A DNA stretch of 64,000 nucleotides, from NCBI GenBank assembly GCA_963732385.1, contig CAVSZB010000003.1, positions 352,001 through 416,000 on the forward strand, in the 5' to 3' direction. A program made the position numbers and the translations under genes. Source of the DNA: an uncultured bacterium (GTDB lineage: Bacteria > Krumholzibacteriota > Krumholzibacteriia > LZORAL124-64-63). The notes under the pieces were generated by a model, which saw nothing but the letters and a program-made list of their open reading frames with translations, was not told where the DNA came from and searched no databases. Positions 1-64,000 of this stretch are shown here, one piece after another; positions within the stretch are counted from its first letter, which is position 1, and each line of letters opens with the position of its first letter.

Positions 1-2
1 GC

Positions 3-473
3 TGGCGACAGGCGTTCGAGGCGGGCGGGCTCTACCTGTCGGGCGACGATCCCGGCACGGCGCGCTACGAGGGGTGGGACGATTTCTACGGCGAATGGCC
101 GAAGTGGTCGGAGCTGCTCATCTACACGTTCCTCGATTGCGCCACGCGCGTGGGGGGCGATCCGGCGCGACCTGACGACGCCGGCGTCTGGAATAACCTG
201 ACGGCATACTGGGCGGAGGTGCGGGCCGATCTGGCGCCGCAGTTGAGGGTGACCTTGCGCGGGACCGTGCTCGGGGCGCCCGAGGCGACCGGGCCGGGCG
301 GCGGGCACGACCGCGGCACGCTGCTGTCTTTGCGTGCCGACTGTACGCGGTGGCGTGGCGTGGCGCTGCAGGCGCTCGGTGAGTTGTTCAATCCGGGCGA
401 CTACTACAGCGGCCGGGGCGACTACGGCGACCACGCCTGGTATTCGCGTTTCCAGATCGTCACCACCTTCTGA
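3..473 (+). CDS. 5'-truncated outer-membrane beta-barrel, alginate-export-like porin
   Basis: Frame open from position 3 (WRQAFEAGGLYLSGDDPGTARYEGWDDFYGEWPKWSELLIYTF...). The SGDDP..T..EGWD...WPKWSE motif resembles alginate-export porins, and the protein ends in Phe (OMP signature). Confidence 0.6.
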   Translation, partial: WRQAFEAGGLYLSGDDPGTARYEGWDDFYGEWPKWSELLIYTFLDCATRVGGDPARPDDAGVWNNLTAYWAEVRADLAPQLRVTLRGTVLGAPEATGPGGGHDRGTLLSLRADCTRWRGVALQALGELFNPGDYYSGRGDYGDHAWYSRFQIVTTF

Positions 474-484
474 GCGGGAGGCCC

Positions 485-2092
485 ATGGAAGCGCTCGGCG
501 TTCTGCTGGCTGTCAGTCCGGTCATCGTGATCTTCCTGCTCCTGCTGCTGCGGCGCACGCCGGCCGATGTGGCGGGGGCGATCGGCTGGATGGTGACGGC
601 GGCGGTGGCGCTGCTGTGGTTCCACACCGCACCGGCGGTCGTGGCGAGGGCGTCGCTGGCGGGGGTCGTGGCGTCGTTCCCGATCAGCCTGATGGTCGGC
701 GCGAGCCTGTTCCAGATGACGTTCATGCTCGAGACCGGGGCGGTGGAGCGGGTCGTCATCGCGATGCGGTCGGTGTCGCCACGCGACCGGATCGTACAGA
801 TCCTGATGATCAACGTCGGGTTCGGCACCGTGGTGACGGCGTTGGGGGCGACACCGGTGTCGATCCTGCCGCCGATCATGATCGCGCTCGGATACTCGAG
901 TTTCGTGGCGATCGCGCTGCCGGCGATCGGGTACGACAGCCTCTGCACCTACGCGCTGCTGGCGATCCCCGCGGTCGTCTTCACCGACGTGCTCGCGCCG
1001 CTGGCGCGCGAAGCGGGCCTCACGTTGACGCTGCGCGACGCCGGCCTGCTGTTCGCCCGCTTCATCCCGCTGGTCACGACCTGCATCGCCCTGGGAATGT
1101 TCTGGATCGTGGGGCGGTGGCGGCTGTTGCTGCGCGGGCTGCCGTGGGCGCTGCTCGTCGGCGTGACGGCGGGGCTTTGTTGCTGGGGGATGGCGCTCGT
1201 CGATCTCGTGCCGCTGACCGGGGTGGTGGCAGGGTCGGCTATCATCGCGGTGCTGGCGCTGGCGCTGCGGGCGCGGCGGCTGCCGGTGTTCGACGAGGGG
1301 GAGCTCACGCCGCGCGAGTGCGAGGTGAAGTCCGGCATGGGGCTCGTACGGGCCGTGAGCCCGTGGCTGTTGCTGCTGCTCTTCGCCGTGCTGGTCAACC
1401 TGAAGGCGCTGCCGTTCTTCGATCTGCTGTTCCGCAAGCTGCCGCTGGCGGTGCCGCTGGTGCCGGGGAGGCCCACGCTGACGCGCGCGCTGTGGCAGGC
1501 CTACACCTGGGTGCTGACGGCGACGCTCGTGTCGTCGATCTGGCTCCGCCCGACCGGCGTGCAGTGGCGCGCGATCCTGACCCGCACGCGCCGGCGCGCA
1601 CCGCGTCCGGTTCTCGCGGCCGCGCTCTTCTTCGCCATCGCCTACGTGATCGATCATTCGGGCAAGGTGGTGCAGGCCGGCGCCGCCGGCGCGACCTGGG
1701 TGCTGCCCGATCCTGACCGCAACATGGTGCGGGTGCTGGCCGCGGCGGCGGCGCAGGGATTCGGCCCGCTCTACGGGCTGGTGGCGCCATACCTCGGGCT
1801 GCTGGCCGGGTTCATCTCCGGCTCGGAAACGAGCGCCATCGCCATGCTCAGCCGTTTCCACATGGAGACGGCCGCCGCGCTCGGGCGGCCCGCGTCGCTC
1901 GGGCTGTTGCTCGCGGCGGCAAGCGCGGTGGGCGGCGGTCTGGCGTCGGTGATTTCGCCGGCGAAGCTGCAGAACGCCGCCGCGATCATCGACCGCATCG
2001 GCGAGGAGGGGAAGGTGCTGCGCACCACGACCGTTATCAGCCTCGTCATCACCCTGCTGACGGCGGTGGCGACGCTGCTCTGGGTCCGCTAG
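485..2092 (+). CDS. lctP: L-lactate permease family transporter
   Basis: 535 aa, many hydrophobic helices, motifs GFISGSETSAIAM and GGGLASVISPAKLQNAAA. RBS GGGAGG just upstream. Confidence 0.8.
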   Translation: MEALGVLLAVSPVIVIFLLLLLRRTPADVAGAIGWMVTAAVALLWFHTAPAVVARASLAGVVASFPISLMVGASLFQMTFMLETGAVERVVIAMRSVSPRDRIVQILMINVGFGTVVTALGATPVSILPPIMIALGYSSFVAIALPAIGYDSLCTYALLAIPAVVFTDVLAPLAREAGLTLTLRDAGLLFARFIPLVTTCIALGMFWIVGRWRLLLRGLPWALLVGVTAGLCCWGMALVDLVPLTGVVAGSAIIAVLALALRARRLPVFDEGELTPRECEVKSGMGLVRAVSPWLLLLLFAVLVNLKALPFFDLLFRKLPLAVPLVPGRPTLTRALWQAYTWVLTATLVSSIWLRPTGVQWRAILTRTRRRAPRPVLAAALFFAIAYVIDHSGKVVQAGAAGATWVLPDPDRNMVRVLAAAAAQGFGPLYGLVAPYLGLLAGFISGSETSAIAMLSRFHMETAAALGRPASLGLLLAAASAVGGGLASVISPAKLQNAAAIIDRIGEEGKVLRTTTVISLVITLLTAVATLLWVR

Positions 2093-2150
2093 GCGCGCGC
2101 GACCGCCCGGCCGGCGCCGGTTCCGCCTCCACACAGCGGCTGATCCCCTC

Positions 2151-3521
2151 CTACTGCAGGGGCGTTCGCATGATCAGGAAATCGCGCCGAGGTTGGGCTG
2201 GTCGCAGGCGGCCGCCCGGACCGAAGCGGTTCAACTCGCTGTTGGCGACGAACAGGCAGTCGCCGCCGTCGATCGTGGCGGTGGTCGGCTCGTCGAAGCC
2301 GGGCAGGTGTGCGGCGAGCACCGTCATCCCCACGACCCGAAGCCCGGTGTCATCGAGGTAGAGGCGCGCCAGGCGGTCGAGGCCGCGGTCGTTCTGCACC
2401 ACGATCAGGCTGCCCTGGTTACAGAGCAGGCCGTCGGCATAGCAGATAGCGATCTCCTCGGGGTGCTGCAGCCGTGCGATGTCTCCGGTCTGCAGGTCGA
2501 TCACCGCGATTCCGAGCGCATACTCCGTGACATAGAGAAGCCGGCCGTCGTCCGAGAGTGCGATTCCGTTCGAGCCGACAAGCAATCCCGGTCCGACGAC
2601 GGTCTCGAGCCGGTTGGAGTCCGCACGCAGGAGGTACACGCCGCCCTGCATGGTGTCGGTGACGTAGACGTCGCCGTCGCGGTTCAGGCAGCAGTCGTTG
2701 AAGAAGTGGGAGCGGGTCGTGTCGGGCAGCATGACGCGCGTCACGGTGCGGCCGCTCTCGAGGTCGAAGGCGTAGAGGCCGGTGCGGGCGCTGTCGGCCG
2801 GCGTGCCGCCGCGCATCTGGACGCTCGCGCCGCTGCAGGCCCACAGCAGGCGGTGGTCGGCGTCCACCTTGAGCCCGGCCACGCTGTCGAGCCCGTCGCG
2901 CCCGGACGGCACGAAGTCGCTCACGGCGGCGTTTGCCGACACCCGCACGATCTTCCGCAGGTGAATGCTGCCGACGAACAGGTCCCCGTTGACCGGGTCG
3001 GCCGCGATCCCCTCCGGCATGAAGTCGGGCTCGTCGATGCGAGCCGCCGTCTCCGCCACCCCTTTGGGCTCGGCGTGCAGGGCGATGAGCCCGGCGGCCG
3101 CGGTCCATGCCGGCGTGCCGCGCACCGCCGCGAGGTCTGGCTCGCCCGACAGGTCGATCCGCACGCCGGTGGTGGCGGTGCGCAGCAGCCAGTCGCCGGC
3201 CCGCAGCGTGTCGCCGTCGAGAGCGCAGGCGCGCGCCATGTGCAGCATCAGTATGGGGTGGCCCGGCTCGAGATCGAGCGCGCGGGCGATCCGTTCGCGG
3301 TACACGCCGAAGACCCCGACCTGGCGCGCGGCCACGGCGGCGCGGTAAGCGTCGAGCACGCGGAAGGAGAGGGGGCCGACGTCTGCGGGCGCGACTTCGG
3401 CCGGAGATGCCGCTGTTTCCTGGGCGGCGACCGGCGGGGCCGGCATCATCGCGAGAGCGAAGGCGAGAGCGGTGACGAAAGACGTGGTCAGCCGCCTGGC
3501 CGAGCCCGGGATCCTGCGCAT
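2151..3521 (-). CDS. Secreted SMP-30/gluconolactonase-like beta-propeller protein
   Basis: Start reassigned to ATG 3521 (RBS GGAGGAG). Signal peptide, then blades PEGIAAD, FFNDCCL..DGDVYVTD, GSNGIALSDDG.LLYV, YADGL. Confidence 0.7.
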   Translation of the reverse strand: MRRIPGSARRLTTSFVTALAFALAMMPAPPVAAQETAASPAEVAPADVGPLSFRVLDAYRAAVAARQVGVFGVYRERIARALDLEPGHPILMLHMARACALDGDTLRAGDWLLRTATTGVRIDLSGEPDLAAVRGTPAWTAAAGLIALHAEPKGVAETAARIDEPDFMPEGIAADPVNGDLFVGSIHLRKIVRVSANAAVSDFVPSGRDGLDSVAGLKVDADHRLLWACSGASVQMRGGTPADSARTGLYAFDLESGRTVTRVMLPDTTRSHFFNDCCLNRDGDVYVTDTMQGGVYLLRADSNRLETVVGPGLLVGSNGIALSDDGRLLYVTEYALGIAVIDLQTGDIARLQHPEEIAICYADGLLCNQGSLIVVQNDRGLDRLARLYLDDTGLRVVGMTVLAAHLPGFDEPTTATIDGGDCLFVANSELNRFGPGGRLRPAQPRRDFLIMRTPLQ

Positions 3522-3556
3522 GTCATCTCCTCCGGTGGCGCGCGGCGCGCGCCGCG

Positions 3557-6500
3557 TCAGCCTGGCGAAGCGGGTGTCATCGGCACCAGGAGGCCCTGGT
3601 GGCCTGCCTCGTCCCGCGCGTGCGTGAACAGCAGCGAGGTCGCGACCTCGCTGCCCGGAAACAGTTCGGCGACCGCGGCGCGATAAGCGGCGAGCTGCGG
3701 CGCATAGTGTGTGGCGAGGCGCCCGATCTCCGCCGCGATCCGCGCGGCGTCCCCCTCCAGCCGGTTCGACTTGTAGTCGATGATGTCCATGCGGTTCCCA
3801 CGCCGGACGAGCCGGTCGATCGCGCCGAAGACGCGTCGCGGAGCGCCGCCGGCCGTTGCCGGCGGGAGTTCGTGGATCACGCCCGTCTCGCTCCAGCCGC
3901 GCGCACCCATCGCTTCCGGATGGAAGATCCAGGCGAAGGCAGGATTCGCGGCGACTGCGCGCGCCTCGGCAAGGGGATCGGCGGAAGAGGCGACCGGAAG
4001 GGTGGCGTCGTCCGCTGGCAGGCCGCCCGGCTCGGTCGCCATCCGCAGCCAGAGGTGGATGGCGGTGCCGCGAACCGCGGCGGCGGCGGCATCGGGCGCG
4101 AAGCCGTCTTTGCCGGGGGCATCGAGCAGGGCGTCGAGGAGAGTGTCGGCGCGGGCGGACGGGCCCGCGTCGGGCGAGGTGTCCGAGCCCGACGCGGCGA
4201 GCGCGGAGGGGTTCTGCAGTTCGATGCGCGCGACGAGGGGCGGCGGAGTCCAGGCCCGGATGTCGTTCGCGACTGCCGCCGTGGTTGCGTCCGACGCCCT
4301 CCCGACAAGGGGCGGTGAATCGGCGAGCCATTCGGGACGCCCGAACCGCGCGGGCAACGGGCCGGCCTCCGCGTCGACCGCGTTCGCCGCCTCCTGCAGC
4401 CAGGTGAAGTAATCGGGACGGGAACTCTTGTTCGCGCCGCGCGAGCCGAGCACGTAGAGCCGGTCGCGCGCGCGGGTCATGGCCACGTAGAGGATGTCCG
4501 CGTCCTCGTTCTCGGTCGCGCGCTCGGCCGCCTCGAGCGCGGCCTTGAGGGCGCCGGGGCGGATCGGTGGTTCGCCGGGCGGCAGTTCCGGGCCGTCGCG
4601 CAGCGGTTTCGTGAGACCGTAGAGGATCGGGCTTGTGGAGTCGCCGGGAGCGAGCGGGACCCGCGTCTCGCCGCGTCGCAGGGGCCTGGCCGCGTCCACG
4701 AACAGCACGGCCGGCGCCTCCAGTCCCTTCGCGGCGTGGACCGTCATGACGCGCACGCGCCCGTTGCCCTGCTCGGGGACGGTCGCCTCCTCCTCGCCGG
4801 ACGTTTCGGCCGCGCGCGCGATCAGATCGGCGAAGCGGCGCAGCGACGGGTGCGGGCCGAGGTCGAGCGCCAGCGCCAGGTCATGCAGGCGCAGCAGATT
4901 CCAGCGTGCCTGCTCGCCGAGCGCCGCGGCGTAGCGCTCGGGCGCATCGGCGTCGCGGAAGATGCGTCGAAGCAGGTCGTGGCATCCCTCCACGCCGGCG
5001 CGACGACGCCACTCGGTGAGTGTGTCCCGCGCCTCCTCCAGCCCGAGGCGATCGGCGCGCGTGCGCAGGACGATCCAGAGCGAGCGCCGGTAGCGGCGCC
5101 CGCCGCGCCGGCCGTGGCGCAACGCGAGCGCCCGCTGCAATTGGGCCTCGGAGACGCGGAACAGCGGCGAACGCAGGGCCGACGCAAGGGCGGGATCGTC
5201 GTCGGGAAACGCGAGCCAGCGCAGCAACAGCAAAATGTCCTGCACCTCGCGGCTGCGGGCGAGCGAGCCGCGACCCGAGGGGACGATCGGCACGCCGACC
5301 CGGCGCAGCGCCTCTTCGTAGGCGCCGATGTGCGTCCGGGAGCGGCAGAGCAACAGGATGTCGCCCCAGATCAGCGGCCGGGGCTGCCCGGTTTCCCTGT
5401 CTGTTGTCGAGGCTTCGGCGCGCAGGCGCAGCACGATGCGCGCCGCCGCTTGCGCAGCCTGGTCGACGGGGCCGGCGCTGTCGTCGTCGCCTTCGCTCTC
5501 GAACGGCGGAATGACAAGAACCTCGTCCGCCGGGCCCGCCGCGCGGTTTGGGTATTGCCTGGCATGAGCCGCCTCGCCTGGCGGGAGCAGATCGATGAGC
5601 GGCGGCGCGGTAAAGAGGCGCCCCACGGTATTTACGATAGCCGGCACGCTGCGGAAATTGGTCGGCAGGCTCTCGATCCGCACGCCGGACGCCTCGCCGT
5701 TCGTTTCCATTCGCCGTGCGACATCGGCGAACAGGCCCGGATCCGCGCCCCGGAAGCGGTAGATAGACTGTTTCACGTCACCGACCACGAACACGGTGGG
5801 GGGCGTGTCGTGGGCCCCTTCGCCGGCGAGGAACTCCTCCGCGATGGGGCGCAGCACGTCCCACTGGTTGTGGTTCGTGTCCTGGAATTCATCAACCAGC
5901 AGGTGCTCCGTCACCGCGTCGAGCCGGTACTGGATCCATTCCTTCTGTGCGCTACGCGTAACGAGGTGACGGGCGAGACGCTCGAGGTCGTGAAAGTCGA
6001 TGACGCGGTCGCGCTGCTTCAACCGTTCGTAGATGTCGAGCGCGCCGAGTCCGAACCGGAGCAGCAGTTCGTTGCGCCGACAGAGGGCGAACAGGTCGTT
6101 GAGGGTCAGCACCTCGAGAAGGGGGCGCGCCGCGGACACGTAGACGGCGTCCCGCTCCTCCTTGCCGGCTTTGCCGCCCTTGAGGGCGCGCAGCTTCCCG
6201 CCCTGCGTCAGCAGGAGTCGCCGCAGGTCGGCCGCCGCCGCCGCGCGCGCTTCGTCGTCGTCTGCGGCGGCGGCGGCGAAGGCGTGGGCGTGTACCGGAG
6301 CGTTCGCGAAACCGTCGAGTTGCGTCCGCGCGGATGGTGTGACCGCCTGCGGCGCCAGCGTGGCGAGAGGGCCGCAAGCCGCTTCTGCCAAACGCTTCGC
6401 CGCGGCGATCAGCGCCGGCGCGAGGTCCGCCGGCCGCGGATCGGCGCATCCCTCGATCGGCGTGCCCCGGAAGAGAGTCTGCTGCAGGTCCTCCACCATC

Positions 6501-7204
6501 GCGGCGTGGAACGTCCCTCGCTCCGCGTCGAGCGCGGAGACGCCGCGGGCGTCGGCCAGGCGGCCGAGCCAGCGGTCGAGCGCGAGCCGGTCCGTGAAGA
6601 AGCCGGTCAGCGTTTGCCGCACTCCCGGCGGAGACGAGGCGAGGCTCGCCAGTTCGGCGCGTTGTACGGGATCGGACACGGTCTGCGCTTCGAGCCGATC
6701 GAGCGCCTCTTCCCAGAGATCCTCCGGCTTCTCGGCCACCTCGAACGACGGGTCGAGGCCGAGATCGGCGGGGAAGCGTCCGAGCAGGCGCTGGCACCAG
6801 GCGTGGATCGTGCCGATGGGCAGGCCGGGCAGGTCTTCGAGAAAACGGTCGTAGAGCTTCGCCGCCCGGTCCAGTTCGGTCGGTTCCGGCTCGCGCGCCA
6901 GCAGGGCGCGCAACGCGTCGCGCCGCGCCGGCGCTGCCATGACCGCAAAGGCGCGCAGTTCCCTCAGGAGCCGCGCCTTGATCTCGACCGCCGCCTTCTT
7001 CGTGAACGTCACGGCGACGATCGATTTTGGGTCAGCCCCCGCGAGGCAGAGGCGCACGATGCGGCTGACGAGCACGTGGGTCTTGCCGGAACCGGCGCCC
7101 GCGCGCACCGCGGCCGACACCCGGGGGTCGGCAACCTCCCGCTGGATGCGGGTCGCCTCCGCGATCGGATCCTCCGGCAGGCGGCCGGCCGGCGCGGCGC
7201 TCAT
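3557..7204 (-). CDS. addA: ATP-dependent helicase/nuclease subunit A (UvrD/RecB-like)
   Basis: Walker A AGAGSGKT, TFTKKAA, DEFQD, GDVKQSIYRFRGA, TVHAAKGLE, YVAMTRARD, and C-terminal nuclease GAIDRL...IIDYKS. Confidence 0.9.
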   Translation of the reverse strand: MSAAPAGRLPEDPIAEATRIQREVADPRVSAAVRAGAGSGKTHVLVSRIVRLCLAGADPKSIVAVTFTKKAAVEIKARLLRELRAFAVMAAPARRDALRALLAREPEPTELDRAAKLYDRFLEDLPGLPIGTIHAWCQRLLGRFPADLGLDPSFEVAEKPEDLWEEALDRLEAQTVSDPVQRAELASLASSPPGVRQTLTGFFTDRLALDRWLGRLADARGVSALDAERGTFHAAMVEDLQQTLFRGTPIEGCADPRPADLAPALIAAAKRLAEAACGPLATLAPQAVTPSARTQLDGFANAPVHAHAFAAAAADDDEARAAAAADLRRLLLTQGGKLRALKGGKAGKEERDAVYVSAARPLLEVLTLNDLFALCRRNELLLRFGLGALDIYERLKQRDRVIDFHDLERLARHLVTRSAQKEWIQYRLDAVTEHLLVDEFQDTNHNQWDVLRPIAEEFLAGEGAHDTPPTVFVVGDVKQSIYRFRGADPGLFADVARRMETNGEASGVRIESLPTNFRSVPAIVNTVGRLFTAPPLIDLLPPGEAAHARQYPNRAAGPADEVLVIPPFESEGDDDSAGPVDQAAQAAARIVLRLRAEASTTDRETGQPRPLIWGDILLLCRSRTHIGAYEEALRRVGVPIVPSGRGSLARSREVQDILLLLRWLAFPDDDPALASALRSPLFRVSEAQLQRALALRHGRRGGRRYRRSLWIVLRTRADRLGLEEARDTLTEWRRRAGVEGCHDLLRRIFRDADAPERYAAALGEQARWNLLRLHDLALALDLGPHPSLRRFADLIARAAETSGEEEATVPEQGNGRVRVMTVHAAKGLEAPAVLFVDAARPLRRGETRVPLAPGDSTSPILYGLTKPLRDGPELPPGEPPIRPGALKAALEAAERATENEDADILYVAMTRARDRLYVLGSRGANKSSRPDYFTWLQEAANAVDAEAGPLPARFGRPEWLADSPPLVGRASDATTAAVANDIRAWTPPPLVARIELQNPSALAASGSDTSPDAGPSARADTLLDALLDAPGKDGFAPDAAAAAVRGTAIHLWLRMATEPGGLPADDATLPVASSADPLAEARAVAANPAFAWIFHPEAMGARGWSETGVIHELPPATAGGAPRRVFGAIDRLVRRGNRMDIIDYKSNRLEGDAARIAAEIGRLATHYAPQLAAYRAAVAELFPGSEVATSLLFTHARDEAGHQGLLVPMTPASPG

Positions 7205-10200
7205 CGCGATCTCCCCGACTGCGCCAGGCGCGCCCGCAATGGCGCCGGCAGGTCACGCTCATCGACGCGGCAGACGCCCCGGAAGGGGCAGAATGGACAG
7301 GGCAGGTTCCCGCGCAGGGTGCCGTCGCGGAACTCCGGCAGCAGCGGGTACGGCCGCTCGCGGTCGGCGGCGCCGAGGGTGTCCTGCAGGATGCGACGCG
7401 CGCCGGCCACGAGAGGGGCGCGACCCTCCCCGGCCTCAGCCAGGTCGAGGCGCGGCGACAGGCCCGCTTCCTCGCGAGCGAAGACGTAGTACCCGGCCTC
7501 GGTCACGGTGAGTCCGGCCGACTCCAATCCCGTCACCGCTCCGGTCTCCACCGCCACGGCATAGAGCGTCAGTTGCGGCTCATCGCCCGCTCGGACCGCC
7601 TTGAGATTCGGCGCGCGACCCGACTTGTAGTCGATGACCGCCGCGTGCCTGCCGTCCGCGTCGACATCGACCCGGTCGATCCAGCCGGTCAGGTTGATGC
7701 GGGCCTGGGCCGGCGTGAGCAATACGGGAGGTGCGGACGCGGCCCCGTCGCCGGCGTTCTCGAGTTCCCCGACCAGCCACGCGCGCAGTTCGCCGAGCGG
7801 GAGGCGGAACTCCTGCTCGAGCGCTCTGGGCTGCCAGGAGCTTCCGCGTTCCAGCTCATGGGCCACGATCGCGGGCGCGGCGGCGACGAATGTTTCCTCC
7901 CACAGGCCGCGCTGCGGCGCCGCGCCGGCGCCGGGAGAGAACTGCGCTGCCGCGAGACGCTGCAACTCGCGCACAGCCCCGTCTGCATCGCCCGCGGCCA
8001 GGCGCCTGCGCCCCGCGCTGTCGGACTCCAGGAACAACCTCAGGCATTCGTGCACCGCGTTCCCGTGGTCGAGCCTGCGGAACGATTCGAGCACCTCCTC
8101 CTGCTCGGCCAGCCCGTAGCCCTTCTCGAGCAGGAAACGGTACGGGCACTGGCGGTACTTCTCGAGGCCGCTGTGGCTGGTGCGTCGGAGCGGGATGCTG
8201 CGGGCCTCGACCCGCGGGCCGGCCAGAGGGTCAGCGCCCGGTTCGCCGGCGAAATCGTCCTGTGCGTGCCGGATGCTTTCGAGATCCGGCGCGCGGCGCC
8301 GGTAGAGCGGCCCGGGCCGCGCGGTTTGCGCCGTCCGGCCGAGACCGAGCGTGAGACGCTCCACCAGGGGCGATGGCAGCGCCGGCTGCCCGCCCCGCTC
8401 GCGCGCCCAGGTGATGACGACCCGCTTGGCGCCGTGGAGCAGGTGCAGGAACAGTTCACCCTGCAGGCCGAGGCGTTCGCGCCAGGTGGGCAGGCCGGTC
8501 GCGGTGCGCGCCGCGTCGCCGAGGAAGAGGGGGCGGCGCAAGCGACCGGGGAAGACCTCCTCGTTCGCGCCGGCGATCAGCAGCAGGTCGAAGCGCTCGA
8601 GACGCGCCTCGATCAGTCCCATCACCTGGACCGGCAAAAACGGCGAGCGATGCGGGCGCACCGATTCGGCCGCGAGCAGCCGGTCCAGCGTCGCCGCGAA
8701 TTCCTCGAGCGTGACAGGGGGGAGGGCGTCGGGCGCCGCGGCCAGACGATCGAGGCGGTCGATCAGCTCGCCGAGGGCGACGAGGCTAGCGTCGCGCCCG
8801 TCGCGCCCCTCGTCGTTGCGCGTGGCGGGGTCGGGCCGGAGGGAGGCAGCCGCGGCCGCTCTTGCCCAGGCGCTGCGCAGCGCGGCCAGGCGGTCGCGCC
8901 ACGGCGCCTCGCCCGGGGGCGCGTCGAGCAAAGGAGAGAGCGCGGCGCCGATGGCATCGACGAACGCCACGAGAGCGGCCGGAGCGCCGCCGTGGCTCTC
9001 GCGGTAAGCCCCGTCTTTCGCCTCCGCCCGCTCACGGTAACTGGCCAGGCCGGCGGGCGGGGCCTCGCCGCGCAGCACCAGTTTCTCCAGCAGGAGCGTT
9101 TGGCGGCTGTGCAGACCACGGTTGGCGAGCAGGTTCACCCAGGGGTGGGTGAGCACTTCGAGCAGGGGGGCGTGCCGCAGGCCGCTCACGGCGCACTGCA
9201 ACAGGAAGTGGCAGAGGCGTCCGGCGGGGAGCGCGGCGAGCGGGAGTCCGCCGGTGTCGTCGACGTCCACGCCGGCGTCGCGCAACTGGGCCACGATGCG
9301 CCGGGCGAGCGCCCGGTCAGCGGTGGCGACGGCGATGCGGACGTTGCCGCCCGTTTTCAGCAGTTCCTCGACGACCAGGCACGCAATGACGCGGCTCTCC
9401 TCCTCGGGATCGCCGCAGGAGAGAAGATCCGGAACAGCGCAGTGCGCATCGCCCGGCATGGGCGGCGGATCTGCCGCCCCAGGCGCGAGCAGGGTGCGCA
9501 GGCGGCGGGAGGGGGCCTGCGGATGGGTCGGCTGACCCGTCCCGTTGCAGGTCCGCAACAGCGCCCCGCAGAGGTCGTCGTCGGCGGAGTCGAGGCAGAC
9601 CTGCCCGTCGCCCGCGGACAGGGCCGCGCGCAGGATACGCGCCGTCACCGCATCGACTTCGGCAAAGCCCGCCACGATCACGCGCTCATAGGCCGGTCCG
9701 GGCCAGCCGCGGTCGAGGCGTGCCGCTACGGCGGCAAGAACATCGACGTCGTCCGCCGGCACGATGCGGCGATAGACGGCGAAAGCTGCGCGCAGGCGCC
9801 CCAGGTCGAGCGCGTGGAGCTCGGCGCGTCGCCCGGCGAGTTCCGCCGTACCGGCTTCCGCCGCGGCGGACGGGTCCAGCAACCACCCCGCGTCGGCCAG
9901 CCGCGCTTCGTCGAACGTGCGCAGCAGCTCCTCCGCCAGCCCCGGCGCGCTCTCTTGGCTCTGCGTCACCCACGGCAGCGCGGACAGGCGCCCCGCCAGC
10001 AGCAGCGGACGCAGCGCGGCGGGCGGTGTCGTCGCGGCTGCTTCGCCCAGGCCGAAACGACGCCGCGAGTTGCGCCGCGAGCTGGGGCGGCGTGAGGATG
10101 TCAGGCAGCAGCAGCGCCGCGCGCCCGCTCCGTTCCAGCAGCGCGTGGCGCAGCGAGGCGCAGGCGCGCACGGACGGCAGGACGACGAGCGCGCCGGTGA

Positions 10201-10306
10201 GATCGCCGGTGGCGGCCCCCTCGGGCGATGCCGCAAGCAACCGGTCGGCCAGCCGCGTCGTGAACGGTTCGTGCAACGGAATGGCGTGCAGGGTCGGTGT
10301 TCTCAT
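7201..10306 (-). CDS. addB: Helicase/nuclease subunit B (PD-(D/E)XK nuclease with Fe-S staple), split by a +1 frameshift near 10056
   Basis: N-terminus MRTPTLHAIP...LVVLPSVRA...LLLPDILTP starts at 10306 in one frame; the rest (QCPYRF, GWIDRVD..VIDYKSG, QLTLY, CPFCPFRGVCR) is in another. Removing one T from TTT at 10055-10057 joins them. Stop overlaps the addA start (ATGA). Confidence 0.8.
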
Positions 10307-10329
10307 GTTCTCCCGGCGAAGGGCGTAGT

Positions 10330-11772
10330 CTAGCACGCTGACGGTGGTGACGGAACCGCGCATGGCCGCCGCGCGCGCCGCCCCCGCCAGATAGCCGGCC
10401 CAACCACCGCGAGAGAGACCGCCAGCCCCGGAAAAATCGCCTCCACGCCGAGGTACGGCTCCCCGCGTCCGAGCGCGAGCCAGCCGAGCCCGGTCGCGCC
10501 CGACAGCAGCATGGCGCTCAGCGCCGCGCGGCCGGAGATGCGCAGCGAGGTGTGGCTGAGCGCGAGCGGCGCCAGCAGCACCGGCGTGCCGATGCTGCCG
10601 AGGTGGTGCCACAGCGAGATGACCGAGCGCGCCCACAGCGCCATGCCGATCGCCAGCAGCGACGAAGCGAGCAGACTCCAGCGGATCAACGGGATGGCGG
10701 CGGCCTCACCCGCGGCTGACGAGAGATGATCCGCCCCGTCCGCCGCGCCGGAGGGGGATGCGAACGGTGCGCGCAGCCGCAGGATGATGTCGCGCCCCAG
10801 CGTCACGGCGCTGAGGAAGGCGTAGTCGTCGATCGTGGAGATGATGGTGGCCAGCAGTCCCACCATGAACAGGCCCTGCCAGATCGGAGCCAGCGTGCGG
10901 GCGGCCAGCTCGGGGTACGCGGACACCGGGTCGGCGAGAGTGGGCAGCACGGCGCGCGCGTAGAGGCCGGCGGTGGTCGTGAGGAAGTCGAACAGCACCC
11001 AGAAGGCGATCGCGATCAGGACGCCGCGGCGGGCGGTGCGTTCGTCGCGGGCGGCGTAGCAGCGGAGGTAGAAGGTAGGTTCGACGAGGGTGGCCAGGGC
11101 GATGAAGTACCAGACGAGCACGGCCTGGGCGCCGCGTCCGCCGTCCCAGGTCAGGTGGCTGGCGGGCAGGTTGGCGCGCAGGAAGTCCCAGCCGCCGTAC
11201 TTCGCCGCGCAGGCCGGCACCATGATCAGGAACGCCAGGAACATCAGGCAGAAGTGGACGATGTCGGTGCCGACGATCGCGCGCATGCCGCCGCGGAAGA
11301 CGTAGGCTACGGAGAAGAAGGCGCCCAGCGCCACGCCCAGGGCGAGCGGCCAGCCGGTGGCGAGGTGGACGAGCGAGCCGAGCATCAGCACGTAGGCGGC
11401 CGGGGCGGTCATCACGAAGAGCATCGCGGCGCCGGCCAGGGCCGTGGGGCGGCCGTAACGGGCGGCGAGCTGGTCGGGGATGGTCAGGGCGAGGCTGCGT
11501 CGGGCGCGCGCGGCGAGGAAGAGCGCGAACACCACCGCGTTCAGGTAGTAAGGGAGGCCGAAGACGAGCCAGTTGCTGGCGCCGTAGCGCCAGGCGTATT
11601 CGCCCACGCCGAGGATGCCGCCGTACCAGGTCGCCACCAGCGTCATCACGAACGCCGGCAGCGTCAGGCGGCGGCCGAGCACGATGTAGTCCGCCGCGGC
11701 TTCGCTCTGCCGCCAGAACAGGCGGGCGATGGCGTAGCAGAGGAACAGCACGTAGACGACGAGCAGGACCAT
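10330..11772 (-). CDS. Sodium:solute symporter (SSS), probably thiamine or precursor uptake
   Basis: ADYIVLGRRLTLPAFVMTLVATWYGGILGVGE, TIPDQLAARYG, LATIISTID, many TM helices. Lies in the TPP-riboswitch operon. Start ATG 11772. Confidence 0.8.
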   Translation of the reverse strand: MVLLVVYVLFLCYAIARLFWRQSEAAADYIVLGRRLTLPAFVMTLVATWYGGILGVGEYAWRYGASNWLVFGLPYYLNAVVFALFLAARARRSLALTIPDQLAARYGRPTALAGAAMLFVMTAPAAYVLMLGSLVHLATGWPLALGVALGAFFSVAYVFRGGMRAIVGTDIVHFCLMFLAFLIMVPACAAKYGGWDFLRANLPASHLTWDGGRGAQAVLVWYFIALATLVEPTFYLRCYAARDERTARRGVLIAIAFWVLFDFLTTTAGLYARAVLPTLADPVSAYPELAARTLAPIWQGLFMVGLLATIISTIDDYAFLSAVTLGRDIILRLRAPFASPSGAADGADHLSSAAGEAAAIPLIRWSLLASSLLAIGMALWARSVISLWHHLGSIGTPVLLAPLALSHTSLRISGRAALSAMLLSGATGLGWLALGRGEPYLGVEAIFPGLAVSLAVVGPAIWRGRRARRPCAVPSPPSAC

Positions 11773-11812
11773 AAGCTCTCCGCGGGAGTCCGGCGGCGCG
11801 CCGGAGGGGACT

Positions 11813-12520
11813 TCACTCCAGTGTCGGCCACCCCTGGCGCTGCACGGTGACGAGCAGCGATCCGCTCCGCACCGACAGCGCGAGCGACGGCTGCTGGACG
11901 CGGTTGGAAACGGTGGCGGGGCCGCCGGCGCGCACGACGGCATCGGTGAGCGGCCACTGCGCGCCGGTCAGCGTGACGCCGGTGGCGGGGCCCGCGAGCG
12001 GCAGCAGCGAGAACAGCGTGCCCGGTTCGAGTGGCCAGACGACCGCTTCGCCTCCCCCGACGCGCACCACGTCGTGCGCCGGATCGGCGAGGCAGACGCG
12101 CAGGCGGTCGGCGAAGCGCTCGAGCAGGTGGCAGTTGTAGAGCGTGTGGTCAACGCGGCCGCCGGTCGCGCCGATCAGCACCGCCTCGCCCAGGCCGCGC
12201 GCCACCAGGTAGAGCAGCGCCTTCTCGGCATCGGTGGTTTCCTGATCGGGCGCGTGCAGGTAGAGCGGCCCGCCGCGCCCGGCGATGATCCGCCCTGAAA
12301 GGGAGTCGAAGTCGCCGATCACCACGTCCGGTGGGCGGGGGAGGTGCGTGTACGGATGTCCCGCTCCATCGGCGCAGAGGAACAGGTCGGCGCCGTCGAG
12401 CCAGTAATCGAGCAGAGGTGCGGGTGGCGGCTCGCCATGGCAGAGCACGACGCCACGCCGTCCGCGCAGGGGAAAAATAGGGCAGCGGACCCCGGAGGCC
12501 GCCTCGCGGTCAGAATTCAC
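11813..12520 (-). CDS. thiN: Thiamine pyrophosphokinase
   Basis: CADGAG, PDVVIGDFDS, DQETTDAEKAL, GATGGRVDHTL.N, GAQWPL, TVSNRV. GTG start overlaps the TonB receptor 3' end. Confidence 0.9.
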   Translation of the reverse strand: MNSDREAASGVRCPIFPLRGRRGVVLCHGEPPPAPLLDYWLDGADLFLCADGAGHPYTHLPRPPDVVIGDFDSLSGRIIAGRGGPLYLHAPDQETTDAEKALLYLVARGLGEAVLIGATGGRVDHTLYNCHLLERFADRLRVCLADPAHDVVRVGGGEAVVWPLEPGTLFSLLPLAGPATGVTLTGAQWPLTDAVVRAGGPATVSNRVQQPSLALSVRSGSLLVTVQRQGWPTLE

Positions 12521-15029
12521 AGCGTACCCCCGCAAGGTAGTTCCGGCCGGCCGCGGGGAGGTAGTAGTTGCCCGCGCCCCAGCCATCGTAGTATCCGCCT
12601 GTCTCGTAGCGCGCGTCCATGACGTTCCGGACCCGCAGCTCCAGTTGCGCGCCGCCGGCGGCCTTCCCGTCCGTCCGCCCGAGCCGCGCGCCGAGCGCGA
12701 GGTCGAGCGTGGCATACGGGTCGAGGGTCCGCTCGCGCAGTCCGCTGTTGTCGAGGTGCTGGCGCCCCACGGCCCGGATGCGCGCCGTCGTGTCGAACCG
12801 GCCCCACTGTGCGCGCCATGTCGCCGCGAGAAGACGATCGGGGAAGAGGGCGATCGGATGGCCCGAAAGGTCGCTGCGGGTGCCGTCCCAGTCGATGAAC
12901 AGGAAGCGGTCGAAACGGTCCCAGCTGCGGGAAGCGGCCACCGTGAGCAGGTGACCGGGGCGCGGCCGCCAGGTCAGACCGGCCTCCACGCCGCGGTGCA
13001 GCGTTCGCTCCGCGTTGCCCCGGATGCCGGCGCCGTCGTCGTCCACGCCGCCGTAGGCGACAATCTCGTCGCGGAAGTCCATCCAGTACCCGTTCAGCGT
13101 GAACGACAGCGCGCGGCCGTGCCAGGCCGCGCCCACCTCCCGGTCGACGACCCGCTCCGGCCTCACGCGCGGGCCGGACCACGCCAGGTACGCCACCGCT
13201 CCGTCCGGCGTCGTCACGGGGCGGCTCGTGTCGAACAGCGGACGGGCGCCGAGATCGTAGGCGTCCTGGAAAGTGTCGAACAACTCGGCGTCGGCCGGCT
13301 CGCGTCGCGCCACGCCCAGGTGCGCGTAGAGCGCCGCTTCGCCGCCGCCGGGCCGTCCCGGCAGCGTCCAGTGCACGCCCCCCTTGGGATTGAAGAAGTC
13401 GTAGGTCACGCGGTAGGCGTTGCGCAGGTCGCCGGTGAAGTTGCCGGTCTCGTTCTGCAGGAAGTCGACGACCTTGCGCTGGTACTGCAGGTCGAGCAGC
13501 AGGGTGAGACCGGAGACAGCCTCCCACTTTTCGTTGACGTACGCCGACCAGGCGCTCCGGTCGCCCTCGTAGTCCGCGTACTTGAGCGGGGGCGTGAGGT
13601 CGTCGGGGGTGAAGCCGGCCACGCCGATCACATCGCCCCAGTGGTTGCTGTGGAAGGTGTACCAGTCGCCCCCCGCCACGAGGCGGCCGCCCCGGTGTTC
13701 GACCATGACCTGCGGCACCCAGCCGAGCTGGTCCTTGCGCACCCACTTGCGCCTCACCAGGTCGACCGTCGCGTCGGAAGGCAGGTCGAGGAACTCGTCG
13801 AGGCTGAAGTCGTGCGCGCTGCGTCCTGCCTTGAAGTTCTCGTAGAATCCCTCGCCGTGGATCGCGAAGAGGCTGTTGCGCAGCAGCACCCGGTCCGAGA
13901 CTTTCCACCGCCAGTGCAGTTCGTAGTGCGGCTGCCGGAAATCGTCCACAGCATTGGCGTAGGTTTCGGGATTCCAGGTGCGATCGCGCGCGAGGGTTGC
14001 GGCGTCGATGCCGTCCCACGCGTGGTGGGACACCTCCCGGCCGGTGTAGACGTTCGCCTGTATCTGGTGGCCCGGCGCCACGTACTGCCCGCTCCAGAAG
14101 ACCGCCCACTGGTCGGAGCCGGCGCGCTGGCGATAGCCGTCGCTGACCAGGTGGCTGAGCCGCAGCGCGGTCGCGAAACGACCGCCCCGCAGACCGGACT
14201 GCCAGGCCAGACTCTGCTGTGACGTGCCATAGCTGCCGGCGCGCAGCGTGGCGCGTCCGGCCGGCTCGGGACCGAGCACCTCGGTGATCAGGTTGACCGT
14301 GCCGCCGATGGCCGTCAGGCCGCCCATCGAGTTGGTGATGCCGCGCTGCACCTGGATGTCCTCGAGCGACTCCGCGAGGTCCGGCATGTCGACCCAGTAG
14401 ACCTGGTGGTCTTCGGGATCGTTGAGCGGGATGCCGTTGATCATCACGCCGACGCGCCGCTGGTCGAACCCGCGGATGTTCAGATAGGTGTAGCCGACCC
14501 CGTTGCCGGCGTCGCTGCTGGCGTAGACGCCCGGCAGGTCCTCGAGCAGCACGGGTATGTCACGCTCCGACTGTCCGCGCGCGATCTCCTGCCGCGTCAG
14601 GTTCGCCTGGCTCAGGTGGACGTCGTCGCCGTAGCGGGACGCATCGATGACGATCTCCTCGCCGGCGTACACGGTCGGCTCGAGGGCGATCGCGAGCGTT
14701 GCCTCGCGCGCGTCGTCGACCCGCGTCAGCGCCGGAGCGTAGCCGAGATAGGTGACGACGAGCGTGAACGGCCCCGCCGGCGCGCCGCGCAGGGCGAACA
14801 GACCGTCGAGCGAGGAGATGGTGCCGGCCTGTCCGCCCTGCACGTAGACGTTCGCGCTGGCGAGCGGCTCGCCGGTGCGCGCGTCGGTGACGCGGCCGAG
14901 GCAGATACCGGGCTCGACGGCGGCACTGTCGACGGGGGCCGGTGCGACAGGCGGTGGATCGGCCGCGACGGCGAGCGCCGCCGGCAGCAGCCAGAGCAGG
15001 AACAGGCAGGGTGACGCGCGCAACGCCAA
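12510..15029 (-). CDS. TonB-dependent receptor, likely for thiamine
   Basis: Signal peptide from TTG 15029 (GGAGG 7 nt upstream; TTG 15086 is an alternative), carboxypeptidase-regulatory-like domain, plug SDAGNGVGYTYLNIRGFDQRRVGVMINGIPLNDPEDHQVYWVD, C-terminal GRNYLAGVRCEF. Confidence 0.88.
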   Translation of the reverse strand: MALRASPCLFLLWLLPAALAVAADPPPVAPAPVDSAAVEPGICLGRVTDARTGEPLASANVYVQGGQAGTISSLDGLFALRGAPAGPFTLVVTYLGYAPALTRVDDAREATLAIALEPTVYAGEEIVIDASRYGDDVHLSQANLTRQEIARGQSERDIPVLLEDLPGVYASSDAGNGVGYTYLNIRGFDQRRVGVMINGIPLNDPEDHQVYWVDMPDLAESLEDIQVQRGITNSMGGLTAIGGTVNLITEVLGPEPAGRATLRAGSYGTSQQSLAWQSGLRGGRFATALRLSHLVSDGYRQRAGSDQWAVFWSGQYVAPGHQIQANVYTGREVSHHAWDGIDAATLARDRTWNPETYANAVDDFRQPHYELHWRWKVSDRVLLRNSLFAIHGEGFYENFKAGRSAHDFSLDEFLDLPSDATVDLVRRKWVRKDQLGWVPQVMVEHRGGRLVAGGDWYTFHSNHWGDVIGVAGFTPDDLTPPLKYADYEGDRSAWSAYVNEKWEAVSGLTLLLDLQYQRKVVDFLQNETGNFTGDLRNAYRVTYDFFNPKGGVHWTLPGRPGGGEAALYAHLGVARREPADAELFDTFQDAYDLGARPLFDTSRPVTTPDGAVAYLAWSGPRVRPERVVDREVGAAWHGRALSFTLNGYWMDFRDEIVAYGGVDDDGAGIRGNAERTLHRGVEAGLTWRPRPGHLLTVAASRSWDRFDRFLFIDWDGTRSDLSGHPIALFPDRLLAATWRAQWGRFDTTARIRAVGRQHLDNSGLRERTLDPYATLDLALGARLGRTDGKAAGGAQLELRVRNVMDARYETGGYYDGWGAGNYYLPAAGRNYLAGVRCEF

Positions 15030-15133
15030 GGCGGTACCTCCGGTGACGAACGAACGCACGCCGGAGCCGTTCCCCCGCAAACGCAAGGCCGGCTCCGGAA
15101 GGGGGCCGGCCGCATACGCGCCGCGTTGAGCGA

Positions 15134-15213
15134 TCCCGTTTCCCTACGCCGGTATGACCCGGTTCAGGTTCGGAGGGTATCTCTCAGGCCCTCTCGGGCC
15201 ACCCCTAACGGAC
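15134..15213 (-). ncRNA. TPP (thi-box) riboswitch
   Basis: Minus strand reads CCGTT AGGGGTG GCCCGAGAGGGC CTGAGA GATACCCTCC GAACCTGAACCGGGTCATACCGGCGTAGGGA AACGG: canonical CUGAGA and GAACCUGA...GCGUAGGGA elements, P1 CCGTT/AACGG. Directly upstream of thiamine genes. Confidence 0.95.
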
Positions 15214-15222
15214 CACGCATTC

Positions 15223-15250
15223 ACGATAGCGTGCGGGGCCGCGGAGTCAA
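15223..15250 (-). promoter_or_regulatory. sigma70-like promoter of the thiamine operon
   Basis: TTGACT-N16-TATCGT on the minus strand; predicted start just upstream of riboswitch P1. Confidence 0.6.
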
Positions 15251-15382
15251 GGGGCGACCGGAGGAGGTTCCCCAAAATCCTCAGCCAGTCCGGGGAAGAG
15301 CCCGAAAGCCAAAGCAAAAACTCTTGCCCGAGGCCTCATTGTCCGGATACGTTGCCAACCAACGACAATGCAGGAGGTTACC

Positions 15383-16363
15383 GTGACACTGTTGCTTTCC
15401 CGCCAGGATGTCATCCGAGTGCTCGACATGAAAGACTGCATGGAGGTTGTCGAAAAGGCGTTCGCCGAGATGTCCAACGGCACCGCCGTGATGCCGCTGC
15501 GCATTCCGATCACTCCTCCCGACGGGCTCTCGCTTTATATGCCGGCCTATCTGAAGGAGCTTGGTGCGCTTGCCTGCAAGATTGTCGCAGTATACAAGAA
15601 CAACCCGCAGAAACACGGTCTGCCGGTGACGGTCGGCAAGGTGCTGTTGCAGGATCCGGACACGGGCGATGTTCTCTGCATTATGGATGGCGGGTACCTG
15701 ACGGCGGTTCGCACTGGTGCGGCCAGCGGCGTGGCCACGAAGTATCTGGCCCGCGCAGCGGACGGACAGGTGGCCGGGATTTTTGGCGCCGGCGTCCAGG
15801 CCAGGGCGCAGCTCTGGGCAGTGGCAGAGGCCCGCAGACTGTCCAAAGCGCTGGTGTACGATGTCTCGGACGAGGCCACAAGGAACTTCATCGCCGAAAT
15901 GAGCGCCAGGCTCGGCATTGAGATCGTCAAGGTTGCTGCGGTCGATGAAATCCTGCAACAGGCCGATATCATTTGCGCCGCGACCTCGTCGGCGACACCG
16001 ATATTCGACGGCGCCAGGGTGCGCGAGGGATGTCACATCAACGGGGTCGGCTCGCACACGCCCAACGCCCGCGAACTCGACACCGCCATCGTCAAGAGAT
16101 CCATGCTGGTGGCGGACTCGTACGAGGCCTGTCTCAAGGAAGCCGGTGACATCATGATTCCGATCAGCGAAGGGGCGATCGACAGATCGCACCTGAAGGC
16201 GGAGCTGGGCGAGGTCATCACCGGCCGCAAGCCGGCCCGTTCGAGCGACCGGGAAATCACCCTGTTCAAATCCAACGGTCTGGCGATTCAGGACGCCGCT
16301 ACCGCGAAGCTGGTCTACGACAAGGCGGTCGCCGCCGGCATTGGCGCCTCGGTGAATATCTGA
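15383..16363 (+). CDS. Ornithine cyclodeaminase/mu-crystallin family (possibly alanine dehydrogenase)
   Basis: LYMPAY, LTAVRTGAASGVATKYLAR, IFGAGVQA, HINGVGS, TLFKSNGLAIQD. RBS AGGAGG before GTG 15383. Confidence 0.88.
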   Translation: MTLLLSRQDVIRVLDMKDCMEVVEKAFAEMSNGTAVMPLRIPITPPDGLSLYMPAYLKELGALACKIVAVYKNNPQKHGLPVTVGKVLLQDPDTGDVLCIMDGGYLTAVRTGAASGVATKYLARAADGQVAGIFGAGVQARAQLWAVAEARRLSKALVYDVSDEATRNFIAEMSARLGIEIVKVAAVDEILQQADIICAATSSATPIFDGARVREGCHINGVGSHTPNARELDTAIVKRSMLVADSYEACLKEAGDIMIPISEGAIDRSHLKAELGEVITGRKPARSSDREITLFKSNGLAIQDAATAKLVYDKAVAAGIGASVNI

Positions 16364-16447
16364 ACCACGGTCGGGATAGCGGATGCCACGGATGCAACAG
16401 CTGCGCGGACCTCGCAGCATCGACAGGGGTGACGGAGCCAGTAGTCG

Positions 16448-16543
16448 CAGCGATTGCTACGGGAGCAAAAAGTGCGCAGGCCGGTCCGGTTGGGCTCCGG
16501 TTCTCCCGACCCTGCGCACTTTTTGCTCCCGTGGCAACCGCTG
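16448..16543. repeat. 33-bp inverted repeat (2 mismatches) with 30-nt spacer
   Basis: CAGCGATTGCTACGGGAGCAAAAAGTGCGCAGG (16448-16480) pairs with CCTGCGCACTTTTTGCTCCCGTGGCAACCGCTG (16511-16543). Confidence 0.85.
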
Positions 16544-16647
16544 TACGGAAGGGGCGCTGAAGCCCTGTTTGAGCCAACCCGGACGACGGCGGCCGCCAAA
16601 GCTTGTCCCCGATTGCAGTTCCGCGCACTTTCCGTCATCCTGCCCGT

Positions 16648-17091
16648 ATGAGCACGCATCCCCCCCCGCGTCGTCGCACCGAACTGGATGATCTGGATCA
16701 GCCGACCGGCCCGCCCGGCGCCTGGTTCGCGTTCGCGCGTGACGCCCGGCTGTTCGCGCGACGCGCGGTCGATCCTCACCGCCTCGATGACAGACGCGAA
16801 ACGGTTCCGCTGCAGCCGAACGAGCTTTACCTGCCGCCGGTGCCGGCCGATGTGGCGGTGCGTCTCGGCCGGATCCGCGTCAGCGAGTTCCTGCCGGACG
16901 GTCGCGAGATCACGCGAGCGGTGTTGCAGGCCGGCGCGCTGTTCCGGACGCGCCCCTGGCCGCCGCCCCCGCAGATTCCGGCGCCCGGTTATGATCTGGC
17001 CTATGTTGTCCTGATGGCCCTCGACGACGCGGAGCTCTGGGTGTTGCCGCCGGGGGCCCTGGATGGCGCGGATGCGCCGTCCGTAAAATGA
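16648..17091 (+). CDS. Hypothetical protein with degenerate cNMP-binding (Crp-like) fold
   Basis: GRIRVSEFLPDGREITRAVLQAGALF and ALDDAELWVLP resemble Crp effector-domain strands. No HTH visible. Confidence 0.5.
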   Translation: MSTHPPPRRRTELDDLDQPTGPPGAWFAFARDARLFARRAVDPHRLDDRRETVPLQPNELYLPPVPADVAVRLGRIRVSEFLPDGREITRAVLQAGALFRTRPWPPPPQIPAPGYDLAYVVLMALDDAELWVLPPGALDGADAPSVK

Positions 17092-17140
17092 CGGCGCCGC
17101 TGCGCCTTCCGTACGCCCCTCACGCCCCGGGAGATTCCTC

Positions 17141-18694
17141 ATGCCCGACCAGCCGAAACCGCAGGTCGTCCTCTGCATCCTCGACGGCGTGGGCTGGCGC
17201 CCTGACTCCGAGGTCGGCAATGCCGTCGCGCTGGCGAAGCCCGCCTACTGGCCGACGCTCTTCGCGCGCTATCCGCACACGACGCTCCACTGCTCGGGGC
17301 TGGATGTGGGGCTGCCGGTCGGTCAGATGGGCAACAGCGAGGTGGGGCATCTGACCATCGGATCCGGCCGGATCATCGACCAGGAGATCAATCGCGTGTC
17401 GCGCGCGCTTGCCTCGGGCGAGTTCGGACGGCTGCCGGCCTGGACCGCGTTCCTGGAACGGATCAAGGCGAAAGGTGGCGGCCTGCATCTGCTGGGCCTG
17501 GTATCGCCGGGCGGGGTCCATTCGCACACCGACCATCTCTACGGCATCATCGAAGAAGCGGCCCGCGCGGATGTCGGCGAAATCTTCGTGCACGCCTTCC
17601 TCGACGGGCGCGACACCGACCCGCACGGCGGGCTCGGCTACATCCGGGAGCTGGAGGCGCAGCTCGCGCGCATCGGCGCCGGGCGGATCGCCAGCGTGAG
17701 CGGACGGTACTACGCCATGGATCGCGATCAGCGGTGGGACCGCGTGGAGAAGGCGTGGCGGGCGCTGGTGCACGGCGAGGGGGTGGCCGCGTCCGGCGCG
17801 GCGGCGGCCGTGGAGGCAGCGTACGCCGCGGGCGTGACCGACGAATTTGTTCTGCCGACCGTGATCCACGGTGGCGATGGACGCCCCCTGGCCACGGTCG
17901 ACGACGGCGACGGCGTCTTCTTCTGGAATTTCCGCGCCGATCGCGCCCGCGAGCTGACCTGGGCGTTCAACCAGGACGACTTTGCCGGCTTTGCGCGCCC
18001 GCAACGGCCCGCCGTCGCCTGGCTCTGTTTGACCGTCTACGACGAGTCGCTTTCGCTGCCGGTGTTGTTCGCGCCGCATCCGCCGCGCAACATCCTGGCC
18101 GACGTCTTCGCGGCGCACGGCGTGACCAATCTGCGTGTGGCCGAGACCGAGAAGTATGCGCACGTAACCTACTTCTTCAACGGCGGCCGCGAAGAGCCGT
18201 ACCCCGGCGAGACGCGCATCATGATCCCGTCGCCGAAGGTCGCCACCTACGACCTGCAGCCGGAGATGAGCGCGGCCGAGGTGGCGCGCGCGGTGGGCGA
18301 ACAGGCGGCGTCGGGGCAACACGAGGTCATCGTGGTCAACTTCGCCAATGGCGACATGGTGGGGCACACCGGCGTGCTCGAGGCGGCCATCACCGCCTTC
18401 CGCACCCTCGATGTCCTGCTGGCGGAAATGATCCCGCCGATCGTGGCGCGGGGAGGCACCGTCCTGATCACGGCCGACCACGGCAACTGCGAGGAGATGA
18501 TCGGCCCCGAGGGGCAGATCCTGACGGCGCACTCGCTGAACGTGGTGCCGCTGGTGGCCGTTTCGGAGGCCCTGGAGGGGTGCCTCGACGCGATCCCACC
18601 CGGCCGCCACGCCCTATCCGATCTGGCGCCCACGATCCTGAAATTGCTCAATCTCCCGCAACCGGTTGAAATGACGGGCAGATCCGTGATTTAG
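17141..18694 (+). CDS. gpmI: 2,3-bisphosphoglycerate-independent phosphoglycerate mutase
   Basis: ILDGVG, GQMGNSEVGH, GGVHSH, GRYYAMDRD, NFRADRAR, AETEKYAHVTYFFNGG, DMVGHTG, TADHGN. Confidence 0.97.
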   Translation: MPDQPKPQVVLCILDGVGWRPDSEVGNAVALAKPAYWPTLFARYPHTTLHCSGLDVGLPVGQMGNSEVGHLTIGSGRIIDQEINRVSRALASGEFGRLPAWTAFLERIKAKGGGLHLLGLVSPGGVHSHTDHLYGIIEEAARADVGEIFVHAFLDGRDTDPHGGLGYIRELEAQLARIGAGRIASVSGRYYAMDRDQRWDRVEKAWRALVHGEGVAASGAAAAVEAAYAAGVTDEFVLPTVIHGGDGRPLATVDDGDGVFFWNFRADRARELTWAFNQDDFAGFARPQRPAVAWLCLTVYDESLSLPVLFAPHPPRNILADVFAAHGVTNLRVAETEKYAHVTYFFNGGREEPYPGETRIMIPSPKVATYDLQPEMSAAEVARAVGEQAASGQHEVIVVNFANGDMVGHTGVLEAAITAFRTLDVLLAEMIPPIVARGGTVLITADHGNCEEMIGPEGQILTAHSLNVVPLVAVSEALEGCLDAIPPGRHALSDLAPTILKLLNLPQPVEMTGRSVI

Positions 18695-18744
18695 GCGATC
18701 CGCGCGCCCCCGCCATTCTCATGGAATGAAAAGTTTTCCGAATA

Positions 18745-18774
18745 TGGACAATCCCCCTGCGCAAATGCTATAAT
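18745..18774 (+). promoter_or_regulatory. sigma70 promoter with extended -10
   Basis: TGGACA-N18-TATAAT with TG one base before the -10, in an AT-richer intergenic stretch. Confidence 0.7.
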
Positions 18775-18993
18775 GGCCGCCCAGCCAGGGCCCATTTCGG
18801 CCACGCAGTCACATTGCAACCGGGAGGTGGGCCTATCGGAGTTCCTGGCTCCTGACATCGTTATATTCTGAGGCCATATCGCGGACCGTGCTCATTGACT
18901 CGCCTTTCCGCTGCTTCGAGCGGTCCAGCACTTGACACTCGGCTTAGTGAGTCGCTGCGCACTCCCTCAGACTCAAGCGAGGAGACCGGAAGC

Positions 18994-21015
18994 ATGAAAA
19001 AGGTTTTCCTGGGCACCGCCATGTGCGCGTGCCTTCTGATGGCTGGCCTGGCGTCAGCCCAGTTGACCGCCATTGATACGATCCAGACCTACAACCCCGT
19101 CACCGGTGCGCCCACCCCGTTCCCCGTCTCGGGCACCATCGTAACCGTTCAGGGTACTCTTTATGTTCTCAAGGGCAGTTTCAACACCGGTTCCCACTAC
19201 ATCCAGGCTGCCGACGCTGGCATCCAGGTGTTCAACTCCACCCTGAACCTGGGCACGATCGGCGACCTGATCGAGGTCACAGGAGCGGTCGGGGTATTCT
19301 CGAACGAAATCCAGATCACCAACCTGACGAACAACTCGATAATCTCGCATCCGGGCGAGCCGGCCCCGCTCGTCAAGACGATTTCCCAACTGGTGCACTG
19401 GACCGGCGGCGTTCCTCCCAGAGTCAATGACTACGAGAGTGTCGGCAGTTTCGTCCGGGTGACGGGCAACATCGCTACCGCCCCCACGAACAACACCCCG
19501 ACCTCGGACAAGCAGTTCAGCATCATGGCGGACGGCGACACCGTGATCGTTTTCGTCGATAAGGACACCGCCATCGATGTCGGCGCGGTCGCCGTGGGAG
19601 ATCTCTATCAGATCGACGCGGCCTGCGTGCGGTACGGCACAGCGCCGCCCGTGATCGAGCTCAAGCCGCGCTCCCAGAACGACCTGGTCGAAAACCCGGG
19701 GAGTCCGGCTCCCGCCATCGAGAACGTGATCTCTTCGAACTATCATCCGCTGTCGACCACGGCGCTGACCATCAGCGCGGACATCACCAGCGGCGGGGGC
19801 ACGATCAGTGGCGCCACGCTCTACTGGCGCAACAGCGCGGGCGACAGCCTCGGCGCCTACACAGCCACTCCCATGACTTTGGGCACGGCGCCGAAGTACT
19901 CCGGCGTCATCCCGACGCCGCACTCGGGCATCCGGGTGGACTACTACGTCTCGGCGACCGACAACCTGGCGCAGACCACCCTGTCGCCGTCCGCGGCGCC
20001 GACGGCCCACAACGAGCTGGCGGTCGGCTTCACGACGATCCACGACATGCAGTACGTTGACCCGAACGCCGTGAGCCAGTCGTCACCGTACCGCTACAAG
20101 GTCGTCAACCTCGAGGGCATCGTCACCTACGGTACCGGCGAGGCCGGCGCGGTCAGCAAGTTCATCATGGAGACGTCCACGGGCGGCCCGTTCAGCGGCG
20201 CCCTGGTCTACGACGGGACCGGCACCTACGGCGCGGTCTACACGGGGGACCTGGTCCAGGTCGGCGGTCGCATTGACGAGTATCTCGGCTGCACCGAAGT
20301 TCTGCCCTTCCGCAAGCCCGACGGCGTGCTTGCCGGTTCCACCGGCGCTCCGGTCTCCGTGCTCGCCTACAACAGCAAGTTGCCGGCGGCGATGTACGTT
20401 TCGACCCGGGTCCTGGCCGACGGCGTCTCGACCGATGGCAACGGCTACCTGGGCGAGGCCTACGAGACCTGCCGTGTCCGCACGAAGGCCTCGCTGGTGC
20501 TTCCCAACGCCCCTCTTCCCTCCCGCGGTTTCGGGATTACCGACACCGGCGTCCTGGCGGATTCGGTGCGAGTGGTCCCGCTGGTCGACCTCACGTATCC
20601 GCACACCGCGGGTGACTTCGTGGTGGTCGAGGGCTGGATGGATTACAACGGCACGTACATGCTTCGCCCCGTCCGGGACGAGGACATCGCGTACGGCATC
20701 ACCGGCGTCGGCGACACCACGCCGCAGGTGCTGCCCGCGGGCGGTTTTGTCGGCGTGTCTCCGAACCCGTTCAATCCCCGCACGGAGATCGAGTTCGTCC
20801 TGACACGGTCGAATCTGGCCCAGTTGAACATCTACAACCTGCGCGGCCAGCTGGTGCGCTCGTTGGCCAATGGTCACCTGGAAGCCGGGACCTACACGCT
20901 GGTCTGGGACGGGACCGACGAAGCCGGCAACCGCATGGGCAGCGGGACCTTCTTCGCCCGCCTGCGCATCGGCGCCGAGGTCATGCAGGTCCAGAAGCTT
21001 TCGCTCGTGAAGTGA
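18994..21015 (+). CDS. Secreted protein with OB-fold-like repeats and C-terminal FlgD-Ig (PNPFNP) domain
   Basis: Signal peptide MKKVFLGTAMC...ASAQ, repeated 'GD.v.V.G.v' OB-like units, C-terminus SPNPFNPRTEIEF...IYNLRGQLVR...WDGTD..G...GSGTFFARL...KLSLVK. Its current stop TGA is completed by the IS end. Confidence 0.8.
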   Translation: MKKVFLGTAMCACLLMAGLASAQLTAIDTIQTYNPVTGAPTPFPVSGTIVTVQGTLYVLKGSFNTGSHYIQAADAGIQVFNSTLNLGTIGDLIEVTGAVGVFSNEIQITNLTNNSIISHPGEPAPLVKTISQLVHWTGGVPPRVNDYESVGSFVRVTGNIATAPTNNTPTSDKQFSIMADGDTVIVFVDKDTAIDVGAVAVGDLYQIDAACVRYGTAPPVIELKPRSQNDLVENPGSPAPAIENVISSNYHPLSTTALTISADITSGGGTISGATLYWRNSAGDSLGAYTATPMTLGTAPKYSGVIPTPHSGIRVDYYVSATDNLAQTTLSPSAAPTAHNELAVGFTTIHDMQYVDPNAVSQSSPYRYKVVNLEGIVTYGTGEAGAVSKFIMETSTGGPFSGALVYDGTGTYGAVYTGDLVQVGGRIDEYLGCTEVLPFRKPDGVLAGSTGAPVSVLAYNSKLPAAMYVSTRVLADGVSTDGNGYLGEAYETCRVRTKASLVLPNAPLPSRGFGITDTGVLADSVRVVPLVDLTYPHTAGDFVVVEGWMDYNGTYMLRPVRDEDIAYGITGVGDTTPQVLPAGGFVGVSPNPFNPRTEIEFVLTRSNLAQLNIYNLRGQLVRSLANGHLEAGTYTLVWDGTDEAGNRMGSGTFFARLRIGAEVMQVQKLSLVK

Positions 21016-21056
21016 TATGGAACGGCTAGTCAAACGTTGATTAGTGCGCTCCTCGG

Positions 21057-21085
21057 GGGCCCCGGCGACAGCCGGGGCCCTTCTT
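21057..21085. terminator. Terminator-like hairpin inside the IS right end
   Basis: GGGCCCCGGC-GACA-GCCGGGGCCC followed by TTCTT on +. Lies downstream of both the host gene (+) and the IS RNA (-). Confidence 0.6.
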
Positions 21086-21099
21086 ACGCCTGGTTGTTG

Positions 21100-21260
21100 G
21101 GAGCAGGGACTGCAACGACGGTTGATCAGACTGATATCCGCGGGTTGGTTACCGCACACAATTCTGTCCGTCTCGGGGTGACCTCCGTCTAACACCGCGG
21201 GTCCAGCTCATGGCCTGCCGCATACTTCAAACGAGGATTCCCCTGACCGGTCCCTGCTCC
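21100..21260 (-). ncRNA. Putative IS110 bridge/seek RNA
   Basis: Closed by an 11-bp perfect stem (21250-21260 with 21100-21110). Two internal loops: TGAAGTA matches the empty target and ATATCAG matches the circle junction. Confidence 0.8.
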
Positions 21261-21270
21261 ACTCAGCGTC

Positions 21271-22386
21271 CTAGTGTTGCTTCGTGGCTGCGACCCACAT
21301 CGCGGCCCACACGAATCCACTCAGTTCACGGGCCACCGCGACGGCGACCTTGTTGCGATGCTTCGTCTTCTCCAGGTGATGGAATCGCCTGCCGAGTCGA
21401 TGCTGGGCCTTCACGGCGATCGCGACCATTTCAGGATCCTGACCCATCCGGCGGCGATCGAGGATCAAGGTCGAGCCTACCCTGTACTGGTAGTGCCAAG
21501 CGGCTTCGACTAGGATCCGTCTTAGGAATGTGTTGCCCGCCTTGGTGATCGAACCACGATGTTGTTGCTCGCCGCTGGAGTGCTCCTTTGACACCAACCC
21601 CGTGTACCCCATCAGCCGGTCCGGGTGACTGAAGCGACGGATGTCTCCGATCTCGGTGACCAACGTCATCGCCGTCAGGGTCTTGATGCCGCGGAAGCAC
21701 TGCAGCGCCTCGACGGTCGCCCGCCAGGGCTCGCGACAGGACCACTGCTCGATCTCGGCGTCGAGCGACCGCTGCTGAGACTCGAGGTACTCCAGGTGGT
21801 CGAGGTCGTAGGCCAGGACCGTCTGCAGCGGGCCCGTCATCTCGCGGCGCAACGTGGCCAGCCAGGCGCGATGCTGCTTCGTCCAATTGCTTTTGGTCCC
21901 GGTGAAACGATGTCCGTGGGTAGCCAGCACCCGGACGATCCGATGCTTGCTGCGCACGATCTGACGCTGCAGCGACAGTCGGCATCGCACGAGCTGGCGT
22001 ACCGCCTCTTGCTCCTCATCTGGTATCGTCACCGCCCGCAGATGGCCGCTGCGATACATGCGCGCCAAGCGCACGGCATCCAGGCGATCGGTCTTGCGGT
22101 GATCGCCCGGGCAGCGGGGGATCAGACTCGGGGCGATCACCTCGCACTGGAACCCATCGTGGTCCAGGGCCCGCTGCAGGACGTAGCCTGCACCCGAGGC
22201 CTCGTAGCATGCCCGCGGGGAGCCCTGCTTGGTCAAGCGGCGGAAGAGCCGGCGAACCGCGTTGAGGTCCCCTGGCAACCGGACAATCTCCGGGATGTCC
22301 TTGTCTCCAAAGAGGATCGCCGCGGTGATGGACTCCTGGTGAACATCCATGCCCACCCAAACGGTCGCTGTGCTATCGTGTGTCAT
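21271..22386 (-). CDS. IS110 family transposase/recombinase
   Basis: RuvC-like DEDD (GMDVH, CYEAS, KTDRLDA), C-terminal domain EIGDIRRF...YTGLVSKEHSSGE...GSITKAGN...LVEAAW, AVAREL. ORF intact. Confidence 0.95.
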   Translation of the reverse strand: MTHDSTATVWVGMDVHQESITAAILFGDKDIPEIVRLPGDLNAVRRLFRRLTKQGSPRACYEASGAGYVLQRALDHDGFQCEVIAPSLIPRCPGDHRKTDRLDAVRLARMYRSGHLRAVTIPDEEQEAVRQLVRCRLSLQRQIVRSKHRIVRVLATHGHRFTGTKSNWTKQHRAWLATLRREMTGPLQTVLAYDLDHLEYLESQQRSLDAEIEQWSCREPWRATVEALQCFRGIKTLTAMTLVTEIGDIRRFSHPDRLMGYTGLVSKEHSSGEQQHRGSITKAGNTFLRRILVEAAWHYQYRVGSTLILDRRRMGQDPEMVAIAVKAQHRLGRRFHHLEKTKHRNKVAVAVARELSGFVWAAMWVAATKQH

Positions 22387-22515
22387 GGCTGGGTCCTTTC
22401 GTGAGCGGGAGTTTCGGCTCCCTAGTGTCCCTGGTCCGTGCGGACTAACACACGATACCCGAGGGGCCCAGCCGTTCCATTATGTCTAGCGCATTCCGCG
22501 CACGGAAAACGCAGG

Positions 22516-22553
22516 GCGACCCCGGGGGCTTCGGCTCCCGGGGTCGCGTCTTT
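22516..22553. terminator. Bidirectional intrinsic terminator (original terminator of the FlgD-Ig gene)
   Basis: GCGACCCCGGGGGC-TTCG-GCTCCCGGGGTCGC with a cUUCGg loop and short T runs on both strands, between convergent genes. Confidence 0.7.
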
Positions 22554-22576
22554 CCGGGAGGAGCGCGTGGAGCGGG

Positions 22577-23719
22577 TCAGACCTGCAGGGGAATATCGAC
22601 GGTGAAGACCGTGCCCACGGATTCGGCGGAGCGTAAGCTGACCGTGCCGGCCAGACAGCGCTCGGTCAAAAGGCGCGCGCTGTAGGTGCCAAGTCCGCGG
22701 CCGGGCGATTTCGTGGAGAAGGAGCGCTGGAAGAGCTGGCGCTGATGGTCGGGGGCGATGACCGCGAGATTGTGGACGCTGATCAGACAGCGGTCGTGGT
22801 CGACGCTCGCCGTCAGGGTGACCGTTTCCCCCTTGGCGCTCGCCTCCAGGGCGTTCTTGAGCAGGTTGCCGACGACCCGCGAGAGGATGCGTTCGTCGGT
22901 GACCAGGGGCGGATCGGCGGGGGGGGCGCTGAGCGCGATGGTACGTCCTTCGGCGACCGGGTGGTGGCTGTAGAGCCCGACGAGATCGTTCATCCACCCG
23001 CGCAGCCTGACCGGATCCGGCACGGCCTGCAGATCGCCCTTCTCGGCCCACAGCAGGTCGCGGTGGCCTCCGATCATGTCGGTCAGCTGCATGCTCAGGC
23101 GGTCGAGCAGCGACAGGCACTCGGCGCGATCCGTCTCGCCCATCTCCGGGATCAACTGCGCCAGGCCGCGGATGCCTCCGGTCACGTTGAGTACGTCGTG
23201 GAAGAAGAGACGCTGCAGCGCCTCCTTGCGGCGCTCCTCGCCGACGTCCCGCAGGCTGGCGACCCAGAGCGGCTCCGGAATGATGCCGGTGAGCCGTCGC
23301 ATGTGGACCTCGAACTCGCGCGTTTCAACGAAGTTGTTGAGCGACAACGAAACCCGCCACTCGCCTCGCGCGTCGCCCTCTGCGAGGCCGAGCGCGAGGG
23401 TGCGGTTGGCGCCGCAGGCGGCGCAGCCAGGATCGCGGGTGCAGATATCGGGGCCCTGCGCCGCCCGCGTGCAGCCGAACGCTTCACCCGGCCGCAGTCC
23501 GATCAGGGTGGCGCCGTCGCGCCCCTGTCCGAGTTCGCGCGCGCCGGCGCTGGCCAGTACGATGCGCAGATTTCCATCCAGCAACAACAGCGGTGATGGC
23601 ACGGCGGCGAAGAGATCGCACAGGCCGGGGGCTTGCTGGCGTACGGCGTCGGCCAGCGCACTGACCTGGCTGCAGCCTGGCGCCGGGGGCGCGATCCGGT
23701 TTGCTGTTTCTGCTGACAT
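22577..23719 (-). CDS. Cytoplasmic sensor histidine kinase with Cys-rich PAS-like input
   Basis: FFHDVLNVTGGI (H-box), VVGNLLKNALEA (N-box), FSTKSPGRGLGTY (G-box). N-terminal LRPGEAFGC-x8-C-x5-C-x2-C. Start placed at ATG 23719, downstream of the promoter. Confidence 0.85.
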   Translation of the reverse strand: MSAETANRIAPPAPGCSQVSALADAVRQQAPGLCDLFAAVPSPLLLLDGNLRIVLASAGARELGQGRDGATLIGLRPGEAFGCTRAAQGPDICTRDPGCAACGANRTLALGLAEGDARGEWRVSLSLNNFVETREFEVHMRRLTGIIPEPLWVASLRDVGEERRKEALQRLFFHDVLNVTGGIRGLAQLIPEMGETDRAECLSLLDRLSMQLTDMIGGHRDLLWAEKGDLQAVPDPVRLRGWMNDLVGLYSHHPVAEGRTIALSAPPADPPLVTDERILSRVVGNLLKNALEASAKGETVTLTASVDHDRCLISVHNLAVIAPDHQRQLFQRSFSTKSPGRGLGTYSARLLTERCLAGTVSLRSAESVGTVFTVDIPLQV

Positions 23720-23806
23720 AACGGGCTCCGAATTTGCGTCGCGGACCGATTCCGGTACGGCACGTCCGGCACGGGCGGGCGTCGCGGAATCCGGCTCCGG
23801 ACTACG

Positions 23807-23833
23807 GGATCGGCAGTTCACGCCGGGCCTTGA
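23807..23833 (-). promoter_or_regulatory. sigma28 (FliA/WhiG)-like promoter
   Basis: TCAA-N15-GCCGATCC on the minus strand, upstream of the kinase. Confidence 0.55.
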
Positions 23834-23979
23834 GCCTTGGTGCTAATCGATTCCCGGGCGCGCCCGGAGATCGTAGCGCCACAGTTGCATCTCTATAAAA
23901 ATGTCCTACCATGGTCCGGCAGTTTGTATAAGCAGCCCCGCGAGGGCCACGATTCTGGTCTCTTTCCGGGAAGGGTGAC

Positions 23980-24315
23980 GTGAACGAGCAAACCCTGGTC
24001 CGCGTCAGCGCGGACGCGCAGACCGCCTTGGGCGGCATCGACTTCACTGCGGCCGGCGCCGGCGCGGTGCGGGTCTACTTCATGGGCTTTGGCTGAGGCG
24101 GACCATCCCTCGGGATGGCTCTGGATGAGCCGAAAAACGATGACAAGATTGTCGATCTGGGCGCCTGCAAGGTTGTCCTCGCTCCCGATGTCCTGGAGAT
24201 GGTCCAGAAATCGGGCGGCGTGGATATCGACTTTGTAACGGACGACGCGCGCCGCGGCTACACCATCAAGCTCAGCAACAAGGACTGCGGCGGCGGTTGC
24301 GACTGCGGTTCCTGA
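23980..24315 (+). CDS. HesB/IscA-like selenoprotein (Sec at codon 39)
   Basis: GTG 23980 ...VRVYFMGFG-TGA(24094-24096)-GGPSLGMALDEP... continues in frame to DCGGGCDCGS. UGA sits at the conserved Cys position of HesB-like proteins. Confidence 0.85.
24103..24118 (+). promoter_or_regulatory. Candidate bacterial SECIS hairpin
   Basis: CCATCC-CTCG-GGATGG starting 7 nt after the in-frame UGA. Confidence 0.55.
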
Positions 24316-24338
24316 CCGGGCGCCGCGGGTGGGAAACG

Positions 24339-24368
24339 CGCAGGAGGAGGCCGGGGCCTCCTCCTGCG
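24339..24368. terminator. Hairpin between convergent genes
   Basis: CGCAGGAGGAGGC-CGGG-GCCTCCTCCTGCG, 13-bp perfect stem. Confidence 0.6.
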
Positions 24369-24401
24369 TTCACTTGGGGTGCCGGTCGCGACAGGTGAGA
24401 G

Positions 24402-24620
24402 CTAGTAGTTTCCCGCTTCCTTCTCGTCGTCGCCGTCAGACTCGTCGTCGTCGTCGTCGTCGAAGTCATCGTCCGCGTCATCCTCGTCGAGCTCGGCGTC
24501 CTCGCCTGCCTCCGCGTCCTCTTCCCACTCGTCGCGGCAGTCGTCCGAGCAGAAGCTCAGCTTCTTGAAGCTGACGGCCTTCCCGGTGACTTCATCGCCG
24601 CACCAGGCGCACTCGCTCAT
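24402..24620 (-). CDS. Small TRASH/YHS-like metal-binding protein with highly acidic tail
   Basis: MSECAWCGDEVTGKAVSFKKLSFCSDDC (C-x2-C-x16-C-x3-C), then a D/E-rich tail. RBS GGAGG before ATG 24620. Confidence 0.7.
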   Translation of the reverse strand: MSECAWCGDEVTGKAVSFKKLSFCSDDCRDEWEEDAEAGEDAELDEDDADDDFDDDDDDESDGDDEKEAGNY

Positions 24621-24821
24621 GTCTGGAGCACCTCCGGAAAGCGGTTGATCATCTGGGCCGCCCGGCTCAGCGGCCCGCGACGACCGTGTCTGACCCGCTC
24701 GTGGGCTGCGGCGGGTCGGTGGTGATTGAAACCTCCGCACCGTCCGGGCGCGGGCGGTTTCGGCGCATAAATACACGGAAACCCGGGAAGCGCAAGGGAG
24801 AAACCGAGAATTTTCCGACCC

Positions 24822-25631
24822 TCAGCCCCGCCGGTAGGCCATGACATAAGCCACCCAGGCCGGGGCGGAGTCTCCCATGGTGCCTGGCCGGAAGATCCCG
24901 CTCGGCTGGCCGGTTTGATCGGTGCCCTCCCAGTAGACGGTCGTTTCGGCAAACCCGGCCGTCTGAAGCAGTTCGCGCACCTCCGGCACCGACCAGAGGC
25001 GCCAGTCGTAGCTGAAGGCCCGGCGCAGCGAAGTGCCGTCGGGGAAAGCAAAATGGATGTGGCAGCGGTAGGCGTGCGTGATCGGATTGAAGGAGGCCTG
25101 GTCCCAGAAGTAGAAAAACCCCTCGCAGCGGCGTTCCTCCTGTTGCGTGACCTGGGCTTCGGGGCCGCCGTAGATGTCGAGCGCGAGCATGCCGTCGTCA
25201 CGCAGGGAGCGGTAGCAGTTGCGCAGATAAGCCAGCAGATCGGCGTGCGTTTTGAAGGTCCACCAGGAAAAGTTGGTGGCCGCGAGGATGTCGGCGCGCG
25301 GACGCCGCACGCGGCGCACATCGTCCTGCACCAGGCGCACACGCAGCGAGGCGGCGCCAAGGGGGGACACGTTGTGGCGTCGCCCCCAGGCGAGGGTGGG
25401 GCCATGCAGGTCGACGCCGAGCGCGACATTGCGCGCGTTCTTTCGCACCCAGGCGCAGCTCAGGGCCGCGGTGCCGCAGAAATCCTCGCGCAGGAAGCTG
25501 GCCGGACGCTTGAACACACGCCGGTACGCGGTGTCGAGAAAGCCGGCTTCCCAATCCACGTTCTGCACGCTGTTTTCGTAGAGCCAGTGGCGGTCGGCGG
25601 TGGCGGCGGTCAGGGGCTTCCTAGCGGGCAT
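24822..25631 (-). CDS. Class I SAM-dependent methyltransferase
   Basis: ADRHWLYENSVQ, LREDFCGTAALS (motif I-like), ALGVDL, DDGMLALDIYGG, FSYDWRLWS. Confidence 0.75.
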   Translation of the reverse strand: MPARKPLTAATADRHWLYENSVQNVDWEAGFLDTAYRRVFKRPASFLREDFCGTAALSCAWVRKNARNVALGVDLHGPTLAWGRRHNVSPLGAASLRVRLVQDDVRRVRRPRADILAATNFSWWTFKTHADLLAYLRNCYRSLRDDGMLALDIYGGPEAQVTQQEERRCEGFFYFWDQASFNPITHAYRCHIHFAFPDGTSLRRAFSYDWRLWSVPEVRELLQTAGFAETTVYWEGTDQTGQPSGIFRPGTMGDSAPAWVAYVMAYRRG

Positions 25632-25925
25632 GGGCTCTTCCTTCCCGGGACGATGTCGATGATGGGAGATCGCGCGGCGGTCGAGGCCGTGGCCGGCCCC
25701 GGCGGCTCAGAGCCGGCCGTGCGCGGCGAGGCATCCTGAACGACCGCGAGGCTCAAGTCAAGCCCCTGAAGGGTGTTGCGAGGGGGTGGGCGGATATTGT
25801 GAACGCCTCCGACAGCAAGGAGGAATTAGAGAATTGCTTATCGACAATTCTGTTTGTCCTGCGCATACTAACACCAGTTCCGATCTGGCGCCCGACGGCG
25901 CGGAACCCTACCGAGGAGGTGCGCC

Positions 25926-27194
25926 GTGAAGCGCGAAGCGGGAATCGTGACGTTCGCCCTGACGGTGTTGCTGAGCGTGGCGACGGCGGCGGCGGCAACG
26001 CAGCCGTGCGTCAAGTGTCACGAGGGGATCACCCCGGGCGTGGTGGCCGACTGGCAGCTGAGCAGGCACGCGCAGAACTCCATCGGCTGCGAGACCTGCC
26101 ACGGCGACGGGCACACCACCGCGACTGACGTCGCCAGGGTCAAGCTGCCGACCGCAGACACCTGCGGTCAGTGTCATGAAACGCAGCTCGGCCAGTTCAG
26201 CAAGGGCAAGCACGCACTGTCGTGGGCTTCGTTCAACGCCATGCCGACCACCCACGCCCTGCCGCTGGCTCTGCGCGAAGGGATGAAAGGGTGTGGCGGC
26301 TGCCACAAGCTGGGGCTCAAGTCGCCGGCCGAGATCGAGCGGCTGGCGCAGCAGGGCGGCATGCACGGGAACGCCTCGTGCGACGCCTGCCACACCCGTC
26401 ACACCTTCAGCGTGGTCGAGGCGCGTCAGCCGCAGGCGTGCCAGACCTGCCACATGGGCTTCGACCACCCGCAGTGGGAGATGTACTCCGCGTCCAAGCA
26501 CGGCGTGCGCGCGCTGCTGAAACAGAACGGCATCCTGCCGGCTTCGGCTGCGGCGCCCACCTGCCAGACCTGCCACATGCCGGAGGGCAACCACGAGGTG
26601 CGCACGGCCTGGGGCTTCCTGGCGGTGCGGCTGCCGCTGTCAGACGATCCGCAGTGGAAGGCCGACCAGGTTACGATCCTGCAGGCGCTCGGCGTGCTCG
26701 ATCCGGCCGGGAATCCGACCGGACGGCTCGACGTCGTGAAAGCAGCCGACGTGGCTCGGCTCACGCAGGAGGCGTTCGACGTCGAGCGCCAGAAGATGCT
26801 CGTCGTGTGCGGGCAGTGCCACGCCGCGACCTTCGCCAGGGGCGAGCTGCAGAAGGGCGACGACATGGTCCGCGACGCCGACCATCTCCTCGCCGAGGCG
26901 ATCCGCGAGATCGCCGGGCTCTACCGGGATGGCGTCCTGGCGCAGCCGGCCGGTTACGCCGCGGCGTTCCCGGACCTGCTCGCCTTCCACGATGCCCCGA
27001 CCGCGGTCGAACAAAAGCTGTTCGTCATGCATCTCGAACACCGCATGCGCGCCTTCCAGGGCACGTTCCACGCCAATCCCGACTACGCGCTGTGGTACGG
27101 CTGGAGCGAGATGAAGCGGGATCTGCAGGAGATCAGGGAGCTGGCGACGCAGATGCGCGCCCGGCACGCGGCCGGCTCCAGGGCCGGGGGCTGA
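25926..27194 (+). CDS. Periplasmic octaheme cytochrome c, hydroxylamine oxidoreductase (HAO)-like family
   Basis: Signal peptide, eight CxxCH motifs, CDACHTRHTFS..EAR.P.ACQTCHMGFDHPQWEMY..SKHG, C-terminal FHANPDYALWYGW. Confidence 0.88.
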   Translation: MKREAGIVTFALTVLLSVATAAAATQPCVKCHEGITPGVVADWQLSRHAQNSIGCETCHGDGHTTATDVARVKLPTADTCGQCHETQLGQFSKGKHALSWASFNAMPTTHALPLALREGMKGCGGCHKLGLKSPAEIERLAQQGGMHGNASCDACHTRHTFSVVEARQPQACQTCHMGFDHPQWEMYSASKHGVRALLKQNGILPASAAAPTCQTCHMPEGNHEVRTAWGFLAVRLPLSDDPQWKADQVTILQALGVLDPAGNPTGRLDVVKAADVARLTQEAFDVERQKMLVVCGQCHAATFARGELQKGDDMVRDADHLLAEAIREIAGLYRDGVLAQPAGYAAAFPDLLAFHDAPTAVEQKLFVMHLEHRMRAFQGTFHANPDYALWYGWSEMKRDLQEIRELATQMRARHAAGSRAGG

Positions 27195-27294
27195 GCGCTG
27201 GCGGGCCCGCGCATCTTCTGTTACCGTGCATCGACGCGCGTCCGCCCGGCCGCGCGTCGTTGCATGTGCGGGTCATACAGGAGGAGAAGACGGC

Positions 27295-27927
27295 ATGAGG
27301 AAGACGTTCCTGCTCATCGCGATGTCGGCCCTGCTGGCGATCGGTTGCTCGGGAGACAAAGGCGCCGGCGCGGCGAAGTCCGGCGGCTCGCTCAAGGGGG
27401 CCGGGGGCGCGGCGCTCGATGGCAGTGAAGTCTCGATCGCCGGCGTGATTGTCAGGGCTCCCGGGGTCTGGAAGGACTTCGGCCCGAGCGGCATGCGCGC
27501 CGCCAGCTACGCCTTCGGTCCGGCCCGTGGCGATGCTGATTCGGCAACCGTGGCGGTCTTCTACTTCGGCAAGCAGGGCGGCGGCGCCATCGAGGATAAT
27601 TTCGACCGCTGGCTCGGCCAGATGGCGATGCCAGATGGCGGCGATCCGCGCCAGGCCGCCAGGCGCGCCGACGGCACGGCCGACGGCATGCCTTTCCACC
27701 ACATGGAAGTGGCCGGCGCCTACAACGGCGCCGCGATGGGCGGCGGCATGGGCGGCGGCATGGGCGGAGGCGGTGGCGGCGCGCGCGCCGGCTATTTCAT
27801 GTCGGCGGCCGTGCTCGAGGGGCCGCAGGGGAGCGTATTCTTCAAGCTTACCGGACCGGAGAAGACGGCTCGGGAGATGAACGACGCCTTCCTGGCGATG
27901 CTGCAGGCGGCGCGGAAGGCGCAGTAG
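27295..27927 (+). CDS. Lipoprotein of unknown function
   Basis: Lipobox LAIGC; conserved-looking GGGAIEDNFDRWLGQM and GSVFFKLTGP; GGGM low-complexity loop. Confidence 0.7.
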   Translation: MRKTFLLIAMSALLAIGCSGDKGAGAAKSGGSLKGAGGAALDGSEVSIAGVIVRAPGVWKDFGPSGMRAASYAFGPARGDADSATVAVFYFGKQGGGAIEDNFDRWLGQMAMPDGGDPRQAARRADGTADGMPFHHMEVAGAYNGAAMGGGMGGGMGGGGGGARAGYFMSAAVLEGPQGSVFFKLTGPEKTAREMNDAFLAMLQAARKAQ

Positions 27928-27965
27928 CGTCGTTCTCCGGTCAGGATGTCCGCTGACGGACCCGT

Positions 27966-28712
27966 TTACCGGTTCTCGACGTCGAGCCAGCGCGTTCGCT
28001 TCTTGATGGTCCTCAGCACCAGCCAGATCACCAGGCCGATGGCCAGCAAGGCGGTCCACAGGGGGTCCGGCTCCAGCCGTCCGTACAGGAAGTAATCCTC
28101 GGTGAGTTCCAGGACGAACATCGTCACGATGATCGCGAAGAAACCGTGATACTCGCGCCGCACGGCGTTGCGTACCGAAAACGGCAGCTCGAACGGGCGC
28201 CATCGCCGCAGGTCGGGAACGAAGGCGGGCACGCGGCTCGCCCACTCGTCGAACCCGGAACCGAACTTGCGCCGCAGGAAAGCCTCCTCCGCATACATGA
28301 TCCGCTCGTAGTACAGCCAGAAAGCGAGCACGCTGATGAGCGCCAGCCACCAGGTGTGCGCGAAAAGCCCCAGGGCGAGATAGATGAAGAAATTGCCGAG
28401 GTAGAGCGGGTGTCGGACAACTGAGTACAGCCCATCGGTGCTGAGCGAGTTGGCGATCTGCCGCTTCGTGTTCCGACCGGAGGTTCCCTGCGGGGCATGC
28501 CCTATCGCCACGATCCGGATGGCCAGGCCGATGAACGCCACAGCCAGACACATCATCTCCCACAGATGATCGCGATTCTCGTCGTGGTTCGACTGGTCCA
28601 CGTTCCGGAATCCCCAAACGATCACGACCAGCAGAATTAGCGGCAGGAGGCTTCGCCGCCTGAACAGCCAGTTGCCGTTGCTCTCGAACTCTTCGGGCAG
28701 CGCCACCGCCAT
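27966..28712 (-). CDS. lmtA: ICMT/PEMT-family membrane methyltransferase, LmtA-like (lipid A 1-phosphate O-methyltransferase)
   Basis: ALPEEFESNGNWLFRRRS, GTSGRNT..QIANSL.T.G.YSVVRHPLYLGNF, YYERIMYAEEAFL, VPAFVP, RREYHG. Symbol assigned from recalled similarity to Leptospira LmtA. Confidence 0.7.
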   Translation of the reverse strand: MAVALPEEFESNGNWLFRRRSLLPLILLVVIVWGFRNVDQSNHDENRDHLWEMMCLAVAFIGLAIRIVAIGHAPQGTSGRNTKRQIANSLSTDGLYSVVRHPLYLGNFFIYLALGLFAHTWWLALISVLAFWLYYERIMYAEEAFLRRKFGSGFDEWASRVPAFVPDLRRWRPFELPFSVRNAVRREYHGFFAIIVTMFVLELTEDYFLYGRLEPDPLWTALLAIGLVIWLVLRTIKKRTRWLDVENR

Positions 28713-28985
28713 TCTCCTTCGTTTTCCGGATCGTCGTTTCGTTCGGCAGATGATCCGATACTAGCGTTGTCGAATGCACATCGTCAATCCGGAGCATTTG
28801 CCACCAGACATGGGTGGCCCGACAAGGCCCTTGTCTACGCGCCCGGAACTCGTATATGCTCGTTCCTCCTCGTCAGGAGCAGGAGTGGATGGTTCTTGGG
28901 GGCGATGATGCCTGGCCAGCAACCGCACATCAGCGGACAGCCACCGAGAATCCGCCGCAAGAAACCACCTGGAAGGGGCTTGGCC

Positions 28986-30392
<1,407 letters not shown>

Positions 30393-30466
30393 CACCGGGT
30401 GATGCGGGCCGGCCCGATTGATATTGCGAACCCGTCGGGCCGGAACCACCCGGATCGCTGGCAAGG

Positions 30467-30504
30467 GAAGACCCCGCAGGCACGGACTGCGGGGTCTTTC
30501 TCTC
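30467..30504. terminator. Intrinsic terminator between S8 peptidase and lpdA
   Basis: GAAGACCCCGCAG-N7-CTGCGGGGTCTTT followed by CTCTC. Confidence 0.7.
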
Positions 30505-30530
30505 TGCCGGTATGGACCCGGCGTCGGCGT

Positions 30531-31973
30531 TCAGACGGACGGACGGCGCGCCTGGCGCTGCGCCGGCGTGAACATGGCTTCGGCCGCTTCCATGAGGGTT
30601 TCGGACAGCGTCGGGTGTGGGTGGATGGTGAGGCGTAAATCGTCCACGTTGGCCCCCATCTCCATGGCGAGCACAGCCTCGGCTATCAGTTCGCCGGCGC
30701 CGGGGCCGGCCAGGCCGACGCCGAAAACGCGGCCGGTGTCGGGGTGAGCCAGGACCTTGGTCAGGCCTTCGGCGCGTCCCAGGGTGGCGGCGCGGCCGGA
30801 GGCGCCCCAGGGGTACTTGGCGGCCTTGAACGGGCGCTTGTCGCGCCGCAGTTCGGTTTCGGTGGCGCCACACCAGGCGATTTCCGGATCGGTGAACACC
30901 ACGGCGGGGATGGCGCGCGGGTCGAACTCGACCGGTTCGCCGGCGATCGCTTCGACGGCGGCCCGTCCCTCGGCGGTCGCCTTGTGGGCGAGCATCGGCT
31001 CGCCGGCGAGGTCGCCGATGGCGTACAGGCCCGGCTCGGCGGTTTCGCGGCGGGGGTCGACCGTGACGAAGCCGCGCTCGTTTACGTGTGCGCGGGTTGT
31101 CTCGAGGCCAAGACCCTCGGAGTTGGGGCGGCGGCCGACGGACACCAGCACGCGCTCGAAGAGGCGGGTCTCCTCCTGGTCGTCTTTGCCGCGCAGCGTC
31201 ACCTTCACGCCGTTCTTCTGCGGCGCGAGAGCAGTCACGGTGGTGCGGAGCAGGATCGCCGCGAATTTTTTCTCCAGCCGGCGCGCCAGCATCGAGACCA
31301 GGTCGCGGTCGGCGCCGGGCAGCAGGCCGTCGGTCATTTCGACCACGGTCACCTCGCTGCCCAGGGCGGCGTAGACTGAACCGAGCTCGAGGCCGATGTA
31401 GCCGCCGCCGACCACGAGCAGCGTGCGCGGCACGTCAGGCAGGGCGAGGGCGTCGGTGGAGTCGAGCACGCGCGGCGAGTCGGAGCGCAGCGCGGCGGGG
31501 ATGGCGGGGCGCGAACCGGTGGCGACGATCGCGTGCGTGAAGGCGAGTCGCTCCTCGCGGCCGCCGGCCTCGATGACGGCCAGTTCGCGCGGGCCGTGGA
31601 GGCGGGCGGTTCCGCGCAGGTGGGTCACGCCGAGCTTCTTCATCTGGGCGCCGAGGCCGACGGTCAGTTTGGCGACGATTTCGTCCTTCCAGGCGCGGGT
31701 GCGGTCGAGGTCGAGCGCCGGCGCGCCGAAGGTGACGCCGTAGCGCGGAGCCTCCTTCGCCTCTTCCAGCGTGTGCGCGACGTGCAGCAGCGCTTTCGAC
31801 GGGATGCAGCCGCGGAAGAGGCAGACGCCGCCCGGATTGGGGGCAGGGTCGATCAGCGTGACCTGCATGCCGAGCTGCGCGGCGAGGAAGGCGGCGGGGT
31901 AGCCGCCGGGGCCGCCGCCGATGATCGCCAGCCGGATCGCGCCGGGGTCGACATGCTTCGTGCCGTCCGCCAT
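30531..31973 (-). CDS. lpdA: Dihydrolipoyl dehydrogenase (E3)
   Basis: GGGPGGY, GGVCLFRGCIPSK, GGGYIGLE, HPHPTLSE. Confidence 0.95.
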   Translation of the reverse strand: MADGTKHVDPGAIRLAIIGGGPGGYPAAFLAAQLGMQVTLIDPAPNPGGVCLFRGCIPSKALLHVAHTLEEAKEAPRYGVTFGAPALDLDRTRAWKDEIVAKLTVGLGAQMKKLGVTHLRGTARLHGPRELAVIEAGGREERLAFTHAIVATGSRPAIPAALRSDSPRVLDSTDALALPDVPRTLLVVGGGYIGLELGSVYAALGSEVTVVEMTDGLLPGADRDLVSMLARRLEKKFAAILLRTTVTALAPQKNGVKVTLRGKDDQEETRLFERVLVSVGRRPNSEGLGLETTRAHVNERGFVTVDPRRETAEPGLYAIGDLAGEPMLAHKATAEGRAAVEAIAGEPVEFDPRAIPAVVFTDPEIAWCGATETELRRDKRPFKAAKYPWGASGRAATLGRAEGLTKVLAHPDTGRVFGVGLAGPGAGELIAEAVLAMEMGANVDDLRLTIHPHPTLSETLMEAAEAMFTPAQRQARRPSV

Positions 31974-32001
31974 CGTCTGCTCCTTCCGGCGATCGCGCCG
32001 T

Positions 32002-33315
32002 CTAGTCGTCCATCACCATGGTCAGCGGCTGGAGCAGCGCCTCGCAGATCCAGCGCAGGAAGCGGGCGCCGTCCGCGCCGTCGATGACGCGGTGGTCGTA
32101 GCTGAGCGCCAGCGGCAGCAGCAGCCGTGGCGCGAACGCGCCGTCGCGCCAGACCGGCGCGAGCGTGGCGCGCGATACGCCGAGGATCGCCACCTGCGGC
32201 GGGTAGACGATCGGGCTGAACGCGGTGCCGCCGATGCCGCCCAGGTTGGAGATCGTGAAACAGCCCCCCTCGAGGTCGGCGGGGTTGATGCGGCGGGTGC
32301 GCGCACTGGCCGACAGGGCCGCCAGCTCCGCGGCGATTGCCACGATCCCCTTGCGGTCGGCGTCCCGCACGACCGGCACCAGCAGGCCGTGCTCGGTGTC
32401 GACGGCCACGCCAATGTGGGCGTAGTCCTTGCGGACGATTTCGCGCCGGGCGGCGTCGAGGCTGGTGTTGAGGCGGGGGAAGGCGCGCAGCGCGGCGGCG
32501 CAGACCCGCACGAGGATCGCGGTCAATGTCAGGTGGGACGCGGGGTGACGGGTGGCGAATTCCTTGCGAAATGTCTCCAGCTCGGTGATGTCGGCCTGGT
32601 CGAACTGCGTCACCTGCGGGACCGTGGCCCAGGCGAACGACATCGTTTCGGCGGTCACCTCGCGCACGCGAGAGAGAGGCTCGCGCGTGGTTGGTCCCCA
32701 TTGCGCGAAGTCGGGCAGCGGGCGGGCGGCGGCCAGCACCCAGCCGTGGGCGGGGCAGGGCGGTCCGGGACAGGCGGCGGCGCCCTCGATCAGGCCGCGC
32801 GCGCGCGCCTTCACGTCGTCTTCGCTGATGCGGCCGGACGGGCCGCTGCCGGCGACGGTGTCGATCGCCACGCCGAGTTCGCGGGCGAGGCGTCGAACGG
32901 ACGGCGAGGCGGGAGCGGGGGCGTTGTCGGGCGGGGAGCCGTCGTCCCGGTCGGGCGCTGGCGCGGCGGCGCGCGAGGGGGCGGCAAGGGGCGGGGTGGT
33001 CGGCTGTGCCGCGGGGGGTGCGGCCGCTACGGCTGGTGAGACGGGCGCTGACGGGGGCGCGTCCGGTGTCGCCACGTCTGAGGTCTCGAGCCGCGCGATG
33101 AGGGCGCCGATGGCGATGGTCTCGCCCGCCGTCACGCTGATCTCGGTGATCCGGCCCGCCAGCGGCGAGGGGATCTCCACCACCGCCTTGTCGGTCTCGA
33201 GTTCGATGAGCGCCTGTTCGGCCGCGATCGTGTCGCCGGGGGCGACGAGCACGCTCACCACCTTGCCCTGCTTGACGTTCTCCGACACCGATGGCACGCG
33301 CACTTCCGTGATCAT
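32002..33315 (-). CDS. aceF: Dihydrolipoamide acetyltransferase (E2), one lipoyl domain
   Basis: ETDKA lipoyl site, ASPSVRRLARELGV..V.GSGPSGRI, FTISNLGGIGG, YDHRVIDGA. Confidence 0.93.
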   Translation of the reverse strand: MITEVRVPSVSENVKQGKVVSVLVAPGDTIAAEQALIELETDKAVVEIPSPLAGRITEISVTAGETIAIGALIARLETSDVATPDAPPSAPVSPAVAAAPPAAQPTTPPLAAPSRAAAPAPDRDDGSPPDNAPAPASPSVRRLARELGVAIDTVAGSGPSGRISEDDVKARARGLIEGAAACPGPPCPAHGWVLAAARPLPDFAQWGPTTREPLSRVREVTAETMSFAWATVPQVTQFDQADITELETFRKEFATRHPASHLTLTAILVRVCAAALRAFPRLNTSLDAARREIVRKDYAHIGVAVDTEHGLLVPVVRDADRKGIVAIAAELAALSASARTRRINPADLEGGCFTISNLGGIGGTAFSPIVYPPQVAILGVSRATLAPVWRDGAFAPRLLLPLALSYDHRVIDGADGARFLRWICEALLQPLTMVMDD

Positions 33316-33341
33316 CGTCCCTCTCCTTGCGGCCGCGGCGT

Positions 33342-36095
<2,754 letters not shown>

Positions 36096-36160
36096 GGCGG
36101 TGATCTCCCTGGCGCGGGGCGGTTGGGGGGAGGATGAGGCGCAAATCCCCTCGCTGAAAC

Positions 36161-36188
36161 ACTCTAGCGCCACGCGGCGGCCTGTCAA
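36161..36188 (-). promoter_or_regulatory. sigma70 promoter of the PDH operon
   Basis: TTGACA-N16-TAGAGT on the minus strand. Confidence 0.6.
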
Positions 36189-36206
36189 CCGCCGCCCCCT
36201 TTTCGC

Positions 36207-36233
36207 TCAATGTCGCCAGCCAGGAGTCGATAT
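36207..36233 (+). promoter_or_regulatory. sigma28-like promoter
   Basis: TCAA-N15-GTCGATAT upstream of the hybrid kinase at 36326. Confidence 0.55.
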
Positions 36234-36325
36234 CAATCCGGAGCGCCGGGAGACGGCGCGCTAATGCCTCGCCCACGCGTGTCTGGCCAGCCCGCGGTGC
36301 ATCAGGATTGTACTGACGCCGGAGT

Positions 36326-39595
<3,270 letters not shown>

Positions 39596-39753
39596 GCGGC
39601 GACGCCTGCGGTCCGTCCCGGCCGCAGTTTCCGGCGTCTGAGATCGGATGATTGACGTTGGTTCATGAACGCGAGAGGGGTTATCATCACCCCCACCCCC
39701 GCCGCGGCACTTTTCCCGCGGCGGCCACGCTCGCCTTGCGCGGGGAGGAACCG

Positions 39754-40227
39754 ATGGGCCGCGTCTCGCTTCGTCGACTCGTTCTGCTGGTTATCCTGCT
39801 GGTGGTCGTGGGGATCCAGTTCTTCCCGACCAGCCTCGACCGTGTGCCGGCCGATCCTTTCCAGGCGCTCGAGGCGACCCTGCAGCCCGGACCCGAAGTG
39901 GCCGGCATGTTGCGCCGCGCCTGCAACGACTGCCACGGGATCGCGCGCGCGTGGCCGTGGTACGCCAGCGTGGCGCCCGCCTCGTGGCTGGTCGCCCATG
40001 ACGTGAGCGAGGCGAAGGAGCAGGCGGATTTCGCGCACTGGGCCCAGTATTCCCCGCACACCCAGGCCAGGCTGCTCGAGAAGATGTGCGAGGAGGTGCA
40101 GAAGGGGGAGATGCCGCTCAGGCAGTACCTCTGGATGCACCGCGAAGCGGGGCTCTCGCCGGCCGAGGGGCAGCTCTTCTGCGCCTGGACCGACCGCGAG
40201 CGGGCGAAGCTGGACGGCGGGCGCTAG
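39754..40227 (+). CDS. Haem-binding domain monoheme cytochrome c
   Basis: N-terminal TM, ACNDCH, WPWYASVAPASWLVAHDV, GEMPLRQYLWMH. RBS GGGGAGG. Confidence 0.8.
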   Translation: MGRVSLRRLVLLVILLVVVGIQFFPTSLDRVPADPFQALEATLQPGPEVAGMLRRACNDCHGIARAWPWYASVAPASWLVAHDVSEAKEQADFAHWAQYSPHTQARLLEKMCEEVQKGEMPLRQYLWMHREAGLSPAEGQLFCAWTDRERAKLDGGR

Positions 40228-40243
40228 CGTCCGTGCCCGGCGC

Positions 40244-41287
40244 TCAGCGCGGCGCCTCCCGCAGGATCTCCGCCAGCAGCGCGCGGCCCGCGGCCGTGTC
40301 GGGGATCAGGCCCGGCTTGACGAGACGCCGGGTCAGCTCCACCCAGTTGCGATCCGTCGTGAACACCTCCCGGAAGATCGGCAGCGCGCGCTCCGCGTGG
40401 CCGTTGACGGCCAGCGTGACCGCGTGCCAGTAGCGCACCTCGAGGTTGCCCGGCAGCAGCGAGTCGGCCGCGGCGTAGTGCGCCAAGGCCGCCGCGAGAT
40501 CGCCCCGCTCGATCGCAGCATCGCCGGAGTTCATGCGGCCATAGGCCCGCCATACGCTGACCAGACGCCGCAGTTCCGGCAGCGGCGCCGCGCTGTCCTC
40601 CACCCGCAGATCGAGCAGGCGGTCATCGGACGGGCGTCCGGTGGCTGTGCCGGCCACGACCAGGATCGCGGCTGATTGCACGCCGCGGATGTCGCCCCCC
40701 GCGCCCTGGGCTGCTTCAAGCGCGCGCAGCAGGCGCTCCGGCAGATCGGCGCCCGCGGCGAGCGCCGCCGCGTAGGCGGCGGACATTGCCGGCACCACCC
40801 CGTCCGCCAGCATCATGTTCGCCTGCACGCTCCAGCCGCGACCGGTTTGATGGCCGGCCGCCTCGATGCAGCGGGCGCCGGTGTGCGTGCCCACGCCGCC
40901 GCGCGCGTCCACGAACGCCACCTGCCGCACGTCCTGCGCCGGATCGGCGGCCAGCAGGGCCTGCAGCGCCGCCGGGGCGTCGAGCCCGGAGCGCATCAGC
41001 GCCAGGCCGCGGGGGCCGTAGGCCGGTTCCGCGAACGACTGCGTGGCGACGGCGCCGACCCCCGCCTCGGCCCAGGTCACCACCGAACCGACGCTGAACC
41101 AGTGTGACTGCACGGCGACGCCGAGCTGTCCGGTCACCGAGTCGCGGGCCACGATGGAGAAGGTGTGCACGGGGCGCTCCACCGCCGCGGCCGGCGGGCA
41201 GAGCGCGAGCGTGAGCGCGAGCGCGAGCGCGAGCGCGGGCAGGCTCCGACGGACGAACGGGCGTGGTCGGGCGTGATCGGCGGACAT
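40244..41287 (-). CDS. DUF1028 (Ntn-hydrolase-like) protein with C-terminal TPR
   Basis: HTFSIVARD..TGQLGVAVQSHWFSVG, GAVATQS, GGDIRGVQSAA, DLRVED; signal peptide. Confidence 0.85.
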   Translation of the reverse strand: MSADHARPRPFVRRSLPALALALALTLALCPPAAAVERPVHTFSIVARDSVTGQLGVAVQSHWFSVGSVVTWAEAGVGAVATQSFAEPAYGPRGLALMRSGLDAPAALQALLAADPAQDVRQVAFVDARGGVGTHTGARCIEAAGHQTGRGWSVQANMMLADGVVPAMSAAYAAALAAGADLPERLLRALEAAQGAGGDIRGVQSAAILVVAGTATGRPSDDRLLDLRVEDSAAPLPELRRLVSVWRAYGRMNSGDAAIERGDLAAALAHYAAADSLLPGNLEVRYWHAVTLAVNGHAERALPIFREVFTTDRNWVELTRRLVKPGLIPDTAAGRALLAEILREAPR

Positions 41288-41344
41288 GGCTCCTCCTCGC
41301 GGTGGGTTTGCCGCCACCGTGATAGGGCTACGGCCGGCCGGCTG

Positions 41345-43180
41345 TCAATGGGCGCTCAGCAGGGGCTCCGTCGAGGCGTCGGCACGCTCCGGCGCGGCGT
41401 TCGTCAGCGCCGCGGCCAGGGCCCGGTTGAGGGTCTCGGGCTGGATCGGCTTGCTCACGTAGCCGTCCATGCCGGCGGCGAGGCAGCGCTCGCGGTCCGT
41501 GGCCATGGCGTGGGCGGTCAGGGCGATGATCGGCACGTGGCCGCCGCGCGCGGTCTCCTCCGCGCGGATGGCGCGTGCCGCCTCGAATCCGTCCATGCCG
41601 GGCATCTGGATGTCCATCAGCAGCGCGTCGAAACGGTGGCCGCGCCAGGCCGCCAGCGCGGCTGCGCCATTCTCGACCAGCGTGACCCGATGCCCGAGTC
41701 GTTGCAGCAGGGCGTTGATGTACTTGCGGTTGATCGCATTGTCCTCCGCCACCAGCAGGTGTTGTCCCGCGGATGCGGCGGGGATCGCGGCGACAGGATC
41801 GGCAACGGACCCGGAGTCCGTCGTCAGGCGGTCGGCCACTCCCAGCCTGGCCGTAAAATGGAAGATGCTGCCGCCCGTCGGCCCCTCGTCCATCCAGAGC
41901 CGTCCCCCCATCATGTCCACCAGGCGCGCGCTGATCGTCAGCCCCAGGCCGGTGCCGCCGAACTGCCGGGTCGTGGCGCCGTCAGCCTGCGTGAACGCCT
42001 GGAAGATCGCTTCGCGGCGTTCGGGCGCGACGCCGATGCCGGTGTCGCTCACCTCCACGTGGAGGACGATGTCCGTTCCGTCGGTGTATTCGCGGCGGAT
42101 CCTCAGCGCGATCTCGCCCTGCGGAGTGAACTTGATGGCGTTGCCGACCAGATTCATCACGACCTGCCGGAAGCGGGTCGGATCGCCCACCACCACGGCA
42201 GGCACCTCGGGTTCGAAATGGCAGGTCACCGCCAGATCGCGCCCGCGCGCGGCGTGCGCAAGCAGCTGCACGGTCGGCGCCAGCAGCGCCCGCGGCGCGA
42301 ACGGCTCCGGCCTCAGCTCGAGCCTGCCCGCCTCGATCTTGGAGAAGTCGAGCACGTCTTCGATGACCGCCAGCAGCGAACGGCCCGACTCCTGCGCCAG
42401 TTCGAGGTACTCCTGCTGCTCGGACGACAGGGGGGTGGCCAGCGTCAGATCCACCATGCCCAGGGCGCCGTTCAGGGGGGTGCGGATTTCGTGGCTCATG
42501 TTCGCCACGAACTCGCTCTTGGCCCGGCTGGCGTTCTCGGCGGCCAGGCGCGCGGCTTCGAGTTCGGTCGAACGGAGACGCAACAGTTCACGCGACTGGA
42601 TCAGGGTCCGGTACTGATGGTTGAGGACCACGGCCAGCCGCAACAGATACAGCATGTCGACGGCCAGGATGAAGGCCAGCATGGCGCCGCTGCGTCCGCC
42701 GGTCACCAGGCCGGCCACGGCGGGAGGAATCAGGATGACCGCGATGTACAGACGGGTCAGGCCGAGGCTTGCGCTGAGCGTGGCCACGCCGCCGGCGGCG
42801 ATTCCCGCGGTCATGACGATCGAATACAGGACCAGGCCGGTGGCTCTGAACTCGAGGACATGCCGGGTGACGAACCCGCTCCAGACGGCCGCCATCGCCA
42901 GCACGTGCGCGCCGAAGGCGAAAAACCAGGCGCCGGGCGCGCGGTCGTAGAGGCGGTCGAAGCCGTGGGCCAGCCAGAAACGCCCGCCCGCGAGCACGAT
43001 CAGGGTGAGGCCGCAGGCGATCGTCCAGCCGGCGTGATGATGGAAGCAGTCCCCCCCGACCGCCATGATCGCGATCGAGATCGGATACCAGACCACGCCC
43101 GGCAGGCTGTTCCGCGCCAGATGCCTGTGCGCCACCCGGCGCAGAATGGTTGTGGAATGCGGGCACTCGTCCAGCGGCAA
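41345..43180 (-). CDS. Membrane hybrid histidine kinase (multi-TM, HisKA, HATPase, REC)
   Basis: FVANMSHEIRTPLNG, NLVGNAIKFT, GGTGLGL, AEDNAIN...LMDIQMPGMDG. Exact start uncertain. Confidence 0.9.
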   Translation of the reverse strand: MPLDECPHSTTILRRVAHRHLARNSLPGVVWYPISIAIMAVGGDCFHHHAGWTIACGLTLIVLAGGRFWLAHGFDRLYDRAPGAWFFAFGAHVLAMAAVWSGFVTRHVLEFRATGLVLYSIVMTAGIAAGGVATLSASLGLTRLYIAVILIPPAVAGLVTGGRSGAMLAFILAVDMLYLLRLAVVLNHQYRTLIQSRELLRLRSTELEAARLAAENASRAKSEFVANMSHEIRTPLNGALGMVDLTLATPLSSEQQEYLELAQESGRSLLAVIEDVLDFSKIEAGRLELRPEPFAPRALLAPTVQLLAHAARGRDLAVTCHFEPEVPAVVVGDPTRFRQVVMNLVGNAIKFTPQGEIALRIRREYTDGTDIVLHVEVSDTGIGVAPERREAIFQAFTQADGATTRQFGGTGLGLTISARLVDMMGGRLWMDEGPTGGSIFHFTARLGVADRLTTDSGSVADPVAAIPAASAGQHLLVAEDNAINRKYINALLQRLGHRVTLVENGAAALAAWRGHRFDALLMDIQMPGMDGFEAARAIRAEETARGGHVPIIALTAHAMATDRERCLAAGMDGYVSKPIQPETLNRALAAALTNAAPERADASTEPLLSAH

Positions 43181-43221
43181 TGCCGGCGCCTCCCGGGTCG
43201 ATGATTCTCCGATTTTGAAGT

Positions 43222-43248
43222 GTATCGACAGAGCCCCGGGAGGTTTTA
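43222..43248 (-). promoter_or_regulatory. sigma28-like promoter
   Basis: TAAA-N15-GTCGATAC on the minus strand, about 40 nt upstream of the kinase ORF. Confidence 0.6.
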
Positions 43249-43300
43249 GGCAATTATGATGATCGTATTCAATGACCGGCCGGCGCGGCCGCCCGCCTCC

Positions 43301-43882
43301 TCAGCCGGCCATCCGCTTCGCCACCATGTCCCAGTCGACGAGATTCCAGAAGGCCTCCACGTACTTCGGCCGGGCGTTGCGGTAGTCGATGTAGTAGGCG
43401 TGCTCCCAGACGTCGCAGGTCAGGAGGGGGCGGTTGCTGGTCGTGAGCGGCGTGGCGGCATTGCTGGTGCTGGCCAGTTCGAGCTTGCCGGCAGGCGTCA
43501 GGACGAGCCAGGCCCAGCCCGACCCGAACGTGCCGACCGCCGTCTTCGTGAACTGCTCCCTGAACGCGGCGAACGAGCCGAATGTCTGCGCGATCGCGTC
43601 GGCCAGGGCGCCCTGCGGCTCGCCGCCGCCACGCGGGGCGAGGCTGTGCCAGTAGAACGTGTGATTCCAGATCTGGGCCGCGTTGTTGAAGAGAGGGCCG
43701 GAGGCGCGGCGCACGATTTCCTCGAGCGGCAGGTGCTCGAACTCCGTGCCCGGGATCAGTCCGTTGAGATTGGTGACGTAGGTGGCGTGGTGCTTGCCGT
43801 GGTGGAACCCGAGCGTCTCGGCGGAAAGATGCGGGGCGAGGGCACCCACGTCGTAGGGCAGGGACGGCAGCTGGTGCGTCAT
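43301..43882 (-). CDS. sodB: Fe superoxide dismutase
   Basis: [20 protein letters not shown] (Fe-type AAQ), [19 protein letters not shown]. Confidence 0.95.
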
Positions 43883-44049
43883 GATATACCTCCTGCTATG
43901 GTCCGGACGCTGGCGCAGTCAGGATAGGCCTCGCGGCGGCGCCCTGACAACATGCATTCGGCGGGACGGGGCCGCCACTCGGGGGGTGGTGGCAACCGAA
44001 ACGGTCGGCGGGGCGTAACACAGGATTCCGGGTCGGCGAAAGGATTGTC

Positions 44050-45429
44050 ATGAAGCATCATCTCGCCACGTTCGCCCTGTTCACGCTGCTCTGCCTCCCC
44101 GGCGCCGTCGCGGGGACCGCGGAACCGGCGGTTGCCGTGCGCAGCGGTGCGCTGCGTCTCGAGAAGCCGCGCGCCGGGGAGTTGCTGGCCGCTCCGTTCG
44201 CGATCGACTCGCCGGTGGAGGTGGCCATCGAGGCGGTCGGCTGCGTGCCGAAGCTGAGCGACGACTACCTCGCCACGGCCTGGATTCTCGACGCCGGCAC
44301 GCGTCGCGCGGTCTGGTCGCTCGATGCCCGCGAGCGCGACCTCGCTCCTGACGACCGCTTTCTGCGCGTGGCGAGCGAGCGCCTGCGTCTGGCGCCCGGG
44401 CGTTACGTCCTCTACCTGTTCGGCGGGACGCAGTGGCGCCACGAAGCGCCATTTCGCAGCTTCAGCAATGTCCTCAACGACATTGCCGACCTGATCAACC
44501 GCGACAATCCGGGCCAGGATCCGCAGCCGTATCTCGACCGCTGTTTCGTCGCCGTGTCGCCTGCGCCCGGGGCGCCGGCGGACGCGCTCGCTCCGTTGCC
44601 CGCGACCGCCGGCGCGACCGCGCCGGGCGACCCCTCGGCCGGCGCCCTGCTTGATCTGTCCCGCGCCTCCGGCGACACGGTGCTGGCGCGCGCCTTCCGG
44701 CTCGCCCGCCCGACGACGCTGCGCCTGCGCGCCTACGCCGAGGCGGCCCGCGACTCGACGCGTCTGCACGACTGGGCCTGGATCGAGGACGCGGCCACCG
44801 GAGCGCCGGCCTGGCTGCTGGACGGATCAGCCACGCGTCGGGCCGGCGGCGCCCGCAAGAATCGCCTCTTCGAGGGGGAAGTGCGCCTGCCGGCCGGCGA
44901 CTACGTGGCGCGCTTCGTCACCGACGACACGCATGCCTGGGGCGCCTGGAACGCCGCCCCGCCCGTCGACCCCGACGCCTGGGGCCTGGCCCTCTTCCCC
45001 GGCGCCGGCTGCGTCCCCGGCGACCTGCAGCCGCTCGCGCTCGACGCGGTGCGCCGCAGTCCCGGCCGGCTCGCCGTGCTCACCATGGCCCGCGACGACG
45101 AAGACCGTCGCCAGGAGTTCACGCTGGTCAAGCCGGCCCGGGTCCACATCGAAGCGCTGCTCGAAGGCCCTGGCGACAGCATGTCCGACCGGGCCTGGAT
45201 CGCCGAATCCGCCACCGGACGCAAGGTCTGGACGCTCGACTACGATGTCACCAAGCCGGCCGGCGGCGCCGCCAAGAACCGCAGCTTCACCGGCGAGATC
45301 GACCTGCCCGCCGGCCGCTTCACCGCGCACGTGCGCTGTGACGGCAGCCACGCCTTCGGCGCCTGGAACGCCGATCCGCCGCCCGAGCCGTGGCGTTGGG
45401 GCATGATGGTTACGGTGGCGGGGCGGTAG
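44050..45429 (+). CDS. Secreted protein with three repeated beta-rich modules
   Basis: Signal peptide; modules F.l..p..v.i.A...AWI.da.tg...W; copies 2 and 3 share AGGA.KNR.F.GE..LPAG...D..HA.GAWNA.PP..P..WG. Confidence 0.7.
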   Translation: MKHHLATFALFTLLCLPGAVAGTAEPAVAVRSGALRLEKPRAGELLAAPFAIDSPVEVAIEAVGCVPKLSDDYLATAWILDAGTRRAVWSLDARERDLAPDDRFLRVASERLRLAPGRYVLYLFGGTQWRHEAPFRSFSNVLNDIADLINRDNPGQDPQPYLDRCFVAVSPAPGAPADALAPLPATAGATAPGDPSAGALLDLSRASGDTVLARAFRLARPTTLRLRAYAEAARDSTRLHDWAWIEDAATGAPAWLLDGSATRRAGGARKNRLFEGEVRLPAGDYVARFVTDDTHAWGAWNAAPPVDPDAWGLALFPGAGCVPGDLQPLALDAVRRSPGRLAVLTMARDDEDRRQEFTLVKPARVHIEALLEGPGDSMSDRAWIAESATGRKVWTLDYDVTKPAGGAAKNRSFTGEIDLPAGRFTAHVRCDGSHAFGAWNADPPPEPWRWGMMVTVAGR

Positions 45430-45511
45430 GCGTAGGCGGGGCGACAGACGCGGCGGCCGCCTCCGGATGGAGGCGGCCGCCGGTGTTTCCTGGCGCGCCG
45501 GGTCGCGTCGT

Positions 45512-48244
<2,733 letters not shown>

Positions 48245-48400
48245 GGCTCGGTGCACCTCGTGATTCGGGGGAGGGATGGACGGACGGGATCATGATCCAC
48301 CCGCGGGCCTGCCGGGCGAAACGCTTTTTACGCGTTTGAAGGGGCGTGGGTTGCGGAGAAAGCGTCCGCGGGGCGGGAGAGAGGCGCCCCGCGGCGTCGG

Positions 48401-49045
48401 TCAGGCAGCCACGGAAACCGGCGTTTCGGTCGGGAATTCCGCGGACGGGCGCTCCGGCGTCGGCTCCGGTGCGGGGACCGTGACCGGCTCCGGCGTCGCC
48501 GTCTCCTCTCCGATCAGCATGCCGAGCCGGTCGGCCAGCTTTGCCAGCGCCTGCTGCACGTCGTCGAGCAGCGCCGCCGGGTCGAAATCGTCGCCCCGGC
48601 CCGCAGCGTGGAAGGCGGTCCTGAGGTCGTCGCGGAACGCCTTGGCCGTGTCACGCAATTCTTCGCGCACGGCGGGGTCGAGGTCGGGGTTGTTCCGGAT
48701 GATCGCCTGCAGTTCGTGCCGCACCTCCCGGCTGATCTGGCGCAGCAACTGCGAAACGTGCGGACGGCCGAAACGCTCGCCCGCGGCCCGGTCGACCTCT
48801 CGGTCCGGCGCGCCGACCGTGGCGGGGGTGGTGGCGCTGCCGCTGTTCAGGACGAGGCTCACCTGGAGCGAGGCGGACCACTGCCAGGATGCGCTGAAGG
48901 AGAGCGTGGCGCCGGTCGGGCTGTCCGGGGTGGAAACTGTGGCCGCGATGCCCGTCGCCGCGGCGGTCGAGGGGGCTGTCCTGGCGGCGATGCCAGACGT
49001 CCCCGGGGACGGGGAATGGACGTTATTGACATGATCGAGTCGCAT
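48401..49045 (-). CDS. Hypothetical protein
   Basis: RBS GGGAGG before ATG 49045; low-complexity N-terminus, helical core, ends VSVAA; own sigma28-like promoter. Confidence 0.55.
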   Translation of the reverse strand: MRLDHVNNVHSPSPGTSGIAARTAPSTAAATGIAATVSTPDSPTGATLSFSASWQWSASLQVSLVLNSGSATTPATVGAPDREVDRAAGERFGRPHVSQLLRQISREVRHELQAIIRNNPDLDPAVREELRDTAKAFRDDLRTAFHAAGRGDDFDPAALLDDVQQALAKLADRLGMLIGEETATPEPVTVPAPEPTPERPSAEFPTETPVSVAA

Positions 49046-49111
49046 GCCGACCTCCCTGTCGGAAATGAGGCGCGGTTTCTGCAAACGCGCCGCGCGGATC
49101 CATCGCTCGTC

Positions 49112-49138
49112 TTATCGGTCGCCGGAGGAAGGGCTTGA
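49112..49138 (-). promoter_or_regulatory. sigma28-like promoter
   Basis: TCAA-N15-ACCGATAA on the minus strand. Confidence 0.6.
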
Positions 49139-49290
49139 GGGGGGCGCCAGGCCCTTCCGCGCCACGTCCGCTGAAACATCTTGTCCTGGCCGGTGGGGCG
49201 GGATAAGGATGAGGTCCATCCTGATCCCCAATGACGACGTACAGCCTGGGTTGACAACGCGACCTCGTCCTCGTCCCAAGGAGGAGAAGC

Positions 49291-52200
49291 ATGCGCCCGG
49301 TTTCATCATGGCTGCTCGTGGTCCTGCTCTGCGCCCTGGCGTCCGCCAGCACCGCGGTCGTTCCGAGCGGGTGGACCGAGAACTTCGCGACCAGCGCCCT
49401 GCGCGATCCGGCGGTGACAACGGCCGACTGGGACACGGTCAGCGGCCGTCTCCACCTCTGGCCGCTTCCGATCGACCAGCGGGGCGCGCTCGACACTCCG
49501 GGCACGGCCTACGATGTGGTGCTGGCAGGCGATCTGGCCTACATCGCCGACTACGACAACGGGTTGCGCATCGTCAGCCTGGCCGATCCCACCGCTCCGG
49601 TCGAGGTGGGCGCCTACGACTCGCCCGGCTACACCACGGACATCTGGCTGCATCCACCCTATGCGTTCCTGTCGGACGGTGCCGGCAGCAACGGCGGCGT
49701 GCGGATCGTCGATGTGAGCAACCCGGCCGCGCCCACCTCGTCCGGCGTGTTCATCTCGGCCGGCTACGTGAACGGAGTCGCCGTGCAGGGGAACGTGGCC
49801 GCCGTGGCGAGCGGCATGCTCGGCGTGCAGTTCATCGACATCACCGACCCGACGGCGCCGGTGGATCTCGGCACGATCGACACGCCCGGCTATGCCTACG
49901 CGCTGGCGTACGTCGGCCGGTACGTCTACGTGGCCGATGGCACGGCCGGGATGGCCGTGATCGACGCGCTCGACCCGACGGCGCCGGTGCAGGCGGGGGC
50001 CTACGACACCGACGGTTCGGCCTACGATGTGCTCGTGGCCGGTCGGCGGGCCTACGTGGCGGACTACGGGAATGGTGTGGTCATCCTCGACCTGTCGACC
50101 CCGACCGCTCCGTCTTTGCTCGGCTCCTGCGCCACCCCGGGGCAGGCGCGGGGCCTCGCGCTCGACGGCAGCTTCCTGCAGGTCGCTGACGGCGAAGCCG
50201 GCATCGAAGTGTTCGATGTCGCCGATCCGGCCGCTCCGGTGCTCGTGCAGTCCTGGGACACCTCCGGCCAGGCGCTCGGCGTGGCGATCGGCGCCGAGCT
50301 GACGCTGGTGGCCGACGGGTCCGCTGGTCTGCAGGTGTTGCGGCACCGGCGGCTGACCGACCAGCCGTACGTGCATCTGCAGGGGGTCGAGTCGTCCTCC
50401 CAGATGACGCTGGACATGACGCTGGACGGTCGCCTGGCCTACCTGACCGGCTACGGCGGGACGTCCGTCCAGGACGTGAGCGATCCGGAGGCCCCCGAGC
50501 AGATCGGCTTCCTCCCGCTTGGCGGCGAAGCGCTCGACGTGGCGGGGACTTTGGCCTGCGTTGTCGCCTCCGGGGTGGGGCTGTTCGTCGTGGATTTCGG
50601 CGATCCGACGCAGCCGCAGGAGGTCGGCTTTCTCGCGCTGCCGGGCTTGCCGCAGGATGTGGTGATCAGCGGGCGCTACGCCTACGTCGCCTGCGGGGTC
50701 TCCGGTTTGCAGGTGGTGGATCTGGCGGTGCCGACCGCGCCGGCTCTGGTCGGTGCGCTCGCCTTCCCCGGCAACAGCATGAGTCTCGAGGTGACCGGCG
50801 ACCGGGTCTGCGTCGCCGCGCAGCACGGCGGCCTGCGGGTGATCGACGTGAGCGATCCGTTGCTCCCGGTGCAGGCAGGATTCTTCATGGGGTCCGGGAA
50901 CGTCGTGGATGTCGCCGTCGGTGGCGACTTCGCCTACGTGGTCGAATTCTACGGCGACATCGTGCGGAAGCTGGACGTGAGCAATCCGGCCAGCATCGTG
51001 GAGGTCGGCTCGATAGCGATGGCGCGGCCGCGGCGGATCGCCGTGTCGGGGCACCTGGCCGCGATCGTGACCGGAAACACGGAGCTGAACCTGATCGAGG
51101 TGGGCGACAACCCCGGCTTCGGCTCCCTCCTGGAGCAGCAGTCCGGCCTCTCTCCGAACTGCGTGGCGTTCTGCGGCGATTACCTGCTGACCGGCGACCA
51201 GGAGTGGTCCCCGTACGCACCGTACGAATTCGTCCAGCGCTGGCGCGATCCGGATCGCAACGTCGGGCAGGGTTTCCTGGGCGAGACGGGCGCGGGCTAT
51301 GCCATCAAGGCGCGCCTGACGACGGTGCAGTGGAACGGGTGGATGTTCAGCTGGATGTACGACCACGTGTTCGACTGGTATCTGGTGTCCAATGCCGGCA
51401 CGGTCGAACAGGCCTTCCCCCGGAACGGCAGCTGGGTCACGCTGGACCAGCCGGCGTGGAGTCTGGGCTGGCGGGCCGAATGCACCTACACCCTCGGGCG
51501 CGAGGGGCCGTACGTCGACAGTCTCACGCTCGAGATCCTGCGCGACCTGCCGGTCATTAGTTCGGTGACCGACGTACCGGGCGACCAGGGGGGCCAGGTG
51601 CGGCTGCGCTGGATCCGCTCCGCGTACGACGAGGCGGAGAGCGACTATCCGATCGCCGAGTACTCCGTGTACCGGCGGATCGGAGATCCGGTGCTGGAGA
51701 AGGGTAAGGCGGGCGCCGCGGGCGCGGTTGTCGATCCGCAGGGGGCGTCCGACAAGGCCTGGCCGCCCGGCGAGTGGGATTACCTGCTGACGGTGCCGGC
51801 GGACGGCGAGGAAAGCTACAGTGTCGTCGTGCCGACGCTGCGGGATTCGACGGCTGACGACGCCAACCGCGTCACATTCTTCGTGCGCGCCCGGACGCTC
51901 GAGCCGGGCGTGCTGTTCGACGCCCCGCCCGACAGCGGCTGCTCGGTGGACAATCTCGCGCCGGCGGCGCCGCGCGCGTTCATGGTCACCTACACCGTGG
52001 GGGGCAACCTCCTGGCCTGGGGCGCCCCCGACGCGATCGATGTGGCCCACTACCGCGTCTACCGCGGAGCCAGTTCCGATTTCGTGCCGGCGCCGGAGAG
52101 CCTGCTCGCCGAAACGACCAGCACGGCCTGGATCGACCGGCCGACTTTCCCCTGGGGCTGGTACTACAAGGTGGCGGCGGTCGACCTGGCCGGAAACGAG

Positions 52201-52545
52201 GGGCCGGTCGCGGCGCCCTCCGTGGTGACCGGCGTTCCCGATTCGGAGCCCGGCGGCGCCCCCGCCCGCTTCGCCCTGCGCGGCGCCACGCCCAACCCGT
52301 TCAATCCGAGTACGACGATCAGTTTCGACGTGCCGGCGTCCGGCGGCGAGGTGCGTCTCGATCTGTATGACGCGCGCGGTCGCCTCGTCCGCACGCTCGT
52401 GAACGGTCGCCGGGATCCGGGTCGGCAGGAGGCGGTCTGGAATGGACGCGACGTGGCCGGTCGCCGCGTACCGTCGGGGGTCTATTTTGCGCGTCTGCGC
52501 GCCACCGGCTGTGACGCGGTGGTGAAAGTGACCCTGGCCGGCTGA
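49291..52545 (+). CDS. Secreted LVIVD-repeat protein with FN3-like and C-terminal FlgD-Ig domains
   Basis: Many DTPG.A..V.v.G.yAYVAD...GL.ivDvsdP..P repeats, DVPGDQGGQVRLRW, VDNLAPAAP, PNPFNPSTTISF...SGVYFARL. Confidence 0.88.
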   Translation: MRPVSSWLLVVLLCALASASTAVVPSGWTENFATSALRDPAVTTADWDTVSGRLHLWPLPIDQRGALDTPGTAYDVVLAGDLAYIADYDNGLRIVSLADPTAPVEVGAYDSPGYTTDIWLHPPYAFLSDGAGSNGGVRIVDVSNPAAPTSSGVFISAGYVNGVAVQGNVAAVASGMLGVQFIDITDPTAPVDLGTIDTPGYAYALAYVGRYVYVADGTAGMAVIDALDPTAPVQAGAYDTDGSAYDVLVAGRRAYVADYGNGVVILDLSTPTAPSLLGSCATPGQARGLALDGSFLQVADGEAGIEVFDVADPAAPVLVQSWDTSGQALGVAIGAELTLVADGSAGLQVLRHRRLTDQPYVHLQGVESSSQMTLDMTLDGRLAYLTGYGGTSVQDVSDPEAPEQIGFLPLGGEALDVAGTLACVVASGVGLFVVDFGDPTQPQEVGFLALPGLPQDVVISGRYAYVACGVSGLQVVDLAVPTAPALVGALAFPGNSMSLEVTGDRVCVAAQHGGLRVIDVSDPLLPVQAGFFMGSGNVVDVAVGGDFAYVVEFYGDIVRKLDVSNPASIVEVGSIAMARPRRIAVSGHLAAIVTGNTELNLIEVGDNPGFGSLLEQQSGLSPNCVAFCGDYLLTGDQEWSPYAPYEFVQRWRDPDRNVGQGFLGETGAGYAIKARLTTVQWNGWMFSWMYDHVFDWYLVSNAGTVEQAFPRNGSWVTLDQPAWSLGWRAECTYTLGREGPYVDSLTLEILRDLPVISSVTDVPGDQGGQVRLRWIRSAYDEAESDYPIAEYSVYRRIGDPVLEKGKAGAAGAVVDPQGASDKAWPPGEWDYLLTVPADGEESYSVVVPTLRDSTADDANRVTFFVRARTLEPGVLFDAPPDSGCSVDNLAPAAPRAFMVTYTVGGNLLAWGAPDAIDVAHYRVYRGASSDFVPAPESLLAETTSTAWIDRPTFPWGWYYKVAAVDLAGNEGPVAAPSVVTGVPDSEPGGAPARFALRGATPNPFNPSTTISFDVPASGGEVRLDLYDARGRLVRTLVNGRRDPGRQEAVWNGRDVAGRRVPSGVYFARLRATGCDAVVKVTLAG

Positions 52546-52641
52546 TGAAACCGGTCGTTGCACGGGGCGGGCCGGCGCTGCGGCGTCCGGCCCGTCCCCG
52601 AACCCGTTGCGCCCCGCCCGGCCGCGTGCCACAATCCGCGC

Positions 52642-54930
52642 ATGCGAATCCGGCGCCGGTTAGCCATCTTCGGTCTGGTCTGCTGCGCGTTGTCCGCGCG
52701 TCCCGCCGCCGCTCCCGCCCAGGAATGTCTGGAGTATGGCGCGTACCTGCACTGGCTCGGTGATGCCGCCGCGCCGGGGCAGGCGCGTGGCGTAGCCGTG
52801 GCGGATGGCTATGCCTACGTGGCGTGCGGCGAAGCGGGACTGCAGATCGTCAGCCTGGCCGATCCGACAGCGCCGGTGGTCGTGGGGGGCGTCGACACGC
52901 CGGGCGAGGCGTACGGCGTGGCGGTGGCGGGCGGTTATGCCTACGTGGCTGACTACACTGCCGGTCTGCAGGTGATCGATGTGTCCGATCCGGCGCTGCC
53001 GGCGATCGTCGGCGCGCGCGACACGAGCGACCACGCGCACGGGGTGGCGCTTTCGGCGGGCGGCACGCTTGCCTACGTGGCCGACGGGGCTGACGGCCTG
53101 ATCGTGCTCAACATCGCCTTGCCGACCGACCCACGCATCCTCAAGGGCGCCAACACCGAAGGCTATGCGGTCGGTGTGGCGGTGCTGGGGACCTATGCGT
53201 ACGTCGCCGACAGCGGGGGCGGTCTGCAGGTGATCGACGTGGCGAACGCCACCCAGCCGGTGGTGTGTGGCGCCGTGCGCACCGCAGACTTCGCGCAGGG
53301 GGTGGCGGCAGCGGCCGGACGCGTGTACGTCGCCGCGGGCAATGCCGGCCTGGTCAGTTTCGACGTGTCCGATCCGCTCCAGCCCGCGCCGCTCGACACG
53401 CTCGACACCCCTGGCTACGCGCTGGGCGTGGCGGTGGCGGGCGGCCGGATTTACGTCGCCGACAGCGGCGCGGGGCTGCAGGTGGTCGATGCGGCGGATC
53501 CCGCGCACCTGTGGCTTGCGGCGTCGATCGATACCCAGGAGCATTCGTACGGCGTGGCTCTGGCCGGCGCACTCGCCTGCGTGGCGAACGGCACGTCCGG
53601 GTTGATGTTGCTCGACGTGTCCGCCGCCGCCGCCGTGCCGACCGCCGGCGCCATCGACACGCCGGGCAATGCTCTCGACGTGGCCCTGACGCCGGCCGGG
53701 TGGGCCTTCGTGGCGGATGGCTCACCGGGCCTGCAGGTGGTCGACGCGCGTGACGTGCTGGCGCCGCAGGTCGTCGACGTCTTCGACACGGCCGGGAGCG
53801 CCCGGGGCGTTGCGCTGCTTGGGGATCGCCTCCTGGTGGCGGACGGTCCGGGGGGCCTGCTGGTTTTCGATGTCAGCGTGCCGGGGGCGCCTCTGCCGCT
53901 CGGCTCCATCGACACGCCGGGCGCCGGCGCCGACGTGGCGGCCGGCATCGCGCCGCGCGCCGACGGCGGCGCCGACACGCTCGCGGTGGTGGCGGACGGG
54001 ACCTATGGCGTTCGCGTGTACGATCTGCGGGACCCGGAGCACCCGGCCTGGCACGAGGGGTACTACAATACGCCCGGCTGGGCCGCCGCCGTGGCGCTGG
54101 CCGGAACCTTCACGCGCGGCTCTCCGCTCGACCGCCCGTACGTCTGCGTCGCCGACAGTGGCGGCGGCCTGGCCGTGGTCGATCTCACCGATCCCGCCGC
54201 GCCAATGCTGGCCGGCACCGTGGCTACGCCGGGGCCGGCGCTCGGTCTGGCGCTGGCGAGTGGCTATGCCTTCGTGGCGTGCGGCGCCGCCGGGCTGGTG
54301 ACCGTCGATCTGACCGACCCCGCCGACCCGCGCATCGTCGGGCGCGTCGATACCCCCGGCATCGCCGCCGGCGTGGCCATCGGGGGTGGGGAGGGCTCGG
54401 TGCACGCCTACGTGGCCGACGGCACGACCGGCCTGATCGTCGTGGACGTGACCGACCCGCGCGCTTTGCGCATGGTCGGTGGCGTCGATACGCCCGGCGT
54501 GGCGGCCGCCGTGGCGTTGAACTGGGCGTTCGCGTTCGTGGCCGACAGCGCCGGCGGGCTGCGCATCGTGTCGCGCCAGTGCGAGGTCGGTCTCGGCATC
54601 GACCCGCCCGATCCGCCACCGCCGCCGGAAGACACGGCCGCGCCACCGCCGGCGCGCGACCGGCTCGCGGCCCCCTATCCGAACCCGTTCAACCCGCGCG
54701 TGACCGTGCCGTTCGCGCTGGCGCGCGCGGCGGCGGTTCAACTGACCGTGTTCGACGCCGCCGGTCGCCGCGTGGCGGAACTGCTCGACGGCGAACGTCC
54801 CGCCGGCGCGGCCCGTGTCGTCTGGGACGGCTGCGACGCTGCGGGCCGGCCGGTCGCCTCCGGCACGTATTTCGTGAGACTGACGACGGAGGGAACGGTC
54901 GAGAGCCGGTCCCTGCTGCTGGCCCGCTAG
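52642..54930 (+). CDS. Secreted LVIVD-repeat protein with C-terminal FlgD-Ig domain
   Basis: Signal peptide to APA-QEC, tandem LVIVD repeats, Pro-rich linker, PYPNPFNPRVT...SGTYFVRL. Confidence 0.88.
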   Translation: MRIRRRLAIFGLVCCALSARPAAAPAQECLEYGAYLHWLGDAAAPGQARGVAVADGYAYVACGEAGLQIVSLADPTAPVVVGGVDTPGEAYGVAVAGGYAYVADYTAGLQVIDVSDPALPAIVGARDTSDHAHGVALSAGGTLAYVADGADGLIVLNIALPTDPRILKGANTEGYAVGVAVLGTYAYVADSGGGLQVIDVANATQPVVCGAVRTADFAQGVAAAAGRVYVAAGNAGLVSFDVSDPLQPAPLDTLDTPGYALGVAVAGGRIYVADSGAGLQVVDAADPAHLWLAASIDTQEHSYGVALAGALACVANGTSGLMLLDVSAAAAVPTAGAIDTPGNALDVALTPAGWAFVADGSPGLQVVDARDVLAPQVVDVFDTAGSARGVALLGDRLLVADGPGGLLVFDVSVPGAPLPLGSIDTPGAGADVAAGIAPRADGGADTLAVVADGTYGVRVYDLRDPEHPAWHEGYYNTPGWAAAVALAGTFTRGSPLDRPYVCVADSGGGLAVVDLTDPAAPMLAGTVATPGPALGLALASGYAFVACGAAGLVTVDLTDPADPRIVGRVDTPGIAAGVAIGGGEGSVHAYVADGTTGLIVVDVTDPRALRMVGGVDTPGVAAAVALNWAFAFVADSAGGLRIVSRQCEVGLGIDPPDPPPPPEDTAAPPPARDRLAAPYPNPFNPRVTVPFALARAAAVQLTVFDAAGRRVAELLDGERPAGAARVVWDGCDAAGRPVASGTYFVRLTTEGTVESRSLLLAR

Positions 54931-54945
54931 AAAGGACCGGTTGCC

Positions 54946-55323
54946 GTGCTGCGGAAGCTGCTCTGGCTGGCGGGGGCGGGAACGCTCGGAACGTTCAGCC
55001 GTTATGCGCTGTCAGGCCTGGTCCAGCGCTGGACCGGCGCCGCGTTCCCCTGGGGGACGCTGGCGGTGAACGTGGTGGGCTGCTTCGCGGCGGGGCTGCT
55101 CTGGATGCTGGCCGAAACCAGGCTGGCCCTTTCGGCGACGGTCCGGACTGCCGCGCTCGTCGGTTTCCTCGGCGCATTCACCACCTTCTCGGCCTTCATG
55201 CTCGAGACGGGGCAACTCATGCGGGACGCGCAGTGGCTGCGCGCGGGGCTGAACATCCTGCTGCAGAACGGGATCGGCCTGGTCGCGCTGCTGGCCGGGT
55301 TCGCGGTGGCGCGCCGGATCTGA
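54946..55323 (+). CDS. crcB: Fluoride channel Fluc/CrcB
   Basis: G..GT..RY, FPWGTLAVNVVGCF, GFLGAFTTFSAF. Confidence 0.93.
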   Translation: MLRKLLWLAGAGTLGTFSRYALSGLVQRWTGAAFPWGTLAVNVVGCFAAGLLWMLAETRLALSATVRTAALVGFLGAFTTFSAFMLETGQLMRDAQWLRAGLNILLQNGIGLVALLAGFAVARRI

Positions 55324-55335
55324 GCCGCCGGAGGT

Positions 55336-55704
55336 ATGGTCATGAAACTGCCGAGCGAGGCGTGGCTTCTGCGGATCTTCATCGGCGAGAGCGATCGCCA
55401 TGAGGGGCGGCCGTTGTACGAAAAGATCACCGAGCTGGCGCGCCGCAGGGGGCTGGCCGGCGCGACCGTGCTGCGCGGCGTGACCGGGTTCGGAGCCAAC
55501 AGCCGCATCCACACCGCGAAGATCCTGCGGCTGTCGGAGGATCTGCCGATGGTCGTCGAGATCGTCGACGCGCCGGAGCGAATCGAGGCGTTCCTGCCCG
55601 AACTCGACGCCATGATCACCGAGGGGCTGGTCACGGTGGAGAACGTGCGCGTGTTCGCCTACCGACACAGCGGAGGGCGGGAGTTGCCGCCCGAGACGGC
55701 CTGA
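55336..55704 (+). CDS. DUF190 (PII-like) protein
   Basis: LLRIFIGESD...PLYE, GATVLRG..GFGANSRIHTAKILRLSEDLP..VEIVD; typical crcB neighbour. Confidence 0.9.
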   Translation: MVMKLPSEAWLLRIFIGESDRHEGRPLYEKITELARRRGLAGATVLRGVTGFGANSRIHTAKILRLSEDLPMVVEIVDAPERIEAFLPELDAMITEGLVTVENVRVFAYRHSGGRELPPETA

Positions 55705-55800
55705 ATCGCCGCCGGTCTGTCAGGGCCAAAACAGCTGTTTGCGATTAGGTTGTCAAATTGCGGCGGTGCGCCTTGCGCGTGCCGCGGAAAGGCAGGGAAC

Positions 55801-56322
55801 ATGGCGATCGAGGTGGGCAAGGCCGCCCCGGCGTTCACGCTGACCGACAGTGGTGGCAAGAGGGTGGCGCTGGGGGACTTCCGGGGGCGGGACGTCATCG
55901 TCTACTTCTATCCGAAGGACGACACGCCCGGCTGCACGAAGGAGGCCTGCGGCTTCCGCGACGCCTGGGAGGATCTGCAGAAGGCCGGCGTGATGGTGTT
56001 GGGCGTGTCGGCCGACAGCGAGGCGTCGCACGCGAAATTCGCGACGAAGCACAAGCTGCCGTTCATTCTCCTCTCCGACCCCGACCGCAAGGTGATGACG
56101 AAGTACGGCGCCTACGGCGAGAAGACGCTGTACGGCAAGACGGTCACCGGCGTGATCCGCTCCACTGTCTGGGTCGGCCCGGATGGCCGGGTGCGCCGGC
56201 ACTGGGCGAAAGTGACGAAAGCCGAGACGCATCCGGGACAGGTGCTGGCGGCGCTGCGGGCCGGCGCCGCGGGCGAGGCGCCGGGCCGGGCCGCGGCCGA
56301 CCGCGAGGAGTCCCGTCGCTGA
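55801..56322 (+). CDS. bcp: Peroxiredoxin BCP/PrxQ
   Basis: YFYPKDDTPGCTKEACGFRD, LLSDPD, IRST. Confidence 0.93.
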   Translation: MAIEVGKAAPAFTLTDSGGKRVALGDFRGRDVIVYFYPKDDTPGCTKEACGFRDAWEDLQKAGVMVLGVSADSEASHAKFATKHKLPFILLSDPDRKVMTKYGAYGEKTLYGKTVTGVIRSTVWVGPDGRVRRHWAKVTKAETHPGQVLAALRAGAAGEAPGRAAADREESRR

Positions 56323-56416
56323 AGCGGTCGGCCCGGACCGGACGCGAGGGGTTCGTGTCGTTGACCGCAACAGTCGAGTGGTTGTCGAAGATGCGCCTGC
56401 AGATGTTCGAGACGCC

Positions 56417-58954
56417 TCAACGGATCAGCGTGATCCGGCGCGTGTCGCGCCCCCTCTCGCCCTCGATCCGGACGAGGTAGCTCCCCGAGGCCGCGGCGGC
56501 GCCGCGGTCGTCGCTGCCACGCCAGGCCAGTTCGTGACGTCCCGCCGGGAAGACCCCGTCGGCCAGGGTCGCCACGCGGCGTCCGGCCAGGTCGAACACA
56601 GCTACCCGCACGCGTTGCGCCGCGGCGAGCACGTACGCCACGCGCACGGCCGGGTTGAAGGGATTGGGGTGCGGCGCGAGCAATGAGATCGGCCGCGGCG
56701 GCGCCGCCAGTTCGACCGCGCGTTCGGCCAACGTCTCCCAGGTCGCGTCCGTCGACTGGCGATGCCTGAGGGTGTAGGTGACCGTACCTCCGGCGGCCAG
56801 GCGGGCGGACGCATCGCGCGCCGCGAACCCGTCCGGCGTGGCGAAGCAGGGGACGGACCAGGAGTCGGCGCCGGCCCTGGCCGCCAGCTGGAATTCCCCC
56901 GGTGATCCGCCCGCGATCGTCCAGGTCAGCACAACGGATTGCGTGCCCGCCAGGATGGAGAATTGCGACAGGAAGGCCGCGACCGGGCTGCGACAGGGCA
57001 GCGGCGCCGTGTACACGCAGCCCCAGCTCGCGATCACGCACTGGTCGTTGCGGAAGCCGAGAGGTCCGTACATGGACCAGCCGGATCCCATGCTGACCAC
57101 GGCGGGGCGCGCCGGATCCGAAATGTCGATGGCATGAACGCCGAAGCGGCCGCTGAGCACCAGCCAGCCGTCGTCGCCCTGCATCCGATAGTCGCCCATG
57201 GGGACGGGCGTGCGCGAAATCAGCGCCGGAGCGACCGGATCGGTGAGGCTGAACCCGAGCAGCGACCGATCGAAGTCCGTGTCCATGATCGCGATCCAGA
57301 GGCAGCCGCCGGCGATCACCGGTCTCGATCCGACTGAAATGGACGCGGGAAGGCCGAGCGCGTTGAGGCGCCGGGGGTGGGCGGGATCGCTCAGATCGAC
57401 CACGCGCAGCGAATCCCCATAGATGTAGCCGAGATAACCGCTCGCCAGGAATGTCGATGTGTCAGAGCGGAAGGAGGGGACCGTCGCTTCGATGACCGGG
57501 GCCAGGGGGTCGTCGAGGTTGACGATGAAATCACGCGCGCCATCGGCCGTCGTGGCGCGCACGATAACGCGGTTATCCGGGAGCCAGGTGAGGTCGGCCG
57601 TCATCCCGTACTGCAGGACGCCCGGCAACGGCAGGCTGGCCACGACCCGCGGCTGCGTCGCGACAGTGAGGTCCACGATCTCGAGGTTCACACCCGCCAC
57701 GCAGGCCAGGGAATCCCGCCAGGCCACGGCATCGCCAAGCACCTCGACACTGCCGATCACGGTCGGACCGTCGGGCGAAGCCAGGTCCAGGATGTCGAGC
57801 CGGGGGAATCCGTTCGGGAAAGTCGTCAGACAGCGCGCCCGATCGCCCGCGATGTCCATCGCGTTGGGCATAACGTCGCCATAGACAGTCGGCGACCACG
57901 CAACTGTCGATGTCGGCATCACCGTGGCGGCCGCGCCCAGCCGGAAGGCCAGAACTGAGGAAATCGGCGAAAAGCTCCCGTCGCACGCGACCGTGAAAAG
58001 ATGGCCGTTGCGCAGGACCGCGCCGCGATGCTCGATCTCCGCGTAGCCGGTCTGGCTCACCAGGCGCGGATTCAGCGGGTCCGACACGTCGATCGTCCGC
58101 ACTCCGATGCCGTAGTGCCCTGTCACCGCTGCCCACGAGCCCTCCACGGCGATCGCATCGCCCCCGGCGGCGGTGCGGCCCAGGGCGCGCGGCGCGGCGG
58201 GATCTGCAACGTCGATGATCACGAGGCCGGTCCGGCACACGAGGTACGCGCGGTCGTTCTGCACGGCGATGGCCCGGCCTTCGAGGTCATCCTCGCGATA
58301 CTCGCCCAGCAGCCGGGGCGCGCCGGGGTCCGTCACGTCGACCGTGAGCAGACCCGTCGCGGTCGCCACGTACGCGATCGGCCCCCTGACGACCAGGTCC
58401 ACCGTGCCCAGAGGCAGCGCAAGGCGGGAGAGGGGAACCGGCGCCGCCGGCCGGGCGATGTCCCAGATCCCGAAGTCGGTCGCGTCCGCCGCGAACAGCA
58501 AGGCCCCCTGACAGGCCAGAATGGCGTCATGAAGTCCGCTCGCCAGCGAGCCTACGAGCACCGGCGTGGCAGGTTCCGCCAGCGAGATGGTGTGGAGCGT
58601 GTCGCGATAGCCCATGGCGAAAAGGCAATTCCGGCCCAGCGCGATACTGTGCGCTGACCCAAAGTTGTATGCTCGCCATGTCTGGCCCACGAGCCGCAGG
58701 TCGTCCGGGCGCGAGGCATCCCAAACGAAGATGCTGCCGCCATTATCGACCGCCACCAGGGTGTCGCCGCTCGCCGCCAGACAGCGGTAGAACGGCAATC
58801 CCTCCCAGCTGCCGTTAAAATACTGCTCGCTGACCCAGCTCGTCGCGGCAGGGTAGTCGACGCACTCCTGCGCGGGGGCCGTGGTGAAGGCGCAGAACGC
58901 GACGACTGCGACGATCCAGGCCGCGTTTCCCGCCAGCTTCGGCTGTGTGGACAT
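56417..58954 (-). CDS. Secreted divergent LVIVD-repeat protein with C-terminal FlgD-Ig domain
   Basis: Signal peptide to APA-QEC, repeats such as GLLTVDVTDPGAPRL, PHPNPFNPAV...SGSYLVRI. Confidence 0.85.
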   Translation of the reverse strand: MSTQPKLAGNAAWIVAVVAFCAFTTAPAQECVDYPAATSWVSEQYFNGSWEGLPFYRCLAASGDTLVAVDNGGSIFVWDASRPDDLRLVGQTWRAYNFGSAHSIALGRNCLFAMGYRDTLHTISLAEPATPVLVGSLASGLHDAILACQGALLFAADATDFGIWDIARPAAPVPLSRLALPLGTVDLVVRGPIAYVATATGLLTVDVTDPGAPRLLGEYREDDLEGRAIAVQNDRAYLVCRTGLVIIDVADPAAPRALGRTAAGGDAIAVEGSWAAVTGHYGIGVRTIDVSDPLNPRLVSQTGYAEIEHRGAVLRNGHLFTVACDGSFSPISSVLAFRLGAAATVMPTSTVAWSPTVYGDVMPNAMDIAGDRARCLTTFPNGFPRLDILDLASPDGPTVIGSVEVLGDAVAWRDSLACVAGVNLEIVDLTVATQPRVVASLPLPGVLQYGMTADLTWLPDNRVIVRATTADGARDFIVNLDDPLAPVIEATVPSFRSDTSTFLASGYLGYIYGDSLRVVDLSDPAHPRRLNALGLPASISVGSRPVIAGGCLWIAIMDTDFDRSLLGFSLTDPVAPALISRTPVPMGDYRMQGDDGWLVLSGRFGVHAIDISDPARPAVVSMGSGWSMYGPLGFRNDQCVIASWGCVYTAPLPCRSPVAAFLSQFSILAGTQSVVLTWTIAGGSPGEFQLAARAGADSWSVPCFATPDGFAARDASARLAAGGTVTYTLRHRQSTDATWETLAERAVELAAPPRPISLLAPHPNPFNPAVRVAYVLAAAQRVRVAVFDLAGRRVATLADGVFPAGRHELAWRGSDDRGAAAASGSYLVRIEGERGRDTRRITLIR

Positions 58955-59240
58955 CGGGCGCCTCCCGTGCAAATCGGTATGCCGATCGCTCTGGCGGCCG
59001 GCTCAGGGCAGCAGGTGCGAAGGCGCCGCGTGGGCGGGTGCGGCGCGGACCGTGCCCGATGCAAGAACCGCGCCGCGGGCTGTGGCGGTGGATCTCCATA
59101 AATCATTGTTAATAATTGAATTGTGCGCGCCAAGGGACTCCCTGGGCCACTTAGGACGATTCATCCTGTGCGGGAAGCGGCTGGGTGGGAACCTGCCGGC
59201 ATCAGGTCACCCCTTCGCGTGGGTCTCGCGCAGGTCGCAC

Positions 59241-59501
59241 TTGCATGGATGCCACGCCAAGCTGCGCGAGGTTGTCCCGGTGCACGAAGAATTCCGGGGG
59301 GAAGTCGTGTGGGACGGGATCGTGCACGTCTTTGATGTGACCGGGACGCCCGGCTGCGACACCTGTTATGCGTGGTCGTCGCCTCGCGCAGATTCAATCT
59401 CCCGCAGCTTTTATGCGGTCCTGGGCTCTCCCCCAGTTGCCTCTGCGGCCGATGCCGTCAAAGCAGGCCATCGCCTCCAATTGACGGCCCTCCTAAGATA
59501 G
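59241..59501 (+). pseudogene. Remnant of a conserved small hypothetical protein
   Basis: LHGCHA..REVVPVHEEFRGEVVWDGIVHVFDVTG...CYAWS...FYAVL..PPV.SAADAVKA looks like a recurrent uncharacterised family. No convincing start/RBS. Removing one G near 59466 gives a more natural end AVKAAIASN*. Confidence 0.45.
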
Positions 59502-59595
59502 CCTGATTTCTAGCCTGATTTCTCCCTGCTTTTTTCGTTTCTCACTTGCCCCGCCTAGTCTAGTTTCTTGGCCGGGAATGAATCTGGTGGCATAC

Positions 59596-59625
59596 ATGTA
59601 CGCTTGGCGTACATTGTGCTATAGT
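59596..59625 (+). promoter_or_regulatory. Operator palindrome overlapping the TA promoter
   Basis: ATGTACGC-TTG-GCGTACAT (59596-59614) followed by extended -10 TGcTATAGT (59617-59625). Confidence 0.65.
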
Positions 59626-59637
59626 ACAGGGGGATCA

Positions 59638-59928
59638 ATGACGACAGAAGAAGCGGAGGGCATTCTCCGGCGTGTTAGCCGTCAGGAGATTCAGTTGGCG
59701 TTCACGCAACACTTCAAGGACCGCGCCGAGGAAAGGCATCCCGGCCTAACTGCGGTTCATGTCTATCAGGTCCTTCGGATCGGAAAGATCTGGGGGACGC
59801 CGGAATGGGTCGAACAGTACAAGAACTATGCAGTTGAGGTGAGGGCGAAATTGCCTGATTTGGGACAGGTCAAGATTCTATTTGGGATCTCTGATCGTCC
59901 AAGCGTTTGCTGTGTAACGGTTTATTAG
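59638..59928 (+). CDS. DUF4258-like (RelE/BrnT-fold) putative toxin
   Basis: 96 aa; FTQHFKDRAEER, VL..G.I, C-terminal CVTVY; upstream of an HTH gene. Confidence 0.65.
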   Translation: MTTEEAEGILRRVSRQEIQLAFTQHFKDRAEERHPGLTAVHVYQVLRIGKIWGTPEWVEQYKNYAVEVRAKLPDLGQVKILFGISDRPSVCCVTVY

Positions 59929-59949
59929 ATTATCGGAGGGTTGATCGCC

Positions 59950-60540
59950 GTGAAAAATAGGTGCCCAATTTGCGGATCGCCCGATGTGGCGGTCGAAACT
60001 CCCAAGAAGTACCAATACGATAACTGCGGGCTCCCCAATGTGTTACTCATTGGCAACGGAGTAATTGTCTTTGATTGTCATTCCTGCAAGAGCACGGCCA
60101 CCACGATAGTGAACGAACAGCAGCTTATTCAGGTTCTCGGACTCAGGCTTGTGACGGCTCCCCTGGGAATCAAGGGATACGAGATGAAGTTTCTTCGCGC
60201 GCTATATGGGATGACACAGACAGAAATGGCGAAGGAGTTCCCAAGGCGCCGCCGAGAGACAATCTCCGAATGGGAGGCCAAGGGCCGGATCTTTCAGAAT
60301 CCAAACGACGAGGTGTTGCCCAGGCTGGTTCTTCTACGGCTCTTTAGTGACCGGGTGATTGAATCGGACCATTCTTTTCTGAGCATCAACCACACCAAGA
60401 AGTACCTGGAGTTCACTCGGTCGATTGTAGACAACATCCCCGAAATGATTGAGGAGAAGAGGGCTAAATCGCCACTTAGCGCCTGCCACCAGTCGCACAA
60501 GAGGGCGTGGACGCTAGACTGTACGCCAGCTTTAGCCTAG
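59950..60540 (+). CDS. MqsA/YgiT-like zinc-finger plus XRE HTH putative antitoxin
   Basis: CPIC...YDNCGLPNVLLIG...CHSC, then EMKFLR..YGMTQTEMAK...RETISEWE. RBS GGAGG. Confidence 0.75.
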   Translation: MKNRCPICGSPDVAVETPKKYQYDNCGLPNVLLIGNGVIVFDCHSCKSTATTIVNEQQLIQVLGLRLVTAPLGIKGYEMKFLRALYGMTQTEMAKEFPRRRRETISEWEAKGRIFQNPNDEVLPRLVLLRLFSDRVIESDHSFLSINHTKKYLEFTRSIVDNIPEMIEEKRAKSPLSACHQSHKRAWTLDCTPALA

Positions 60541-60717
60541 ACCATCTTCGTAAGTGGGCCGCGTCTTGATGGCGCGACCCACCATCATTCGTTTCAACTT
60601 AGGACACTACCGGGACAGGAGCCCGCTTGACGACCGCCCGGTCGCCGAATGATAATCATTGTTCAGCTGTGGCGCGCGATGTCGGCCCGATCCGGCCCTT
60701 GGAAAGGATGGCCAATC

Positions 60718-61425
60718 ATGCAGACCCGCGGAATTCTCGCGTGTCTCCTGGCCTTGTCGTGGCTTGCCGGGTGCAGTGATTCCTCGAAACCCGAGGCCAC
60801 CAACAGCGATCTCCGCGGTCAGATCGTTGACGCCTTCGGTCTGCCGGTGGCCGGCGCGGGGGTCGTCCTGGAGTATGCCTCCGATCCTCCGGCGGGCAGC
60901 GCGTACGACAAACCCCAGACCGGCATCGAATTCAACCTGCCCGAGGCGGGTTCGATCAGCCTCTGGATCGGTTCCTTCTGTGACGGCGATACGGTGCGGG
61001 TGCTCGTGGGCGGGGAGTTGCCGCCCGGCCAGCACACGGTCATCTGGGACGGCAAAGACGGCGAGGGCCGGATCCTGCCGGACGGCGTCTACCGGTATCA
61101 TCTCGTGACGGTCGACGGGGAGAAGCAGGAGCTGTTTCCGCTCTTCCACCTCGGGTACCGGAGCCTGCCGGCTGATGCGGTCGTGGCGCCGCTGGTCGTG
61201 ACCGACGCGCATGGGCGATTCGCCCTGGGCCAGGGCTGCCTGCCGCTGGACTTCACGTTCGGCAGCACCAACGAACTTGGAGAGCCGATCGGGACCCGCA
61301 CCATCACGCGGGCGGTCCGGGTCTGGGCGTGGGCGGGGGAGGGCGGCGCGCTCACCGCCGGCCCGGTCGTGACCGTCGATCCCGAAACTGGCGCCGACGT
61401 CACCGTGACCGTCGGCAACCGATAG
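60718..61425 (+). CDS. Lipoprotein with internal FlgD-Ig domain
   Basis: Lipobox LAGC; TGIEFNLPEAG.ISL.I...VRVLV.G.LPPGQH.VIWDGKD.EG.ILPDGVY. Confidence 0.75.
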   Translation: MQTRGILACLLALSWLAGCSDSSKPEATNSDLRGQIVDAFGLPVAGAGVVLEYASDPPAGSAYDKPQTGIEFNLPEAGSISLWIGSFCDGDTVRVLVGGELPPGQHTVIWDGKDGEGRILPDGVYRYHLVTVDGEKQELFPLFHLGYRSLPADAVVAPLVVTDAHGRFALGQGCLPLDFTFGSTNELGEPIGTRTITRAVRVWAWAGEGGALTAGPVVTVDPETGADVTVTVGNR

Positions 61426-61467
61426 AGCCTGCGGGAGCGCTTCTCCCCCGGAGCGTCGTCGCCGCCG

Positions 61468-62526
61468 CTAGACGTCCCGCAGCAGCGTCGCACGCAGGCC
61501 GTGGGTCGTTTCGACGGCGCAGCGGCCGTCGGGACGCCGCGCGACCAGCAGCCCCTCCACCCCCGGCAGCGTTTCGAGCATGCGCCGCCCCTCGGCCGCC
61601 GACAGCACGATGCAGGCGGTGGCCAGCGCGTCGGCCTGCATGGCGGTCGGGGCGAGGATGGTGGCGCTGACGACCCCGGTCGTCGTTTCGCCGCTGCGCG
61701 GATCGACGATGTGGCTGACGCGGCGGCCGTCGAGCTCGGCGAACTGCTCGTAGGTGCCGCTCGTGGCGACGGCGGTGGCGTCGGTAAGCTCGAGGGTGGC
61801 GAGCAGGCCGTCGGCGCGCAGCGGATCGCGCACGCCGATGCGCCAGGGGGAGCCGTCGGGCTGCGGGCCGGCGGCGCGGATGTCGCCGCCGGCGTTGACC
61901 AGGCCGGTCTGGCCGGCGGCGGCCAGCGCGGCGGCGGCGCGGTCGGCGCCGTAGCCCTTGGCGATGCCGCCGAGGTCGAGGGCCATCGCTTCGGCGCCGA
62001 GCGTGGCGGTGTCGCCGGCGAGCGTGAGCCGGCCGAAACCGACCCGCGCCAGCGCCTCGCGCATGTCGTCGCGCGACGGCACGCGGGTGGGGCGCCCCTC
62101 GCGGAAGCCCCACGCCTGGAGCAGCGGGGGGACCGTGGGGTCGAACGAGCCGTGGGTGAGCAGGTGCGTCTCGCGCGCCGCCTCGAGCACCGCGCGCAGT
62201 TCCGCCGACAGCGGCACCGGCGCCCCGGCCGCGGCGGCGTTGAGGCGGCTCAGTTCGCTGGCGGGCAGGAAGTACGACATCCGTTCCTCGACCCGGCGGG
62301 CCGCATCGAGCGCGGCGGGCATGACGTGCCCGCCGGCCGTCTCGGGCACGGTCAACTCCAGGTAGGTGCCCATCGCCACGAAGCGGCCGTTGGTCAGGCC
62401 GCGCTGCGCGGCCGCCTGCCGCGTCGCGCCGAAGCGCCAGGCCGCTGCTCCCACCACCGCGGCCCCGCCCAACGCCAGGAAGGCGCGGCGGGACAGCGTG
62501 CCGTTGTCGCGATCGTCAAGACGCAT
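61468..62526 (-). CDS. apbE: FAD:protein FMN transferase, Tat-exported
   Basis: SRRAFLA Tat motif, AMGT, FDPTV.PL, DLGGIAKGY, NAGGDI, VATSG.YE, HIVDPRSG, ADALATA. Confidence 0.93.
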   Translation of the reverse strand: MRLDDRDNGTLSRRAFLALGGAAVVGAAAWRFGATRQAAAQRGLTNGRFVAMGTYLELTVPETAGGHVMPAALDAARRVEERMSYFLPASELSRLNAAAAGAPVPLSAELRAVLEAARETHLLTHGSFDPTVPPLLQAWGFREGRPTRVPSRDDMREALARVGFGRLTLAGDTATLGAEAMALDLGGIAKGYGADRAAAALAAAGQTGLVNAGGDIRAAGPQPDGSPWRIGVRDPLRADGLLATLELTDATAVATSGTYEQFAELDGRRVSHIVDPRSGETTTGVVSATILAPTAMQADALATACIVLSAAEGRRMLETLPGVEGLLVARRPDGRCAVETTHGLRATLLRDV

Positions 62527-62992
62527 GATCCATCCCTCTGTCCTGAAAAATGCCGGTGATCCGCGCCCGGAAGCGCCGGGCGCCCGGTCGTTGCGGGTTG
62601 CGGATTCTCGAGTCGATCAACCGTACGATACCGAAGCCGGCGGCCGCACCCGCCAGCGCTCCGAGCGCGCTGAGCGGGTCGCGGTGCGGCGCCAGCGGGG
62701 TCCCGCCGAGCGCCGACCAGGTGCCGAAAGCCGCCACCAGGAGGGTGGCGAGCGGGATCAGGTAGACCGTCACGCAGGCGGTCAGGAAAGCGCTGTCGTC
62801 GAGTTCGAGCGTGATGCGCTGGCCGACGGCGGCGCCGAGCGGGTTCGCGGCCGGCAGCAGCAGGCGGCGCTGGCCGAAGGTCATCGCGCAGGCGCCGCGC
62901 GCGTGGCAGCCGTCGCAGGCCGCCCCGCGCTCCACCTCCACCGTGGCCGCCCCGTCGGGGCGCTGCTCCACGATCACGCCGGTCTCGATCAT
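62516..62992 (-). CDS. rseC: RseC/MucC family protein
   Basis: MIETGVIV...ACDGCHARGAC, VYLIPL, two TM helices; follows rnfB. Confidence 0.85.
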   Translation of the reverse strand: MIETGVIVEQRPDGAATVEVERGAACDGCHARGACAMTFGQRRLLLPAANPLGAAVGQRITLELDDSAFLTACVTVYLIPLATLLVAAFGTWSALGGTPLAPHRDPLSALGALAGAAAGFGIVRLIDSRIRNPQRPGARRFRARITGIFQDRGMDHAS

Positions 62993-63957
62993 GACGGCTC
63001 CGGGGGATTCGTCGGGGCCGGCGGGGGCGCAACAGCGGCCGCAGCCGCAGCTTTCGCGGCCGCCTTGCGCGCCGCCTCGGCCGCCCGGCGTTCCGCCGCG
63101 AGGCGCTCCGCCTCGGCGCGCACGCCCGGCTCGGGGGTAGCGCCGCGGGCGTAGACCAGCACGCCCGGCTTACAGGCGTCCACGCACAGGCCGCAGCCGA
63201 CGCATTTCTCATCACTGCGCACCGGCCGGCGGCCGTCCCAGACCAGGGCGTCGTGCGGGCAGGCCTTCAGGCAGAGACGGCAGGCGAGACAGGCCGCGCC
63301 GCACGCCGGGCGCGCCTCCTTGGGCGTCAGATCGGTGCTGCAGCCGACGTACACGGTCGTGGCGTGCGGCTCGATGACCAGCACCCCCTTGGGACAGGCG
63401 CTCACGCACTGTCCGCAGGCCGTGCACTTCTCCTCGTCGATGACCGGCAGGCCGTTGGCGCCCATCGTGAGGGCGCCGAACAGGCAGATGCGGACGCAGT
63501 CGCCCAGCCCCTCGCAACCGCGAGGACACGCCTTGGCGCCGGCGGGGGAGACGAGCAGCAGGGCGCGGCAGGAATCCACGCCGGTGTACGTGACCCGGGA
63601 TACCGCGGTGTCGGCGTGGCCGCGACAGCGCAGGCGGACGACCGCCCGGACGCGATCGGCCACTTCCAGGCCGAGAATGGCGCCGATCTTCTGCGCCACC
63701 TCGGAGCCGCCGGGGTTGCAGGCGGTGACGTCGGCCTTGCCGTCGATGAGCGCGGCGGCGAAACCGCCGCAGCCGGGGAAGCCGCAGCCGCCGCAGTTGG
63801 CGCCCGGCAGGATGGCGATCAGGTCGTCGATGCGCGGATCCTGTTCGACCTTGAAGAACTTCGACGCGCCGGCCAGCAGCGCCGCCGAGGCGATGCCGAC
63901 CGAGCCGAGCGAAGCCGCGCTGATGACGATGATCCGCGGATCTATCACGTCAGCCAC
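62989..63957 (-). CDS. rnfB: Rnf electron transport complex subunit B (long polyferredoxin form)
   Basis: N-terminal anchor, DPRI..L..ILPGANCGGCGFPGC, GCEGLGDC, and further CxxCxxCxxxC ferredoxin motifs. Confidence 0.92.
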   Translation of the reverse strand: MADVIDPRIIVISAASLGSVGIASAALLAGASKFFKVEQDPRIDDLIAILPGANCGGCGFPGCGGFAAALIDGKADVTACNPGGSEVAQKIGAILGLEVADRVRAVVRLRCRGHADTAVSRVTYTGVDSCRALLLVSPAGAKACPRGCEGLGDCVRICLFGALTMGANGLPVIDEEKCTACGQCVSACPKGVLVIEPHATTVYVGCSTDLTPKEARPACGAACLACRLCLKACPHDALVWDGRRPVRSDEKCVGCGLCVDACKPGVLVYARGATPEPGVRAEAERLAAERRAAEAARKAAAKAAAAAAVAPPPAPTNPPEPS

Positions 63958-63958
63958 C

Positions 63959-64000
63959 TCACATCTTCACGAGACCGGCGAAACCGAGGAACGCCAGCGC
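63959..64000 (-). CDS. rnfA: Rnf subunit A, C-terminal fragment
   Basis: ALAFLGFAGLVKM* directly upstream of rnfB, matching the typical RnfA end. Confidence 0.75.
   Translation of the reverse strand, partial: ALAFLGFAGLVKM

What the first reader, a model, noticed from the sequence alone, without database searches (positions are those of the whole stretch)
21005..22495. IS110 element apparently programmed to insert in the stop codon of FlgD-Ig (PNPFNP) secreted-protein genes without disrupting them
Seen: removing 21014-22487 gives ...CTC GTG AAG TAG CGC..., the natural end (LVK*) of gene 18994-21015, followed by its own terminator at 22516. After insertion the IS end turns AAG T|AG into AAG T|GA, so the protein is unchanged, and the IS adds a terminator-like hairpin 40 nt later. 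The IS RNA contains TGAAGTA, identical to the empty site. Established: IS110 recombinases use bridge/seek RNAs to pick targets, often REP or attC repeats. Inference: this one may use the conserved last codons of an expanded secretion-signal gene family as a multi-copy safe harbour. I do not recall such a target class being described. Only one insertion is visible here, and the other three PNPFNP genes in the window end differently and are unoccupied.
Basis: partly seen in the sequence, partly recalled or inferred. Interest (0 to 1): 0.9.

Follow-up and report, generated by a model that had tools for sequence, protein, structure and literature searches.

The report
Transposon that targets secretion-gene stop codons
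An RNA-guided jumping gene lands in the stop codon of genes from a large secreted-protein family and supplies a new stop codon, so the protein sequence is unchanged, and related elements have been re-aimed at other gene endings.

Summary
Confirmed and extended. Window 21014-22487 is an intact IS1111-type (IS110 superfamily) element. All 3 copies in the genome sit in the stop codon of FlgD-Ig/T9SS-like sorting-domain (CTD) genes ending LVK*. The empty allele GTGAAG-TAG-CGC exists in a sister genome.

The downstream RNA has two unpaired guides. One copies the last codons plus TA (TGAAGTA). The other is complementary to the stop triplet (30-31 of 31 per position).

Of 55 elements found in 208 phylum genomes by the target-independent donor loop:
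- 35 sit at CTD stops;
- 12 sit at stops of a second, unannotated C-terminal motif ([WF]GxVKxx[YF]R*);
- 4 are unreadable, 2 nested, 2 elsewhere.

Guides track K, R, YR/FR and Y endings. An unrelated IS110 lineage (27% identity, opposite orientation) also sits at CTD stops and also recreates a stop.

Caveats: the TGA-forming end is shared with relatives that do not target stops, so it is a pre-adaptation. The roughly 8-nt target also matches 130 intragenic sites here, so selection or an extra determinant must add specificity. Nothing was tested at the bench. I found no such target class in nine literature searches.

The parts
18994..21015 (+). Host gene, 673 aa, signal-peptide-like start, C-terminal FlgD-Ig / T9SS-like sorting domain, ends ...QKLSLVK*; the last two bases of its stop (TGA) now come from the IS
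   Evidence: PF13860 at aa 609-653, E 3.8e-10; TIGR04183 21.8 bits, under its cut-off of 23; N-terminus read by eye
21014..22487 (-). IS1111-type insertion sequence, 1474 bp, no target duplication, opposite to the host gene
   Evidence: 3 copies 99.7-100% identical; junctions; empty alleles
21271..22386 (-). DEDD recombinase, 371 aa; D14, E62, D100, D103 and the SSG motif (270-272) present
   Evidence: PF01548 + PF02371; NF033542 239 bits, cut-off 140; motifs (residue roles by analogy, recalled)
21100..21260 (-). Predicted bridge/seek RNA with a target-binding internal loop and a donor-binding multiloop
   Evidence: MFE z = -3.0 for 21090-21262; consensus fold of 11 relatives, 8 of 26 pairs with two-sided changes, guides unpaired; no Rfam family at its cut-off; expression not shown
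21223..21229 (-). Guide 1, TGAAGTA: same sequence as the last five coding bases plus TA of the stop
   Evidence: covariation with target positions -6..-1, z 6-15.5 over 163 elements, kin not corrected
21190..21192 (-). Guide 2, TTA: complement of the stop triplet (reads TAA, and TAG by wobble); followed by GAC, a possible handshake to the left end
   Evidence: 31/31, 30/31, 31/31 paired at the three stop positions, 11-18 of 31 (wobble pairs included) at the next three; z 5.3-7.5; handshake role inferred
21125..21137 (-). Donor guide region GATATCAGTCTGAT matching the circle junction ATATCA|GAC
   Evidence: direct reading; changes with the right end in L008/L194 (ATACTA); genome-wide donor covariation scan was uninformative
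21017..21027 (+). Right subterminal inverted repeat (11 bp), 3 bp inside the end
   Evidence: sequence; 7/3 bp rule from paper intro
22470..22480 (+). Left subterminal inverted repeat (11 bp, perfect), 7 bp inside the end
   Evidence: sequence
21028..21033 (-). -35 hexamer TTGACT; with CATAAT (22479-22484) forms a 17-bp-spaced promoter only on the circle
   Evidence: in-silico circle junction; an abutted right-end/left-end junction is seen in L324; activity untested
21057..21080 (.). IS-borne GC hairpin about 40 nt behind the new stop; may end the host mRNA, the bridge RNA, or both
   Evidence: fold; not called by the terminator scan
22516..22552 (+). Native hairpin of the host gene, displaced by the insertion
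   Evidence: fold; same hairpin directly behind the empty stop in G001 and G002

Best explanation
This is an RNA-guided IS1111-type element whose lineage is programmed to the ends of genes in expanded sorting-signal families. Inferred from known IS1111 biology: it forms a circle, and the junction makes a promoter for tnp and the RNA. Shown by comparison: guide 1 copies the last one and a half codons plus the first two stop bases, and guide 2 is the complement of the stop triplet. Recombination after the T of the stop puts the right end (GA...) in frame, so TAG or TAA becomes TGA and the protein is unchanged. The conserved hydrophobic-K/R-stop ending of dozens of FlgD-Ig/T9SS-like genes (87 here, 31 ending in K) makes a renewable multi-copy harbour. 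Guides have been rewritten to R*, YR*/FR* and Y* endings, including a second C-terminal motif family. The stop-like end is an inherited pre-adaptation. The guides alone are too short, so the final pattern needs loss of intragenic insertions and probably a further cue (inferred; for example the hairpin or transcription end behind the stop).
For: Same genome: 3 of 3 copies at LVK* stops; empty paralogue of copy B; empty orthologue of the window site. Phylum: 47 of 55 donor-loop matches (47 of 51 readable) at sorting-signal stops in a target-independent search with 0 control hits (tally by hand). Frame control: 36 of 43 flanks carry an open frame of 150+ codons ending at the junction, against 9 and 0 in the other frames. 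Metagenomes: 27 CTD + 5 class-2 of 69 parsed. Guide-target covariation; last-codon agreement 44 of 61 against shuffled mean 28.5, maximum 38, with some guides mis-extracted. Switches read by hand: L008 TGCGC-TG at LVR*(TGA); L187 TGCGG at LLR*; L201 ATCGG at LYR*; L293 TTCGG at LFR*; L262/L304 TTTAT at Y*. One transposase clade of 47 rows (SH-aLRT 100, quick tree) holds all 34 CTD-labelled rows. An unrelated IS110 lineage lies at CTD K-stops in L333, L335, L226 and L309.
Against: TGAARTAR has 164 empty sites in this genome: 130 in genes (128 antisense), 19 intergenic, 7 other stops, 8 FlgD stops, so the guides do not define the family. Exceptions: L184/L005 matches its guide but is not at a sorting-signal stop; L307 has a K guide and a non-matching flank; L290 is at a non-CTD K ending; L317 has a K guide at a class-2 stop. 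Guide bases -7 and -6 do not match the Val codon of the three local targets. The TGA end is general to the wider family. Relatives are not independent, so z-scores and shuffles overstate. No RNA or transposition data.
Confidence: 0.85

Rival explanations
1. Survivor bias only. The guide is an arbitrary 8-mer, the element inserts at all matching sites alike, and only harmless insertions persist. The guide sequence was not itself selected to match sorting-signal endings.
For: 130 of 164 matching sites are intragenic. FlgD stops are 11 of 37 non-disruptive sites, so 3 of 3 has P = 0.021 only. Wider-family members also turn up at ordinary gene stops: L034 nitroreductase and L045 DUF2252, L286 and L273; 12 of 25 non-CTD metagenome flanks are in frame against 3 and 0.
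Against: If about 30% of safe sites were CTD stops elsewhere too (measured only here), 35 CTD against 1-2 other sites in the phylum would not arise. Guide changes go from one sorting-signal ending to another (K, R, YR, FR, Y) rather than to random words. An unrelated lineage carries a Leu-Lys-T word in its upstream non-coding region and sits at the same sites (by eye). Purifying selection is part of the best explanation too; the rival denies only that the guide is tuned.
Confidence: 0.1
2. The real target is a structural or transcriptional feature of gene ends (a terminator hairpin next to the guide match, as for ISPpu10), and sorting-signal genes are hit because they often end transcription units.
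For: ISPpu10 needs a target stem-loop besides base pairing (abstract). Median folding energy of 60 nt from the stop: -25.9 at 32 occupied sorting-signal sites against -12.9 at 21 other insertions (GC content not controlled). Among matching sites here, CTD stops -35.0, other stops -28.8, intragenic antisense -18.2, intergenic -13.5.
Against: Occupied sites fold no better than the 83 empty CTD stops here (-24.8). Hairpin distance varies and several occupied flanks have none (L221 -7.5, L217 -12.2). It would be an added cue, not a replacement for the guides.
Confidence: 0.3
3. Assembly or alignment artefact, or chance coincidence at one locus.
For: The genomes are mostly metagenome assemblies and repeats often end contigs (4 of 55 matches unreadable).
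Against: Three different host genes in a 9-contig assembly; empty alleles in other genomes and runs; the same pattern in dozens of genomes.
Confidence: 0.01

Closest known systems
IS1111-family elements ISEc11, ISKpn4, ISPst6, ISPa11 (Siddiquee et al.; 10.1101/2024.04.26.591405 introduction, results part 1 of 4 and passages; PMC11187229 passages)
   Same: 11-bp subterminal repeats with 7/3 bp extensions, long non-coding region after tnp, no target duplication, junction promoter, top-strand-complement guide before the bottom-strand match.
   Different: Their targets are a short linear site, attC sites and REP repeats. Here the target is a coding end plus stop codon, and the recombinase is longer (371 aa against about 330-350) and was not placed in their tree.
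ISEc21 (IS110 type; PMC11187229 passages)
   Same: Aims at conserved codons shared by a multi-copy protein family (second D of the DDE motif in IS3 transposases).
   Different: ISEc21 lands inside the reading frame of another transposase; this element lands in the stop of host genes and leaves the protein unchanged.
IS621 / ISCro4 bridge recombinases (PMC11208160 passages and section 12; PDB 8wt6, 9t56)
   Same: DEDD recombinase with a two-loop RNA for target and donor.
   Different: Only weak sequence similarity (E 3e-7 and 1e-6); RNA upstream of tnp there; REP target (title of a cited paper in the reference list).
ISSfr2 family transposase
   Same: Closest named protein among the top 25 plasmid hits listed, 42.6% identity over 96%.
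   Different: Its target was not examined here.
IS900 group (IS110 family)
   Same: Inserts at a translation signal, between ribosome-binding site and start codon (recalled; the passages read in PMC8141618 did not state it).
   Different: Start rather than stop, arbitrary genes rather than one domain family.
ISPpu10 (10.64898/2026.03.19.712850, abstract and outline)
   Same: Short guide match plus a possible hairpin cue next to the target.
   Different: Intergenic repeat target; the hairpin need was shown there and is only a hypothesis here.

Membership tests
IS110 superfamily | DEDD RuvC-like domain plus Transposase_20 domain with SG motif | tested here: met
   PF01548, PF02371; NF033542 above cut-off; motifs
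IS110 superfamily | No target-site duplication, fixed orientation | tested here: met
   empty alleles; all three copies opposite to the host gene
IS1111 family | 11-13 bp subterminal inverted repeats, 7 bp from the left end and 3 bp from the right | tested here: met
   21017-21027 and 22470-22480 against the rule
IS1111 family | Long non-coding region downstream of tnp with top-strand-complement guide first | tested here: met
   257 bp after tnp against 101 bp before; guide order
IS1111 family | Circular intermediate with junction promoter | tested here: inconclusive
   TTGACT-17-CATAAT in silico; abutted ends in relative L324 may be a tandem; no circle join listed
IS1111 family | Transposase falls in the IS1111 clade (about 330-350 aa, related over full length to IS1111) | not tested
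   no ISfinder reference set at hand; 371 aa is longer than typical, and the paper notes IS110-type groups with a downstream non-coding region
Bridge/seek RNA systems | RNA is expressed, binds the recombinase and directs targeting | not testable with these tools
   only covariation and folding
T9SS type A sorting domain (host genes) | C-terminal domain matching TIGR04183/PF18962 in a genome with T9SS genes | tested here: inconclusive
   window gene just under the TIGR04183 cut-off; many targets match PF18962 weakly, some above cut-off; PorV and SprA_N matches above cut-off in the genome; secretion not tested

The most novel reading that the evidence does not exclude
Stop codons of expanded C-terminal sorting-signal families are a distinct, repeatedly evolved target class for RNA-guided IS110/IS1111 elements. 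At least two unrelated lineages read the end of the reading frame (one guide acting as an anti-stop triplet), rebuild the stop, and leave ends with hairpins behind as new 3' ends of secreted-protein genes. Their guides also flag a second, unannotated sorting motif ([WF]GxVKxx[YF]R*), and some wider-family members may aim at single conserved gene ends such as dnaK.
Probability: 0.7. Interest if true: 0.88.

Novelty: new variant of a known kind. Interest (0 to 1): 0.82.

Why it matters
Known IS110/IS1111 harbours are mostly non-coding repeats (REP, attC, transposon ends) or other transposases. Here protein-level conservation creates the DNA target, and the insertion leaves the host protein unchanged. 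It gives a natural series of reprogrammed guides (K, R, YR/FR, Y; TAG, TAA, TGA) for working out IS1111 guide rules, wobble and core mismatch. It suggests a recombinase for placing cargo right behind a chosen stop codon. It also points to an uncharacterised C-terminal motif family in poorly known bacteria.

Tried and rejected
- Rfam: nothing at family cut-off.
- Loose 12-mer pattern: not separable from its control, so discarded.
- Donor covariation scan: dominated by invariant columns.
- Per-position guide table: contaminated by mis-extracted guides of the second lineage, so not used for wobble claims.
- Idea that the TGA end evolved to rebuild stops: rejected.
- Idea that the K/R lineage and the KxxYR lineage arose independently: unresolved. 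The 94-row quick tree separates them (the careful tree did not finish). The 28-row tree groups them with L252, and the AU test rejects them as one clade only with L252 excluded (p 0.004). L252's twin L286 is itself at a gene stop.
- Class-2 motif: no Pfam hit (4 proteins), no matching NCBIfam family, no Atlas hit.
- No RNA holder listed.
- Earlier scan findings: none.
- Literature searches showed no stop-codon target class in listings and abstracts. 'Stop codon' has 0 occurrences in PMC11208160 and PMC13626964, and only tnp-related uses in the seekRNA preprint. PMC3196728 was irrelevant. Supplements, ISfinder and subscription papers were not seen and may hold individual cases.
Full report
Observation. 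The window holds a 1474-bp element at 21014-22487 with a 371-aa IS110-family recombinase on the minus strand (PF01548 + PF02371; NF033542 above cut-off). It has perfect 11-bp subterminal repeats 7 and 3 bp from its ends and a 257-bp non-coding region after tnp. These are the IS1111-type features listed by Siddiquee et al. (introduction read). Joining the ends gives TTGACT-17 bp-CATAAT. The host gene 18994-21015 ends in an FlgD-Ig domain and reads AAG TGA with the element, AAG TAG without.

Empty site. The orthologue in G001 reads CTCGTGAAG TAG CGC followed by the same hairpin. Contigs in 3 of 4 runs laid skip the element. The orthologue in G002 reads AAG TGA TC TAG CG, which looks like a scar of imprecise loss (inference). 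Copy B has empty paralogues with the matching sequence GTGAAG TAA TCCGG in the same genome. There is no target duplication.

Same genome. BLAST finds three copies, 99.7-100% identical. All three sit in the stop of FlgD-Ig genes ending SLVK*, TLVK*, TLVK* (empty forms AAG TAG, AAG TAA, AAA TAG). The genome has 87 FlgD-Ig matches, 47 ending in R and 31 in K, and PorV and SprA_N matches. A right-end remnant 86% like a relative over 111 nt lies at another LVK* stop (C8:445414); two weaker candidates are at C3:169062 and C7:1313178. A second IS110 (about 41% identity, C6) sits at the stop of a gene ending SWSAVKSLYR*, with two remnants at ends of the same kind. A pattern search listed 19 such endings, of which about 17 look real by eye.

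Relatives. I searched 208 phylum genomes with the donor-loop pattern, which says nothing about the target. It gave 55 matches in 35 genomes and none for the reversed control. Tally by hand: 35 at CTD stops, 12 at class-2 stops, 4 at contig ends, 2 abutting another IS110, 2 elsewhere (L184, L188). In a frame control, 36 of 43 flanks of 600+ nt are open for 150+ codons up to the junction, against 9 and 0 in the other frames. A metagenome scan (93 matches) gave, after deduplication and parsing, 27 CTD, 5 class-2, 31 other and 6 short of 69. Named carriers at CTD stops include Krumholzibacteriota, Eisenbacteria, Zixibacteria and Ignavibacteria records. The Acidobacteria, Actinomycetota and other members mostly do not sit at stops (7 of 46 in frame against 6 and 0), yet have the same TGA-forming end. 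The end is therefore a pre-adaptation.

RNA. The region 21090-21262 folds better than shuffles (z -3.0). The consensus of 11 relatives leaves two strands of an internal loop unpaired. The 5' strand covaries with target bases -6 to -1 as the same sequence as the coding strand (z up to 15.5, 163 elements); the 3' strand covaries with the stop as its complement. In 31 elements with both flanks, guide 2 pairs with the three stop bases in 31, 30 and 31 cases and with 16, 11 and 18 (wobble included) at the next three (one left-end call, L011, is doubtful). Guide switches follow the protein end: TGCGC-TG with LVR*(TGA), TGCGG with LLR*, ATCGG with LYR*, TTCGG with LFR*, TTTAT with Y*. Related elements are not independent, so these scores overstate significance.

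Trees and convergence. A quick tree of 94 transposases puts all 34 CTD-labelled rows, plus two class-2 retargeted rows and 11 rows labelled short, other or long ORF, in one clade of 47 (SH-aLRT 100). Six class-2 rows form another clade. Whether the two arose separately is unresolved. A third IS110 is clearly unrelated: 27.5% identity over 189 aa, non-coding region upstream of tnp, same orientation as the gene. It sits at CTD K-stops on its own in L333 and L335 and between the CTD stop and the first element in L226 and L309. Its end supplies TAG. So at least one of the two nested phylum cases (L226) is also a CTD-stop site; L229 and L334 run off their contigs.

What the guides do not explain. 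TGAARTAR occurs at 164 empty sites here: 128 antisense in genes, 2 sense, 19 intergenic, 7 other stops and 8 FlgD stops (home-made gene model of 2919 genes recovering 76 of 87 FlgD stops). Loss of disruptive insertions is therefore needed. Even among safe sites 3 of 3 has P = 0.021, and the phylum-wide bias is far stronger than 11 of 37, which hints at a further cue. A hairpin requirement like that of ISPpu10 (abstract) is possible, but occupied sites fold no better than empty CTD stops. Exceptions are L184/L005, L307, L290 and L317. L317 may reflect mobilisation in trans, since donor ends are shared (inference).

Comparison. It works like ISEc11/ISPa11-type seekRNA elements and meets the tested structural marks of the IS1111 family; clade membership of the enzyme was not tested. 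ISEc21 is the nearest precedent for aiming at conserved codons (passages), but it inserts inside a reading frame. IS900 at start signals is recalled, not confirmed. Nine searches showed no report of stop codons or sorting-signal genes as a target class; supplements and ISfinder were not seen.

Verdict. Real, general across a phylum, and a new target class for a known kind of element. Shown: location, empty allele, guide-target covariation, retargeting, a second lineage at the same sites. Inferred: RNA expression, circle, cleavage geometry, neutrality for expression, and the source of the extra specificity. Interest 0.82.

Noticed in passing
G000:C6:55399 (-), C5:377574 (+), C4:12199 (-); about 17 genes, e.g. 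window-contig C3:23320: Second C-terminal motif family V[PA]xxxxS[WF][GS]x[VI]Kxx[YF]R*, with no Pfam, NCBIfam or Atlas match in the few proteins tried; it looks like an undescribed sorting signal and is the target of a second IS lineage.
   Followed up: partly
L233:2005-2030 (G002 orthologue of the window site): Reads AAG TGA TC TAG: a 5-bp scar made of the two IS termini, suggesting earlier occupation and imprecise loss.
   Followed up: partly
L333, L335, L226, L309, L334, L229: Unrelated IS110 (405 aa, upstream non-coding region with a Leu-Lys-T word) at CTD stop codons; in L226 and L309 it lies between the stop and the first element.
   Followed up: partly
L273: Wider-family element with guide GGTGAACTA at the end ...AVDADFEVVN*, which resembles the DnaK C-terminus (recalled); only 79 nt of flank.
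   Followed up: no
L034, L045, L286: Other wider-family members at stops of ordinary genes (nitroreductase, DUF2252, a 461+ aa frame); a milder stop-codon bias may be general in this family.
   Followed up: partly
L009 / L023 (G025): 41% identical IS next to an attC-like GTTAGGC repeat (by eye), possibly an attC-targeting relative with the same ends.
   Followed up: no
L226: Non-autonomous version (left end joined directly to the RNA, tnp deleted), next to a tmRNA/tRNA-like 3' end.
   Followed up: no
L324: Right end directly abutting a left end, as in a circle junction or tandem dimer.
   Followed up: no
G000:C3:187267, 192594, 196564; C4:90455; C7:175702: Five paralogous genes of about 1050 codons ending EKMTLVK* with shared downstream sequence; one is occupied, four are empty.
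   Followed up: partly

Follow-up and report, generated by a model that had tools for sequence, protein, structure and literature searches.

The window, a stretch of 64,000 nucleotides from an uncultured Krumholzibacteriota bacterium, contains an insertion sequence at the end of a host gene. The features are listed in Table 1. The element is 1474 bp long, plus one shared base (the T found at both 21013 and 22487 of the + strand). Three copies are present in the genome, with no differences between them, and all lie in one orientation relative to the target. The empty allele is also represented. Briefly, in contigs from three of four public runs (X1, X2, and X4), position 21011/21012 is joined to 22487. 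At the X1 joint, exactly one letter is assignable to either side and, in runs X2 and X4, a synonymous base difference adjoins the joint. Because of these contigs, the element ends, and the single shared base, count as observed. Together, the three identical copies and the empty allele uphold the ends used in the first-pass annotation of this DNA. They also show that insertion was site-specific, in a single orientation, and without target duplication, as for the IS110 family. Note that duplications are described as uncharacteristic of these families, in the sections of the source available (PMC11187229). The circle joint was not among contigs from the four runs examined, which is uninformative as to its absence. 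One contig from run X3 is without the whole transposase gene (window positions 21265-22460) and keeps both ends and the RNA region. This is a possible non-autonomous mini-element. The genome also has two further, different, IS110-family transposases (L005, on contig C5, and L006, on contig C6); the C6 copy is 42% identical.

Table 1. Features of the insertion sequence, and of its host gene, in window coordinates.
Feature	Position	Strand	Remarks
Host gene, 706 aa, ends ...KLSLVK	18895..21015	+	FlgD-Ig/T9SS-like C-terminal domain, PF13860
IS110-family, IS1111-type insertion sequence	21013..22487	-	Three identical copies; empty allele in X1, X2, X4
Right sub-terminal inverted repeat	21017..21027	.	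Perfect 11 bp, 3 bases in from end
-35-like hexamer TTGACT	21028..21033	-	17 nt from CATAAT (22479-22484) when ends are joined
G+C-rich hairpin, right end	21057..21080	+	42 bases past new stop, then short T-rich run
Predicted bridge RNA	21100..21260	-	Closing stem around target-binding and donor-binding internal loops
Second donor guide (RDG, 21131-21137) and handshake base 21130	21129..21137	-	7/7 to donor 8-14
First donor guide (LDG)	21157..21165	-	Family register: guide 3-6 (21163-21160) versus donor 3-6
Second target guide (RTG, 21189-21195) and handshake bases (21187-21188)	21187..21195	-	Covariation at target 10-12 only
First target guide (LTG)	21223..21229	-	Same sequence as target positions 4-10; covariation at 4-8, 10
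DEDD recombinase/transposase, 371 aa	21271..22386	-	PF01548 and PF02371; NF033542
Left sub-terminal inverted repeat	22470..22480	.	7 bases in from end, shared base counted
Original host stop TAG, displaced by insertion	22487..22489	+	Empty allele

The transposase matches NF033542 with a score of 239 bits, where the cut-off is 140. Residues D14, E62, D100, D103, and S271 are invariant in 20 homologues. The RuvC-like DEDD domain (PF01548), together with PF02371 and its catalytic serine, places the protein in the IS110 family. The layout of the element is that of the IS1111 group. The sub-terminal inverted repeats (11 bp perfect, or 13 bp with one mismatch) have the 7/3 spacing of this group, and there are 258 non-coding bases 3' of the transposase gene compared to 101 bases 5'. 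The IS1111 motif GL-P----SG reads GLVSKEHSSG here, with the proline present in most relatives. At 371 residues, the protein is also longer than the 330-350 residues given for IS1111 transposases in the available part of PMC11187229. When the ends are joined, in a computed junction, a promoter-like TTGACT-17-CATAAT arrangement arises. It arises only then, and a promoter scan called none in the linear element. Among relatives, TTGAC is present in 79 of 85, and a match of at least 4/6 to TATAAT in 52 of 85. We suggest that the joined ends form a candidate promoter.

The first-pass annotation had described a bridge or seek RNA, downstream of the transposase gene, with separate target and donor loops within an 11-bp closing stem. 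The stem is found on the minus strand (21250-21260/21100-21110). The proposed guide motifs are also at the sites claimed on that strand: TGAAGTA at 21223-21229, GTGTTA at 21190-21195, ATATCAG at 21131-21137, and TGTGTG at 21155-21160. The folding energy of the region from 21100 to 21260 is -72.1 kcal/mol (z -2.32) and 4 of 200 shuffles were equally good. Among 5000 dinucleotide shuffles, chance 7-mer matches arose to the target junction in 263, to the donor junction in 400, and to both in 15. One sequence alone is weak evidence for guides.

Relatives of the element provide a broader view. Across the phylum, 40 of 208 genomes have a match at E<=1e-60, and scans for relatives covered 80 genome and 80 metagenome loci. 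Closer relatives include members of the Krumholzibacteriota, Eisenbacteria, Latescibacterota, Bacteroidota, and Ignavibacteriota, and a group with 44-49% identity is from the Gemmatimonadota. There were 152 loci at >=54.5% identity. A complete RNA was parsed in 126 of these (102 distinct) and the other 26 are without a parsed full RNA. We counted base pairs in 50 sequences. Six helices and two internal loops are conserved, with 91% of cells paired and two-sided changes in 21 of 34 pairs. None of 500 shuffles scored as high. Slid controls were 40-52% paired, although the tested structure was drawn from the window sequence, a bias in its favour over these controls. RNAalifold found the structure in part and did not recover the inner helices of the donor loop. 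Helices were therefore tested by pair counting instead and, by this measure, the donor-loop helices are 95-98% paired. No Rfam family reached its gathering score between 20900 and 22700, where four weak matches were at chance level. In one relative (L075), an internal deletion in the 3' region removes the second half of the target loop, and the donor loop is kept. We conclude that the proposal of a bridge RNA, with separate target and donor loops, is supported; both the fold and, as described below, the guides covary across relatives. The region is thus a predicted bridge RNA, and would extend a known class by one member.

The first-pass annotation missed the target. The element inserts at stop codons of genes with a FlgD-Ig/T9SS-like C-terminal domain, a large family encoding secreted proteins. 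All three copies in the genome are exactly at the stop of genes ending ...(S/T)LVK, and the element end gives an in-frame TGA. In the window, the present stop of the host gene (TGA, 21013-21015) is supplied in this way. At the end of a fourth such gene are 12 bases of the right end, beyond which similarity is lost (L004:1559-1570; G000:C3 near 169062). A copy was probably deleted here, leaving its new stop behind. About 27 bases past the displaced original stop is a strong hairpin (window 22516-22547), which is probably the terminator of the host gene, or of a convergent kinase gene. The right end of the element has its own hairpin, and one with an energy of -12 kcal/mol or lower is present in 49 of 92 relatives. 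That this might be a substitute terminator for the host gene stays a lead only, since a terminator scan did not call it.

Related elements use the same type of target. The clade provides 88 distinct sites, with a target triplet of TAG in 48 cases, TAA in 16, TGA in 13, another triplet in 2, and unknown in 9. Put another way, it is a stop at 77 of the 79 sites with a right flank, with L074 and L077 being the exceptions. At least 90 open codons, in the frame of the stop, precede 52 of the 62 sites with at least 300 nt of flank; the other two frames gave 21 and 3. Upstream frames were also scanned for domains, leaving out 20 of the 88 sites that had fewer than 40 open codons. FlgD_ig, Por_Secre_tail, or CHU_C was detected at E<=0.01 in 60 of the 68 scanned, with 54 above the Pfam cut-off, and 8 were without such a domain. 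Note that the left flank of L035 was parsed wrongly, and this site is scored as a miss in the guide, open-frame, and Pfam tallies. Four elements (L044, L133, L167, and L039) are at stops of proteins ending in a WGxxKxxYR-like motif. This is a second repeated C-terminal signal, for which no Pfam match was found in the two frames scanned. In the Gemmatimonadota group (L082-L119), inspected by eye, targets include what we take to be attC-like ends (...ACGT-TAG) and repeats resembling IS ends. The L092 target is presumably the end of a gene reading ...DPMRALKTE.

The donor triplet is also a stop in 88 of 88 cases (TGA 66, TAG 21, and TAA 1), a result that is partly built in, since the end-search pattern admitted only TAA, TAG, TGA, or TGG. 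We did not adopt the idea that the donor end had evolved into a stop. In a sister group that shares RNA fold, layout, and donor end, TGA is the donor end at 26 of 27 sites, and these are mostly not gene ends; a long frame ends at the site in 3 of 26. Since the sister group likewise has TGA, the donor stop is a pre-existing feature and, as far as shown, a pre-adaptation.

To describe the guides, we numbered DNA positions as for IS621 (PMC11208158), so that the shared T is position 9 on the host-sense strand. The LTG spells the last base of the Val codon context, the Lys codon, and the first two bases of the stop. At positions 4-8, Watson-Crick matches number 77, 53, 80, 81, and 60 of 84, where permutation gave 72, 29, 58, 51, and 36. 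Position 10 matches in 81 of 81 (57 by permutation). In other registers there are, at most, small excesses over permutation. We then used 36 independent, non-overlapping pairs from a tree of 73 complete elements. These contain 67 differences in the LTG, 52 of which are accompanied by a target change and 39 of which are fully compensated. The background is 16 target changes at 149 unchanged guide positions. Changes between Lys and Arg, and between TA and TG, recur in the guides on several separate branches of the tree. Hence, TGAAGTA is supported as a predicted guide to one target strand, as first proposed, with covariation at positions 4-8 and 10.

Three loci have an LTG that mismatches its own site (L025, L146, and L147). 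The first 12 bases of the left flank are near-identical in L025 and L147, two distant elements, and have no LTG match. These flanks are possibly the end of another mobile element abutting the right end. Run X2 contains a near-identical copy of the window element, with 15 differences and none in the guides. This copy flanks a TGA site, and its guides keep TA, so position 10 is not obligatory. An extended LTG, reading further upstream codons, was considered and rejected; guide bases 1-2 match target positions 2-3 in 8 and 24 of 84 cases, at or below chance.

For the RTG, matches at target positions 10-12 number 79, 69, and 36 of 81, and 23 of 50 changes are compensated in the 36 pairs. Positions 13-14 do not covary (2 of 37 compensated). 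The reading of GTGTTA as the second target guide is thus supported for positions 10-12, and not for the outer two bases. The target-loop guides therefore covary with both target strands. The handshake bases of this loop match the donor side after strand exchange, an effect that is weak after tree correction (1 of 13). Reprogrammability, also raised in the first-pass annotation, is seen only as natural retargeting among relatives.

We consider it likely that this is an element steered by a bridge RNA to the stop codons of a gene family, and made harmless by rebuilding of the stop. In this scheme, joining of the ends would generate a promoter, allowing transcription of the transposase gene and the RNA. 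The target loop would pair with both strands of the codon-codon-stop site, at the 3' end of genes encoding FlgD-Ig/T9SS-like domains, and the donor loop with the joined element ends. The host-sense strand would be cut after T9 and exchanged, a step that is modelled on IS621 and fitted by the junction sequences. The T of the host stop would then join the GA (or AG) of the right end, creating an in-frame TGA (or TAG). Because the stop is rebuilt in this way, the protein would be unchanged. With some 90 members in each genome, the gene family would offer many harmless places to land. Most of the pattern would be explained by a short guide (about 7+3 bases) and by loss of insertions inside genes.

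The genome contains 90 frames ending in a FlgD-Ig/T9SS-like C-terminal domain and 164 empty sites that match the guides (TGAAR-TAR). Using a crude gene caller, covering 79%, the latter were classed as 8 family stops, 6 other stops, 111 intragenic sites, and 39 uncalled. With 164 matching sites left empty, 8 of them at family gene ends, the guide alone cannot explain the family bias. Much of the bias is accounted for by loss of disruptive insertions. A second layer of recognition might also exist, by which true family gene ends are preferred beyond the guide. The bias would then be mechanistic, and not mainly due to selection, with upstream codons read by the protein, the downstream hairpin, or transcription state as cues. 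Such a layer is suggested by the guide-matching stops of other genes, which nearly equal the empty family stops in this genome (6 and 8, respectively), yet all 4 events here, and 60 of the 68 scanned in relatives, struck the family. There is a parallel in ISPpu10, for which specificity is raised by a target stem-loop (10.64898/2026.03.19.712850, available part). However, family and other stops were compared in a single genome and, if gene stops alone count as harmless, 4 of 4 events against 12 of 18 is no surprise. Furthermore, guide bases 1-2 and target positions 2-3 show no covariation, and the sites of L044, L133, and L167 end in ...ALYR instead. We regard a second layer as doubtful, and favour a short guide coupled with loss of disruptive insertions.

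The junctions bear on where strands are exchanged. T9 is shared without exception (85 of 85, at the junction whose T was not fixed by the search pattern). Position 8 is C in the donor, and G, A, or T at the left junction in 68 of 79 sites; the right junction keeps the donor-type C8 in 78 of 79. Donor and target have the same base at position 8 in 11 of 79 cases and at position 10 in 16 of 79. Hence, there is no identical core dinucleotide and, unlike in IS621, T9 alone is shared. That donor and target share one base, as previously claimed, is borne out by the empty allele and by these counts. The cores then proposed, CA for the donor and TA for the target, require revision, since IS621 numbering gives CT and GT/AT. 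We place the core at positions 8-9 (CT in the donor; GT, AT, or CT in the target) because T9 is invariant, an invariant guide G is opposite C8, and the handshake is at target position 7. For the latter, base 21130 of the donor loop matches in 76 of 84 cases (53 expected) with 3 of 5 changes compensated.

As the first-pass annotation implied, the true core could instead lie at positions 9-10, reading TA in the target and TG in the donor, with cuts placed symmetrically about it. Indeed, position 10 is covered by, and covaries with, both target guides (81/81 and 79/81), one base beyond the LTG of IS621. Conversely, the 8-9 register of IS621 accommodates the invariant T9, the invariant G of the guide that faces donor C8, and the handshake covariation at target 7. 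In addition, T9 is where every junction changes from target to donor sequence, and position 10 differs in 63 of 79 sites. A 9-10 core is thus unlikely. Every junction is as expected if the host-sense strand was exchanged after T9. Since C8 is kept at the right junction, although the left junction varies, the product of one strand alone is seen. We infer a cut after T9 on the host-sense strand, followed by exchange. Note that a one-base stagger, or selection, could yield the same junction picture. Top-strand-dominant insertion by CazIS110-1 is in line with these junctions (10.1101/2025.10.25.684509), and so is single-strand excision reported for IS621 (10.64898/2026.08.31.748434), as far as the available parts of these sources go.

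In the donor loop, ATATCAG was originally read as a guide to the circle junction. This is supported by the RDG, which in the window element matches donor 8-14 throughout. Across relatives, the RDG matches donor positions 10 and 11 in 92 of 92 and 91 of 92 cases, and 8 of 8 independent changes are compensated. The best register for the LDG, from a register scan, gives matches at donor 3-6 in 43, 60, 70, and 62 of 85. Here, 9 of 33 changes are compensated, versus 2 of 21 in the register of the first-pass annotation. TGTGTG, as then drawn, is one base off the family register and its last G (21155) is the first G of the proposed GCGG stem. In the window element itself, the LDG matches at 2 of 4 family positions. 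Donor-loop guides therefore covary with both donor sides family-wide, with the LDG weak in the window element.

A further possibility is that the target loop alone works, as a short seekRNA. The donor loop would be partly vestigial, and the ends read mainly by the protein via the inverted repeats. This would account for the poor LDG match, and a short target-only form is the main RNA that co-purifies in the ISEc11, ISPa11, and ISKpn4 systems, according to the available sections of PMC11187229. It would not account for the RDG, which tracks the donor end without exception in independent changes, nor for the LDG, which covaries family-wide. Moreover, the donor-loop handshake covaries with the target and, as noted, the helices of this loop are 95-98% paired. 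We consider loss of donor-loop function quite improbable. Finally, single 7-mer matches in 5-8% of shuffles, and no Rfam family at threshold, might suggest that the guide matches are chance and the region only a terminator-rich spacer; this is refuted by structure and guide covariation in 50-102 relatives, with register controls and tree correction. The first-pass annotation had reasoned that, for a bridge RNA, loops should covary with the target of each element. They do so for both targets and donors (39 of 67 LTG, and 8 of 8 RDG, changes compensated), and the bridge RNA reading is upheld.

Our comparisons with known systems draw on the available sections of the reports cited. The window element shares sub-terminal inverted repeats with 7/3-base extensions, and a long 3' non-coding region, with ISEc11, ISPa11, and ISKpn4 of the IS1111 group. 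Also shared are a promoter-like junction, natural retargeting, absence of target duplication, and a guide complementary to the tnp-sense strand that comes first (PMC11187229). In the window element, the top-strand match precedes the bottom-strand match. The targets differ, being REPs, attC sites, transposon ends, and a short linear site for the known elements, versus the stop codon of a protein family here (PMC11187229). Right-end bridge RNAs have been predicted for 93% of IS1111 elements, with ISCARN28 modelled (PMC11208160, Fig. 6d). The nearest named relative is an ISSfr2-family transposase (42.6% identity over 96%, thus <45%), and the 3' region of this relative, by eye, has the same RNA motifs in the same order. 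ISCARN28 stands beside ISEc45 and ISSfr2 in the source data, as ISfinder names. We found no report of stop-codon targets for ISSfr2, ISEc45, or ISCARN28 in the literature searched.

IS621 and ISCro4 (PDB 8wt6 and 9t56) are distant in protein similarity (E 3e-7). Nevertheless, as in the window element, their active site combines DEDD and serine, and the two loops carry four guides. The second guides, of 7 bases, likewise end in G opposite C8, T9 is invariant, the donor core is CT, and handshake bases are present (PMC11208158). By contrast, the IS621 RNA is 5' of tnp, rather than 3', donor and target of IS621 share CT, rather than T alone, and the LTG described here extends to position 10, one base further than that of IS621 (PMC11208158). 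IS900, of the IS110 family, is reported to target translation initiation signals (title of Doran et al. 1997, cited in PMC8141618). Like the window element, it aims at a gene-boundary signal, albeit the start region rather than the stop codon, and is the nearest precedent. In a literature search, with subscription papers, ISfinder, and TnCentral largely outside its scope, we found no IS110/IS1111 stop-codon targeting, no description of this clade, and no natural one-base core. Since this RNA type is already known for the subgroup (ISEc11, and as predicted for ISCARN28), as well as for IS621, the bridge RNA is less novel than the first-pass annotation took it to be. Of the two findings, the stop-codon target has the greater novelty.

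For IS110/IS1111 elements, the targets known so far have mainly been REPs, attC sites, and transposon ends. RNA-guided transposition would gain a further target class here, namely the ends of the coding regions in a family of paralogues, where insertion would be harmless via a rebuilt stop. The clade is also a natural mutagenesis set; around 80 trios of guide, target, and donor can yield position-by-position rules for an IS1111-type bridge RNA. These rules include reading of position 10 by the LTG, and a single base in common between donor and target. Consequently, the need for a matching core in bridge recombination, and insertion mainly by one strand, become testable. It is possible, and we propose tentatively, that a widespread clade uses a protein-level signal, the last codons and stop of a secretion-sorting domain, as its landing site, with guides tracking codon and stop choice, gene-end recognition beyond the guide, and recombination of one strand at a single base pair. 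If true, one-strand, one-base exchange rebuilds the stop, and bridge editing would no longer be bound to matching cores.
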